Of a stretch of 64,000 bases of DNA, positions 1 through 64,000 are shown one piece after another. This stretch comes from Botryllus schlosseri (lineage: Eukaryota), in the NCBI GenBank assembly GCA_051294905.1, contig CM119380.1, positions 17,298,001 to 17,362,000 of the forward strand, given 5' to 3'. The notes under the pieces were generated by a model that was not told where the DNA came from, searched no databases, and saw nothing but the letters and a program-made list of their open reading frames with translations. The position numbers and the translations under genes are program-made. Each line of letters begins with the position of its first letter. The stretch's first letter is position 1.

Positions 1-1041
1 CTTGGCGCGAACCTGTTTAATGAATCGCAGTGTGATGTACACAATGCGATCAGATAAGCGGACACAATGTGAGACTTGTTACCTGTCACCGATAACGTAT
101 TAAAACTTCAACAAGCGTGGCTTCAAAATGAGGGCGAATGAATGTCATTTCTCAAATGAACTCGTAAACATTTACACAGGATCTTATGGATTTGTGATAG
201 CGATCTCAAAATCAATTTCAGGCGTACACTCGTACAGTATCTGAAGCTTTACACAACGTAATTCAATAGGGTAAAGTGCCAGGATTAAGCCTTTGAAGAT
301 GCCCGTTTGAAATCGCCATTCAAAAACAGTTGGTAGAACGTAGTCGCGAGCGAGTGCTCCTCTCAAACATATCAGCTTTGCTTATCGTATGCTCACAGTA
401 AAATTGATGATACCGAATCTAACTATGTGACAAAACATATCGTTTACCATCTCCCATTCCATCTACATGAAATCTAAAGTGTAACATCGTGTTATTGAAT
501 CCGATATCATAAGTTATGCACGCGGGATTAGATCATTACAACAAAGTTGTGATAAACAACTCATTCTTGTCGTCCATGTCTCAAACGCAGGGTAAATAGA
601 AGTTTGAAATGATATAATTGGTGTTGACAATAGCCGTATCCCTGGTATCCTACAATACATTTCATTCACATGTAAAATGCATTTCTGTACCCATTCCGCA
701 TCCATCTTCGCCAGTAATGTGGATTGAGCAAGTAGCTTATAGGGCTTTTTAAATTTTGGCATTGTTTCCCGTTATCATATAAATCTTGTTTCAACAACAG
801 ATTAGGAGGCATTTCGCTGTCGGACGGATCTTCATAAAACGCGAATGTATATAGGTTTTGACTTTGCGGCATAAACACGAGCTATATTTAAACGCGCAAC
901 CCACCGGAACTAACACCAATCGAGATGCAAGTTCAATATAAAATCATCACGCACCCTGATTACAAACCGTCGCTTCGATCGGTCTTATGAAATACACTAT
1001 CTCCCAACAAATGTTTTCACTGACTCTATACTTCGTTTCAG

Positions 1042-1259
1042 CTGTCGAAATTCGCATACTTCCGTGGCCGCACAGGGCATTCGGCCGGTACATTCGCTAC
1101 CCAGTCGAAATACTTCACAAATACAAGACAAACATCAGACTATCGCAAAGAGAATACATCCTGATGCCCAGTGCGTGTTACGGCAAATTGCAAGCCAACG
1201 ACGTATACTTTGTCATGGGACGCACTCGACCCAAAACGATCGCCAGCCGCCCTGGAATT
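1042..1259 (+). CDS. Penultimate exon of an NTR (netrin/C345C)-domain gene, ADAMTSL5-like paralog; 5' part lies outside the window
   Basis: Acceptor ttcgtttcag|CT (phase 1) and donor ATT|gtaagt (phase 0). Peptide AVEIRILPWPHRAFGRYIRYPVEILHKYKTNIRLSQREYILMPSACYGKLQANDVYFVMGR aligns without gaps to the exon at 12403-12605 (22/61 identical, hand count) and has the same phases. Confidence 0.88.
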
Positions 1260-1981
1260 GTAAGTATAATCCGCTGAGAATGTTCACGGACTATATGGAA
1301 AACAATATTTCCGCGTAAAACCGGTTCAAACACTCGATCACCCGTGCAAGAAAATATATTAGAACCACTTATCGGCGTGATCTTCAACTCGTATATAGGT
1401 CGAATTGGTTTATACTCGCAACAACGTATTTACCGTAAAATACCGTATTCGTTAATATGTCAATGAGAAAGCGGAGGAGACTGCAATATATTGTTCACAC
1501 CAGTGTTCTCCAGAAGTAACGTCGTAAAAAAGTAGATTTGATTAAGTGGGCGCATACAATTAGCAGTTAATCAGAGGCGGTTAATTTCGAAATCGAAAAT
1601 GCGTGCCCGCGACTAACGCAAAATGACTGACGGCTCTAAAAATTGCTGCAATCTTCGAAAATATATTGGGCCGTGATAAGCGGGCTATTTCCCACAAACA
1701 GCGCGACTATTTACAGGCATACGAGTGATTCAAACTACTTCATAGTTTTCAAAATTCAAGGTGTAAAAAGCATGTAGTATTTCCAGAAAAAAGAGTGGTA
1801 GTATTTGTGTGGATGTCGTCAAAGAACAAAGTATCTCGAGTAGGAAGCGCAATTTGGCGCAAAACTAGGAGTACTCCGTTGCTGACTACCTCTGCCAACC
1901 ATAGTGACCGGGGGATTTCACGAAATATTGAAAATATTGCTGAAAATATTCCGGAAAACTTAACCATTTCTTTTCTCCTAG

Positions 1982-2164
1982 GCATCGAACCGAGTCGCAG
2001 ACCGTTACCGCCGCGAATTCGTTCTGATCGGCCACACCGGCATCTCCCGCAACCTGTCCCACAAACTGCACTCCAGAATGGCGAAATTGTCGCGCCGCGC
2101 GAGGTGCAAAAGATACAAACACGTCCCTGCCAGGTTCGGTCGGAGAAGAACGAACGTCGGTTGA
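1982..2164 (+). CDS. Terminal exon of the plus-strand NTR-domain paralog
   Basis: Acceptor ttttctcctag|GCA (phase 0, matching the previous donor). Reads ASNRVADRYRREFVLIGHTGISRNLSHKLHSRMAKLSRRARCKRYKHVPARFGRRRTNVG*. RMAKLSRRARCKRYKH matches KMSRMTRRLNCRRYKY in the minus-strand gene's last exon. This frame is not the one shown in the ORF track. Confidence 0.82.
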   Translation, partial: ASNRVADRYRREFVLIGHTGISRNLSHKLHSRMAKLSRRARCKRYKHVPARFGRRRTNVG

Positions 2165-3610
2165 TGGGCGTTCTCGAAACTACATGCAAGCCGGGATTAT
2201 CTCATGAGATTTCCGCGCAAAAAACGTTTCGCTCGCTAGTGATGGCACGCTCTACGACCGGAGTCTAGACAGAAGCAGGCGTCTGCCTGGGGAAGACCAG
2301 AAGCCATCGACACACGCAGCGACTTGAGCCTGCCGACGTAGGCCTAGAATTCTTCTCGCGGTTTCTCGCTGTTGAACACAAGGAACAGTGAGATTATAAA
2401 ACCGCTCTGTCTGTGGTCACCATCTATCCAGCAGTTCAGCAGCAGCTGCCCTATTTTTTCAACCTTTTAAAAAAATCTAGAAACGTTATTTTCTGTTAAA
2501 AAAAGAAAGATTTATACAGTAACCGGTAGTCAAAATGATAAAATGACATAAATACAACACACTATAGACATGATAGCACTTAATTAGTTATTAGATATTC
2601 AGTTATTGTGATGGTTGAGCTTGTTTTTGCTCTGAAAATGTGGTAATTACTGGTTTGGTGGTGGATTGAGGTTAGGGACCCATACTATATACCATACTTG
2701 TCCTCCGGGAAACTTTATTTCTATCACTTGGACTATGTGACTTAGTGATTATATAGGGCGTATGTTATAGGTAATGTGTCTGCGTATAATTTGTAATTTC
2801 AATTGCGACTTGCCATCCTATAGTTATATATACATAGGCAACGACAATGCACGAACTGCGTTGGATACCTCTCATTCATACGGTCGAGTGACATTGATTG
2901 ATTATGCGACGGGCGTCTGATTTCGCTGTCGGATATTTCGTGGAGTGCAGTGTTAGATTAATAGATGGTATGTCCAATTGGGAGATATATGACGCGACTG
3001 CATGTGCTCGGTTCAGCGACAAAATGGGTATATATACATGCCGCCACAACGCCCGCCTCTTTGGAGGTCAGATATGTTTTTCAATTAGTTCTTTCAACTT
3101 GCTACTTCTATTCCGCCTATTTCTTGTATATATTGCACATCACTGCATATGTTTCATGCCGACTCTTTCGTTTAGTGGATCTTTCAGGTATGTTTCTGAC
3201 ATTTTCACGTTTCCTGGCCTTCCTCAAAATAAATCTATGCAAGCCATGAACTCGCGAATGATTGAGAGTCAGGAGATGTTAAGACGTATTGAAGGCAGGG
3301 TGTGCGCCGTACGCACTACGCATATTGCAGCAGGACAGTGGACAGTTGACAGTGGACCCTGTCTTCAATACTTGACCCTTATTATAGTATAATAAGTGCT
3401 GTGGTCACCCGTACGACTGGATTGTAAAGTTAAAGTGCTTTGTGAAATCTGGGAGGCACGTATTACCATGCCCACAGTCCCAAAAAGATGGCAGAGTTGC
3501 GCTCCGCTATTGACTGAAAAATGGCTTATCGGTGCAAGCATGCCAAATGCCAATACACATGCCGCATATACAATATACATAGTTTACTTGATATCATGTA
3601 CTGTACAGAC

Positions 3611-4895
3611 TAGGGTTGGATTATCCGGATAACGGTTAACCGGTTAACCGGTTAACCGGAGGTATTTTCACTATCTGATATCCGGATATTTTTCTGCCGG
3701 TTAACCGGATAAAAAAGAATCGCTGCTAATGCATTTTACACGTTTTAGTAAGCTTCAATAAGTCGTATTCAGTGTTGGCGCGGCCGATTTACGAGAAGCG
3801 TGTTGCCAGTTAGCGAGATGCGTCTGTACACATTGCACAATGTAATGTGACGCGATCTCCTGCTGAGAAGATCGTTAAATTAGGTCATTGATTGCCGCGC
3901 GCTCGGCTATCGTGTCTGGCCTGATTTATCGCGTCTTCAACAAGCCGATAGTTCCACTGGATTGAAGAATCGCATCTGCAATAGGCCATGTGCAGTGTAC
4001 ACACTATTCCATCGCTGGCCTGCACTATCGCATCTTCATTGGCTTGGTGCTCACGATATTATCGTTGACCTACACAATCGCATCTGCAATAGGCCTACGA
4101 ACGATATAATCGCTGGCCTAACCATCTCGGACCCAGCATGCATTGGCTCCTATCTCTCGATGGCTTGTTGACGATATGCCGTTAAGTGTATTCTAATTAG
4201 CGATTCTGAGAGTGACACCGCGAAACTGAATGACATCGAATGTTCGCAAAAATGTGCGTGCGTGCAAGCATAATTGATTTCCGCTGATGATTAATTCGAA
4301 AAAAAAAATCGAAACCCCCTGATTTTATTTCAATCCCCCTACATTTTCGGCTGGCTGCGTGCCTGATCACGTGAATTAGAGCGAGGTATCATGTCGGCAT
4401 CAATTCCAGTATCAGCTAGTCGTCCTTCTAGTACTGCAAACCTAAACATAAGGATGTAAAGCCGTTGAAGTTTCCGGCGTACGACCTGCCAACCTTTTGA
4501 CTCTCTACGAAGCGCTGCTTTCTATTCAGCCCACTTCTGTGGAAGCTGAAAAAGCATTCAATGAACGTGAACTCTTTGTTACAAAATTCCGGTCCCGGCT
4601 ACAGGATCCCACAATTGATGCATCTGTGCTTTATAAAGAGGGCATTGCAGAAGCAGTGAACATTAAATTTGCGTGGTTTTTCTCGTATTCGCTCATACTG
4701 CGCGCGTATATAGGTAGGCCTACTCTACAATAACACTGTGTAATGATTTTGAGATCCGTTTTACATGCAGACCTAATGAAATCGATTGTCTCACTTAGCA
4801 GTTATTATCCGGTTAACCGGTTAGATAAATTCCAAAATATCCGGATATATCCGTTATCCGGATAGTGAAAATTATTGATATCCGAACTAACCCTA
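3611..4895 (+). mobile_element. hAT deletion derivative (1285 bp) retaining a transposase C-terminal fragment
   Basis: TAGGGTT...AACCCTA termini, perfect 8-bp TSD GTACAGAC (3603-3610 / 4896-4903), and subterminal CCGGTTAA/ATCCGGATA repeats. Confidence 0.9.
4467..4640 (+). pseudogene. hAT transposase C-terminal dimerisation-domain remnant
   Basis: EVSGVRPANLLTLYEALLSIQPTSVEAEKAFNERELFVTKFRSRLQDPTIDA matches the hAT motif LSIxPTSVExERAFS...RSRL. Confidence 0.8.
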
Positions 4896-5433
4896 GTACA
4901 GACCTATGAACCCAGGAATCAACGAAATAATGTTGCCTCATATCCATACTTTAAAGTCACACCATCGATATCAGCAACTCAATTAGGCCTTGTAATACGA
5001 CAGGTTATGTACAGTACACGGAATTAGAATTACTATGAAAGCCGGGCCATCTCTTTATCCGCCAGTCTTGTACGAGAGGTGTATAGACACTCAAACTAAT
5101 TCCAACAACAAATAAGCTGGTCAAACAATGCATTAAATAAAACTACAACCACAAATTTAGGCGCGGCAAAGAATCGGCTATGTGCCGCATCTTAGGAACG
5201 TATGCGGTTAACCTATGACGAGACCTGATGCAGGATATTATATATCAGTGGTTTTGCGAGATGCCAGCGCGATCAAAATTTGCGGTTTATAGGCGTCTGT
5301 GTCTCGCAACTAGGGCTGGGCACAATGATTCAAGTATACTCGAATAAAGTTGATTAAACAACGAGAATATTAATTCGATACTATTGTCCACTGTAGAAGC
5401 CTTGAAACCTTGCTTGGCCGCATTGCACCAAAC

Positions 5434-6132
5434 CAGGGGTGACCAACCGTTCCAGCCAAAGGGCCACATTCGATTGACGATTATTGTGCGGGCCACTAGC
5501 CGCGCGAAGCGCGAAAATTTCTCGAAGTTCATAGGCCAATAATATTGTCACTTGACTTTATTGCGGGCCCGCTGTATATCGCTGGGCTCAGTTTGCAAGG
5601 ACTGGACTATTCGGCGCCTGAACAATGGACAATGGACATATCGATATCGAAATCATTCTATGACTAGGTTTCATAGTCGACGGTCTTTCTGCGAGCGCAA
5701 AAGCAAGGTCGCATATGTTGAACGACACTTTCTCTCGTAATCGCGAATATAGTTAGACTCTGATACATTTGGCGTTCTCTAATTTTTTACAAAGGGGTAA
5801 CAAAATTAAAAGCAAGAAGTCGAGTGACAACATGTTGCGCGAAGCGTGTAGAAATAAATCTATCGCAAATTATTCTACTTTATTGTAGTGTACGGAGATC
5901 TACCAAAATTTGACTGGCTCATGGATCTGCCAATGCGTCGGAACTGATATTTTAGTCATCACATCTTTAGTGTTGCGTCCAGACTAATCGAATTTTTGGT
6001 CGGCCTTGCAAGTTCACAATCTGTGCAATCCATTTTTGATAATATTATTAATTTCAGAAATTACCTCGCGGGCCACTCAAAACCTTCTCGCGGTCCACAT
6101 GTGGCCCGCGGGCCACGGGTTGGCCGGCTCTG
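5434..6132. mobile_element. hAT (CAG-ended) MITE, 699 bp
   Basis: Imperfect TIR CAGGGGTGACCAACC / GGTTGGCCGGCTCTG and perfect TSD CACCAAAC (5426-5433 / 6133-6140). Related to 20542-21409. Confidence 0.88.
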
Positions 6133-6635
6133 CACCAAACGAAACGTTAGGTTAAGAGCTACGAACGTTACTGGAAATAACACATTTCCCAAGTCATGAT
6201 CATCCCACAATATTAAGGCAAGGTTTTGAAACTTTTGCAATTTTTTTTACAGCTCCCGGCAGCTCCCTAAATACTCGTAAGATATGTAGAATGCTGTTTT
6301 AAGCTGTTGGAAGGAATCCTATAGTGCAACTTTTGTCCATTTTTTATGCAACTTTTTGCAACATTTTGCAACTTTTTCGATTTTCCATGAAAGTATTTTT
6401 GATTTTGGTGAAATACACGGCCAAATTCGACTGAAATACCGTAAATCAGCACTGAAGTAACGCTCTTACGGGCATTTCGGGAGCTGAGCTGGAAAGTTGA
6501 CCTTTTTTTTAGTGGAGCTGGGAAGTTGACCATTTTTTTAGTCAACCGAGCAAACTGTGGTCTTTTAGTGCAACTTTTGTCAAAAATAAATGCAACTTTT
6601 CACGGATTTAACTGCAACAAAAACTTGCCCTAGTC

Positions 6636-7278
6636 CAAGGGTCGTCAACTCAAAACGGGTCGCGGGCCACTTTTCAAATTTCTTAGCGGCCGCGGGCCGC
6701 ATGAATTCAATATCGATATAAAGCAGGCAACGACGTTTTAAAACTCTACGTCAGTACCACGCTGTGCTACCTAACATAGGCGATGGGCATAGTGACCACA
6801 AAAGAATTAATATTTTGTTAAAGGAATAAAAATACAACAAAAGATCACTGTCATCAATTTCGTGTTATTTTGAATTCTGAGCTGTGCATGATACATGGAA
6901 ACGCTTTTTGAGGCTAGCGAGATACGTTAATAGCTGAAAGACCATCTCCACGTAAAGCTTGATCTTTTGGGGAGGCCGTAAGCCAGTGGCTCTCAAACCT
7001 TTTTAGACATGCCCCCCTTTACGATACTGAAAAATGACGCTCCCCCCTTATCGTCATATCACAAAATACATCCATAATGCTAGCAATCCCAACGGATAGT
7101 TTAATGGCATGGATGATTATGAATGTTGATGAGAAAATTCTATAATATGAATTTGGGACTATACAGATGCACAGAGCAATAGCTATAACTATGAATTCGA
7201 GGTAAATCGCGCCGAGCGCGAAAAAAAATTCAGTTGACCGCCGCATGCGGCCCGCGGGCCGCGAGTTGGTGACCCCCG
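6636..7278. mobile_element. Composite hAT MITE, 643 bp
   Basis: Termini CAAGGGTCGTCAACTC / GAGTTGGTGACCCCCG and perfect TSD CCCTAGTC (6628-6635 / 7279-7286). Positions ~6984-7240 resemble the element at 47940-48245. Confidence 0.85.
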
Positions 7279-9220
7279 CCCTAGTCATTATATTGTGTGT
7301 GGTGGCATGAAAGGTACATATTTCAACTTTGACTTATAACATTCTGTTATGAGGTCATAAAGAGTGATACTCGAATACTCGACTTTAAGTATATTTCGTG
7401 ATTCAAAATCGAATCGCTCAGGTACTCGATTTTGCCCAGCCCTTCTCGCAACCCACGCCTCACTCATCGAAAAAATGCATTTTAAATGTAACGCCATTTG
7501 TTTCCTGGGGAATAAATGGCGACAATTACTTGTATTAAGCTCCACTCTTTACAGCTCCAATAAATGTATTACGAAAAGAATTGATTCGGCGTGATTGATC
7601 CCACTGAAATTCCTCCTCTTGCATTGATGCCCAATGGCAATTTTTTATGGTCAGGTCATGTCTGCGCCGGACGCTTCTTGGCTAGTAGCGATCGAAGTGG
7701 ACTTAAAAATATACAAAGATCGCGCGGACCGCTCAAAATGTATTTGAATAATATATTAATTGCACTAAATCCGAAAATGTTACGTAAATCGAACTATCCA
7801 TTTAGTGCGGCATATACAATACTGGTACCTGAGAACGACTGTTCTGTGCAGTATACTCTGACGGCCTACTACGGAATTTCCACGTACTGAGATTTGAATG
7901 CTATACTGACTAGACTTGACTTTCGATTTGAATATCAATATCAAGGGACAACACCGACCCGAAAGCCCATTTCTAGAGCAGCTGAAAGTGAAACAACATT
8001 TGTATTATCGAGGTCCAAGATACCCATCAGATTAACCGATATCAGCCTATCATACTATAATAAAAAAGTCTCTGACATATGAAAGCTGTTGATATGAAGC
8101 CGATTTGAAATTTCATCAGTCTAAATGTTAATATACTGTACAGATGTACTAATTTATACCACCACCAAATGATATCCCTTGAACTCAAAAAGAATTCCTC
8201 GAAAATCATAGGATTTACTCCGATGCTGATGTTTGATGGATTGTGCTTTAACCAATCATTCCGTCAGAGTCGTAAATTAGTCAAAATAACATGTATCAAT
8301 GTAGGCACATATCACAAATCGGTTTCTCGGACTGATAATTACCAGAACCTAAACACATACTCTAAATTCCGGCCAACAATTACTGTCTAACAATCCTAGA
8401 TCGCCACATGGAGATAGGGTAATTTTGCCTGGTTTCCAGCTGGGTTGTTAGCGATTGGCACGGCTTAATTTTAAACAAACGATGTGACGCGACGGTTTGC
8501 AATCAGGAGATCTGCAAAAAGCAGAGACGAACGAGTCAGCACAGTACCTTTGCCAATTTAGTTTGTTGCTACTTCACCCCAGACATATACAATATACATG
8601 TGTAATCATAAGTAATTTCTGTGCTGTAGTAACTACTCATTATCACTCTCAACATCACAATAGGTTTTCACTTTTTGTAAGCAATTAGCTCAGGAGAGAG
8701 ATGATGGGGATAATAAAAACGATATAAGAGGTCCTTGAACTCATTTGTGCCTTATAGTCCCTAAAATCCTTCGAAAACTATATCACGCACTTGTGCTGCT
8801 GACGTCACCGTATCTATTTCTAATCACAAGCAATGCATTTTAATTATTTTTGGGATGCCCTTGAAAAAATGCCAGCAAATGGATGGATATTTAAATTCAA
8901 GAGAGAGGCTTGTCAAAAAGAAATGCTAAATCAAAATCTAAATTTTTCCGGGGTTTATACAGCGTAATTTATCTCCCTTTCCCCATCCTAAATGACAAAG
9001 CTCCATCTACAGATAAGAGAATATGCGGTCAAACCTTTGCTAGCACCAGGTCTGATGGCTCAGTTGACCAACGCAGAGTGAATACATGAAGAGAATTATA
9101 CATAGTGACAAATTGCACTACTGCATGGAATTTTGCGGTCACGTGATTACACCTATATAGATGTTAGATTACACTGTCACCGGCGAGGTATTTTCGACGC
9201 AACTCGTATTGGCCCCAACC

Positions 9221-9949
9221 CAGGGGTGTCAAACTCAACTTGCGTCGGGGGCCAGATTTAAACCTTCAGATCGCCCGCGGGCCGGACCAACATGTTACCT
9301 CAAAATCCATGCCCTTGTTTTTCATTGAATACTTTATTATCAAGCCTATGTTATATTACATTATATCACGGACCATAGTTGTTCAATTCCAGCAACCCCT
9401 TTATTCGCAAACAACAGAATTGCCAAAAGAAATACGATGATCGGTCATTTGAATAACGACATATATCTTTAAATCGCGATTCGGGTTTCTGTGGAGGCCG
9501 GGACCTTTTGATAGAGAATTTATACAGCAGTGCGACAACAGATTTATTCTGCCGGGCAACTATATAATTTTCTATATGTATTTTGCATATAACGGTTTCG
9601 CATAGGTGTTTTCGCCTCTGTAAATAATTAGGCTTTGGTCCATTAGTCCGGAACACTCAGTGCGTGCACTTTTATGCCTTCTCGGAATTGGGTGTCAACG
9701 ATTTGTTCCAAATAGCAACTAGAGTGAAACCACAAGTCCTCTGTCTGATGGTCATAATGTCGCCTACCACGTACAATGAACAGACTCGACATTTACTCGA
9801 TTGCGGGATTATATAATGGAAGTATTTCTTACTAAAAATCTAAGCATTTGTTTGAAATATACTGGATCTACTCAGATTTGCCTTGTGGGCCGGATGAAAT
9901 CGTCTGGCGGGCTGGATGAGGCCCGCGCGCAGTATGTTTGACACCCCTG
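9221..9949. mobile_element. hAT (CAG-ended) MITE, 729 bp
   Basis: Perfect 14-bp TIR CAGGGGTGTCAAAC. The TSD is degenerate (CCCCAACC / TCATAACC, 5/8). Confidence 0.75.
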
Positions 9950-11211
9950 TCATAACCCAGATGTATGCTGAAAATGACTGCCCATTGTAGTCATTACGAT
10001 ATGAGGTGATGTGAAAATCATACAATCAATACTATCTCATCCAATCCAAATATTTCAAAATTGAAGAAACATAGAACCCTACAAAACCCTCTTATATAAA
10101 CCAATACAACATCACTGAAAGATATGTTACCAGGGTGCCATGCCACTACAGAAATACAAAAGCGAGGATATGCCACAACAGCGATTAAAATGCTTTGTAT
10201 GACAGCCGTTGCCTAAACCGTTATAGTATGGACAGCAACACGGGCTAGGCTGTCAATGATCTTATTTTGGCATCCTTCCATTGCAACTCTCAGCAGTCTT
10301 CAACGCATACAAGAATGAAGGTGCATAGTTTATTTTCGACCGAAAATGGCAACAAAGGCTGGAATGGAAGATAGCCCGCTTGATAGAATTCGTTCATAAT
10401 GATACAGTACAAACTAGAGAGATAAGACATACAATCGAACAGTAATGTGTTTGCGATAATGCTATGAATGCCCATAGCCCATAGGCCCTACTAGGTGTCC
10501 GCATAAAATGTGATGTCTTGTCGATACCAGACAAAACCCTATTACACAAATCTTCATCCACCATTCCGTCTCCAAAGATATTCAAAAGCTGCGTATCAAT
10601 ACGCATGTTAGGAACACCATATCGAGTGGCGTACATCAGCGAATGAAATATCTATGAGCCACTAGACTTTCACATATAAGCATATAAAAAGTCACATGTG
10701 TTCAGTCCCGATGTATTTGGGTGAAGCGTTGATAAAATACTTGAGAAATATTTTATACAATAGGTTGAACACGCATTGAAGATGACAATAACGTTCTCAA
10801 ATAACAAAGTGGTTGTGGAAATATATGCGGACGATATTTTACCAGATCGGCTATGGCCGCCGTCAATACGAAAATCGGTAGACATTCACAGATTGAGAAC
10901 GGACATGGTATTGCTGCCGTATTACAACAACTCGTTTCTTGCACCACGGGACAGTAATACTACTAGATTGACCCTAAGAGTATATCTTCTGCTGCAAAAT
11001 CGTTGAGGCTGCAAAAACGGACTTGAATTATTATGCACTGGGAATATACGAACATCAACGCAAATGAGCCGCGTTCATAGCCACTTTAAACACGGCCTAC
11101 GAAACCGTAAAAAGCAATAAAAATAGATATATAAAGTCGCAGGAAACATCAGGTAAATACTTTCGACGTCATGTAGTCTGCGACTGACCGCTGATACGCA
11201 ACGATCCCGCT

Positions 11212-11217
11212 TTTATT
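11212..11217 (-). promoter_or_regulatory. Candidate polyadenylation signal of the ADAMTSL5-like gene
   Basis: First AATAAA I found downstream of the stop codon at 11671 (~450 nt 3'UTR). Motif only. Confidence 0.35.
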
Positions 11218-11670
11218 TCGTTAAAAAAAGTGAGCCCCAGTAACGTAGACATGTTATTATCTATTTTGATTTCACGCGTGGTTGCAAAATGAAGATAAAT
11301 AGGACCAGGCTTTGGCATGTGTCGGCTTCTTTTGATCAACGTGGATTTACGAATATATCGAAAACGAAGGCGAGGTCTGCATGGTCAAATTTTTCCGGCA
11401 GTGAGAAGAAATATCGATACGATACCGCGTCGACGTATAATACACTCGTACGGCGATGCTAAATTAGCATGCACATTGCACAATGTGCACTTGTACGCCT
11501 ATGCTATTCTATGCTACCGTAAGCTTAGTAGCTGCATTGAAGACAACTGAGTGTTACACAAACGCGCATTTGACACGGTCGCTTTGGCGCGGTAGCTTTG
11601 AGAAGTGACAGAACGTCGTATGCGTATAGCTAACGCTGGACACCGTCGGCATGTCGAATGCCCGTTCGCT

Positions 11671-11859
11671 TTATCGCTGCGTTCTCATCGCCCGCCTCCT
11701 GTGAATTCTCGCCATGTAATACTTGTATCTTCTGCAGTTCAATCTCCTGGTCATCCTGCTCATTTTATAGTGTTGCTTGAACCACGAGTACCAATAGGTG
11801 ATTTGATTCACTACGAAAGGCGACTTGTATATTTTTCGCTTCGCGTCGGTTACCACGGC
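11671..11859 (-). CDS. ADAMTSL5: ADAMTSL5-like coding exon 13 (NTR C-terminus, stop)
   Basis: Acceptor tgtttcag|GCC. Reads AVVTDAKRKIYKSPFVVNQITYWYSWFKQHYKMSRMTRRLNCRRYKYYMARIHRRRAMRTQR*. Confidence 0.85.
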   Translation of the reverse strand, partial: AVVTDAKRKIYKSPFVVNQITYWYSWFKQHYKMSRMTRRLNCRRYKYYMARIHRRRAMRTQR

Positions 11860-14800
11860 CTGAAACAGTGAGCATTGTCAGTGCAATGTCAAACTTGTAT
11901 CGTTTAAGAAAACAAAGTAGCCGAGGAGAGTTGACCACGCTAAACGGGATAAAATGTAAGTATAATACTCAGAGCATAGCTTAAAAATAGCGTTGAGAAT
12001 AGTCAAATGATGTGCATAGACTTGTTTTCGCTGAGGAACAAGCATCACATTAATGACAAAGTGTCTTTCCATGACTGACAAAAAATCACTGGTTTTACTG
12101 GTACGTGTAGCTTACAGACGTGCAGTTTTCGAAACTAATTACCGTGATGGATATCTGGCAGAACTAGTAGGCCTACAACTTTCCCGTGGCTCGTGTGACG
12201 ATTTTAACTCGAAGAAACTACATAATGGATTAAGAAGGTGTCTAAGTCTAGGGAAATACAGCTTTGAAACCCTGCGTTATGGAAATGCAGACTTCAAGCG
12301 ATAAATGCAGATAAATATGTACTCCGACATCGACCGTATTCCGGAATTATATTTACGCGTTATGTCAACGCTGTCGATGCAAAGTTTACAAATTCAACTC
12401 ACGTTTGATGCGACCTTCGCCGCGCGTCCCATAAGAAGATAATGTTTGTAAGGCCGCAGCCGTGGGCAGCAAGTCCGCGACACCCACATATATTCTCTCC
12501 GAAGCACTTTGACATTACTCCTGTAACTATGTAGGATTTCCACCGTGTACCGCGCATACGATCTCCGCATTGCGGGCCGTCGGGAGAGCACCCGTACGTG
12601 AAAAGCTGTAACAGAATTCAGATTCAATTGTGTAGACGGACACGTACCAGCACTCAGTAAGGGTTTAAGCTGACGCGGAACGCACCGACACATTTCCTGA
12701 TCGGATTGCGCGATGACAAACATGAAAGGAAGATTATATCCATGCATCTCATTTGTATGACATAGGCATTTACGCTGTATGAACCAATACCAAACATAGG
12801 TCACGCTACGAAGGTGTTTCATAGCAGAGGAATTCTGGATTATTACCAACAATTATCACCTACATCAACACGCCTGAAGTGTGACCGAAAATACTAATAA
12901 CATATACTGACCTTATATTTTAATTTGGTAATATTTAAACGCGTAACAAAATAATCAGCATTAATGAATATATTTACATTATAGCAATATAATAAATACA
13001 AATCGTGTGCATCGAAAATATACCCGAGAGTCAACTGTCCAGCTCCTAACACATAATGACGGATGCCGTGTGTTGGCGTTCTTCTAGAAGTATAATAATT
13101 CTTATCGCCAAATGTCAATTGCAGGCATAGATAATATTGTTTGTCTATAAGTAGCATAGAGTTATCTTCCTAAAAATTAGTGATATTATGAACTATTGCC
13201 AAAATACCTTCACACAGCAGATAGGTTATTTATACATCACAACTCGTAAGATAACATTTCCGTTAGTCCAATAAAAGTACATTACAAATAGTGTACGTTT
13301 TAGCCTCTATTTACGAATTACATTCATGTGGAATGTCATGTTGAATTATGTGGAATAATCGTGGTTAAAGATATGGTCTAGTTTCCGGTTTGTTATTACA
13401 CCGCATATGGCCTCAACGAGAAACCGTAATACACGTGAACGTGAATTGATCAAAAATTGCACAATATTGGAATGTTGAAAATGCCTTGGACCAGCAAACG
13501 AGTTTCGCAAACGAGTTTTCAGTATGAAGGCGGTTTCACACGCCCACTAAAGTAAATATTGTCTAAATGGCGCATGACAATTTAGACTTGATGTCTGTCG
13601 AAAGCTTTCAGAATTCACGAAAATAAATCTACGAATAACCATAGGCAAGCAAAACGATACGGCGGGGAATTCTCGGCAAGTGTACGAAACAACATATTTT
13701 GGAAATTAAAGAATCTGCGGTAGGGAGACAGGTACGGTGAATTCTCATTGTTTCGGTGTTTGCACACCCTGCCTTGGGAATGTGTTTTTGTGCATCGTAA
13801 CGGAGTTCACGGTATCCGCATACCGTTTACTATGTATCGTGTGGATCCCGCATTATTGTGCAAGTGGATCCCGCATTATTGTGCAAGTGCATCCGAGTAT
13901 GCGATAGTGGAGACTATCACGGATTACTACACACTACACAGCCTCCATCGACGATCTTGCTAGCAGATGTGTGATTGTGCGTGTTTATCAAACACGGTGT
14001 TCATACACGCTGAACAGTGCGACTAATATGCCCCCGCGTGTATATATTTAGGTAATAGATGATAGCACACCTCAAGGACACACCCCAATATAATCACATT
14101 GGGAAAGTATATGTTGATCGATAATCGGTATATCTCGCTACTGTATTACGTTGTCCACCGGGAATCCTCAAAGACATATTCTCATAACCAGAGCGCCGGT
14201 TCGCAACGAAATGTTTGCGGTCTGTTGCGAAGGCACGCTGTTAATAACCGCGACACACACATTACACAATCGTACTTAATGCGATGTTCTCACGGATGTG
14301 TATTTGCCATTAAAGTCATGAACTAAATCTGAACACGCTAAGGTCTGCCATGCCCGAAAAATAATTCCACACTTGCTCATTGCGATCAGTCAGGCACTTT
14401 ATGTGGTACAGACTACAGACGCATAGGTAATATGAAAAATGTATTGCTATGAAAATGGTGGCACTGAATTTCGTAAGTGTGTGATTTGAGATATGTATAT
14501 CCGCAGACGAAACCCGTTACACTTATTGTATTATGCCAATTTCTCATGACTTCGATCATTATAAGTGATCTACATAACTATAAACTAAGGCAAACCGGCA
14601 TACGACACTTCAGCATGGGGGCACATAAGCATAAAGTAAGCATGAGTGTTAAAGTGTCGCATGCTCAACATTTGTTTTTCACCGTATCGCATGCTCAAAT
14701 GTCGGGCAACCGATCTACATATGTACTGTCCACCACTTGGTCCAACCACGCTTGTTCTAACAATATTCAAAATTCTTGAACAAATCGCCTTATCTGGAAT

Positions 14801-17800
14801 ATACGCTGCAGTGAATAACGTGGACGCAGGCCGGGTACCGTATAGTGGAATTTACAAGTGAAGTTCTGTTACTCCGAGAGTTTTTTCATATATTAGATAT
14901 GTAAAAAAACATATACACGCCAAGCGAACGAAGCCTTGCAAAAAGGACTTGATCCCGTCAGTAATGAAAATATCTGCACGGATCGTAGAAGAATTAGCGG
15001 TAATCATAGAAAAATCGCTACTTCTAAAATAAGCTGATTATTTGCTCGTCCTAACAAAGGATTACCAATCAGATAAACAACAGCACGTCACCGACGAAAA
15101 CAATCCGAGGTCGATTACTTCGTGATAAAAAAACATCGAACAGTGAATTGCACAAACGCTGGCATGAAGTCGCGACGCGTACTTGAAAAATGTCTCGGAT
15201 TCCTTTCGAATTACAACACCGCTTCAAGAATTAAATACACTTCGGCTTGTAAGATCAAGGCGTATTTTATGAACGAGGTACTTAACAGGATTGTGTCTTC
15301 GGTGGTGAGCTACACCAAGCATATTAAAACATCTACTTGATCACGCCTCGGGTGCGATTAATCGCGATTGCTTGTAGTTTGTATTTGGTAACTATAGACA
15401 TATTGTATCTACCCACGCTACAATAAACAGGTAGTGACGAATTTATCGCCAGAAGTAAAATTTGAAACTCTATGACCATTAAGACTGCCCATACCGTTGA
15501 TAGGCAAAATGTGAAATGAAAAGATAAATTGGCCTATTCATTACCCGACCATAATTACATAATTATACTCGGGAAATATTCATAAATAGGTGCTGCCCTA
15601 CCACGCAGACTATATTGAATATAGAAAAAGAGGTTAGATCCACTCATGAAAATGGGCAAAATGGCTGTAAACGAATAGCGATCAATGGATCCCGTAAAAG
15701 CAACATGAATCCGAACGAGATTCTACAACAGATTGTCAACAGACAATAACTCACCGAAATCATTATCGCAGAACTGTTGTTTTCTATTAGGGCCTCTTCG
15801 ACAGGCCATGCACGAAGCATTTGATTTTCTCGATTTCTGAAATCAAATTAAGAAGGGTGAGAACGTAACTTTGGGTTTGAAGGTGAATAAAATATTGAAG
15901 GTTTTCTCAGCGGAGTAGGGATTGGTTTAAGGAAATACGAAGCCCGCATATCTCGCGAAATATATAGCAGTACAATAGTACATTGCTTGACTGTACGTTT
16001 TGTACACGCATCACTGGATTCAAAAAGCAGTGCAAATTTAGGGCGTGTCATGATAACTCTCGATGTATCTCATCAAGAGCAGGAATATTTTGATATCACC
16101 GATACGAAAAATAAACGGGTAATCGTGTGGCTTTAAATCAAGACCTGAGGGGATCCGTTTGCGGGTATGGTACTTTATACCTCAATTGATACCGAGAGGG
16201 TTCGTGCATGTACGAAATCAAAGCCATGCGATCGCGATATCTATGAAAGTAGGAAGTTTCGCGAACCTTATACGACTTGGCGGGTTTTCTTCTTGGAGGC
16301 GACGTATTAGTAGTTACAGCAGGTAGTGTAGTAGGCGGCACGGTAGTAGTGTTGGCAGCCGTTGGCACGACAACGGCGTGTGGATCCAGGCCGGCGGCGA
16401 GGATTTGATCCATGAAGTCATCTGAAATGGTTCAGCTATCATCACTCTGATAGAGAATGACGCCGTTAATCGAATAGAGACTGAAATAATCGGATTACAG
16501 GACCGTAACGCCATGACCTATAGCCAACCATAGTGAACTTGCTCTCATGTTACTATACTTCATACATTTTCTCAGCAGGCTCCGAATTGTCTGCATTCGT
16601 GGGGGTAGGAAACTGCTGAACAGTTGAGGCTTTTGTCAAGCTAATCGCTGCTGACACCTTTCAACATATCAAGATCTATACACCTTCACGACAAACGTAG
16701 GATCACTAACGACGTTGAAAACGAACTTCTACTGCATTTGGGTTACGTCATCCGGCTGTTACAGCAATTCTACTCATAGTTTCTAATTTTAAAATGTACA
16801 ATGTAAAAAGTTTATATAGCTTCAAAGGCATCACTATTTATCGCTCGAGCAAGTGACGGAAGTATATATGGAACCTATTCCAGGACTCCGAATAATTGAA
16901 GCACTTCGTTACTCTCACAGACTTGTATAGAAACTACCAATATAATAATAGTTGACGGTCAACTAACTAATTGTTTTGAGTAGTTATAGTTCTGCTGTAA
17001 AACTATATAGACACGTTTCGTCGTTTGGCGTGAATCGTAATACTGGTGTTCGGATGTTTTGATGTTCTTGCAGCCATTGCTATCACCAGTAATGTCGGCG
17101 TAGCCAGGAGGTGGATTTTCGGAGTCGAAACCCATCCCATTTCAAACTCCAAACGTATATGAGTTACTATGGAATTGACTCCAGAAAAGCTGTGTTTTAG
17201 TTTGCTGTGGATATTTAAAGGTCGTTAGTTCTCGTTCTAAATGCGAGTTTTGAAAAGTAAGTAGTTCTAGATCAAGTTTTGAATTTTGAAAATTCTGAAG
17301 TTTGTACAAGTCTGTACCGACCCCCTATCTGACTTATGACTTGGTTTCCTTTCCGTTGTGGAGTTCCAACAGCCACTTTTCAGTGACCCCATCCCATGCC
17401 CGGATATGTACCCTATACGTGATAGGCCTCGGTTACTCATAACTGGGTGGTTCACTGCACAAAGTGTTCGCGTTTACCTTCGGTCTCCAGTCGAAACACC
17501 TCCACCATGGGCCGCTTCAGCTCCGCCGTAAATTCATCGCCCTCCTGGCTTTCATTCCTCGGAATCCAGTATTCGAACTCCACGTACGGTTGCTTCTTGT
17601 CGATGATCAGCATCTAAACAGCGGTAACTTGACCATGAATTCGCGCATAAAAATATGCATGTAATCGCGCGTAAGTGGCAAACAACGACGGAGAAAAGTC
17701 GAAACAGGCCGGCGCGTTCTAGAATGATCGAACGGACGGTGTTGAATTACGCGCTAGATAAAAGACATTCCAATTACGGCCGCCGTAACTGGGTCTGTAA

Positions 17801-20800
17801 CTACACGCAATTTTTTATTATCCCGTAATTTCATCAGATCTGCACTGTAAAAAATAAACCGTGTATTTAACGTGTTTTTTGCATGTTTTTTCCAAAAACA
17901 CGTTAAACGACGGAAAACGCCGACGTGTTTTTGAAATAAACAAGTTTAAAACCAAAAACGCGACGTGTTTTCCAATTAATCAAGTTCAAAACTGAAACGT
18001 AACATGTTATGTAAAAAACATGTTGCGTTTCAGATTGGAATAACGTTGCTCTGATTTGAAAGCTACTGTCGCACTGATTCCGAAAATATGCATTAAAATC
18101 TAATCAGGGCAATGGAACGCCTTCGAAATACACCCAAAAGTATGAAATTCGGCATTGTTCCGAACCACGCGTTATAGGGCTGCGTCGCTGCGATTGTTTG
18201 GAACAATGCTGATTTTCAGATTTTGAAGGCTACTTCGGGGTAATTCCATTGCCCTATTGAAATTTTAATGTATATTTTCAGACGGACACGGAAAGAGTGT
18301 CAGGGACAGGGATTCTGCACAATGTTGATACAGTGGGACCAGATTCGGATTTTATTGCACCAATTGGAACGCAACATAATTGCTAATCCTATTGCTGACG
18401 ATCCGAGCACTCAAATTAAAAAAAGTTGAGCTTATTTATAGGCTACTGTCGCATTAATTCCGAAATATACATTAAAATCTTATCGGGGCAATTGAACCCC
18501 CTCGAAATGCACCCCAAAAGTCTGCAAATCGGCATTGTTCTGAACGATCGCAACAACGCAAAGGCCGTTGTTATGGTGATTGTGCTGCATCGCTGCACGA
18601 TGCCGATTTTCAGATTTTTAGGCTATTTCGGGTTAGTTCCATTGTCCTAATGAAATTTTAATGTATTATTTTCAGAATCAGCGTGACGGTAGCTTTCAAA
18701 TAAGATCAACTTTATTTAATTTGAGGGTTCGGGTCTTCAGCTATTGATAACCGATCATGCTGCGTTCAGATTGCTGAGCACTTCAGTAGTCAATTCCTCA
18801 CGACGAGCAAGGGTGATGATGGGTGGTGCGAATCTATGCGTAGGTTAGTTATCTATAAAAAAAAGACATTTGAGTATTGGTCTTGATTGGTTGAAAAACT
18901 GAGGTATAATTTCAGTTCACCACTCACACTATTTCACGATCCGACGTGATTGGTTAAAAAAACGGAAGTTCTACTTCACTGCTCACGTGATTGCCGTATG
19001 CGTTACGATTGGTTTGAAAAACTTTCAGTGCCGGGAAGCCACTTCCATCGGCGATCACTACGCGGCCAGCAAAGTTGGCGAAACTGAGTGTAGAGTTTAT
19101 TACCGGCTGACGGTTATTGATCGTATTTGTCCAGTTAGTAGAGGATGCATTTCACATCAGTTTTCATCGGGGAAAGTGTTTCCGATTCATATGCGCGCCT
19201 ACGGGGTGTGCATAGTTGGTGTGCTGCATTTAACTGCAGTACGGTAACGTGTGGCGTGTGGAGGCAGCATATCGTTTAGCACTTACCATATATAGCTTCA
19301 GAGTGCATACGGTAACCAGTCGATTACAGTATATCATGTTGGGGAATGTCTTAGCTTAACTATGTAAATAATGAAACTAAGAAAGTTGAGCCAGTTGATA
19401 TATTAGGAGGATGTGTATACCATGCCAATATGTTGCATTTTGTCGAATGCAAGATATGGAGGGACAAGTTTGCTCTGTAAAATTATGTGACAAATACGGC
19501 AAAAAAGAATTCATGTTGTCAATCAGGATCAAGATGGTAAAATATTTTTCTATGAAGATTTTGACGGGCACTGTCACATTTGTGGTATCCTCAAGTCAGG
19601 CTTTGGGCGATATTTACACTATTATTCCTGTGAGGCTATGACAGAAACCGGTTTCCTTTGTGTTTTACAACCTGGTGAAATATTTTACCAGAGACTCCAT
19701 AATTTACCGGTATACTGTATTGGTAAATTACAGTATGGTGAGCAATGTTCCCTCTAATTTTTGACGAGTCTGCGCACACTCACGAACTCACTGCGCAGAC
19801 CCTTGGACAACAGTGCGTAAAGACTAAAAATAAGGTCATCATATCGGATTTTTTGTGCGCAGAGACCGTGTTAGCACTGCGCATTTGTGCATGTGCGCAG
19901 CTTAGAGGGAACATTGATGGTGAGATCGCTACATTAGACTGCATCATAGAATATGTTTCGAAGTTTAATAGTGAACTACATGCCGATAGAGAAAAGTTCC
20001 GGTAATTAAAATTGCGTAATTTTGAACATGACGTTCTATTTTTCAGATTCATCAGACTGGTTAGCGATTTATTACTCTTGTGCTATTAAATATGAAAATG
20101 CTGATCATCCATGGTAATATTAGAAAGGTGATCACAGTTGATCACCTATCTGAGATTTATGATGTTGTGAGATGTGCAGTTCGTAGTACCATCTAGGACA
20201 GAAAATTCACTACGGAATATTACGACAAGTCGCTTGAATTGAACGGCGATTTCTATGAATTGTCTGCCAAAGATCTGGGACAATATGACTGGTTTGACGA
20301 TGGAAGTGAGTAATTATATTCTATGCATGTCAACAGAATTATCATCATAAAGCGATGATCATGGTAATCATACTGTACTAAAATTATCTTGTCTTGTTCG
20401 ATATCTGTAATAGAAACGAATATAGATTTTTAGCCAAAATCACGCCGTGTTATGCAGGGCTTTAGAGCAGCCGCAAATTTAAACTGCTCCTGCTCTAGCT
20501 GCTGCTCCGGCTCTGAAATGATCGCATTGGCCTGTCTATATCAGGGGTGACCAACCCGTGGGCCAAATATGGCCAGCGAGAGGGTTTTGCGTGACCCGTG
20601 AGCTAATTTCCTATTATATTATCGAAAATGAATTGCTCAGATTGTGAACTTGCAATGCCAGCAAAAAATTACAATTCTTGCTGCGACACTTGGGATCTTG
20701 ATGACTAAAATATCAGTTCCAACGCATTGGCAGATCCAGGGTCCAGTCACCTTTTCAGTAAGTCGTCGTACATTACAATAAAGTAAAATAGCAGTAAAAT

Positions 20801-23800
20801 TTTTTTTTCACGCTTTGCGTGTTTAATTTTCGCACGATTTTGAAGTTCATTGGTCAATAATATTGTCACTTGATTATATTGCGGGCCTGCTGTATATCGC
20901 TGGGCTAAGTTTGCGAGGACTGGGCTATTCGGCGCATGGACATATCGATATTGAAAGCTGCGACCGCAACATGCGTCAATCATTTCGTGCCTAGGTTTCA
21001 TAGTCGACTGCCAGTGCAAACGGAAGGTCGCATATGTTGAACGACACTTTGTCTCGTAATCGCTAATATAGTTAGACTCAATCTGAAAACGAAAAAAACG
21101 CCTATTTTATCCTATCGAGTCTAACTGTATTCGCAATTACGGAAGAAAGTCTTTTCGCGTTTGCGCTCGCATAAAGATCGTCAATGGTGAAATCGCGATA
21201 TCGATGTGGCCAGACGCCAAATAGTCGTGTCCTTGCAAACTGAGTCTAGCGGGCGGTATACAATAGACCCGCAATACTCGAGTAATAATATTATTGACCT
21301 TGTTTATTTATAAATTTCGAAAATTTCATCTGCTTGGCGTGGCTAGTGGACCGCGAACTCGTTCGTCAATTGCATGTGGCTCTTCAGCCGAAAAGGTTGG
21401 CCATTCCTGGTCTATATAGATTACTAATCTACCATAGGTTAGTACTTTTTTGTTTCCCGAATAGAATATGTTGGAATATGTTGATATGAACTTCTTCAAC
21501 GAATATGTGATGTTCTCCTAGGGTGATTTTATTTTTATCTAAAAACCGAAGATTTTGACCGATAAAATCTGATATTCTGTCAATTTTGACATTTTTAACC
21601 CTAAAAATCTTAATTTTGATGAAATTGTGATCTCGTATATATGTAAATTGCCTGTTTTCCCCCATTACCTTAGAATTTTAGGCTACTGCTTATCTTCATT
21701 TCTGGTCGGAACTGTCTGTTCTTACGAAATAGTTAGGCCTAAAAAAACTTTTGCTCTTTCTGCAATAAATTGACTCGCTATTACCGGCAAGCTGATAATT
21801 TGCTGGGCTTTAATGAAGATATTTATTACAGAGTCAACCTGCATCGGTATATTCTCCAGAAGACGAGCGCAGCATCGAGGTACAGCAAAAAGCAATAAGT
21901 GTCAAGTGGACGAAAAGACTGCGTGACAAGAGAAGATTCAGGTTAGGATGAAAAGAACATTTGAATCGTGTCATGAGGCCATTTTGAATGGGATATCAAC
22001 ACAAAGTCTGTTCGAGATTTAGCCGATGTTGATCGATGCGCATTGGGCAGGTATAAAGCAGTGTTGGGATGAAGTCACTGATAATGACATCCCCTTACCA
22101 CGTTCATGCAATAGGCTAGTCCTACAACGTATGCAATGCATGCACCAATTATTGACGATTATTATCAATGTGTAATATCATACAGCAGGGGCGGCATTAC
22201 ATTCCAATTTTTCAATGTTGGTGACACACATCTCAGAAGTTTGTCCAAACTTAATCCAAACCTTTCTTCAACTATGCCACATTGCAGGGATCATGGAAAG
22301 ACAAGCTCTACAACAAGTTGAGGGAATGGAGAAGACACCATGAAAAAGAAGTTCTCGTCTTAAACTTGGAATAGCAGAAGCATGGACGCTGCGGCAAACG
22401 GAAATCTCAGCAGCTTGTGGAAAAATCCAGTCAACGCTGCAAGAATTCTCGAGTCACAACATCCAATGTGAGCATTTTAGTATCTTGCTTTCTTGATCTA
22501 GATATCTTCAATATGAATATTTTGATATGATACTGATAACGCCAACAGACAATGTTACGTCTAATTTTTCTCGTGTCTGTGCGCATGCGAGCAGCTTAGA
22601 AGGAACATTGGCAAGAAGTAGCACCTTGCACCGATAAACGGTCATGTTTTGATTAGGATCTATTTTGTCCTACAGAGTCAACATGTATACTCTCCACAGA
22701 CGACGAGCGCAGCATCGAGATACATCAAAACGCAATAAGAGGCAAGTGGAGAATACCTCACAAGGAAACGATTCTGGATAGGATGAAAAGAACATTCGAA
22801 TCGCGTCGCGAGGCCATTCTGAATGGGATGTCAACACAGTCTGCTGGAGATTTACCCGATCTTGATCGATGCGCATTGGGTACCGTAGGTATAAAGCAGT
22901 GTTATGATCAAGTCACTGACGGCACAATCCCTCGGCATTTGTGGCATGCGCAATCATTTTTCATGACACAACAAATGACACATATATTATAACTAGGGCC
23001 ATTTTTATATGACCTTAGAAAATCAATAATATGACTTTATTTTTTGGAAAATATGAATTTATGTGAAAATGGTGTATTTTTACATGCAAATATCGGCACT
23101 GACGGAACTAAAGAGTAAAACCTATGCAACAACAGTTATACACGTCCATTTTTTATTCTAAATCACTGTTGCAGTACAGTAGTAGTGTGAAATGTTAAAG
23201 TCTTTGAAGTTACGATTCGGACGTAAAATGACTTTGGTAAGGAAAGTGAGAGCTCCACAGACGCTGATGTCACTTCTGCAGGGGTGCATAAAGCGCTGGT
23301 GAAATGTCTTGTATTTGCAGCTCCATTATTTGTTAAACCTCGTTTTTGTCCAATCGCTTCTTAATGTAAATTTTGAGCTTTATGACCTAATCAGGAAAAT
23401 GTGACTTCATAGCTTTAATATAGCTCAAAGGGATACGGTTTTGTGTTGAAATTGATTTCACGACTTGCTGATGCATAGAACAAAATATGGCTTTGAATGG
23501 CCCTAATTATTACCATGGGTTAGCAAAAAGTGAAGTCAGTTTTCAAAATGTATAAAACTCGTCGGTGACCTAAAAATACTTTTTAAATTAACATACATTG
23601 TTCTTTTTGGGCAGATTTAGTTTTCTTGAATTTTTTAATCGCACATACTTCCAGACGTAGACATTTCTTCCTTAGATATAAGGGCGACCAACCCTCGGGC
23701 TGCAAGGCGATTCTAGAAATTGATTATAATATTTATTAGTACTCGCAGAAATATTGTCAGCAGTGAAACCTTTGCACAACGCGATGTACGCAGCCTCGCT

Positions 23801-26800
23801 GCAACCTTGATATTCATATGTCCAAGCTTGGAATAATCCTTGTCAAATGAGCCCAGAGGTATACAAAGGCGACCTGCAACTCCTTGCAGGACATGACTGC
23901 ACACTTGGTTGTCGTAACATAATTGTCATCGAATTTGCTGCGTAGTAATATATGTCATGTTTTCACCCTTGCCCAACCGTGTTACCTCCTGTCTGATGAC
24001 TGAAAATCTCTATCAACATTAGAGGGGCCCGCGCAAGGCTTCAAAGTCGCTGATTTACTTTACGACGTCGCAGTCGCGTCAAAACATACATTGAGTTGAT
24101 ATCTGACACTTCTCGTTCAGGTCGTCAAAAACTGGGGTGGATGGTCGGGATCCCAACGATCTTCAATTCTTCAATGACAACTATGGCAGCTTCCTGTTTG
24201 TTGACAAAGTAAGTTGTTTGGTGTATGTGTAAGCATTATGTCACTGTGTTGTGGACACAAGCAAATCGCATGGCTCACTGCCATCAGGCTACATCATTCA
24301 CATCATACAAAAAAGGCAATTTATGGCACTATTAACACTGTATTGCTGTATTAACACTGTATTTGATAAAAATTGGTATCTCGAAAGGTCACTGTAAATC
24401 GAAAGAATGATGTAATCCAATATCAGTGAGTAACGAGATTTTCCCGTGTCCATGCTACTGTAGGACACTATGGTGAAATTGTCAGTAGTATATGGCGTCC
24501 AATCAAAGAAGATGATGTGAAACCAATATTGGCCCCTCCTATTTCACTTAGAAAGTTGCAGTGTTACGACTGATGCTAAAATCATTCCACTCTGGGTACC
24601 ATTATGCTCGCTCGATATCCTTGAAAGCACCATCACGTACGATCGTTTTCTTACCTCTTTGCATGACCCCGACTCGCGCAGTAATGACTTATTAGGTAGG
24701 CTTACCATATTTTGGAAATCTAAAAAGAGGACACTTTTTCAGAAATTTGAGACTTGCAAAACCGGAGAAGAATTCTAAAAAATCGGTGAATTTTGCCCAC
24801 TTTGTGACCGGTTGACTGGAAATTTTTAAAAAAGGTCAACTTTTCGCTCAGAGCTCCAATCACCGTTTTTCACTCCGAAATACCCGCAATAGAGTCACTT
24901 CTGTGCTAATTTACGGCATATCACTCGCATTTCGCTCTAAATGTGACCTAAATTTTCAAAAAAGAGGACAAAATCTCAAAAAAGAGGACAAAAGGGCGTC
25001 CTCCGAGGACACTTTTAAAAAAGTCAAGAAAGAGGACAAATCCTATTGAAAGAGGACGCATGGTAACCCTATTATTAGGCCTCATACTCAACTCAATTCT
25101 TAATCTCAGACCACATCGATAGTACTAAGCTAATATCATTTTGATTTATCAGGAGCCAAAGAATTATATCCGACGATCAAGTACAATACGATCCTGAATG
25201 AATGGAAAGTTCTCTTCTATGGCAAAGTTATCAAAGGGGTCAGAAGCTTCCATCATGCTATGGCCATAATACTGGCAATATACTGGCTGTTCAACATCAA
25301 GTTCGCTCCATCAGCCTCTAATTCATGGTCATTCGTCACGAACTCTCCTTCGAAACTTCCGAACGTTAGGTAGACTTTGGCTGTTCGTAGTAAATTAATT
25401 TGAATAATTCACCAAGGACAGGTCAATATTTTTAGCCGTTATAATTCTTGTGTCATTGCATTAGGTACTCGGCGCCTTTAACTGTGACAATTTGTAATAA
25501 CTTAATTAATCGAGGACCGGTCAATGTTTCAAGCCGGTATATTAATTCTTGTTTCATTACATACGTTTCGAAACTTTCTAACTTTAGGTGTGGCTGACTG
25601 TGGCTGTTCATTGTAATTTAATTTGATTAATTTATTGAGGACGGGTCAATGATTTTAGCCGTTATTATAATTCTGGTTTCATTACATATGTCCAAAACTT
25701 CAAAACATTAGGTACTAGGCGGCTTACACTGTGGCTTTTTGTAGTAAATTAATTCATTGATGACGGGTCAATATTTTTAGCTGTTGTTGTAACAATTCTT
25801 CTTTCATTGTATAAATTCCAAAACTTCTTAACGTTAGGCTCTCTGGGGCTTACAATGTGGCTTTTTGTAGTAAATTAATTAATTTATGAGGGGCCAATAT
25901 TTTTAGCCGTTGTTGTAAGAATTTTTCATTCATTGCATAAGTTCCAAAACTTCTTAATGTTAGGCACTCTGCGGCTCACACTGTGGCTTTTTGTAGTAAA
26001 TTAATTCATTGATGACGGCTCAATATTTTTAGCCATTGTTGTATATAACTCTTCTTTCATTGCATAAGTTCCAAAACTTCTTAACGTTCGGTACTCTTCG
26101 ACTTATACTGTGGCTGTTAGTAGTAAATTAATTGCGCCATGACATGTCAATATTTTTAGCCGTTATAGTAATTCTTATTTCATTACGTATTATCCGAAAC
26201 TCTCGCCATTTCAGAATTTTTCTTGTTTTGATGCATTTGTTCTCAATATACCATCATTTGATCCAACACTGAATTGCTTGTTTTAATTCATATCCTGGCT
26301 ACAGATTTTGTGCCAGTCGGTCCAAGGTGAAAGGTCAATTGAAGTCTCAGGTCAGACGTGTTTTCGAGATTACATGACGGGCAGAAACATGTTAGGCAAC
26401 AGGTGGAACTAAACCTGTCGTATGGTTTTACATGACGGACATGTATTAAGAGGTACCAGGTGTAAACATGTCTATGGACACCTTTATTTTTTACAGTGTG
26501 TACCCGGACAAAACATGTCCCCCGGGTTTAATCGGCAACCTGCGCTGTTGCGGGAGCTTGCCAACGCTAAATCGATGGATATATAATCCCCTTCCGGACG
26601 ATAATTGCATAATTACCCTCACTTGACGTCATGCGAGGTGGTTTCGTTACGTCGCATGTTTACTCGAGGCGGAGAAATCTTATCAAGTAATTGGATTGGA
26701 ATGTTTCTAGATGGGGATCTGACTAACTTTGATCACACATGCAGTAACTTATACGGGTCCTATATTCACCTGGCGTTGTAGTCCGTCAGAATCGACACGT

Positions 26801-29800
26801 GTACATGTAAGATGCGCCTACCCAGGACGCATCAAAGTTATCTACAGAAGCCACAAGTATAACCGCTCGAAATACAGTAGCAGAGTTGGTCAAAATAGTC
26901 ATGGTTGGTAGCTGAATTAAAGAAACGTCCTAGTTTCCACTCAATTACAAATATCGATTTCCAAGTAAGTATAAAGTAAGTATTGGGCCTAGGTTTGGCA
27001 GAAAAACTTGAAAACTGTCAAGTAGAATCGGAAGTAATCATAAGTATTTGAGTAGGTAGTGCAAGCATACGCGAAAGATAGTCGTGATGAAGTGCCGCAA
27101 ATGATACGTTGCATAATGCGTATCAGATCAAGGACTGGTTGGATGAATGGATGAAAATACAAGCCCTCAGGTGGCTACTTTATAAATCGCATGAAAATCC
27201 AGAATGATTAAGGATTCCGTGCTCGAATTGCGATCAATTGATGATTTATTATGCAGCAAATCAAATCACTTTCACAATACAGTTACGTTCGCAAACATAA
27301 GCCGGATAGAAACCCTACACTTTGCCGGCAGTAATGGTGTTTGATGCAGGCAAAATGACATACCATAATTTTCAGTTCCTTTTCCGTAGGCCCGATAATG
27401 TGCAGAGTTTCGTCGTCTTCGGCTTTGTTGCGTTCGTACGTTCCGATACTTCCAGCGGCTTGGAACTGTCTAGTCCACTCCACCACCCAGTTTCCGTTCA
27501 AAATATACTCCTCGGATGAGCCGGCAACTTCCATCAAAGCTGAAATGTAAAACAATGCCTTGTACGGCCCATCGCAATGCAGTCATTTATTACGAAAACG
27601 GTAGGTTAACGGTCGTAAACTCAAGTACTTCTTTGGGTATTGTTGCTTTTAAATACTGAAGAACTGTAATTATATAAATAGTATACGTTACGGACCATTT
27701 TTTAAAGCAAATCGAGGCCCGCGGCAACTCAGTTAGCCTAGGTCTCGAGCTAATGTTAGAAAACCGTTTTTTTCAACCTCACTGACACACCGCATCAGAT
27801 GGCAATGAGCGATATGAGTATGCAGAGGTGGTCAAAGTAGTCAAGAAAGCTACTCCAGTAGAAGTAGAAGTAGCGACGAAAAAATCTACTCAAGTACGAG
27901 TAGAAGTACTTCTTCCATAAGCAACCTAAAACTACTTGAAGTAGAAGTAGAATTTACTGACTTTAAATCTACTCAAGTAAGTAAGTAGTTGTGAAAACGA
28001 TCGTAATTCGTTCACATGGATTGTCAAAAGGTGCAAATTGAGCAATGCAAAAGGTGCCGAGCTTAATTCATATTGATGTATACCAGGAGGTATTCAATTT
28101 TCGAGAGCATAAGCATTAGTCCGCATCATGGGATCAAAATGATAGTAGCCTATTGATATGGAAATGCGATACTAATCCTCTGTTTAATCGAACAACCCGT
28201 TTTAGAAAATATCATGGTATGGCGCCCTCCCCCATATTATAAGGCCCGTGGTGTAGTCGAAGAGCAATAAGGAGAAGTTGTATAGGATACGGTATGAATA
28301 CTTTGCGCGATTAGTAAATGTGAATAAAAATATGGTGGATCGTGAAAATGCCATATTGTGTAGCTTTATTCCCGGAAATTAAAGGCATTACTACACTTGC
28401 TTTTATACTTCAACATGTATGTTATCGAGACAAAAGAACTGATATTGATTAGAGCTCAAAGTATATGATACTGGGAATTGAAAAGGAAATCTAAATAGTA
28501 CTTATAAAAGCGGAATATGTATTTCATGTCTAAAGACAGAAAGTTTCAAAAGGTGGTATGCTAGCACAGCTCTAAAATTGAAAAAAGTCTGAGTTCACTT
28601 TCCAAATTAGGACACGCCATGGACTGCTAGATTACGATATGAGAAGTAAATGTTAGATTGCGAAATATCAGTTTCAAACCTTATGATGAGCCATATATAC
28701 TGTGGTGAAATATTCCATATGGGCAAAGGGTGACAATGCGGTGTGAACGGTGCCACGCCAACCCGCTAACAAATTTATATTCACCGATACTTTCGTGAAA
28801 TCATACTGGCTATTCCGTATCCACTGAGCGCGAAGCGCGACTAAAATTTTTGGGTTTACTCAACTTTTATGAAAATGAAATGTTGATACTCCGTGAAAAC
28901 AGCCCCGAAATTCCTCAGGCTATCTTCCTGATTAAAGGATTAAACTACTTCTACTTGACAAACTGAAAATAGCGAAAAGTAAGTAAGTAGATCACATAAA
29001 ATTACGAAGTAGAAGTAGCGAAAATCAGATCTACTTGAGTAAGTATCAGAAGTAGAGGAAAACTACTTGAGTACTTCGAAAAAGTAGAAGTACTTCGTTA
29101 CTGACCACCTCTGAGTATAACAGTAAAGAAGTTTGGGGTACATAGCAATCGATGGCCGGATTACAAAGCGCAGCGGCCGTAGTACGATTGGTTGCGTTCT
29201 ACCAATTTAAGCCACACCTTCAACAGCGTTGCCATCATTTCAGCAGGACAGCAAACACTAACTTTTGGTCTGCATAACACACAACTCACCGGAAACAAGC
29301 ATATAGGATATTGGATTGAGTTGGTCCAGAAAGGTCTGTAAACACCCAGAACTCAACTCAAGATGTTCCATACCTACTCTTTCTGCTAAGGTGGATGATT
29401 ACAGGGGTATACTTGAAGTTTGCTATTGCTGGTTAAGTGAGTATAGCAGGAGGGAAGATCAACAAAGCTTCGAGGGAGATTATTACAACACGGTTTTGCG
29501 GCACTACGCTAACACATATCCGTTGTGTTTTTCATCCGATGGCACGTTTAACAAACTATCAATTTGCCATTCTCTCATCCATGGAACTCGTTCAGTATTT
29601 ACTTACTAAATTCTGGTGATTATTTATAAGTGGCTTTGAACCGACTACGAAAACTATAGGAAAAGCGCACAGGTGTGCGTGAGGCGTCATTGTAGGGTAT
29701 GTAGCGCTTCCAAAAACAACAGCTTAAAATTTAACGAACTCTAAGTAGAAGTAAATTATTATTAAAATATCGTCAAACATATTCCATCACTGTCAGCTAG

Positions 29801-32800
29801 CGGCCGTCAAAGTTGGTTAAAACAGACTGTGAGTACGTATTGAGTATTACCTGATATACAGCAGATCACATAAAAGCGGATCATTGAGTTTAATGGGCGC
29901 GGGGCGCATATCAACTACCAAATATAAATGACAAATATCAATAACTCTGCTGCGATCAAGTCATACCTCTGACTTGCAACTCAATGCGAATTTTGACTCG
30001 AGTCTACAATCATTTCAAAATTTTTCAAGACAAGTCGCGCAAATTTTCAGTGACGCGAGTCAATTCGAATCTTCCGAATTCTTCCGATTTCGATACGATT
30101 TCATGTCACCAAATATTTTCTGTAAAGTCCTATAGTCGCTCGACACGATGTGTGGATGCAAAGTGCTTATGTAATGCATATACACGGAAGGGAAGCGGCG
30201 TCAGTCTTGTCAACTCACTAAGCATGCCATTTTATAACTACCAAGACAATTGAATAGTATATTCATATTGAAATGAACCCGAATATTTTCGGCTGACACT
30301 CGTCAGGGGTAATCGTCAGCAACTAGTAGAGAATTCATTTTACCCACATTTTACCCCTGACGAGTGTCAGCCGAAAATATTCGAGTTCATTTCAATATGA
30401 ATATACTATTCAATTGTATATTGAAGTTCTGTACCTCCAAGAAGCTGTTCTGTTCAACTACCAAGACGTTACGAGTGACAGGTTATTTAAGTTGCTGAGA
30501 ATGCTGTTCAGTGCTTATAGAGTATACTCCAAGCTAAATAGACTACTGGAGTTTATGATAATTCAATGAATGCGAGGTTTAGAGATTGACACGCAGTATG
30601 AAAGCGATAGACAGTATGATACCAACCTCAAGTGTATAGATAAAGGAATATCAATGTTGAGCGTTATTCCAAAATTATCTTCCTTCATTGATGCTCGTAA
30701 ATGCCATTGGCAATATCACAGACAACCCATGATGGATTCAGACATATCATGTGATATACAGATTTACGACCTTGGGGAGTCTCAGCTATATAGTTTCACA
30801 CGAGCCTACTAATTGAATAAATTTATGCATGGATATAGTTAGGGTTGCATTTAAAACAGACGGTGTTTTAAAACACTTTGTTTAAAACATGTTTTAAACG
30901 GTGTTTTAAACAAATGCCTAAGTTTTTTTTCAAACGTTATATAATCAAGGCATAGTTGTGTAAATATTGTTGAAAAAGATGTAGTACGAACCCACGGACG
31001 ATTTACACCCAATATATTACGAATACGTTGTGGAGTGGCTGCAACCCTCGAAATCGTCGTCGGTTCAACAGTTATAGCAAGCAGATATATAGATCATTGG
31101 TACGGAATGGGTGTTCTGATGATAATGACCGCAGACCATAAAATGCTACATAACGATGTAGTCCCGTTTAAACATAATTTTGGTCTTTTGGGACAGTGGT
31201 CGAAAGCCCTTTTCGTCAAAGGAGTCATAATTACCCTATATATCCCATTGTCTATGTCAATCGATTGTGATGTCACAATTGAAGATTCGTGACATCATAG
31301 TTGAAAAGACAACAACAATAAAACATGTTTTAAACAAGGGCCTTGTTTTGAAAATGTTTGTTTTAGATTGATTTTTGTTTTAAATGCAACCCTAGATATA
31401 GTGATATTATTTACCTGCAGTCAGAATGATCATCATACGTAATTATATCTGTTAAGGACATGCAGCCCAAGCTGTCTCGAAAACGTAAATGCAAATAGAT
31501 TTAAGTAAAAATGAATTAGTATTGGTGACTTATTCATTTTTCGGAGTGGCTGAGAGGTTCAGAAAGATTGGCGAAGTAGAATATTCAACGATTGATGATA
31601 ACCAAGTCTAGAGTCATTTCATATTTCTCATGTGATGAGTCAGAATCAATTCAGTGATCCGGAACAAGCCAAGGCAGTCGAAAAGCGGACTCGAGTCATC
31701 CAAACACTGCAATATAGTGCCACGATCCGGGGAACTTACTATACTAGAAAAAATACGAGTAATAACTGAGTGACTGATTAACAGCGACCGTGACAGTGCG
31801 TACAATACGAAGATCGCCACAGCTACAGAACGGTTAATATATTGTGTGACAACCTGCATTAGAAATGCCTAGGAAACAAGCGTGTTCCTTTATTGACCAA
31901 GTGACCACATCCACTGCCATCAAATAGCGAGGCATACACAATACACATTCAGTACAAGATACGCTCAAAAGCGTGACTAAGCATCTGGGAGTCACGCCGA
32001 TTAAGAACGCCAACCCCATGACAACGCCTATTTATAGTCCAACACGATTATACAACTTGACAGGCCGATCGTGCACATAAGCTGGCATGCGGTAAGCCTA
32101 TTTGTTGAGATTGATACAGCGTCGCAATGTCAACAAATTTATTTTTCAGCAGTCGGCCTAGCCTGTAGGAGTGCTAGACGGGATTTATTATTGTGCGAAT
32201 CCAATCGCGCACGCACACGAAATATGTTTTGAAGACAAATGCAATTTATCATCGATGAAAAGCCACGGCTTTCTCAGGCTCGAGCTGTTGTTTGGCACGT
32301 ACAGAAATATGGCGTTACCGTACGCAGGTCGCAGCCTCGCCACCGAAATGTGATTTACACAAGTGCGATACGTATTTCAACGCAGCCACATTCCTTTCAC
32401 ATACGCCGCTCCTTGATAAACAGATGCCATGATTTATGGCGACAATGTTGAAATAGGCAATCTGTCGTTTGATGCCGAGTCAATCACGAATGGTAACTAC
32501 CTGTGTACTGGTAACACGCACTCGTATTTGAATGTCATGAGTTTTAAAACTTGGAGTTTGAACTATTATAGAAGTCGTTCAAAGTTAGAGGTCTAATGTT
32601 GCAAGTTCACTTCCCCTGTATGCAGTATCCGTTGAAATGAACGGTTCAGCGCAATAACAAAAACAGAGCTACTTCTACGAAACTTCCTGGTTTAAACGTG
32701 CGCTGAATTCAATAGAGAGAAAGAGAGAGAGAGAGAGCGAGCCATGAAACCAAACATGCAATAGCGTAATTCAAAGGGACCATGAGAGTGAATGCTCAAG

Positions 32801-35800
32801 ACACAAATTTAGTTATAGTGCTATTATTATATTCTTTATTCACAGTAAAACTGGTAGATACACACATAATCCGGGGAGCAACCTGCCCCCAAAGGAAAAT
32901 GGCGAGATTGGAGTAAATTTTTAAAATTTCAGTAATACATTCAAATTGTTATTCCTATGCAATACACGGAGAAGTCAGATTACAGAATTGCAGCAGATGA
33001 AGAATTGACAAGGGTTACAGAGCAGAGGTAGAGATGATTGAAGATGAAGAATCGGAATTACAGAAATTATGCTGTGATTCACAAGTGTAATTTTAGTCCA
33101 GTGGTGCATTCAAGGCCTTCCGAAGAATGTGTACAGTGCCCAATAATGTGATCTTTTGGATCATGTCGAATCGAACGTTACCCGGAATTTGTTGGATATG
33201 TCTCATGAGTTTTTTTCTCACGACTCCTGTAGCGCCAATGACTATCGGTACAATGTTTATTTTGCATCGCCACATTTTCTCACATTCCATTTTGAGCTCT
33301 GCGTATTTGGAGTGTTTTTCTGATTCTTTTTGCAGTAGGTTGTAATCAGCTGGGACAGCCAGTTCAATGAATAAGCATTCTCACTCATCACCTGTTAAGG
33401 TCTTGTGTGCCACGGACGCAAATAAGTTCAGGAAAATTCAAGAAAAACGCACTCAGCATGACAACGGCACTCAGATGTAGTGCACTCAGTTATAGTGGCA
33501 GCTGATTGAGAAAGGAAGGCCTGGGCCATGGTGATATCTCATTAAAATTAAACAAACATAACGTAAGCAATAGGCACATATGCTATTACAAGATGCTCCT
33601 ATACAGTGGCACAGCCGCAAAAATTATATATTTCAATAATATATTGATATATCATTTTGCATGACGAGGACCCACGCGCAATGCTTTCACATGCACAGCG
33701 CCCAGAGCATGAAAAAGAGTGTCCGGCAAATCCAATGACAGGAAAACTGCATGGTTGCTTACAGCTACCCTCTGACACTATACATTACAAACAACAATAA
33801 TATTTATCAAGGTGTGCGCTTACCCTTAACGTCTTAACATATACAATTTGTGATTCTTCTACCAGGTCGTAGACACCGTATCAAGATGCTGGTAGCAAAA
33901 TAACAAATTCAATATGTTAACGACGTTAAGGGATGAATTAGGGACTTAAAGGCTCTTGCGAAGGTTAAAAATGTGACCTTTCCAGTCTGTTTCCCCGCAT
34001 ATATTTTCATCGCTACTCAATTCAAGACATTCAGCAGAGGTCATCCTGTCACACGACTACACAAGTGCACAATGTGCATGAAACCGAAGAGACGGGTTAA
34101 ATCAGTTGATACATTATCATAATTTACTGCGAGTACAGGAACCGCACACGCGCGGATGTTGATACAGCAAAATCATCGGATGTAGATACTTGGATGAAAT
34201 TTATACGGGACCGCTTTATTATGATGAAACGGATACGTATTTATAGAAAATGAGATCTGAGATAGAGCCGTTAGCGATAAAGGCAGATGACGGATGGCTT
34301 GCGAATCACGCTTACACGATTCAAGTAAACAGTCTACCTGACATTGGTGGTTAATCGAAGTCAAATACACAATGATAAATTCAATTTGGGAAATGTCGCG
34401 GCCGGTGGTCTTAACATAGGTTGTTCAGGTATAGGATGGTATCGCAGTATGTATTCTGCCGTGCCGAGCGTGACACGACCCACGAAACCTGATTATCTGA
34501 GGTTTGTCGGCGACCTAATCCGCGATCCGTTGATACACCTGAGTCATAGTCGGAGGGAAGCTCACCCAAAGACGAAATAGGCCTCTATACTTCCACCGTT
34601 TCCAACCACTCGAGGGATATTCACTTAATTTTTGCATTACTATATCGTGTGGTTTTGTTTTAGGGCTGTACTTCGCACATAGTTATACTATACACTTTTT
34701 GCAGACAAGTTAGCTGTGATTTAGTTTGATCGTCATATCCACAATATAGCGTCTGAACCATGATTTTTTAATATAAAAGTTCGACATCGCAATCAATATG
34801 GATTACTTCGTATCAGTCGAATCTTGCAATTTCAAAAGCTTCCATGGGAAATAACAGGACATAAAATCGTTGATACATTGGCAGAGAATCTACTTTTGTC
34901 CGGGTGCTATCCTTGAAGTAGGTTTGGGGTGCACCGGCGTCCGACAATCGATAATTATATACCTGAACCCACGAAAAATGTCTTTCGCTTTTGCTTAGGT
35001 GTCACTTTTGGTTTCATTTTGTCAGTTAAGTGACTCCTAAATTGCAATACCAGCACCTGTAGTCCTGCGCCGGCGCTGGCCACGCCTTATACAAATATGC
35101 ATGTCCCAAACCGCACTATACGTAGCATTCTCTATGACTTAACATCCCGCCGATTGAGGACATCCCCCAAAATTACTGTCAGTTTCATGATTCCATGACG
35201 CAAAAAGACTGTGCCTTCACGTAACTTCCGCTCGAACAATATCTGCCAGTAATAGTTCTTAGCTATACAAGCCACACCGGAAAGTACGAACACTTACCTA
35301 AGAAATTTTCGTTATAATCCTTTGCTCGAATATGAGTAGCACCGATGGGAACAGTAGCAATTAACTTGTAACCCACTGTGATATCTGCGATAAAATAACG
35401 TAACACATTACTTCTACGTGTACGAAGGGTTTGCCTGCAGTGAAAGTGAACTGTGCAAGCACTGACAAAACAAACGTAAAAAGCCCGGTGTAAATGACCA
35501 TGGTACGTTAAAGATATCGAAACCATCAACCATCAATCCTCGAATAGCAATTACACAATTACCGAGAATTGGAATGGGATGGGATAGAACTAGGGTTGCA
35601 TTTAAAACAAATGGTTGTTTAAAACAGAGTTTTAAACAAATGACTTTAAAAAAAGTTTTTTTAAAAGTTGTATAATTATGCTGTAATTGTGAAAATACTG
35701 TCAAAAAACAGGTTGTATGAGCCTACGGATGACAATTACCACCCGACACAGCCGACGAATACGATATGGGATGGTTGAAACCCTCGAAATAGTCAGTTCA

Positions 35801-38800
35801 ATAGCTATAGTAAGTAGATATAGATCATTGGTACGGAATGAATGTTTTGATGATGATGACCGCCGACCGTAAAAATGCTGCATGACGATGTAGTCGTGGT
35901 TAAAGATATTTTTGGTCCGTTTATGACAGGGGTTGAATCCTATTTCGTCAAAGGATCTATATTTACCCGATATTTTCAATTGTGAATATCAATACATTAT
36001 GACGTCACATTTGAATATGCGTGGCGCCACGGCGTAGAAAAAAAAACAAGAAAAATATTTTTTAAACAAGGGACTTGTTTTAAACAAGTTTGTTTTAAAC
36101 ACAACCCTACATAGAAAGTCTGAAAAACTAGGCATGAAAAATGTCAAACACTCATTGTCAGGATAACTATCATCTGCCATCGAGGAGGACACAGGCAACG
36201 TGTCCACTGTTCATCCAGATGTTGATTGAAATACATACGGATCTGTTGCCTACCCCCACATGCCATGCTATATGTGTAGGGTTGAACAAAATTGTGTACC
36301 TGGGTGATTCGATTCAGAGTTAAGAAACGAAATAGTAAAAGAGACTTTACAGCTCCAAGTATGCATCTCCTTTGCGGTCCCACGAGGAAAATATTGCCAG
36401 TTACACGTAATCCAAAGCAATACGTATATTTTTTGTTAGTCTAAAAAAGCTACTTTCAACACTCCACTTATAATTGATGCTCTACTCAGATTCAATCACT
36501 CGAATCGTTGTGACCAGCCCTAGGTGCGTACACTGTGCAATGCATATCAGATAATCCGTTACGTAGCAGACCATAAGCATAACAGGCGCGATCCCGATAA
36601 TATCTATTTCACTACGTAACACGGCCTCGTGAGATTGGATGCTTCTAAATCTGACTACGCCGATTCCGTTAAAGACGAGATTCCGTTTACCTCCGGCCGG
36701 TAATCTGCTGATGACGCTTTCGAATTTCCTGCACGTACTGTTGTTGCCGCCGCAGACTCCGCAGGCGTCTTCGGTGGCGTTAGAACTCAATACCCCGTCA
36801 CATCCGATTTTCTGATAAAAAGAGGTCGTGTTGAAGCAATCACCGGTATTAGACTTGGGACGGAACTAAATTCAGTGTAAGTTATCTGATGCGCTAGAAC
36901 GACACATCACAATACCCACGGCGATAAAGTTCTATGGTCCCAAGATAACAATAATTTCATTATTTTAAAACACAACAAGAGTGCATACAATAAATAACTG
37001 GAAGGAGTCAAAGCGACTTTGGAGTCTTTTAATCGCACACCCACTGCTTGCATATGTAAAAAAAAGAACATGTAATTAAGAAGTATGCACACTGAATTAA
37101 AAGTGACAGAAGATTACATAAAACTTGATAAGCAATGAAACTGAAGTGGCATGTGTCGGTAGGCGAATGCTGTATGCCACATCGTCGTCAAGTATTATCA
37201 AGCTCGGACCAGTGTTCATTTAGTTAATAGGTTCTTCATCGATATTCCGTGAAACATTAGGGGTCCCATGAGCCAGTCTCGGGTGTTCTGTGGAGGTCCA
37301 GACACACACGCAACTATATAGTACCATGACCTTAGTAGGCCACGATAGTATATGATTTATGATGTTGCCGGCAATTAGGACCGATCAGTATAGTCGAAAC
37401 GTGCTTGCTGTGGTGATACGTTGTGTGCAGCGGCGTACACAGGTAAGGTAGGGGTTCCAAATCGAAACCCCGTCATTCAAAAATGCCAATCTTCATCTCG
37501 AATAGCTATTACATAAGATCATTTGCAATTAAGCTTATTGGTATAACGCTACTTCGTTTCGATCGAACAATGCGATGGCTGCACTTTTCGAAGTAAAGCC
37601 TCGCATTTCTGAACTGGTATCTGAAAGGGACCAGCAGACGTCCCACTTATTTGCATCAAATATTCATTAATGTTTTCGTTTTGTGTCAAAATTATGTTTT
37701 ACTGGCTTTGTTCTTTTAACGGTCTGTTGCACGGCTCATTTTATGAACCAGTGTAATCGAAGAGCTTCTTGGCGGTATGGAGCTTCAGCATACAATTGAA
37801 TAGTATATTCATATTGGAATGAACCCGAATATTTTCGACTGATACTGGGCTGGGGTAATCGTCTGAAACTAGTATAACTGCCACCGAAAGTATTCGTTTT
37901 AATTTCAATATGAATATACTATACAACCAGTATAATCTTCAGTGTTGTATTAGATGAGTAGTTAGATGTGTATTGTCGTAGAATTTTGTATTTATGACTC
38001 AGAGCAAAAATTGGGTTCCTCAAAGGCTTGCGGATTAGCGCAAGCGCTCCCCAGGTTAGTAAATGCTAAAAGCACCGAGCTAATTAGTGGCATCTTCTTG
38101 TATTGTCTTGTATTGTATCAACACAGGATATGCTCGACAACTGTCGTAAATACCGGCTAAATAATGTGTGCTTTGATTTCGAAGTAATGACGTCATTGAG
38201 TATTGAGGGACATGACCGCAATAGAAGTGAAAAATTAACTTGACGATTTCTGGATTTTGCATGATTAGAACAAAACATTCTGTGATTAGCGATTTGTTGG
38301 TCGTGCTTGTGTGTATCTCAAATATTTTTCCGGCCATATAGGCTTTATATACTCACCACACATTCGCCTTTAACACATATTCCTTTTCTCTGTGCGCCAC
38401 ATCTTGTGCCGTCGTGCAGCACTCCGAAAACATTGTAAAACATGTAGTTTGATGTCATGCACGTCAGCTCGCATGTGTTCCCTTCCTTTCCTGATCGAAG
38501 ACGATTAACATTCATTTCAATATATCAGACGGAAGACCAGAAATAGGAAGGAATCGCGATAGTTCGAGGTTTCGGCGATTTTTGGCTTCCGAACATTGAT
38601 AGGAGGCTGTGATCGAGTATTGTATATCCGAATTCTTGACCTATAACCAATCTATGGCAGTGACAGTGTCACATTTGTGGTGTAATAACGGGTTCAGCAT
38701 GCAACACTATGAAAAGTGACGCCGAAACCACAATCCTCACCATAAGTTAAACCGATTCCTAACTTGAAGCATCGCGTACCACGTTAACGGACCGTATTAA

Positions 38801-41800
38801 CGTTAAGACTTTTCCATCGAGTTGAAAGGATTTGTATGTGGCTGAAATGACGAATAGGCCTATATCATTCATTGGTACCGAGAAGATCGCAAGCGAATGG
38901 GAGAGGGGGGTAGTAAAGAGTCGGGAGTTCGATTTCTGATTCGCAAATTCACATAAGCAAATTCCTGCACAGCGCGGGAGATATTAGAAAAACTTCTTAT
39001 ATCGTTGACATTTGATACGGCTAATATCCCCCGAAATACAAAAAAAGAGTTGCCTATTTCGCACGGCATCGAATTACACTTTCCGCACCGTACGTCAAAC
39101 AGAATATTCTGGTTCTGCGGCGGTATAACAGCCTAGCGAAAGATCAAAGATGCCTACCCCGGAGTCAGAGTTTCAGTAATTAGTTTTAAGATATGCGGTC
39201 GTTGTCCCATGCGAAAACGTGGGGATGTCACAACATGGCAATCATCGCCACCCGCGCCCTTGATCGTAACGCAATATGTTGACGCTGACAGCTTCACACG
39301 TAATATGGAGAAAGTAAATTTACGCAAAGCAGCAGGCAATAATTTCCGAGTACCAAATTAGCAAATTGGCAATGGATGAATCACTAATATTGTATATGGT
39401 GCACAGTGCACACTAGGGCTGTTCCAAAATAACTTTTGTTTCGCGATTCAAGCCGGTCACCTCTTAAATCGTCAGGTTGCAGTAGAAAACCTTGCTCACC
39501 AAATTTCACTCGATTCCAACCTGTACAGGCCTCCGCAGATCCAATTAAAAATTTTAATTTATTATGGAAAATTGAAAAAAAAGTCCAAATTTTTCTGTCA
39601 ACCCCATGAAATTGTTGAGCTGTCTTCAAAGACGTTGCAAAACAAATTTGAGTCAATTCCGACCAGTAGAAGCGGAGTTATGTAATTTTTTCGATGATAA
39701 TTCTCGGATTATCCTTGATCGATGGATAATCAGCGATTTATCAACGAAAAACTCACATAACTCCGCTTCTACTGGTCGGAATTGACTCTTCAAAGACGTT
39801 GCAAAACAAATTTGAGTCAATTCCGACCAGTAGAAGCGGAGTTATGTAAGTTTTTCGATGATAATCCTCGGATTATCCTTGATCGATGGATAATCAGCGA
39901 TTTATCAACGAAAAACTCACATAACTCCGCTTCTACTGGTCGGAATTGACTCAAATTTGTTTTGCAACGTCTTTGAAGACAGCTCAACAATTTCATGGGG
40001 TTGGCAGAAAAATTTGGAAAGTTTTTTTTTTATTTTCCATTATAAATTAAAAATTTTAATTGGATCTGCGGAGTCCTATACTTGTTAGAATCGAAACAAA
40101 TTTGGTGTGCAGCGTTTTTTAGGGTAACCTGACAATTTAATCAGTGAATGGCAGGAATCCGAAAAAAAAAGTTATTTTTGAACAGCCCTAGTGCACACTC
40201 GGCAAATTTAGCCTACTCTTGGCCCGAGATACAGGGCTATCTCAATTCACCGTGTACCGAAATGAAAAGAAATCGCGAGCAGATCAGTTTCCACGAATTG
40301 GCGCTAATGGTCCCGATTTTATAGTTTACTATAGTCGTTTTCATACTGAAAAATATCTTGTAAACGGGGAGTTCTAGTGCCACTACAGCAAAATCGAGAG
40401 TGCTGCACGAGTCATTTTCGTCATCCGGGATTTTACCGGTATGCGCGAATCAGCAGTTTACTAGAAATACTACAAAGAGTACAATAAAACTGGTAATCCG
40501 CGCGAGCATCATTGATATGTGTCAATTTATGTCATACGGGCAGAGGTAAGATTTACCGAAGAATGGAATCCATTTGAAGTTTCTCTCGTGGAAAAGCTTT
40601 CCGTTCTGTTGAGAGCATTGCATCTCAAGGTAATCTTCCGATCCTGTAGGACACTCCTGCGAAAGAGATAGGCTGAACCCCTATGACGTAAACGTCATCC
40701 TTTGATGGCCTTATCCCTTCTTGGTACAATGGATAGGGTTGGAGATTAATAAATCATATGCCTACGTAGAGACGGAGGATTTATTTCGGAAGCACATAAA
40801 CACGAATAATAAAAATAGGACGCCGATACATCTACTTCAGTTTCGGATATTACACATCCGATAAAGTAACTGGATTCGATATTGGTGAAAATTTGCTCGC
40901 ACGAACCGCGTTTTTTCACGATCGACCTTTATAAATCTCGTCGTATGCTGAAAACTAAATTCTCTCGCACAAGGAAAATCTAATATTTGATATCGTTGCA
41001 TGTAGGTTCACATAGATTCGATTACAAAGAGATTGGCATTACTGTGTGAAGATTTTAAACTCCACGACCCAGAGAAAACCATATCCGGTTCTTGATGAAT
41101 GGGCCTGACTTCAAATTAGGTATTATTGATTTGAGAAAAACGTGCGATTTAATAAGTTATTTCGTAGCATTGGCTGCTAGGCAGTTATACGATATGGCGA
41201 TGATCTGATGCACGTGACCCGATTACATCGGTGACACCATGAATCGTTTTGAATTACCGTTCTACACACGCGAACAGGGCGTTCGGAATGGTGTCGTTGC
41301 CATTATCGCCATTACGAGACCCAGAAGTAATATTTGTACCAAATCCGATAGTACTGTGTAATCGAGGACGGGACTAATTCGATACAACGTACACAAAATG
41401 ACACATGCATCGGTATTGTTTGGGCGAACGCCAGCCGTATCTAGTACGACGTATTACGTAAAGCAATCCTGACTGTAACTATTTCTATCAACATGGAATG
41501 ATGAAAAACTCGACAGTTTGATAGCGGGACAGACTGGCTGTCTGCAATAAACTCAAAGTGATATCGTGAAACGAAATGCCGCACGTTTAATTACACAAAA
41601 AGTGACTTATCAAAGTCGGCAAGACGAAATTGAACCGTCCAAGATCTCAGTTGGAAGCAAAATCCCGGTCACAGCTCGCGTCACATAAACAGAGTAAGGT
41701 AGCAACTCTTACTGCCGCTTACGTTAGGTTGGAAGTATACGCTTGAGTCTTGTGTTATTTCAATTGCTACGTACGAATCTTGGCCTTTGTATAATCTGTG

Positions 41801-44800
41801 AACACATGTCAGCAGAGGCCTTTTTAAGGTATATAGTCCCTAAACCGCTAATAACCGAACAGGTTGTTGTTGTTTGTGGTATTCCAGGGTGTTTGTCGAC
41901 TACTATGGTCATTTACACCAGGCCAATTTTCTTCCTTTTTATTCCGTAGCTGCCGACTTTTAGCACGGCCCACAAACACTTGGACAGGAATTCTGGAGTC
42001 GAACTCGGTCGGACTCGAACCTGCAACCCATTGGCGTTGCAGCTGTGCACTGTGCAGCCAAACAAGTTGCTTTGCTTGCAGGACCTATCACTATAATACG
42101 GACACACATGTCATCGAGACGGCGTCGTTGCGTAGCAGAAGCGATGCTGTTTGCCAGCGCAGTATACACAGGATACCTTCGATATTTGTTTTCCGTGTTA
42201 CATAACACCCTTGAACCTATTCAGTTACCATTTAATGGTGCCACGAAACATTCGATTACTCACCTCGGTGTAACATAACTTGTGCTCCGTTTCCTGCCCG
42301 CCGCACTGAACACTGTGATCAGTTTTCGTAAATCCCATCCTGTTCAAAGATAAGATATGATGGCGTGACATTCTATCCAATATTATTAGAAATTATTCCT
42401 AGTATAGTCGTCGGAAACTACTTGAATAAAGCACCACGTAGCACTTGTACCCGGACGACAGATATATACGACATGGAGATCAACGAAAGTGCGGTGACGG
42501 TAGTCAATCAACGTTAAGTGTGTTCTTGTTGTTTGCTGTTATTCATTGTGTTTTCGACTGCAATGTTCATTTACACCAGGCCGATATTCTTTATTTCGAT
42601 TCCGCAGCCTCCGACTTTGTAGCCTAGGTAGCACGGCTCACTTCCAGGCTTAAGACACCGCTTACGCGAATCAGATGGCGAGGAGTACCCTAGGCTAGGT
42701 AATCCTTCCGCACCTGGGAAGGGATTCTGGAGTCTGGACTCGATCCAGCAACCTATAGGTGTTTCAGCTTTGTATCACATCACTACGCTATCTTACCACT
42801 TTACCGTTAAGTCTGATTAGAATCAATCGATAGATAATTTTGGGATTGCCCACTATCATCGAAGCAGTATAGCCTACAACATCGCTGTCATTGGTTTTTA
42901 CTTGATACCAGATACCCAATTACCCATAGATTAGGCCTGCAGTCTGCAATTGTTTTCAACCGAAGGCTGTTATTATCAGATATGGCATTTAATCACCAAC
43001 ATCCAAGATGTTAACAAAGAAATTCCATAACCTGCAATTATACTCGACATGAAAAATACGCGCTCGCCGCATTTTAGCCGAAAAGGACGTTCAATCCGAT
43101 CAAAGTCTGCGTATCCTCTCAAAACCGGACAGGTGGCATCACCGGCGATAGCTTATATTTTGCAGCGTTTGCGTTCCTTATTGCACTTGAAAATAGGCTT
43201 AATTTGATTTGATGACGGATCTCAACAGAGCAACGTCATCATCAATTTCCTGTGGGATTGAAAATTGCCGTTAGACTGCGGCCGTCAAGCACTAATGCGG
43301 CTCGCGTAAAAATAGGACGGATTCCCTCTGTGGTCCCGCCACACGCGCTTTGTTCTGGATGATGTTATTCGTAATTGACAAGGCCACGTTTAAATCAATA
43401 AGAATAATGCAACGTTGATGTTTCGGCGCGTACCAAAATGTGAAAAATAGAGAAGTGCCACCAGGCGCATTTGTAGGCAATGACTAGATATTTGACGACT
43501 CTCCACTCTCAGAAATTATGTAACTCATAACTAGGGCGATTTTTTTTGACCTAAAAAACGAAAGATTTTGACCTAAAAAATCTGAATTTTGACATTTTTT
43601 TACCTTAAAAAACTAAATTTTGACCATATTTTGACTTAACGTATGCAAATTAGGTGTTTCCCCAAAAAATGTTCGAATTGTACTACTTATCCTCATTTCT
43701 GGGTTGAACTTTCTGTTCTTACGAAGTAGTTTGACCTGAAAAAACTTTTTTCACTCAAAAACTGATAAATCTTTACATGACAAAATATTATTTTAACAAA
43801 ATCTGACCCTATGATGAATTCCAGTACGTGACATACTATGGGGAAAATAATTAAAATTTGTTGTAGTACAACGAAAGATACTTTCCTACATTCTCGGCAG
43901 GGATATCTACATATCTAGTTCCAGATATCCCTGATTCTCGGGTAAAAAGTGTCTGTATTTCTAAGTAGCTTGTCAATAATGGAGATGTGTCGAGATAGCG
44001 TAGCGGTATAATCCACAGCTACAACACCAATGGGTTGTGGGTTCTAGTCCAACCGAGGTCGACTCCAGAATCACTACCCAAGTGTTGAAGGTTTATCTAG
44101 GTTCCTTGTCATCTCACCGCGTAAGTGGTGTCTTACAAAAATCATAGAAGTGGGCCGTGCTGCAAGTTGGCAGATACTCGGCGGATACGGAATCGAAAAT
44201 AAGGAATTTTTTACCTGGTGTAAATGACCATTGTAGTCGACAAACACCATGAATATACAAACAACAAAAAGAAGAATGGAGTAAAAACGTTCAACTGTAG
44301 CAGCTGTTGGCTGACAACAAAGAAGTTGTGCGTGCGTACACTGCTGGTGACACACCGTGTTGCTACATTCTGACAATGGTGTACATCTCAATTTTTCATA
44401 CAGATGTAAGAACCATGCAATGCCCACGCAGTCTTGCTTCACTTAGGATATTGCGGTACGTTGAACATAACATCGTGTCAACCTATTTATTTCATTTGAC
44501 TGCTTATGATTTACAATGAGCAGACAATGCGCTGTCTGCAACGGTAGGCCTATAAAGTAGGCTACAAGCTGTGAAATGTCAAACGGTAAGTTCACCGATT
44601 GTGCAAATTCTACGATACAAATGAATTGCAGGTTGCAAAAAACCTTGTCTTTTTGAACAATTTTGACATTTTTTGACCTAACGCTAGAATTTTGACCTTA
44701 TTTTGACTTTTTTTGACATGTCAAAAAAAATCGCCCTACTCATAACGTAACGCTAGGTCAAATACCCTCATAAAAATATCAGAGGTGGTCATAAACTAAG

Positions 44801-45978
44801 AACTTCTACTTTTTCGGAGTACTCAAGTAGATTTGCCTACTTCCGCTACTGCGACTAACTGCTGAAAGTATGCGACCCCTCGATCAAATCTACTTTTCAA
44901 ACTGCTTACTTGAGTAATTTTCAGAAAATTCCGTACTTCCACTTAAAGTAATTTCACATATATCTGAAATTGCTACTTCTACCTGCAACTAATTAAAAAT
45001 TTACGGTGTTTCTTCTCATTCTGCTTGAGTAGCAACGCAGATTATACTTCGTCAACCTCTGCTTATAATCATAGCAACGCGTTCGCATTCACTAGCCGTC
45101 GAGATGTAAAAGCACGGCAACATCACTTTGTCATACTTACGTCGCAGCACAGTGCCGTGTCCTAAACGCAATCCCGCCTCCGCAGGTGCGCGAACATGGC
45201 GACCAATCGCTCCACAGCGACAACCGGGCGTTGCCGGTTATGTCGTGCGTCGACGATCGCGTGTTTGGAGGCGACATATCAAACAGATTGGCTTGGACTG
45301 TTTCTTCAACATCCGGACGGGGTATATCTAACGCGGGATCTACAGGACCGCGACGGAGGTAGAGGCCTTTCGCCACTGTTTCAACATCTCTCGGTCTTTT
45401 GTTGCTCGCTTGGCCATCGCGTGTGAACAAATTCTCGGTACTCCCCTGAAAAAATAACAAGTCCCATTATTTCACATATTTCGTTTGATGGTTGTAACGA
45501 CATATCAAGTGGCTAATACGATCGCTATAGTGAGAGTGACGCTATCGATTGGAAAGCGGGGCCGTGTTTGATGGATGTAGTCAAAGACCGATGTACTTCG
45601 CGTGCAAATAAATCGTAATCTCTCTGCGGTGTCGGAAATGAATGGTGCGTCCCAACGTCAGGATAAAGTCCCCACAAACAAAGATATTAGAAATACTCTG
45701 TTTATACATGGAAACTTTCATATCGCGGTGTACGCGTGGTGGGCGATGCGATAACATCGACTGAACGAGTAAGTCTATTGAACGAAATGAAAGTGACAAA
45801 TCTCCGCCATGTCCACTAGTCACGAAGGTCAGTTATCACGAAACGAAGTACACAATTTGTCGCCGATAAGTGGTATCAGGCACGGTAGATCAGCACGCGC
45901 GCTACAAGTAACAAACACACCTACCCGGCCTCCTCCAAGTATTGTCAGAAAAGAAAAGACGACGAACACCTCATTCAT
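11671..45978 (-). CDS. ADAMTSL5: ADAMTS-like protein 5-like (THSD6-like) gene, 13 coding exons, 605 aa, secreted ECM protein
   Basis: join complement(45925-45978, 45141-45445, 42264-42339, 40557-40656, 38357-38490, 36691-36811, 35298-35384, 27364-27539, 17478-17613, 16267-16421, 15755-15836, 12403-12605, 11671-11859) = 1818 nt. All introns are GT-AG with compatible phases. The TSR + Cys-rich + spacer + NTR order with no protease domain is the ADAMTSL5 architecture. The symbol rests on architecture, not on phylogeny. Confidence 0.9.
12403..12605 (-). CDS. ADAMTSL5: ADAMTSL5-like coding exon 12 (NTR core)
   Basis: ttctgttacag|CT ... AAC|gtgagt. Reads AFHVRVLSRR...RYTVEILHSYRSNVKVLRREYMWVSRTCCPRLRPYKHYLLMGR, comparable to the NTR motif RYEV..REYVW..CPCP.L..YL. 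Confidence 0.93.
13841..13889. repeat. Perfect 23-bp tandem duplication
   Basis: GTGGATCCCGCATTATTGTGCAA twice, followed by GTG. Confidence 0.9.
15755..15836 (-). CDS. ADAMTSL5: ADAMTSL5-like coding exon 11 (NTR start)
   Basis: gatttcag|AAA ... TTC G|gtgagt. Reads KSRKSNASCMACRRGPNRKQQFCDNDF, the CxxC...FC.xDF NTR signature. Too short for the ORF track. Confidence 0.92.
16267..16421 (-). CDS. ADAMTSL5: ADAMTSL5-like coding exon 10 (Thr/Pro-rich linker)
   Basis: Acceptor catttcag|AT (phase 1). Reads DDFMDQILAAGLDPHAVVVPTAANTTTVPPTTLPAVTTNTSPPRRKPAKSYK. The donor AAG|gttcgc is uncertain; an in-frame alternative lies at 16174. Confidence 0.7.
17478..17613 (-). CDS. ADAMTSL5: ADAMTSL5-like coding exon 9 (end of spacer)
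   Basis: tgtttag|ATG ... GAA G|gtaaac. Reads MLIIDKKQPYVEFEYWIPRNES..., the spacer end motif (compare PxIEFEFWLP). Confidence 0.9.
18061..18285. repeat. Palindromic (foldback) unit, partial copy
   Basis: GCTACTGTCGCACTGATTCCGAAAATATGCATTAAAAT...ATTTTAATGTATATTTTCAGA with inverted arms. Paralogous to 18445-18695. Confidence 0.7.
18361..18773. repeat. ~410-bp imperfect palindrome (foldback MITE-like)
   Basis: CAATTGGAACGCAACAT...CACTCAAATTAAAAAAAGTTGAGCTTATTT on the left is mirrored by AAATAAGATCAACTTTATTTAATTTGAGGG...ATGCTGCGTTCAGATTG on the right. Confidence 0.75.
18876..19012 (+). promoter_or_regulatory. Putative internal promoter: inverted CCAAT boxes plus an ETS site
   Basis: ATTGG at 18876, 18886, 18949 and 19008, three of them as GATTGGTTNAAAA. 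CGGAAGT at 18963 and CACGTG nearby. It lies ~1.1 kb upstream of the SAMD3-like ATG. Motif evidence only. Confidence 0.4.
19743..19916. mobile_element. hAT MITE, 174 bp, nested in the CACTA element
   Basis: TIR CAATGTTCCCTCTAA / TTAGAGGGAACATTG and perfect TSD ATGGTGAG. A 61-bp decayed relative lies at 22550-22610. Confidence 0.92.
20542..21409. mobile_element. hAT (CAG-ended) MITE, 868 bp, with an internal inverted repeat
   Basis: CAGGGGTGACCAACC / GGTTGGCCATTCCTG and perfect TSD GTCTATAT (20534-20541 / 21410-21417). Confidence 0.9.
21519..21770. mobile_element. Left-end fragment of the TAGGGCGATT hAT MITE family
   Basis: TAGGGTGATTTT start, colinear with 43532-43760. No right end or TSD found. 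Confidence 0.65.
22994..23505. mobile_element. hAT (TAG-ended) MITE, 512 bp
   Basis: TIR TAGGGCCATT / AATGGCCCTA and TSD ATTATAAC / ATTATTAC (7/8). Confidence 0.85.
24697..25071. mobile_element. hAT (TAGGGTTACCAT family) MITE, 375 bp
   Basis: TAGGCTTACCAT / ATGGTAACCCTA, perfect TSD TTATTAGG, and AAAGAGGACA subterminal repeats. Same family as 59585-59973. Confidence 0.9.
25349..26205. repeat. Minisatellite, about 7 diverged units of ~125 bp
   Basis: The AAACT anchor recurs at 25571, 25695, 25821, 25947, 26074 and 26197. The unit includes CAAAACTTC..GTTAGG..CTGTGGC..GTAGTAAATTAATT..GTCAATATTTTTAGCCGTT. Confidence 0.92.
27364..27539 (-). CDS. ADAMTSL5: ADAMTSL5-like coding exon 8 (spacer)
   Basis: ttacatttcag|CT ... 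ATG|gtatgt. Reads ALMEVAGSSEEYILNGNWVVEWTRQFQAAGSIGTYERNKAEDDETLHIIGPTEKELKIM, with the YxLNGxW, AAG and GPT spacer motifs. Confidence 0.95.
27823..29113. mobile_element. Non-autonomous TIR element (hAT-like), 1291 bp
   Basis: 12-bp TIR CAGAGGTGGTCA with dense AAGTAG/CTACTT subterminal repeats. The TSD is ambiguous (AGTATG / AGTATA). A one-ended relative lies at 44780-45030. Confidence 0.78.
30248..30455. mobile_element. Hairpin mini-retroposon (Penelope-like pLTR derivative) with minimal hammerhead motifs
   Basis: ~65-bp inverted arms with 1 mismatch, a ~40-bp tail, and a 12-bp TSD AACTACCAAGAC (30236-30247 / 30456-30467). Confidence 0.75.
30277..30310 (-). ncRNA. Putative minimal type I hammerhead ribozyme (dimer-type)
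   Basis: Minus strand reads ACCC-CUGACGA-G-UGUCAGC-C-GAA-AAUAUU-C-GGGU: intact core, 4-bp stem I, 1-bp stem II, palindromic stem III, UUC cleavage triplet. Activity is untested. Confidence 0.6.
30840..31394. mobile_element. hAT (TAGGGTTGCATTTAAAAC family) MITE, 555 bp
   Basis: Long TIR and perfect TSD GATATAGT. Same family as 35591-36109 and 51843-52360. Confidence 0.92.
32714..32737. repeat. (AG)n microsatellite
   Basis: agagagaaagagagagagagagag. Confidence 0.85.
32822..33380 (-). mobile_element. 5'-truncated non-LTR retrotransposon with a restriction-like endonuclease (R4/NeSL/HERO-type) 3' end
   Basis: 33093-33380 reads ECLFIELAVPADYNLLQKESEKHSKYAELKMECEKMWRCKINIVPIVIGATGVV...QKITLLGTVHILRKAL*, the RLE C-terminal motifs (D/E.AVP.D, K..KY..L, P.VIGA.G, LLGT..ILRK). 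AATAAA at 32835-32840 is followed by a short TAA-repeat tail. Confidence 0.85.
35298..35384 (-). CDS. ADAMTSL5: ADAMTSL5-like coding exon 7 (spacer start)
   Basis: ttttatcgcag|AT ... TTA G|gtaagt. Reads DITVGYKLIATVPIGATHIRAKDYNENFL (GY..V..IP.GA.HI motif). An in-phase alternative acceptor lies at 35375. Confidence 0.92.
35591..36109. mobile_element. hAT MITE (TAGGGTTGCATTTAAAAC family), 519 bp
   Basis: TIRs present; TSD GATAGAAC / CATAGAAA (6/8). Internally colinear with 30840-31394. Confidence 0.85.
36691..36811 (-). CDS. ADAMTSL5: ADAMTSL5-like coding exon 6 (end of Cys-rich module)
   Basis: tttttatcag|AAA ... GGA G|gtaaac. Reads [27 protein letters not shown], the hallmark GCD..LGS...D.CGVCGG.NSTC motif. 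Confidence 0.96.
37759..37924. mobile_element. Second, older copy of the hairpin mini-retroposon, in inverted orientation
   Basis: Shares arm and tail with 30248-30455. 13-bp TSD AACCAGTGTAATC / AACCAGTATAATC (37746-37758 / 37925-37937). Confidence 0.75.
38357..38490 (-). CDS. ADAMTSL5: ADAMTSL5-like coding exon 5 (Cys-rich module)
   Basis: cttcgatcag|GA ... GTG|gtgagt. Reads KEGNTCELTCMTSNYMFYNVFGVLHDGTRCGAQRKGICVKGECV (C.L.C...FY...DGT.C...CV.G.C). Confidence 0.95.
39414..40190. mobile_element. Foldback hAT MITE, 777 bp, with an internal 164-bp tandem duplication
   Basis: TIR TAGGGCTGTTC / GAACAGCCCTA and perfect TSD GTGCACAC. Nearly the whole element is an inverted repeat. 39625-39788 is repeated at 39789-39952. 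Confidence 0.92.
40557..40656 (-). CDS. ADAMTSL5: ADAMTSL5-like coding exon 4
   Basis: ctctttcgcag|GAG ... TTC G|gtaaat. Reads ECPTGSEDYLEMQCSQQNGKLFHERNFKWIPFF (CP....QC..N....W.P). Confidence 0.93.
41863..42062 (-). mobile_element. tRNA-derived SINE, copy 1
   Basis: B box GGTTCGAGTCC (42011-42021), body shared with the two other copies, and an (AAC)n tail. Confidence 0.7.
42264..42339 (-). CDS. ADAMTSL5: ADAMTSL5-like coding exon 3 (end of TSR)
   Basis: ctttgaacag|G ... GAG|gtgagt. Reads MGFTKTDHSVQCGGQETEHKLCYTE and supplies TSR Cys 4-5. Phase 2 to 0 bridges its neighbours exactly. Confidence 0.9.
42521..42799 (-). mobile_element. tRNA-derived SINE, copy 2
   Basis: Head GATAGCGTAGTGATG...GGATCGAGTCCAGACTCCAGAAT, with the shared body GGTGTAAATGAACATTG and an AAC-rich tail. 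Confidence 0.7.
43532..44738. mobile_element. hAT (TAGGGCGATT family) element, 1207 bp, with a nested SINE
   Basis: TIR TAGGGCGATTTTTTT, perfect TSD CTCATAAC, and TTTTGAC subterminal repeats. Confidence 0.92.
43987..44276 (+). mobile_element. tRNA-derived SINE, copy 3 (nested)
   Basis: A-box-like TAGCGTAGCGGTA, B-box-like GGTTCTAGTCC (44040-44050), and an A/AAC-rich tail. Confidence 0.72.
44780..45030. mobile_element. One-ended fragment of the CAGAGGTGGTCA family
   Basis: Reverse-complement match to ~28930-29113, with CTACTT repeats. Confidence 0.7.
45141..45445 (-). CDS. ADAMTSL5: ADAMTSL5-like coding exon 2 (N-terminal linker and TSR start)
   Basis: tatttttttcag|GGG ... AC|gtaagt. Ends ...LWSDWSPCSRTCGGGIAFRTRHC, the WxxWxxCSxTCGxG TSP1 signature. 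Confidence 0.95.
45925..45978 (-). CDS. ADAMTSL5: ADAMTSL5-like coding exon 1 (signal peptide)
   Basis: caccATGa context with an in-frame TAG 18 nt upstream. Reads MNEVFVVFSFLTILGGGR (hydrophobic core). Donor CGG|gtaggt is phase 0, matching exon 2. Confidence 0.78.
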
Positions 45979-46115
45979 GGTGCGCGGTGATTGTGAAAAC
46001 TACAATATCCAGTCAGAAATTACGCTATGATTAATCTGTAAAAAGTAGAGCGTGCAATCCGTGCATTCATGAGACGACAAGTCATTACAAAGCGAGTTGA
46101 TGCTACAATGCACAT

Positions 46116-46351
46116 TAGGGCTCTTCAAAAATGACTTTTTTTCTCAACACTTTCATGGGGTGAACAGAAAATTTTCAAATTTTTTATTATTTATTTCTAT
46201 ATTATAAATAGAAACTTTCTTCTCCTGTAGCAAAGCGGTTACTGGCTGGAATTGAACCAAATTTTGTGTGTAGGCTTAAATTAGGTAACCTAACAATTTT
46301 ATCAAGTAGCCAGTACGATTTGAGAAAAAAAGTCATATTTGAAGAGCCCTA
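46116..46351. mobile_element. hAT MITE, 236 bp (single-arm relative of 39414-40190)
   Basis: TIR TAGGGCTCTTCAAA / TTTGAAGAGCCCTA and perfect TSD ATGCACAT. Confidence 0.92.
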
Positions 46352-47887
46352 ATGCACATGGCACAACCACCTGAACCAGCGCTCCTTAAACAGTGGCAGA
46401 ATTTTAGCTGGTAGACGAGTAAGTTTTCTGTTGTTCTCAACAGCTTAGAGTCTGCAAGAGTGATGGTATTGACTGATTGCGTCCAGCGGAATATCCGCCT
46501 TCACAGGTTTATCTGCGCGTGCGCGCGAGATCAAGGTGGTTGCCGGTCTATCACAAAAAGAGAAATGCTTCGCATCTCAATAGACTTCCGAATAAACAAA
46601 ATTCATGTGCGATACCGTAGCCGACAAACTTTAAAGCCCTAATTTCGACGGGGCACGGCTTACAAAGAGCCTAAAATTCAACATCAATTTTGCATGAGTT
46701 CACTGTCTGGGCCCTATAGGGTCTACTCTATAAGAACACTTTCCTTGAAATTGGTTCGGTATCCTGAAAAAACATTACACTCTTCTCGCAATTACCAATC
46801 CTGAATGGAAATAACTGATCTAATTAAACTTGGGTCTCTCTAAGAGCGGCTTTTATAGAAAATATGGTGATTTGCACAATTATGGTATCGACAATTTGTC
46901 TCTGGTGTTTTGCAGGTGTGTCTGAGAAATTTACATATCATTTTTACTCGGTGGGAGGCGCAGCCATTGCAAGATACCAGCAGTCGGTGCACAATGCACA
47001 TGCACAATCAATAAATGGTCAGAACCACTATTCTAGACGGTACGTGCCCATCACTATTTGCATAAACCGGATATTTTGGCCTGGTGTCATGATATTACGG
47101 TTATTAATAGGTTATCACTCGCTGATGTCGATTCAGTCCTTTTTGTGGATTTCCAGTACGGGTTTTGTGAGAATGGTTCAATCCAAGCGAGTGGAGGTGG
47201 ATAGAACCTCACCGAGTTCGACCTGATTTAAGCCTGATATGGACCGGTATATGGAGAACCAGGTTGAGGATACAATATTCCGGGAATAGTACCACCCATC
47301 ACTTATCCGCATCCCGCCTCACGATCATCAAACATGAAAGGCCCGGCCACTAATGAACTGCAAGTCGTTTTGTTGCGATACAGCGAAGTCTTGCGCGGGC
47401 TGTTCAACATATTGCAGTAAATAACCGGATCACCGTAATACTCTGAGATAATTCCGTTATCTTGGAAAGTTTGAAATTGCGGTTGTTGCTAACACCGCAA
47501 AAGCGGAGTCAAGCAAGGTGTACGAGATGTTATCGGCCGTGCAACGTGATTAACAAAAACAATCACGCTTTGCTTCGATTACTGATTCTCTTTCATGTAA
47601 AAGATGCATACGAAACGTTGCTAATTACTAAGTGTTCTGAGCGGTTTACAAATTGATGAAACATATCTGCGGAAAGTTATTTTCGTACTATATGCTTCGA
47701 TTTGGAGCGTGTATAGTATACGGTGTTGATCTTTCTGTAATGCATCGGGATACTTCAAAACAGTTTTTGTGAAGATCTGTGTCATAATCCGAAAACTGAA
47801 ACTCGATCTACACATGTAACTTTGAAAGTGCTGGGATTACGTCTAACTTCAAGACTTTGAGAGTCAAAAGTATAGCGCAGTAATTGG

Positions 47888-48285
47888 AATTCTGAATTCT
47901 GAATTCTAAATTCTAAATTCTAAATTCTAAATTCTAAATCAGTGCTTCTCAACCTTTTTTTAGACACGCCCACCATCATGACAGTGAAAAATCTCGCGCC
48001 CCCTTATCGTCATATCGCAAAATCCAACCGGGATGCCAGCAAACCCAACAGATCGTTTGATGGCACGGAAGGCTATGACTGTTGATGAGAGAATTCAAAA
48101 ATATGAAATTCGGTATATATATAGAGAGAAACACGCGGGAATCGGAGGTAAATCGCGCAGAGAGTGAAATTTTTTTTCAGTTGACCGCTTCTTCGCGCCC
48201 CCTTCAGATGCTTTCGCACGTGCCCGCCCAGGTTGAGAACCACTGATCTAAATTCTAAATTCTAAATTCTAAATTTCAAATTCCA
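47888..48285. repeat. (RAATTCT)n heptamer array split by a MITE
   Basis: About 7 units before 47940 and about 4-5 after 48245. Confidence 0.85.
47940..48245. mobile_element. hAT (CAGTG-ended) MITE, 306 bp
   Basis: CAGTGCTTCTCAACC / GGTTGAGAACCACTG and TSD TTCTAAAT / ATCTAAAT. Confidence 0.9.
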
Positions 48286-51200
48286 AATGCGACTGGAAAG
48301 ATTCTTGGCGCTTGAACTTGGCCTCTCGCTGCTTTGCTATACAGACGGAACCCAATTTTACTCGCAAAATACCTAAATCTCAATTCGAATTTAGTACCAA
48401 CGACACAGATACGATCTTGGATTTCTGGAAGAGGTTATACTATTTCGGTAAAACCATGTTCCTTATCTTCCCATTTTCTCTCGAGGAAAGTTGATATAGA
48501 ACCTCGTCCGTGACGATTAAATCCAATCAGAACAGACAATGTATCACTCGAGTTATTGACTTTTCTAGCTGCACCACTTGCCTCGCCTTGCTGCAAAAAC
48601 AGACTTACTCCGGATCAACGTCAGACTCGCTGTTAGCATAACATTTGAACCTAATGACCCATTCCCGTTTCAATGAGGTTTTGCGTGGGTTTTCACCAAA
48701 CTATACACGATTTTCCAAGAGTGCTCTCATCGAATTTCAATGCAGTTTACAGTCGCGCGAGAAATCAGTTGTAGGAAGTAACGTTGGTCTGAAACCAGTC
48801 GTGAAGATATGATTGACGGGTCAAGATGATCGAAATAACCTCGTATATTTTATCATTTGAGTGCTGGATGCTGGAAATCCGTATCCTAAGTCTTGAAACG
48901 GAACATGATTAAAATCGAATTTAATAAAAACTTCAATCAGTAATGTAGGCGTACTTAAAACGTGTTAAATTGTTTATCATGAGCTCAAACGCACAAATAT
49001 TCGACAAAGCTAAGTCAAGTCGTTATTTGTAGATACCTGATCCTGGCCGTGCTTACTCATTGCTCAGTTGCTCACTCTAACCTTCGTTTGCATACAAAAC
49101 AAGAGAACACGTTGGCGCTGATAAAATAGAGTGAGTCTAACCAAAACATGCGTTGATTCCACAGTTTTCACTATCGCAATCTATACGAGAAACAAACTGG
49201 CGATGAATAATTCAATAATTCACAGATGCGCTACAAAATTCACTGTATCAATGGTTAGTGCATCTTTCAGCATACGTCCGCATAAGCCCTCAGCGCTATT
49301 GAGGCTAAAGATGATGGCTTTCACGGTACTAGTTATACTAAAATGAGTTCAATAGTTGTAAATGTTAATTACTGATGATTATATGATCAGATCATTGATC
49401 ATGACTGCCACTGTTATTGTCGCAATTGCATGAACCTCTCTTTGGTAACTGCAGTGTGGCCATTCAGACGTGGGTGATGGTTGTTTGACTGATAATAGAG
49501 ATAGAAGTGGTAATAGGCTGAGCTTAACAGATCTAATTAGCATTGATTTAACCGCTTCTGCCAGACACGAGTTTCAACTCGACTATCTTCGACCTCAATT
49601 CTACACGAGAGAATCCAAACTATTTGTCGCGATTTCGATGTGCCAGATACCTCAGAATTATCTAGTCTTGGATCACCGTACTGAGAGCTGTCAGAGGAAA
49701 TTTCAGAGCACAAATTATGTCCTTAGGGACCGCCGAATTGGTAATCAAATCCGCCGACCATAGATAGACGCCGCAAAACAAGACACTTTGCAAGGAATCT
49801 CACTAAACCCAATGGCGTATATGGGATCAGTTTAACTACAAACCCCACTAATTTCGGGGTTCACGCATCTATTATTATTGACTACGGATTTTATAAATCA
49901 CAACGCTGATGTGGACACAATGTTTTGCGTGAGATATGGCATTGGAATCGGAATAGTAATCCACATTAGAAGGCACCCCTATACTTATATGTATATCGTC
50001 TGTGAAATCAATACTTTACGTGATTTTTTTTCACAATAAGATGAAGTGGTGAACCGAAGTTGATGAAGTTATCTTTGTAGGCCATCGCGCGCACGTTGGC
50101 GTATTTTCAAACCATATCATCCGTAGTAAATTGATGTCTATATTGCCAATATTTCACGACTTAGGATAATTTTACATCATCGATTTCAAAACTAGTTCAC
50201 CACGTTTCCCAGTTTGACCACTTTCGAATATATCAAAGTAGATAAGAAACCGCGACCGCGGAACACTGTAATTAGAATAGCTAATCACTCGTATAACTTG
50301 ATAACTGGGTTTTGCGCATACGTTGTTAGATATGCAGTGTACCAGCGGAATGTACAGAATATAGATCTTCCACCGCATCTAGTTAACACCGTAATACGGT
50401 AATCCAAAACCTTGGCAGGAATATCTATATCGCTTCATCAAAATGTAGGGCGTGGACAGCAATATGAGTGTAATATTAAATTTGTCACATAAATGACATT
50501 TTTGCTCACAACCCTTTACGGTCACAGTGGCGGACACTGGGCACTCGTGGAAGCAAGGCGTGGGTAAAACCCACTCGCACCTCAACCTTTTCCGATTACT
50601 GACACCGCAAGGTCACGCCGATTGTATACCATATTGTAAAGATTGGTGGATTATCGTAGACCTCAGCAATGCTAATACGGGGTTACTGATGTCAAGTATC
50701 AAGCTACTATTAGAGTCGATCTCCGTATTCGTACGTCTGCGTATGAGCTGAGGCGTTTCCCAAATCGACACGCAACATATATCATGCATTGTTCGTTAGC
50801 AGGCTATGCTGTTAATATAATTCTTCCACAGCTACTATACGTGGGAATAATTTCGCACTGGTCGCGACTAGCGGATCAGCATTCCTCAAATAGCTTGAGT
50901 CGTAGTTGGAACCGAATTCCCCGCGCGCGCAATCTTTCATCGGTCTCTACCAAATCCAACAATCAACACACTTGAAATTGTCACCATCAAGTCGTGACCC
51001 TTGCTTCAAGTAGCAGTAAACCAAACACGAAATTCCTGATGTAAACACTAAGTCAATCACACTGTATCTTCTGTTGTCACAGGCCGAGAGGAAATGAAAT
51101 CAAATGAGGCGTGTGTGACGCTCGCAAATGCTCGAAATACCGGCGGGACTGAATCCACGCTTGCCGCCAAAGAGGTCGGCAGTGGGGTTACAAATACGTC

Positions 51201-51842
51201 GATTGACGATTGGACACAGCGATACCGAAGTGCTCACAATATTTAACAATTGGGCATATCATGTTTCTACAACAACAACATTACCTAATCGAATGATAAT
51301 TAAATTATAATTATTAATAAATATTAATGAATTATTATGAATCATTAGCAATAAATGACCTACCACTAAAATACCCCAGTATCATATTTTAGACGAAAAG
51401 CAAAATAGTCTATGTCTTGTTCCTGCAGAAATCCGATAGTAGCTGATAACTTGGTAGTTGCCAATTGATACACATAATAATGGGTGGCAGGTGCAGCTGT
51501 GATTTTGTAACCGTTTGAAGTATTTAATAGTTGATGTATACGGAGTGAGAAGCGCTATTCTAGAAGATCGCCACATCATTCCTTAAAATATGTGGGTTTG
51601 CCGAAGTAAGCAATGCTGCAAAATATTTTGCGTCATGCACGAGTGCTTTCTTACATCTCGCAATCCCCTTGCAGCTTTCCTGGCCTATCCAAGTACAGAA
51701 AACTACTAAAAGAATCAATCACGACTCCTGGAAATTATAGCCCACTACACGTATAGATGACCGTTTCAAGGCCCCAACGATCAAACCTGCCCGTTCTCAT
51801 CACGACTACACGCACAAGACTTCGAATTCGTGCACTTATGCC

Positions 51843-52360
51843 TGGGGTTGCGTTTAAAACAAATATCAATTAAAATTAAACGTGTTTAAAAAAGGCCCTT
51901 ATTAAAAGCATTTTTTATTTTCCAAGCAATGACGTCACGTATATTGAATTGTGACGTCACCGTGGTTTGATATTCACAATTGAAAATATATGGTAAATAT
52001 AGCTCCTTTGGCGAAATAGGCTTCCAACCCCTGTCATATACGGACCAAAAATATCTTTGACCAGGACTACATCGTCTTTCAGCATTTTTGCAGTCGGCGG
52101 TCATCATCATCAGAACATTCATTCCGTACCAATGATCTATATCTACGTACTGTAGCTGTTGAACCGACTATTTCGAGGGTTCAAACCATCCCATATCGTA
52201 TACGTCGGCTATATCCGGTGGTAATCGTCGTCCGCAGGCTCATGCAACATGTTTTTGGAAAGTATCTACACAATTATGGCATAATTATACAACAAAGCAC
52301 AATTTTTTCAAAAAGGCTTTCAAATTTATTATATTTTAATTTGTTTTAAATGCAACCCTA
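51843..52360. mobile_element. hAT MITE (TAGGGTTGCATTTAAAAC family), 518 bp, inverted relative to the other two copies
   Basis: TIRs present; TSD CTTATGCC / CTTCTGCA (6/8). Confidence 0.85.
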
Positions 52361-52511
52361 CTTCTGCAGGACTTTTTGATAAAGACTAGAAAATATATCA
52401 GGTATAAGAATCGCGATATATTGCAGTTTCTGTTGCATGTCATACTTCATTTGAACATACATACTATTGCGGAAATGTACATAAATGCGTCAGTTGATAT
52501 GGACACTAGAC

Positions 52512-53789
52512 CAGTGGTTCTCAACCTTTTTCGTCTCGCGGACCGGTAAAATTTCAAAAAATGTCTGGCGGACCGGTGAATTTTCAAAATTGAAATGAAG
52601 CCAAAATGTAGAGTATGCGACCGTTTTCTGCAATTATATGGTGCTAGAGAGCGACATTTAGAGGGTTTTGAGCGTAATTTATTATCTTCATGATGGCATC
52701 CAAGTGATTTTATGGTAGTCAGTCTGCTGAGTCGAGATAAAATTGCCTTGTCCAGATAAACGTACTACCGTTGAGAGTCGTTTACAATCGTTCGTGCCGA
52801 AGGCCGTGGGTTTAACCGACCACGCCAACTTGAATAATATCCTTTTGACAATATCGAGAGAACAAGCGTTTCGGAGTCGAACCAAGCACCTTCGTTCTAT
52901 CTTGCTCATTGCCCACTGCCACCAGACGCATAGGCTACTCTGGCAACTACGAATGCTATGCGTGCCGCAAGAAAACACCTTACAGCGACTCTACCGCCCC
53001 CATAGACCCTACACGTGGGTGGATGTTTTCACCTGTACTTGTGAGCACACTCATTCTACTCAGTGTCAGCAGAGAGTTTATGCGGCTTCATCGCACCAAT
53101 AGCGAAAATTTTCGATCATTCATGACTGAATCGGTTTTCTCGCTGCCGAATTTTGGCACACCGTTTGGAGTTCCATGTTAGCCTTAACTTCATTATGTGT
53201 TGGCACGTCGTGGCGCGGTAATGGCTGACGCTGAAATGCCTATTTTTAAAAATCATGCGTGTTTCGCGGAGAAGGGCACCTAGACATTTTTAGCGACACC
53301 TAATCGCGAAAAGCGCGAAAAGAAATTGAAAAATGTTGGAAAAAGTCTCAAAAAATACAGTATGATTTATGTTCATTTTCTAAATAATTTTGGGCTCTTT
53401 TCAAGCTCGGCCCCTCTCCAATTGGGCGGTTTGGGGGGACCCGTTACGGACATGCACAAAATAAATGAATGAAAAACGAATGATCGCGCAAACTGCGCTG
53501 GTTAGAGATGACTCAGCTCGTATCTGTTCTGTACTTGTCGCTCGCATGTCGTCTAATGACACGTCTTGAACTTGAAGTCAAATCAAACATATTTCCATAG
53601 CCATAATGTCACCTCACGAAGGTCTGAATCGTCATTTCAAAATTTGATGTTTTATTTATTTTACTAATGGACACGCCTTCAACATTGCATCTTGAACTTA
53701 TGGTATAAAATTGTAATATACCTGGCGGACCGGCAAGAATGTCGTCGCGGACCGGCAACGGTCCGCGGACCGGTGGTTGAGAACCACTG
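52512..53789. mobile_element. hAT (CAGTG-ended) non-autonomous element, 1278 bp
   Basis: Perfect 15-bp TIR CAGTGGTTCTCAACC, perfect TSD CACTAGAC, and CGCGGACCGG subterminal repeats. Confidence 0.93.
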
Positions 53790-56700
53790 CACTAGACAGT
53801 GGATGGAAGTATTCTGCAAATTTGGAAATGTGTAGCGAATTGGTAAAGGTATTCTAACTGACCGTACATAAACATATACGATAGCCCCATTGCCGTACTC
53901 AGACATGCATCTTCAGCAAGCTATAAGAACAGCGTCTTGAGAAGTCGGCACGAAAACTGAAGCAAACCTTTCGTTAATTATGGAAGTAAGGCTAGGCCTT
54001 CGGAATTTATGTTAAATCCGCGGTACCTTTGATGGAAGCGCTCATTCGAGGCAAAGATTACCCTGCACACCGCATCTTCATAACCGTGCTATAAAAGCAT
54101 AGCTAGTTATTTTAATGCCGATAACCGCTGCCTACTAAGGTGGAGTATTTAGCGATCCGATTAACGTAGCAATGCACTGAATACCGTGTTGCCTGGCTAC
54201 AGTTATTAGTTTCAACTCTCCGTATACGCTTCATTAATTTTCACATCACCTCTTTGACGCACCGGAATAAAACAACTTTGCGCGATTAGCTGCAACGATA
54301 AATAGATGCGCAATTAGCAGATGACCACCACTGTGTACCGAGTCTAAAATATACCCGGCTACAAGAAGAACGAGTAATCCTGTTAACCTTTGACATTCGA
54401 TGTGCTACACATGATTTGCGCTGCGCAAACGCAAAGATACTGGTATAGAAAGGGGCGACCTTTTAACCCGATAACATAAAGTGTATTTATTAATAGCGTT
54501 CACAAGAACAAATACCAGAGTAAAACGGATACCGCCTATCAAATCCACTGTGACTCCACCATTTCGCATACAGCTGTATTCCCAGCCATTGTCACAATAC
54601 ATAATTCTTCAGACGCGGTGCGTTTGCGTACCCATATTTGCCAACTGTGTCATACAGGTCGATTTTGTCTGCTTACGCCGATAAGATTGCGCATTACAGC
54701 AATTTCCCAGAGCCTCGGCCGCGATGGGCGGTTCACGACGCGCCGGGCCTTGATCTTTTTTAAAATTGAATTCGAAAATGGCAAAATAATTCGCAAAATT
54801 GCATTTGTTACCGGAAATTGGATAGCTAACTCGATTTAGATCAACAACGTCAAGAAGTCAGCGACATTATGCCAACTACTTTCGACCCTATATCTCGCAA
54901 GGGACGAGTGCCAATTTCAGTGTATGAGAAACTCATTTTTCAATCTTCGAGCAATAGTCGTCAGCAAAGCAGGAATAGGTGGGATTTCCAATGGCACAAG
55001 TTATATTAAGATCGACAATCATTATATCTGAATCCGAATGAGAATACACGGCATCGTATTGAGTCAGTAAGAAAAATAAGTCAGTACCGAGCCTCCGAGC
55101 CTCGAATGATTTTACATTTACATAGTTCGGTTGGCAGGTGGGCAACACAAATTACACTGCGAATTCGTCTCGCATGAAAGTTTGATAAGATAGCATCCGG
55201 CATATAAGTATTTCCCCACCTCCTAGGAACGCCAAATGCAACTGAGCAGTGAGCACATTTCGATCTCATAACCCTTCGTCCCCAAAGGGCAAAACCCTTG
55301 TAATAGGCCTGGCACTGGTCTCGCGGATATATACTGGCACTGCGACCAATTTTGACTATCAAAAGATACATCTCATACCTTAACCACTATACGCAATACG
55401 CATACATATACTCACGATTGGCATGCGACATAATATTGCTAGAATAACAAATATGCCCATTGCCCAAGTACGCGAGGATATGCAAGACACATAGCGTGTG
55501 TTTGCAAACAGCACACAGGCTGCTGTGGACATAATACAAGGAATTTCCTGGCTAACAGTTGTACGATGTCGAAAATATGTACTAATGCTCTATTGCATCA
55601 ATAAATAATAAGGTGTATTGATACTGTATATTTACACGGCTTATATACAATGCATAAAGGCACTTAATCATAGTGATGTGGTTGCACCGCGAGATGATAA
55701 TGACAGCAAGATAATTTGACATCTAAGTTCTACAAATGCGTCAACATGGCTATCGGTAAGACAGTAAGTTTGGTAATGCAGTATAATATGGTGGAATATG
55801 ATTCAGGCGCTTACGAGCTCCTCTAATTTGAGCTATCTTAGCGTCGCTGATATACCACATGCCGGCGGGGATACGCAATGCGAAATGCTGGTAATTTACC
55901 TCAAAATTCACGATGATGATATGCAAGGCAGAGTCGCGAGAATATTTTCGCCGAATTACAAAGTTCAGTTCTAGCAATGATCTCAGGGTTTCGCCGTAAC
56001 AATTGCAATGTCGTACAGACAGATAAAATGAAAAATAAATTGAGCGGCTGATGTTCATCTTCAAATATCTGGTAAATCCTACAAGCTTTCTGAGAGCATA
56101 TGACAGTCCCGTGGCTGCATGGTACTCTCACGCATATTATAAAATGTGAATGGCGCATTCGCTTATGCAGCAATCGGAAAGCACATGTATTTGACATTTA
56201 GCATATATCTGCGGTAAAGCGCTCAAGTGTTGACAGTCATGACAGATGTAACACATTCGACCACCTCGCTGAACTTGCAGCATGATAAGCCGACCTTCAA
56301 GACAGTTCCTTGTCGTGATGTTAGTGATAACGAAATCTGCGATCCTGGCAGCTGGCAGCTCGGTATTTAAACACTTGGCAAATTATTACGGAAACCGATT
56401 TTACCATCAGTTCCATGACGAAGGCGTTAAGCATCCCACAAATCCAAATATTTTGTCCACACTAAAATCTGCAACGTTGTGTACATAACGATGAACTCGG
56501 CCGGAGTCATCAAATACAGGATCTGTACAATGTCGCCTACATTAGGATTGTTCAGATTTGAAAAATGGTCAGGAAACTTCGGCCATTGTGATCCAAATGA
56601 TGGTTTGGTACATAAAAACACTTTTATGAGCAATTTTGATCATCTTCATCGTGGTCTTCCTTTCCCTAAAAGCCCCCAAAGATCCTGCGGCCATTATTGG

Positions 56701-59584
56701 AAGTGAACTAGGATTTGGACATGATGCGAAATAAATTATGGAATTCTACTTTGACTTGGATTTGCATCTCGAATCAAGAACAGGATTTGGATTTAAAAAT
56801 AGCAAAATATAAAATCGCCTAATCTCGGTCGTATGGCCACGAAGGACATTTGAACTAAATATAGAGGCGGGTAAAACAATATAACAGCCGGTAACAACAT
56901 TTAGCTTAACCTGATGCTGACTCAATGTCAGTCATTCAACTGAATCAAGGCATTGAGAATATATAGGGACGATCAATCTTATCAAGCTGTTCTCGCTCTC
57001 TCTCGCTTAAGTGTCTTTATTGCTACCGCAAATACCTGCTTAAATGAAAATAGAACGACGCAAAATCTGTCTACGAAGCGTTACAAATAAACTCATGTCA
57101 ACTCGACTATTCAGATGAATATCAGTGAGTAATTCTGAGGGCGTGAACCGCGAACCTGACAAATGTCGCATATTCAAATCCGCCGGGACTAACGAATTTG
57201 ATTCGGATTCGCTTCGACTTCGAAGCGCCCAGAGCTCAAAGTGAAACTCTCGCTATCGCGGAAGTCTTGTAAGGACCTATAGTTGTACAACAGAAACAGA
57301 GGAATGTTTGCCTACTCCTTTGAAGACTAATATTGCGGCTAGTGGAAAGTTTGCGTGTACCAGGCATTCGTCTCCCGATTTATGCCAGGCGCCAGCTTAT
57401 ATTGACAATCTTCGAGTCGTCGAACGGTCTATGGCCATACATTACACATAGGTTGAACCCAAAGACCACTTTCACTCTTATTCGCAATGAAGTCGCCTAT
57501 TGGGCGAGTTGAATCCCCAAACCAAGTTCAAATTAGTGCAAGCAGAAAGGCAGCTTTATTACATCACTATGGAAAGCTGCGAATTACGATTAGACAGGAA
57601 TGGTCCAAAGATCATACGAAATGTCATCTGCAGTCTGCGGGTGGGTAGTGGTAAGTGTCTGGGGAAGAGGGCTGCTGAATCTATACGCACGAGACATTGC
57701 CCAAGCCCATCTGTCAGCGCGTGGATGTGTAATACGAGTTTTCTCGACAAAGCAGACTGCAAACAGTGGTTCGCAACGTCTCCATATGTAATCCTTACTG
57801 TGCCGGCCGTTTAAACCAGATAACATAGTTACCCATAGTCATTCGCACCAAAAACGCCGTCTTTGCAAAACAGCCACTCGAGTCAGCAATATCGCGTAAG
57901 CTAAACCGGTATATCAAGAACTAGATATCTAATTCTATGTTTGTAAAATATCCCTGCCGAAAATACGCGAAGACGTGCGCCTCAGATGATCGAAAGAGAA
58001 TCTGATTGCACATAAATCTCAGCTCGTTGTACGTAAGCTCAGATTTGCCCTCCCAGCACTAGCATTACCAGCACTCCACGACCTGTCCGAAATATCATCA
58101 CAATTCACAATGCAGAGACACAGTTCCCGACCTCAACCAAACCGTTATTTCTCAGACACACCGACCGGGAATCCTGTCACCCGCCGCTAAATATTCGTCT
58201 ATTTGCCGCACGATTCCCGACCACAAACCGACACTATCCAAACGATATCCTCGTTGTTAACCCGAGAAGCCGTTTGAATGATTGGATAACCAGACTTTGT
58301 ACCGCGGCATTTCATCCACGCTTTTTTCCCACGAACTCCGCGGTGATTTGAAATTTTGTTGAGTTGGAATTTGTATTGACTTGTTTGCGCGATTCTAGTC
58401 GACGCAAAGGGAATTGGAAACCATAATTAGCGGCCGAAAAGGGTCATATAAAAACACTCGTTTCAGACTGACTACCCCACTTACACAAGCAAACGAAATT
58501 ACGAAAAATAATGGTTATCATTGCCCTCCAGCCGAGACATAAACTCCACCTTCGCGCAGTATACATAGAGAGACATTAGTATCCAAGGAACGACAAGTGG
58601 AACGGAACGCCACCCAAACATATGAAAAGACCTGAGTGCTAACAAAATATCTCCCCGAAGAAATGCCGCATCAATTACCGTAGAATACGCCGCAAACAAT
58701 GCTGTCCACGCAGTGGTGGTCAATCTCAATGTTTGTCCCCGGAAACATCCTCACTCAGAAGCAACCCTTCACGAGCTACGTCAATCTCGAGATGGGTAGG
58801 CCTACTCGTTACTGGACCACCTCATGAGATGGATTGCGCATCAGTGCATGTCCCCGCCACTCGAGCGTGATGTGCGTTTGAGAGGGTTTAACTCTTGGGA
58901 AACCAGAAACGTTGTGTCTGTGAACATACGGTGCATCGACCTCATCCGACTACCTGCTCTACTGAGGTCGATTACCACATCTAACAAGCAGTGAGATAGA
59001 AGCCTGGTGCGAACTGACAACGACAACAACAACGAAAACCGTCATTCTTTGCGAACCTGTATGGAATTGGTGTCCTGTGCTCATATTATGTTTTATTTTT
59101 TAATTATTTTTTATTAAATTACTTTAACTTGGAAAATCATCGCTGCTCACCTGATATATCAGGCAAAAAGGCCAGCGATTCCAATCAGGTTTGCGAACCC
59201 AACGGACAGTTTTTTACAAGCTATAGATTCAACAAAGCGCTCCCAGTTTTGACTACACTCTGGTCTTAATAAGACTGTCACGATTGTCAATCATAAAATA
59301 ATTTGCTATGATCACTAGGGCAGGACACGCTGATTCGAGTACTGAAATTTGAATCGAGTATTAATTGTATTGGTTGGAGTCGGGTAGAGAGAGAGATTTT
59401 TTCAAGCACTAAAATTTTTCCATCCTTGCCACTAAGCTTCGATTCGCCAACGAGAATTATACGTTCGTTACTATTTTCAACTGAGCAAGGCCGTAAACAT
59501 CGAATGGCATTATCGTAGCATTCCAAATGTGTAAAACAAAGCTACCGGGGCCTACTCGTAGGCCCCGAAGCTACTCGTGTTAGT

Positions 59585-59973
59585 TAGGGTTACCATATTT
59601 TGAGATCCCAGAAAGAGGACACTTTTAAAAATTCTGAAAGCTGTAGTAGTTTTCGACCAATAGTACCTGTGTTGACTAAAAAAAGGTCATCACTTTGACG
59701 CGACTCCCTAATTACCCACTTTCTTACGATACGTCTGTGGTGTTGATTAAAAAAAGGTCGCCACTTCGACTCGACCTCCGTCTTACCCGATTTTTTTTAC
59801 GAAATTCTCACGTTCGCAGCGTCTAGGTCGAGTTTTTGATGGCATTTTAATACTTTTTCTATAAAAATAGGACAAATCCCCCAAAGAGGATATTCAGACG
59901 TCCTCCGAGGACACTTTCAATTCATTGAAAAGAGAGGACAAATCCTGTTTAAAGAGGACGTATGGTAACCCTA
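59585..59973. mobile_element. hAT (TAGGGTTACCAT family) MITE, 389 bp
   Basis: Perfect 12-bp TIR and TSD GTGTTAGT / ATGTTAGT (7/8). Confidence 0.9.
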
Positions 59974-60831
59974 ATGTTAGTGGGAATGACATATCGGTGA
60001 AGTTGTGATGAACCCACAGGTTTATCGCAAAGTGCAATGAAAAATGGACGAACAAATACCAAATCCTTTTCCAATGAGATGTAGGACTGTCATTATAGTC
60101 CATATGGTCGCATAAAAGGTACGTATATGGGCTTTCCACATCATTCATACTGTCGTGGCGTCGTAATGAGTGATTCTGGAATGATCGACTTGTCTCGAAG
60201 CATAATACTCTATTCAGAATTGAATGACTCAGAAAAAAACTTTTCGGATTGCAGGTAATACCATCGGATAAATTTGCCCGAACACCTGAACCACAAAAAA
60301 AGCTGCGCAAAATACGATCTGTAAATACGTCGGCTTTCCATCGTGCAAAATTACAGTTATTAATTGATAAGTTTGCTTCCAGGAATATGCGTGATGTTGT
60401 GTTTTCGTATTATTTGAAAACGTAATGCGTAGGCTAACCCTGCTCAGACTGTAGGCCTACCCATGTTCAGTGTTCACGTGTATTGCCCCTGAACACATCA
60501 TGTATTTCGTGTGTCAACAGAGCATGAAAGAACTCGGAAATTGGCATCGTAAACAAAAGAGGATTAGTTCAATCACGATATTCAAATTAGATTCAAACCC
60601 ACAAGCATCCCAAGCATTGAAGGCGTGTCGTGTTGGTCACGGCAAAATAATGGACTTCTGGGGACGGTTCTGAACTTCTCTACAGATAGGAATCTAGAAC
60701 GTGGACCTGGGCATGGACAGGTTCAAATGTCTACACAAAACAGAAAACGGCCCTTCTTTCGCCCCACACAATAATCCGGAGTTCAGCCAGAGACAGCCAT
60801 AAAACGACACGGCGTGGTTATTTATTATTAC

Positions 60832-61222
60832 TAGGGCGATTTTTTATTACCTAAAAAACCGAAGATTGGGACCTAAAAAATGAAAATTTTGACGTTTTTT
60901 TGACATTAAAAAAATTAATTTTGACCAAATTTTGCATAATATCATGTCAACCTATCCGTTTCATTTGGCCGTTTATGATTCACAATGAGCTGTATGCAAC
61001 GGTAGGCTTATAAAGTAAAGCTGTATAATTTCAAATGGTAAGTTCATTCATAGCCTTTATATATAGGCTATGGTGCATCGGCAGTGCAAACATCTACGAC
61101 ACAAACGAAATGCTAGTTGCAAAGATTTTTTGACTTTGTAAACAATTTTGACAGTTTTTCGACCTAACGGTGCAATATTGGCAAAATTTTGACTTATTTT
61201 GACATGTCAAAAAATCGTCCTA
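60832..61222. mobile_element. hAT (TAGGGCGATT family) MITE, 391 bp
   Basis: TIR TAGGGCGATTTTTT / AAAAAATCGTCCTA and perfect TSD ATTATTAC. Confidence 0.92.
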
Positions 61223-63392
61223 ATTATTACCAATGTATATGACTTGCAGTGTCAAATGCCGAGATGCGATGGCGTCTTTGTCTGTGTTTAATACGCTATA
61301 GTGCACAATGCTGCACGCACCAAAGATATACGTGTGTTGCGTATCTTTTTCTACAGTTGCAAACGCGTTATGCATGTACTTTGTACATTGTAGCCTACGT
61401 TGTATAGGAGTAATAAATATCCAACTGAACGCTCAAATGAATCTTTGAAATAGCAACATTATTGTTAAAAATTTACGAAGTTTTACAACGTTGTCGATTC
61501 ACGGTAACAGTATTTTAGACTCGTCAGTCGCCAGGGACTCCAAATAGTTGATGGTGACCGAACAACGTAACGTGGTCCATTTGACTGGTAATCCCTTGTC
61601 ATCTGCTTTGCAGTGTGAGTGACAGTACGCGTCACAGACGCTGCTCCGCGATTTATATAAAGGGTTCGAGCCCAAAAGTCAACACGCTTCAGGAAGGCTT
61701 CTGAACTATCCGAAGACCCTCTCGTGGCTTATCGAGAGCCAGAGAATATTGTATCGAGAGGTCGTATCATTGTACGAAGAATTCCTCGCTGACATGGAAA
61801 TAACTCGAGATGCCCACACGCTCGTTAAGTTTGATTTCACGTCGTAATCTACAACTTCATTCGCGCAATACTGGCAGTCATCGAATGTGAAGAAGCTAAA
61901 TATCATCCTTGAAGAGCAGACCGCCCATCCTTTCCCACAAACATCTTGAAAGCAAAAAATCAATGACATCATAAAAAGTATTGGCGAGACAGAATGTCTG
62001 TATTTACGTGCCCTCTTCAGCCTTCGCCGTCTTCGCAGTGTAATTAATGGTTGTGATGCGGTATAGGGAAGCCGGGAATGATCAATGCATTGGCAACACA
62101 AGCTTTCTGTCATTCAGATGATAATGCCACGATTTGACCTTACCATGTAGTCGTGAATAAAATACTTTGGCCGGGCATGTATCCGGCACAATTGATGCCG
62201 GACTTTGTCTGATATTTGGCTCCGATCTGGATAACGGCAAAATTTACGTATGTCAAGTTGTTATACCTATTTAGACGAATTACCATGCTATGTAAGGACG
62301 TATATTTGGGCCAAACATTTCGAATGCATCGATTAGACCTAAATATCCGTAACTTCAGATGGTCATGAGATGCGACAGCTACGAGGAGGGTTTGTGCGAA
62401 TGCATGCCGAACATGTTACTTTAAGCATCGTGTTAATGTAGTGCCGTAGGTGACTCTCCATAACGGTCTGCTTTCTCACCATGTCTCCACTGATCAACCG
62501 ATGTCAACTAGTGATGAATTTAGAGGTTATAGAGTCGGACCGTTAAGAGTACCCGGTATTTATTTAACTGTTTTCGTAGCACCATTCTTCAGAGTACTAC
62601 ATTGCTTCATAGGATTTATGACACTCAATAGCGATCAATCACACAACGTGCGAGTTCATAAACGTAGAAATTTCTTGATCTATTACGCTGCGTAGTGAAC
62701 GCAGTGTTTGGGATGGTGTCAGAAACGGTACCGGTCAAACAGCGGATCGCTCGACCCCTTTTAACTTCGAATCTCTCCAGCCAAAAGAGCAAACACCGGT
62801 ATAATTGAGATGATGCGATAAGCCGCTTACCGTTGGTTGTACGGAAAGAGTCGCGGCAAACAGTGTTCGACCACATTTTTTCCTTACAGCTACGTTGCGG
62901 GATTAATTCCTTATAGGCTTCTGCGACATGTCGAAGTTTGCGGAGACGCAGACTTTCACACAAAGCTTCACATATTCAGCTGTTTGTGTGAATATATTTC
63001 GATTTATCGCCCAGGTGCTCGCCTCTCGACTCGAGTCAAAAGTCGATCAACTGGAACACTGTAGTGGCCAGGTGAGAGCGGCCGTATACGAGTCGGGCGA
63101 TACCATCAATAGAAATTCGTATATTAAAGTTCACATTAGGTTATCACAACTGTACGATGACGTAACATCATGACCATATGCTTGAGCTTGAAACATTTGA
63201 CCATAAGGTCCAGGGAACACATGAGATCTGCAAATAAATATGGACTCGACACCTCCGAGCCAGTGGAAAAGACGGAATTATCGACCCCGCGCAATTGAAA
63301 TCTGAAACTTGGATAAGCATAGAATGATCTTTAACAAATATCTATCGGATTCAATCCTATCATGTGAAGTTAACGTGAACCATCACTTAGCC

Positions 63393-63995
63393 CAGGGGTG
63401 GACAAACTTTTTAGCTCGTGGGCCGCATTCAAGATTTGAATCTATTCGCGGGCCGCACTATATAAAATGGGATACTAAGCCAAATTCAATATAGTTATTT
63501 GTGACCGACGACACGGAAATAGTATATATGCATTTATATGTTTAAAACAAACCAAACATTGATTTGATGATAACGTACACGCATCAGAAACATTGACGAG
63601 AATTTATAAGCTGGTCAAAATTGTGGAAGAAAGTCCGCTGTCCCTATTTTTAGAACTAAATGTAAATTTGAGTCTGTGAGCAGCGATCCGTTCAGAGATT
63701 TGCTGATTGTTTGCTGATGGTTTAACTCCAGGATAAGTACAGCACTAAAAGTAATGAACTTGCGAATCTAAATGCACGAGCCTCGACGTCAGGCTATCGC
63801 GCCATCAATGAAATAAAAAATACTGTGGTTACATTATAATTTATCATTATCATGTTGAAATATATCAAGAAAAGGCTTAATCAAGTGTCCGCAGTGATTT
63901 GATTTTTAGTAAGCATTTTATCAATATTTTTACGTTTCTTGGGGCTTTCACGAGCCGCACAAAACGGTTTTGGGGGACTTAGTTTGCCCACCCTG
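63393..63995. mobile_element. hAT (CAG-ended) MITE, 603 bp
   Basis: CAGGGGTGGACAAACT / AGTTTGCCCACCCTG. Left TSD is ACTTAGCC; the right flank ACTTG is cut off by the window edge. Confidence 0.75.
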
Positions 63996-64000
63996 ACTTG

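What the first reader, a model, noticed from the sequence alone, without database searches (positions are those of the whole stretch)
30236..30467. Minimal dimer-type hammerhead ribozyme in a 208-bp hairpin retroposon, on the host pre-mRNA strand
Seen: an element bounded by a 12-bp TSD, made of two ~65-bp inverted arms plus a short tail. Each arm reads ACCC-CUGACGA-G(UGUCAGC)C-GAA-AAUAUU-C-GGGU in its own direction. The minus-strand motif (30277-30310) has a perfect 4-bp stem I; the plus-strand motif (30353-30386) has one stem I mismatch (GAGU). Established: Penelope-like elements carry minimal type I hammerheads with reduced stem II and a palindromic stem III that cleave as dimers, often have inverted pLTRs, and make long TSDs. 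Inference: a tiny non-autonomous PLE or retrozyme-like family that is essentially just two opposed ribozymes. The intact motif is transcribed within intron 7 of the ADAMTSL5-like pre-mRNA, with predicted cleavage 3' of position 30281.
Basis: partly seen in the sequence, partly recalled or inferred. Interest (0 to 1): 0.82.

Follow-up and report, generated by a model that had tools for sequence, protein, structure and literature searches.

The report
Stub of a Penelope retrotransposon insertion
The 208-bp hairpin is a real but ordinary relic: a severely shortened, head-to-head double insertion of the tail end of an abundant Penelope-like retrotransposon, whose known hammerhead ribozyme motif it carries on both strands, most likely inert here.

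Summary
There is a 12-bp target-site duplication, 67-nt inverted arms (one mismatch), a one-sided tail, and a hammerhead (HHR) core on each strand.

The HHR is of the Penelope-like element (PLE) type. The same 3' region lies about 100 nt after the stop codon of an 856-aa RT/GIY-YIG ORF, in units repeated every 2,683 bp. The exact 34-nt motif occurs 3,093 times in this genome.

It is not a "tiny family of two ribozymes". About 20 similar hairpins each have a different inner junction, so they arose independently. They share the outer ends, 9-14-bp duplications and usually a tail on one arm only. This matches the published PLE signature of an inverted 5'-truncated copy with a one-sided tail.

"Reduced stem II" needs amending. 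Its 7-nt loop pairs with a box 4 nt upstream of stem I, with compensatory changes across three PLE families.

The minus strand is the host (ADAMTS-like) sense strand. Cleavage there is unlikely: the transcript folds into a -129.5 kcal/mol hairpin, no same-sense partner motif lies in the window, and no RNA reads cover the unique flanks.

Earlier follow-ups of this scan reported the same PLE hammerhead pseudoknot on other DNA of this genome.

The parts
30236..30247 (.). Left copy of the 12-bp target-site duplication AACTACCAAGAC. Its last two bases (AC) also match the element, a 2-nt microhomology.
   Evidence: (family D2)
30246..30336 (-). Inverted, tail-less arm. It is the reverse complement of positions ~200-290 of the 323-nt PLE 3' region. 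Its outer end lies at the internal CAATTG end point used by other tail-less copies.
   Evidence: It is 100% identical to other genomic copies over query 11-102.
30277..30310 (-). Intact minimal type I hammerhead motif on the host sense strand. Stem I is 30307-30310 with 30277-30280. The core CUGACGA is 30300-30306. GAA is 30288-30290. The palindromic AAUAUU is 30282-30287. C17 is 30281, and the predicted cut lies between 30281 and 30280.
30315..30320 (-). Upstream box GCUGAC, 4 nt before stem I. It pairs with GUCAGC (30292-30297) inside the 'stem II loop', forming a pseudoknot helix.
   Evidence: Compensatory changes across families, counted. Predicted duplex energy -10.6 kcal/mol, against -5.4 for the competing core-loop hairpin.
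30337..30350 (.). 14-nt junction filler between the two arms. It is a stuttered near-copy of the adjacent ATTTTACCC and is unique to this copy.
   Evidence: (family D7)
30351..30416 (+). Direct arm: PLE 3' region positions ~224-289, 5'-truncated at TTACCCC. It lacks the upstream box.
30353..30386 (+). Second hammerhead motif. It is impaired by A at 30384, which breaks stem I, and by the missing pseudoknot box.
   Evidence: Every RNA read over 30384 shows G, the family state.
30397..30399 (+). ATG of the PLE ORF. In full units it lies 14 nt after the hammerhead cut site. Here only the first codons are present.
30417..30455 (+). PLE 'tail', the optional ~34-nt 3' extension ending in GAAGCTGTTC, plus a 5-nt TGTTC slippage repeat at 30451-30455. 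It is present on this arm only.
   Evidence: literature PMC8557442 and PMC11167929
30456..30467 (.). Right copy of the 12-bp target-site duplication.

Best explanation
The element is a dead-on-arrival, extremely 5'-truncated insertion of an abundant, recently active Penelope-like element (PLE) of Penelope/Poseidon architecture: DKG N-terminal motif, RT, then a C-terminal GIY-YIG endonuclease.

Proposed sequence of events:
1. The PLE endonuclease cut the target with a 12-bp stagger.
2. cDNA was made from the 3' region of PLE RNA off both cut strands. On one strand it started at the distal start site, which gives the tail, with a 5-nt TGTTC slip. On the other it started at the internal start site at CAATTG, which gives no tail.
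3. Both cDNAs aborted after about 105 and 91 nt.
4. They were joined 5'-to-5' through a 14-nt stuttered filler, and gap repair produced the TSD.

Shown here: the TSD, the arms, the one-sided tail, the unique junction, and the identity to the autonomous PLE. Inferred: priming on both strands (about 0.6, from the published in vitro behaviour of a PLE protein) and the order of events.

Each arm carries the hammerhead of the PLE pseudo-LTR. This is a type I motif with a 4-bp stem I, a single G-C stem II pair whose loop forms a helix with a box upstream of stem I, and a palindromic stem III that needs a second copy to form. At this locus the ribozymes are passengers and most probably inert.
For: Link to an autonomous PLE:
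- The window arms are 99-100% identical to the 3' end of longer copies.
- In L068 that 3' region follows an 856-aa ORF that has RVT_1 (E 1e-7), the DKG motif and a GIY-YIG-like VVYEFKC..YVGRT..H block (Pfam GIY-YIG E 3.7e-4).
- The nearest protein clusters are HTH_animal/DUF8422/RVT_1/GIY-YIG families of animals.
- Units repeat every 2,683 bp.

Independent origin of the hairpins:
- About 20 hairpin copies have different inner junctions but the same outer ends.
- Arm ends cluster at positions ~284-298 (tail-less) or 317-323 (tailed).
- About 31 of 34 head-to-head pairs have one of each. In the subset not seeded with the window element, 10 of 11 do.
- TSDs are 9-14 bp with a mode of 12.
- Among the first 100 exact motifs on C1, all 14 opposite-strand pairs within 3.3 kb are ordered (-,+) and none (+,-).

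Agreement with the literature:
- Dual min-HHRs 100-700 bp apart on opposite strands, taken as truncated PLEs (PMC4209133).
- An inverted 5'-truncated copy and a 30-40-bp tail at only one end (PMC8557442).
- A PLE protein that cuts and extends both strands from two internal RT start sites that bound the tail (PMC11167929).

Likely inertness at this locus.
Against: - Priming on both strands was not observed here. If each arm chose its start site independently, pairs with two tails or none should be common, and they are rare. Some coordination is therefore unexplained.
- Frangieh et al. saw no difference in start site between strands in vitro.
- The census of pairs is small and partly seeded by the window element itself.
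- The GIY-YIG Pfam score (21.2 bits) is just under the curated cut-off (22.6).
- No cleavage assay exists for this hammerhead.
- No RNA reads in the unique flanks, with about 6% of one run read, does not prove the intron is never transcribed.
Confidence: 0.85

Rival explanations
1. One reading: a tiny non-autonomous PLE or retrozyme-like family whose master is itself a ~208-bp hairpin of two opposed ribozymes, copied as such.
For: About 25 genomic matches cover nearly the whole 205-nt element at 77-91% identity and have similar lengths.
Against: - When aligned, each copy has a different inner end on both arms and different filler, so they do not descend from one hairpin.
- The window copy is closest (99-100%) to the ends of long and full-length PLE copies, not to other hairpins.
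- Arm lengths range from about 60 nt to several kb, up to two full units on each side.
- There are no tandem direct repeats, and only one same-sense ribozyme per strand, so no unit can be excised or circularised as in retrozymes.
Confidence: 0.04
2. Same PLE origin, but the inverted arm arose by snap-back. In this reading the first cDNA folds back and copies itself, rather than cDNA being primed on both target strands.
For: - The arms are perfect inverted copies.
- The order is always (-,+).
- A one-sided tail would follow naturally if self-copying stopped short of the cDNA's 5' end.
Against: - Snap-back from the tailed first cDNA predicts that the tailed arm always reaches further 5' than the tail-less arm.
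- In the window (tailed arm from position 224, tail-less from 200) and in roughly half of the pairs the tailed arm is the shorter one.
- A tail cannot be copied from a tail-less first strand.
- In vitro, a PLE protein extends both strands (PMC11167929).
Confidence: 0.12
3. A DNA-transposon MITE with terminal inverted repeats.
For: It has 67-nt terminal inverted repeats, a TSD and small size.
Against: - The TSD varies in length (9-14 bp) and has no fixed sequence.
- The ends are asymmetric, with a tail on one side only.
- The 'TIR' length varies from copy to copy with unique junctions.
- The sequence is the 3' end of an RT-encoding element.
Confidence: 0.01
4. The insertion has a present-day effect on the host gene. 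The intact minus-strand hammerhead might cut the ADAMTS-like pre-mRNA, or the 67-bp intronic hairpin might be processed or edited as double-stranded RNA.
For: - The intact motif, including its pseudoknot box, is on the sense strand of the host gene.
- The hairpin is long and nearly perfect.
- It scores like microRNA precursor models, below their thresholds.
Against: - The ribozyme strand is locked in a -129.5 kcal/mol hairpin.
- Stem III needs a second same-sense copy, and none is in the window.
- Even the isolated monomer prefers two other small hairpins.
- PLE hammerheads cleave poorly or need the PLE protein (PMC4209133, PMC11167929).
- No reads cover the unique flanks, and all reads on the element come from other copies.
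- The insertion is very young, so selection has had no time to act on it.
Confidence: 0.05

Closest known systems
Minimal hammerhead ribozymes of Penelope-like elements (Cervera & de la Pena 2014, PMC4209133; Lunse, Weinberg & Breaker 2017, known to me only from reference lists and memory)
   Same: - A type I motif in the PLE pseudo-LTR.
- Conserved CUGANGA / GAAA core, G10.1-C11.1 pair and a short 4-bp stem I.
- A palindromic stem III that can form only between two copies.
- Thousands of copies per genome.
- Pairs of motifs 100-700 bp apart on opposite strands were explicitly reported.
   Different: The schistosome min-HHRs described there have a long helix II of 7-8 bp. Here helix II is one base pair, and its loop pairs with a box upstream of stem I. 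I could not check whether Lunse et al. describe this arrangement, because the paper is not held.
Structural signature of PLE insertions (Craig et al. 2021, PMC8557442; Evgen'ev & Arkhipova 2005 as cited there)
   Same: - High 5' truncation.
- An inverted 5'-truncated copy adjoining the direct copy.
- A 30-40-bp tail at only one end.
- Partial tandems that form pseudo-LTRs.
- The hammerhead located within the pseudo-LTR.
   Different: Nothing essential differs. The window copy is simply at the short extreme, with 91-nt and 105-nt arms.
In vitro mechanism of the anole Poseidon PLE (Frangieh et al. 2024, PMC11167929)
   Same: - Two RT start sites internal to the template whose spacing equals the tail.
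- Both target strands cut and extended.
- The hammerhead lies next to the ORF start, and the start sites lie inside the first codons of the ORF.
   Different: - Here the ATG lies 14 nt after the cut site rather than before it.
- The start sites lie about 20 and 55 nt into the ORF rather than 111-118.
- Genomic pairs here show one tailed and one tail-less end almost always, an asymmetry not reported in vitro.
Hammerheads with a helical tertiary contact between the stem II loop and sequence beyond stem I (Perreault et al. 2011, as cited in PMC10085705)
   Same: Watson-Crick pairing between stem II loop nucleotides and nucleotides 5' of stem I, which brings stems I and II together.
   Different: Here the hairpin part of stem II is reduced to one pair, so the pseudoknot supplies nearly all of the helix. 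The box is also a near-repeat of the catalytic CUGACGA, so the loop could alternatively sequester the core.
Metazoan non-LTR retrozymes (Cervera & de la Pena 2020, PMC7229834; Li et al. 2026 preprint, 10.64898/2026.07.22.740005)
   Same: Small non-coding sequences with type I hammerheads, derived from or mobilised by PLEs.
   Different: Retrozymes are tandem direct repeats whose units are cut out and circularised. This element is an inverted pair with one same-sense ribozyme per strand and no sign of being copied as a unit.

Membership tests
Hammerhead ribozyme (type I, PLE-type minimal) | Conserved core: C3 U4 G5 A6 N7 G8 A9, G12 A13 A14, A15.1-U16.1, and H17 that is not G | tested here: met
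   Read directly on both strands. The pattern is found only at these two places in the window. There are 3,093 exact copies in the genome against 0 for the control.
Hammerhead ribozyme (type I, PLE-type minimal) | Stem I pairing across the cleavage site | tested here: met
   Minus strand: ACCC with GGGU, 4 bp. On the plus strand this is not fully met, because A at 30384 gives GAGU.
Hammerhead ribozyme (type I, PLE-type minimal) | Helix II closed by G10.1-C11.1 | tested here: met
   The G-C pair is invariant in five family variants. The rest of the helix is supplied by box-loop pairing with compensatory changes: CUGAC/GUCAG, CUGGC/GCCAG and CUAAC/GUUAG. All cells pair, and slid controls pair at 0-37%. 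The fourth variant in that count was a picked single copy.
Hammerhead ribozyme (type I, PLE-type minimal) | Palindromic stem III that allows an active dimer | tested here: met
   AAUAUU is self-complementary. The predicted duplex is weak, about -3 kcal/mol.
Hammerhead ribozyme (type I, PLE-type minimal) | Self-cleavage | not testable with these tools
RNA reads gave no end at the predicted site, and those reads come from other copies.
Hammerhead ribozyme (type I, PLE-type minimal) | Match to the Rfam hammerhead covariance models | tested here: not met
   No hammerhead family hit at gathering score or at E up to 10. This is expected for minimal motifs without hairpin stems II and III, so it does not count against the core-based assignment.
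Penelope-like element (EN+, Penelope/Poseidon architecture) | A single ORF with a reverse transcriptase | tested here: met
   This holds in full copies of the family, not in the window fragment. The 856-aa ORF L068:1840-4410 matches RVT_1 at E 1.1e-7, above the cut-off, and carries the DKG motif.
Penelope-like element (EN+, Penelope/Poseidon architecture) | C-terminal GIY-YIG endonuclease | tested here: inconclusive
   Pfam GIY-YIG E 3.7e-4, 21.2 bits against a cut-off of 22.6. The VVYEFKC..YVGRT..R..H block is visible. The nearest protein clusters carry GIY-YIG.
Penelope-like element (EN+, Penelope/Poseidon architecture) | Pseudo-LTRs from partial tandems, with the hammerhead inside them | tested here: met
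   Units are spaced 2,683 bp apart. The motif lies about 100 nt after the stop codon and again upstream of the next ATG.
Penelope-like element (EN+, Penelope/Poseidon architecture) | Inverted 5'-truncated copy, a tail at one end, and a variable TSD | tested here: met
   Seen in the window element itself and in about 31 of 34 pairs. The order is always (-,+).
Metazoan retrozyme | Tandem direct repeats, each with a same-sense hammerhead, that yield circular RNA | tested here: not met
   Only an inverted pair is present, with one motif per strand in the window. Circular RNA is not testable here.
MITE (DNA transposon derivative) | Fixed-length TSD, symmetric terminal inverted repeats, and copies descended from one master | tested here: not met
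   TSDs are 9-14 bp, the tail is one-sided, and the junctions are unique.

The most novel reading that the evidence does not exclude
These very short head-to-head stubs may record how PLEs integrate. The near-rule of exactly one tailed and one tail-less outer end, with either arm able to be the longer, would mean the two target strands are primed in a coordinated way from two different RT start sites, perhaps by a dimeric ribonucleoprotein. Separately, the hammerhead's loop could pair either with the upstream box (active fold) or with its own CUGAC core (inactive fold), which would make it a switch set by context or by the PLE protein.
Probability: 0.3. Interest if true: 0.45.

Novelty: new member of a known kind. 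Interest (0 to 1): 0.2.

Why it matters
This matters little for the host gene. The element is one of hundreds to thousands of similar PLE stubs in this genome and is probably silent. Three points are useful.

- For annotation, such hairpins should be labelled as truncated PLE insertions. They should not be called MITEs, microRNA precursors (Rfam miRNA models score them up to 72 bits, below threshold) or a new ribozyme family.
- Many young copies with clean TSDs, two discrete end points and unique junctions give a natural data set for the still unresolved PLE integration mechanism.
- The covarying box-loop helix refines the model of this PLE hammerhead and tells experimenters which flanking nucleotides to include in cleavage assays.

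Tried and rejected
- **Rfam, whole window and local search at E up to 10:** no hammerhead hit. Only sub-threshold microRNA and WsnRNA46 models matched, and they match any long hairpin.
- **L036 as a possible full-length copy:** its ORFs have no Pfam domain. It is another hairpin-type copy, and the intact unit was found in L067/L068 instead.
- **RNA and DNA reads:** these gave no evidence on transcription of this locus. There was no contig spanning the insertion site, so presence/absence polymorphism could not be judged. No read ends were seen at the cut site.
- **Conservation of the hammerhead versus its flanks among 64 decayed arms:** no difference, 0.962 against 0.968. This is uninformative for a young family.
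- **Folding of the tail region, looking for a stem-loop at the internal end point:** not better than shuffles, z -0.26. I make no claim about it.
- **Thermodynamic folding of the isolated motif:** the minimum-energy fold is two other small hairpins, not the hammerhead. The dimer cannot be written as a nested structure, so only its pieces were scored.
- **Fetching other PLE families to test the pseudoknot on full sequences:** I used counts and matched strings from pattern searches instead.
- **Family with loop GUCGG:** mostly keeps the box CUGAC, which gives a G-U wobble. Only 1 of 8 copies is fully compensated, so this is weak evidence.
- **Lunse et al. 2017:** not held in the library.
- **Organism:** not identified.
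Full report
**1. What is in the sequence**

- AACTACCAAGAC occurs at 30236-30247 and again at 30456-30467.
- Between these lie two 67-nt arms (30246-30312 and 30351-30417), 99% complementary and 38 nt apart.
- A one-sided extension of about 39 nt runs from 30417 to 30455.

On the minus strand, 30277-30310 reads ACCC-CUGACGA-G-UGUCAGC-C-GAA-AAUAUU-C-GGGU. This has every conserved hammerhead core position, the G10.1-C11.1 pair, C17, a 4-bp stem I and a self-complementary AAUAUU where stem III should be. The plus-strand copy (30353-30386) has A at 30384, which breaks one stem I pair.

The core pattern occurs nowhere else in the window, against 0.22 expected by chance.

Rfam's hammerhead models do not detect it at any threshold tried. 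The only hits are sub-threshold microRNA-type models that match any long hairpin.

**2. Where it comes from**

A search of the window's own assembly (495 Mb) found two kinds of match.
- Whole-element matches at 77-91% identity.
- Many 99-100% matches to a single arm plus the tail.

Reading those loci showed one constant 3' end (…GAAGCTGTTC), TSDs of differing sequence and length, and hairpins whose turn-around point differs from copy to copy.

Extending inward led to full units on contig C6.
- An 856-aa ORF carries the PLE-typical DKG motif and an RVT_1 domain (E 1e-7).
- It has a C-terminal GIY-YIG-like block. The Pfam score for this block is just below the cut-off.
- There is no cysteine-rich linker between RT and EN, which is the Penelope/Poseidon layout.
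- The nearest protein clusters are animal RT/GIY-YIG families.
- Units repeat every 2,683 bp, so the 3' region doubles as a pseudo-LTR.
- The hammerhead lies about 100 nt after the stop codon. In the next unit the ORF's ATG lies 14 nt after the predicted cut site, so the 'tail' is coding sequence.

The exact 34-nt hammerhead occurs 3,093 times in the genome, against 0 for the control. Sister families with a CUGAUGA core add about 1,200 more, against 91 for the control.

**3. Not a family of hairpins**

I aligned about 20 non-redundant hairpin-type copies. Each has different inner ends on both arms and different filler. They are therefore independent events and do not descend from a hairpin master.

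What the copies share is their outer ends. Arm ends fall either at positions ~284-298 of the 323-nt 3' region (the CAATTG site, tail-less) or at 317-323 (tailed).
- About 31 of 34 head-to-head pairs have one end of each kind.
- In the subset found with an internal probe, which is not biased by the window element, 10 of 11 do.
- TSDs are 9-14 bp, most often 12, with no common sequence.
- Opposite-strand pairs are always ordered (-,+), meaning 5' ends inward. This held for 14 of 14 among the first 100 exact motifs on C1, at spacings from 72 bp to 3.2 kb. It also holds for the CUGAUGA families.
- Arm lengths run from about 60 nt up to two whole units per side.

The window element sits at the short end of this range. 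Its tail-less inverted arm is 91 nt and its tailed direct arm about 105 nt. The two are joined by a 14-nt stuttered filler, and the 3' end carries a 5-nt TGTTC slip. It differs from other genomic copies of the family at a single arm position, so it is young.

**4. Agreement with the literature**

- Cervera and de la Pena (PMC4209133) found minimal hammerheads in all PLE pseudo-LTRs. They noted pairs of motifs 100-700 bp apart on opposite strands, took most to be truncated PLEs, and saw only weak cleavage, as dimers.
- Craig et al. (PMC8557442) describe the inverted 5'-truncated copy adjoining PLE insertions and a 30-40-bp tail that is often present at only one end.
- Frangieh et al. (PMC11167929) showed that a purified PLE protein cuts and extends both target strands. 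They also showed that reverse transcription starts at two internal sites whose spacing is the tail, that the hammerhead needs the protein to cleave, and that it is dispensable for insertion in vitro.

The window element matches this signature feature by feature.

**5. Mechanism**

Shown here: a staggered 12-bp target cut, two inverted cDNA-derived arms taken from the PLE 3' region, two discrete outer end points, and a unique junction.

Inferred: both nicked strands primed cDNA synthesis, and the two abortive products were joined.

I considered simple snap-back of one cDNA. It predicts that the tailed arm is always the longer one. In the window and in about half of the pairs it is the shorter, so snap-back is the less likely route.

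The near-constant 'one tail per insertion' is not explained by independent choice of start site on each arm. It remains open.

**6. The ribozyme**

The 7-nt 'loop' of the one-pair stem II is not idle. GUCAGC (30292-30297) is complementary to GCUGAC (30315-30320), which lies 4 nt upstream of stem I.

Two other PLE families in this genome have changed both sides together, while the catalytic CUGAY stays constant.
- Loop GCCAG with box CUGGC, in 14 of 19 copies.
- Loop GUUAG with box CUAAC, in nearly all of the ~100 copies listed, out of 212 matches.

On representative sequences all cells pair, three of five pairs show changes on both sides, and slid controls pair at 0-37%. One of those five rows was a picked single copy, so only two compensatory pairs rest on abundant families.

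The predicted box-loop duplex (-10.6 kcal/mol) beats the competing hairpin in which the loop sequesters the CUGAC core (-5.4).

A helical contact between the stem II loop and sequence beyond stem I is a known hammerhead feature (PMC10085705). Two earlier follow-ups of this scan reported the same thing for PLE copies elsewhere in this genome. I tested it independently here, and it holds.

In the window only the minus-strand motif keeps the box. The plus-strand arm is truncated just before it.

**7. Effect on the host**

The host gene is on the minus strand. An ADAMTS_spacer1 exon lies at 27283-27555, and cysteine-rich exons lie at 36482-36790 and 38345-38515.

Cleavage there is unlikely, for five reasons.
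- The transcript folds into a 67-bp hairpin of -129.5 kcal/mol, z -19.
- Stem III needs a second same-sense copy, and none exists in the window.
- Even the isolated monomer prefers other folds.
- PLE hammerheads are weak or protein-dependent according to the literature.
- In one bulk RNA-seq run the unique flanks have zero depth, and every read over 30384 shows the family's G rather than this locus's A. This last point shows that the family is transcribed. It says nothing positive about this locus.

**8. Verdict**

The element is a new member of a well-described kind: a truncated, inverted PLE insertion carrying the PLE hammerhead. It is of low interest in itself.

The modest added value has three parts: the covariation support for the pseudoknotted helix II, the one-tail regularity, and the argument against snap-back.

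Noticed in passing
window 37746-37937 (minus orientation): A second, older PLE hairpin stub in the neighbouring intron of the same gene. It has a ~47-nt tail-less inverted arm and a tailed direct arm (element 37759-37924), flanked by a 13-bp TSD GATTAYACTGGTT with one mismatch. Its hammerhead core has decayed and no CUGANGA remains.
   Followed up: partly
window 27815-29111: A contig of run X15 joins 27814 directly to 29112, skipping 1,297 bp that are highly repetitive in all runs. This is probably another transposable-element insertion that is polymorphic between individuals.
   Followed up: no
L067 4484-8937 and L068 354-4581 (G000:C6:6608483-6617581): A large head-to-head PLE array with two inverted and two direct units. 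The innermost unit on each side is incomplete at its 5' end. The 856-aa ORFs are open, one outer end is tailed and the other tail-less. It has the same architecture as the 208-bp stub, at full length.
   Followed up: partly
L068 1885-1926 and window 30397-30455: The PLE ORF's ATG lies 14 nt after the predicted hammerhead cut site, and the 'tail' encodes its first residues. A single unit therefore cannot encode the whole protein and needs the upstream pseudo-LTR.
   Followed up: partly
window 30446-30455: The 3' end reads TGTTC-TGTTC, whereas other copies end in a single TGTTC. This is a 5-nt slippage at the start of reverse transcription.
   Followed up: no
L033 6540-7135 (G000:C14:23398541-23399134): Nested or compound PLE hairpins: one head-to-head stub appears to have inserted into or beside another. 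This is consistent with the reported tendency of PLEs to insert into existing copies.
   Followed up: no
genome-wide: Several sister hammerhead families have a CUGAUGA core and different loop/box pairs. The pattern gives 1,201 matches against 91 for the control. Some are in tandem at ~2,778-bp spacing and some in (-,+) pairs about 100-200 bp apart.
   Followed up: partly
window 30260-30398: The hairpin scores 72.5 bits against Rfam mir-3913 (threshold 100) and 39.8 against Wolbachia WsnRNA46. These are artefacts of a long perfect hairpin and a warning for automated ncRNA annotation.
   Followed up: yes
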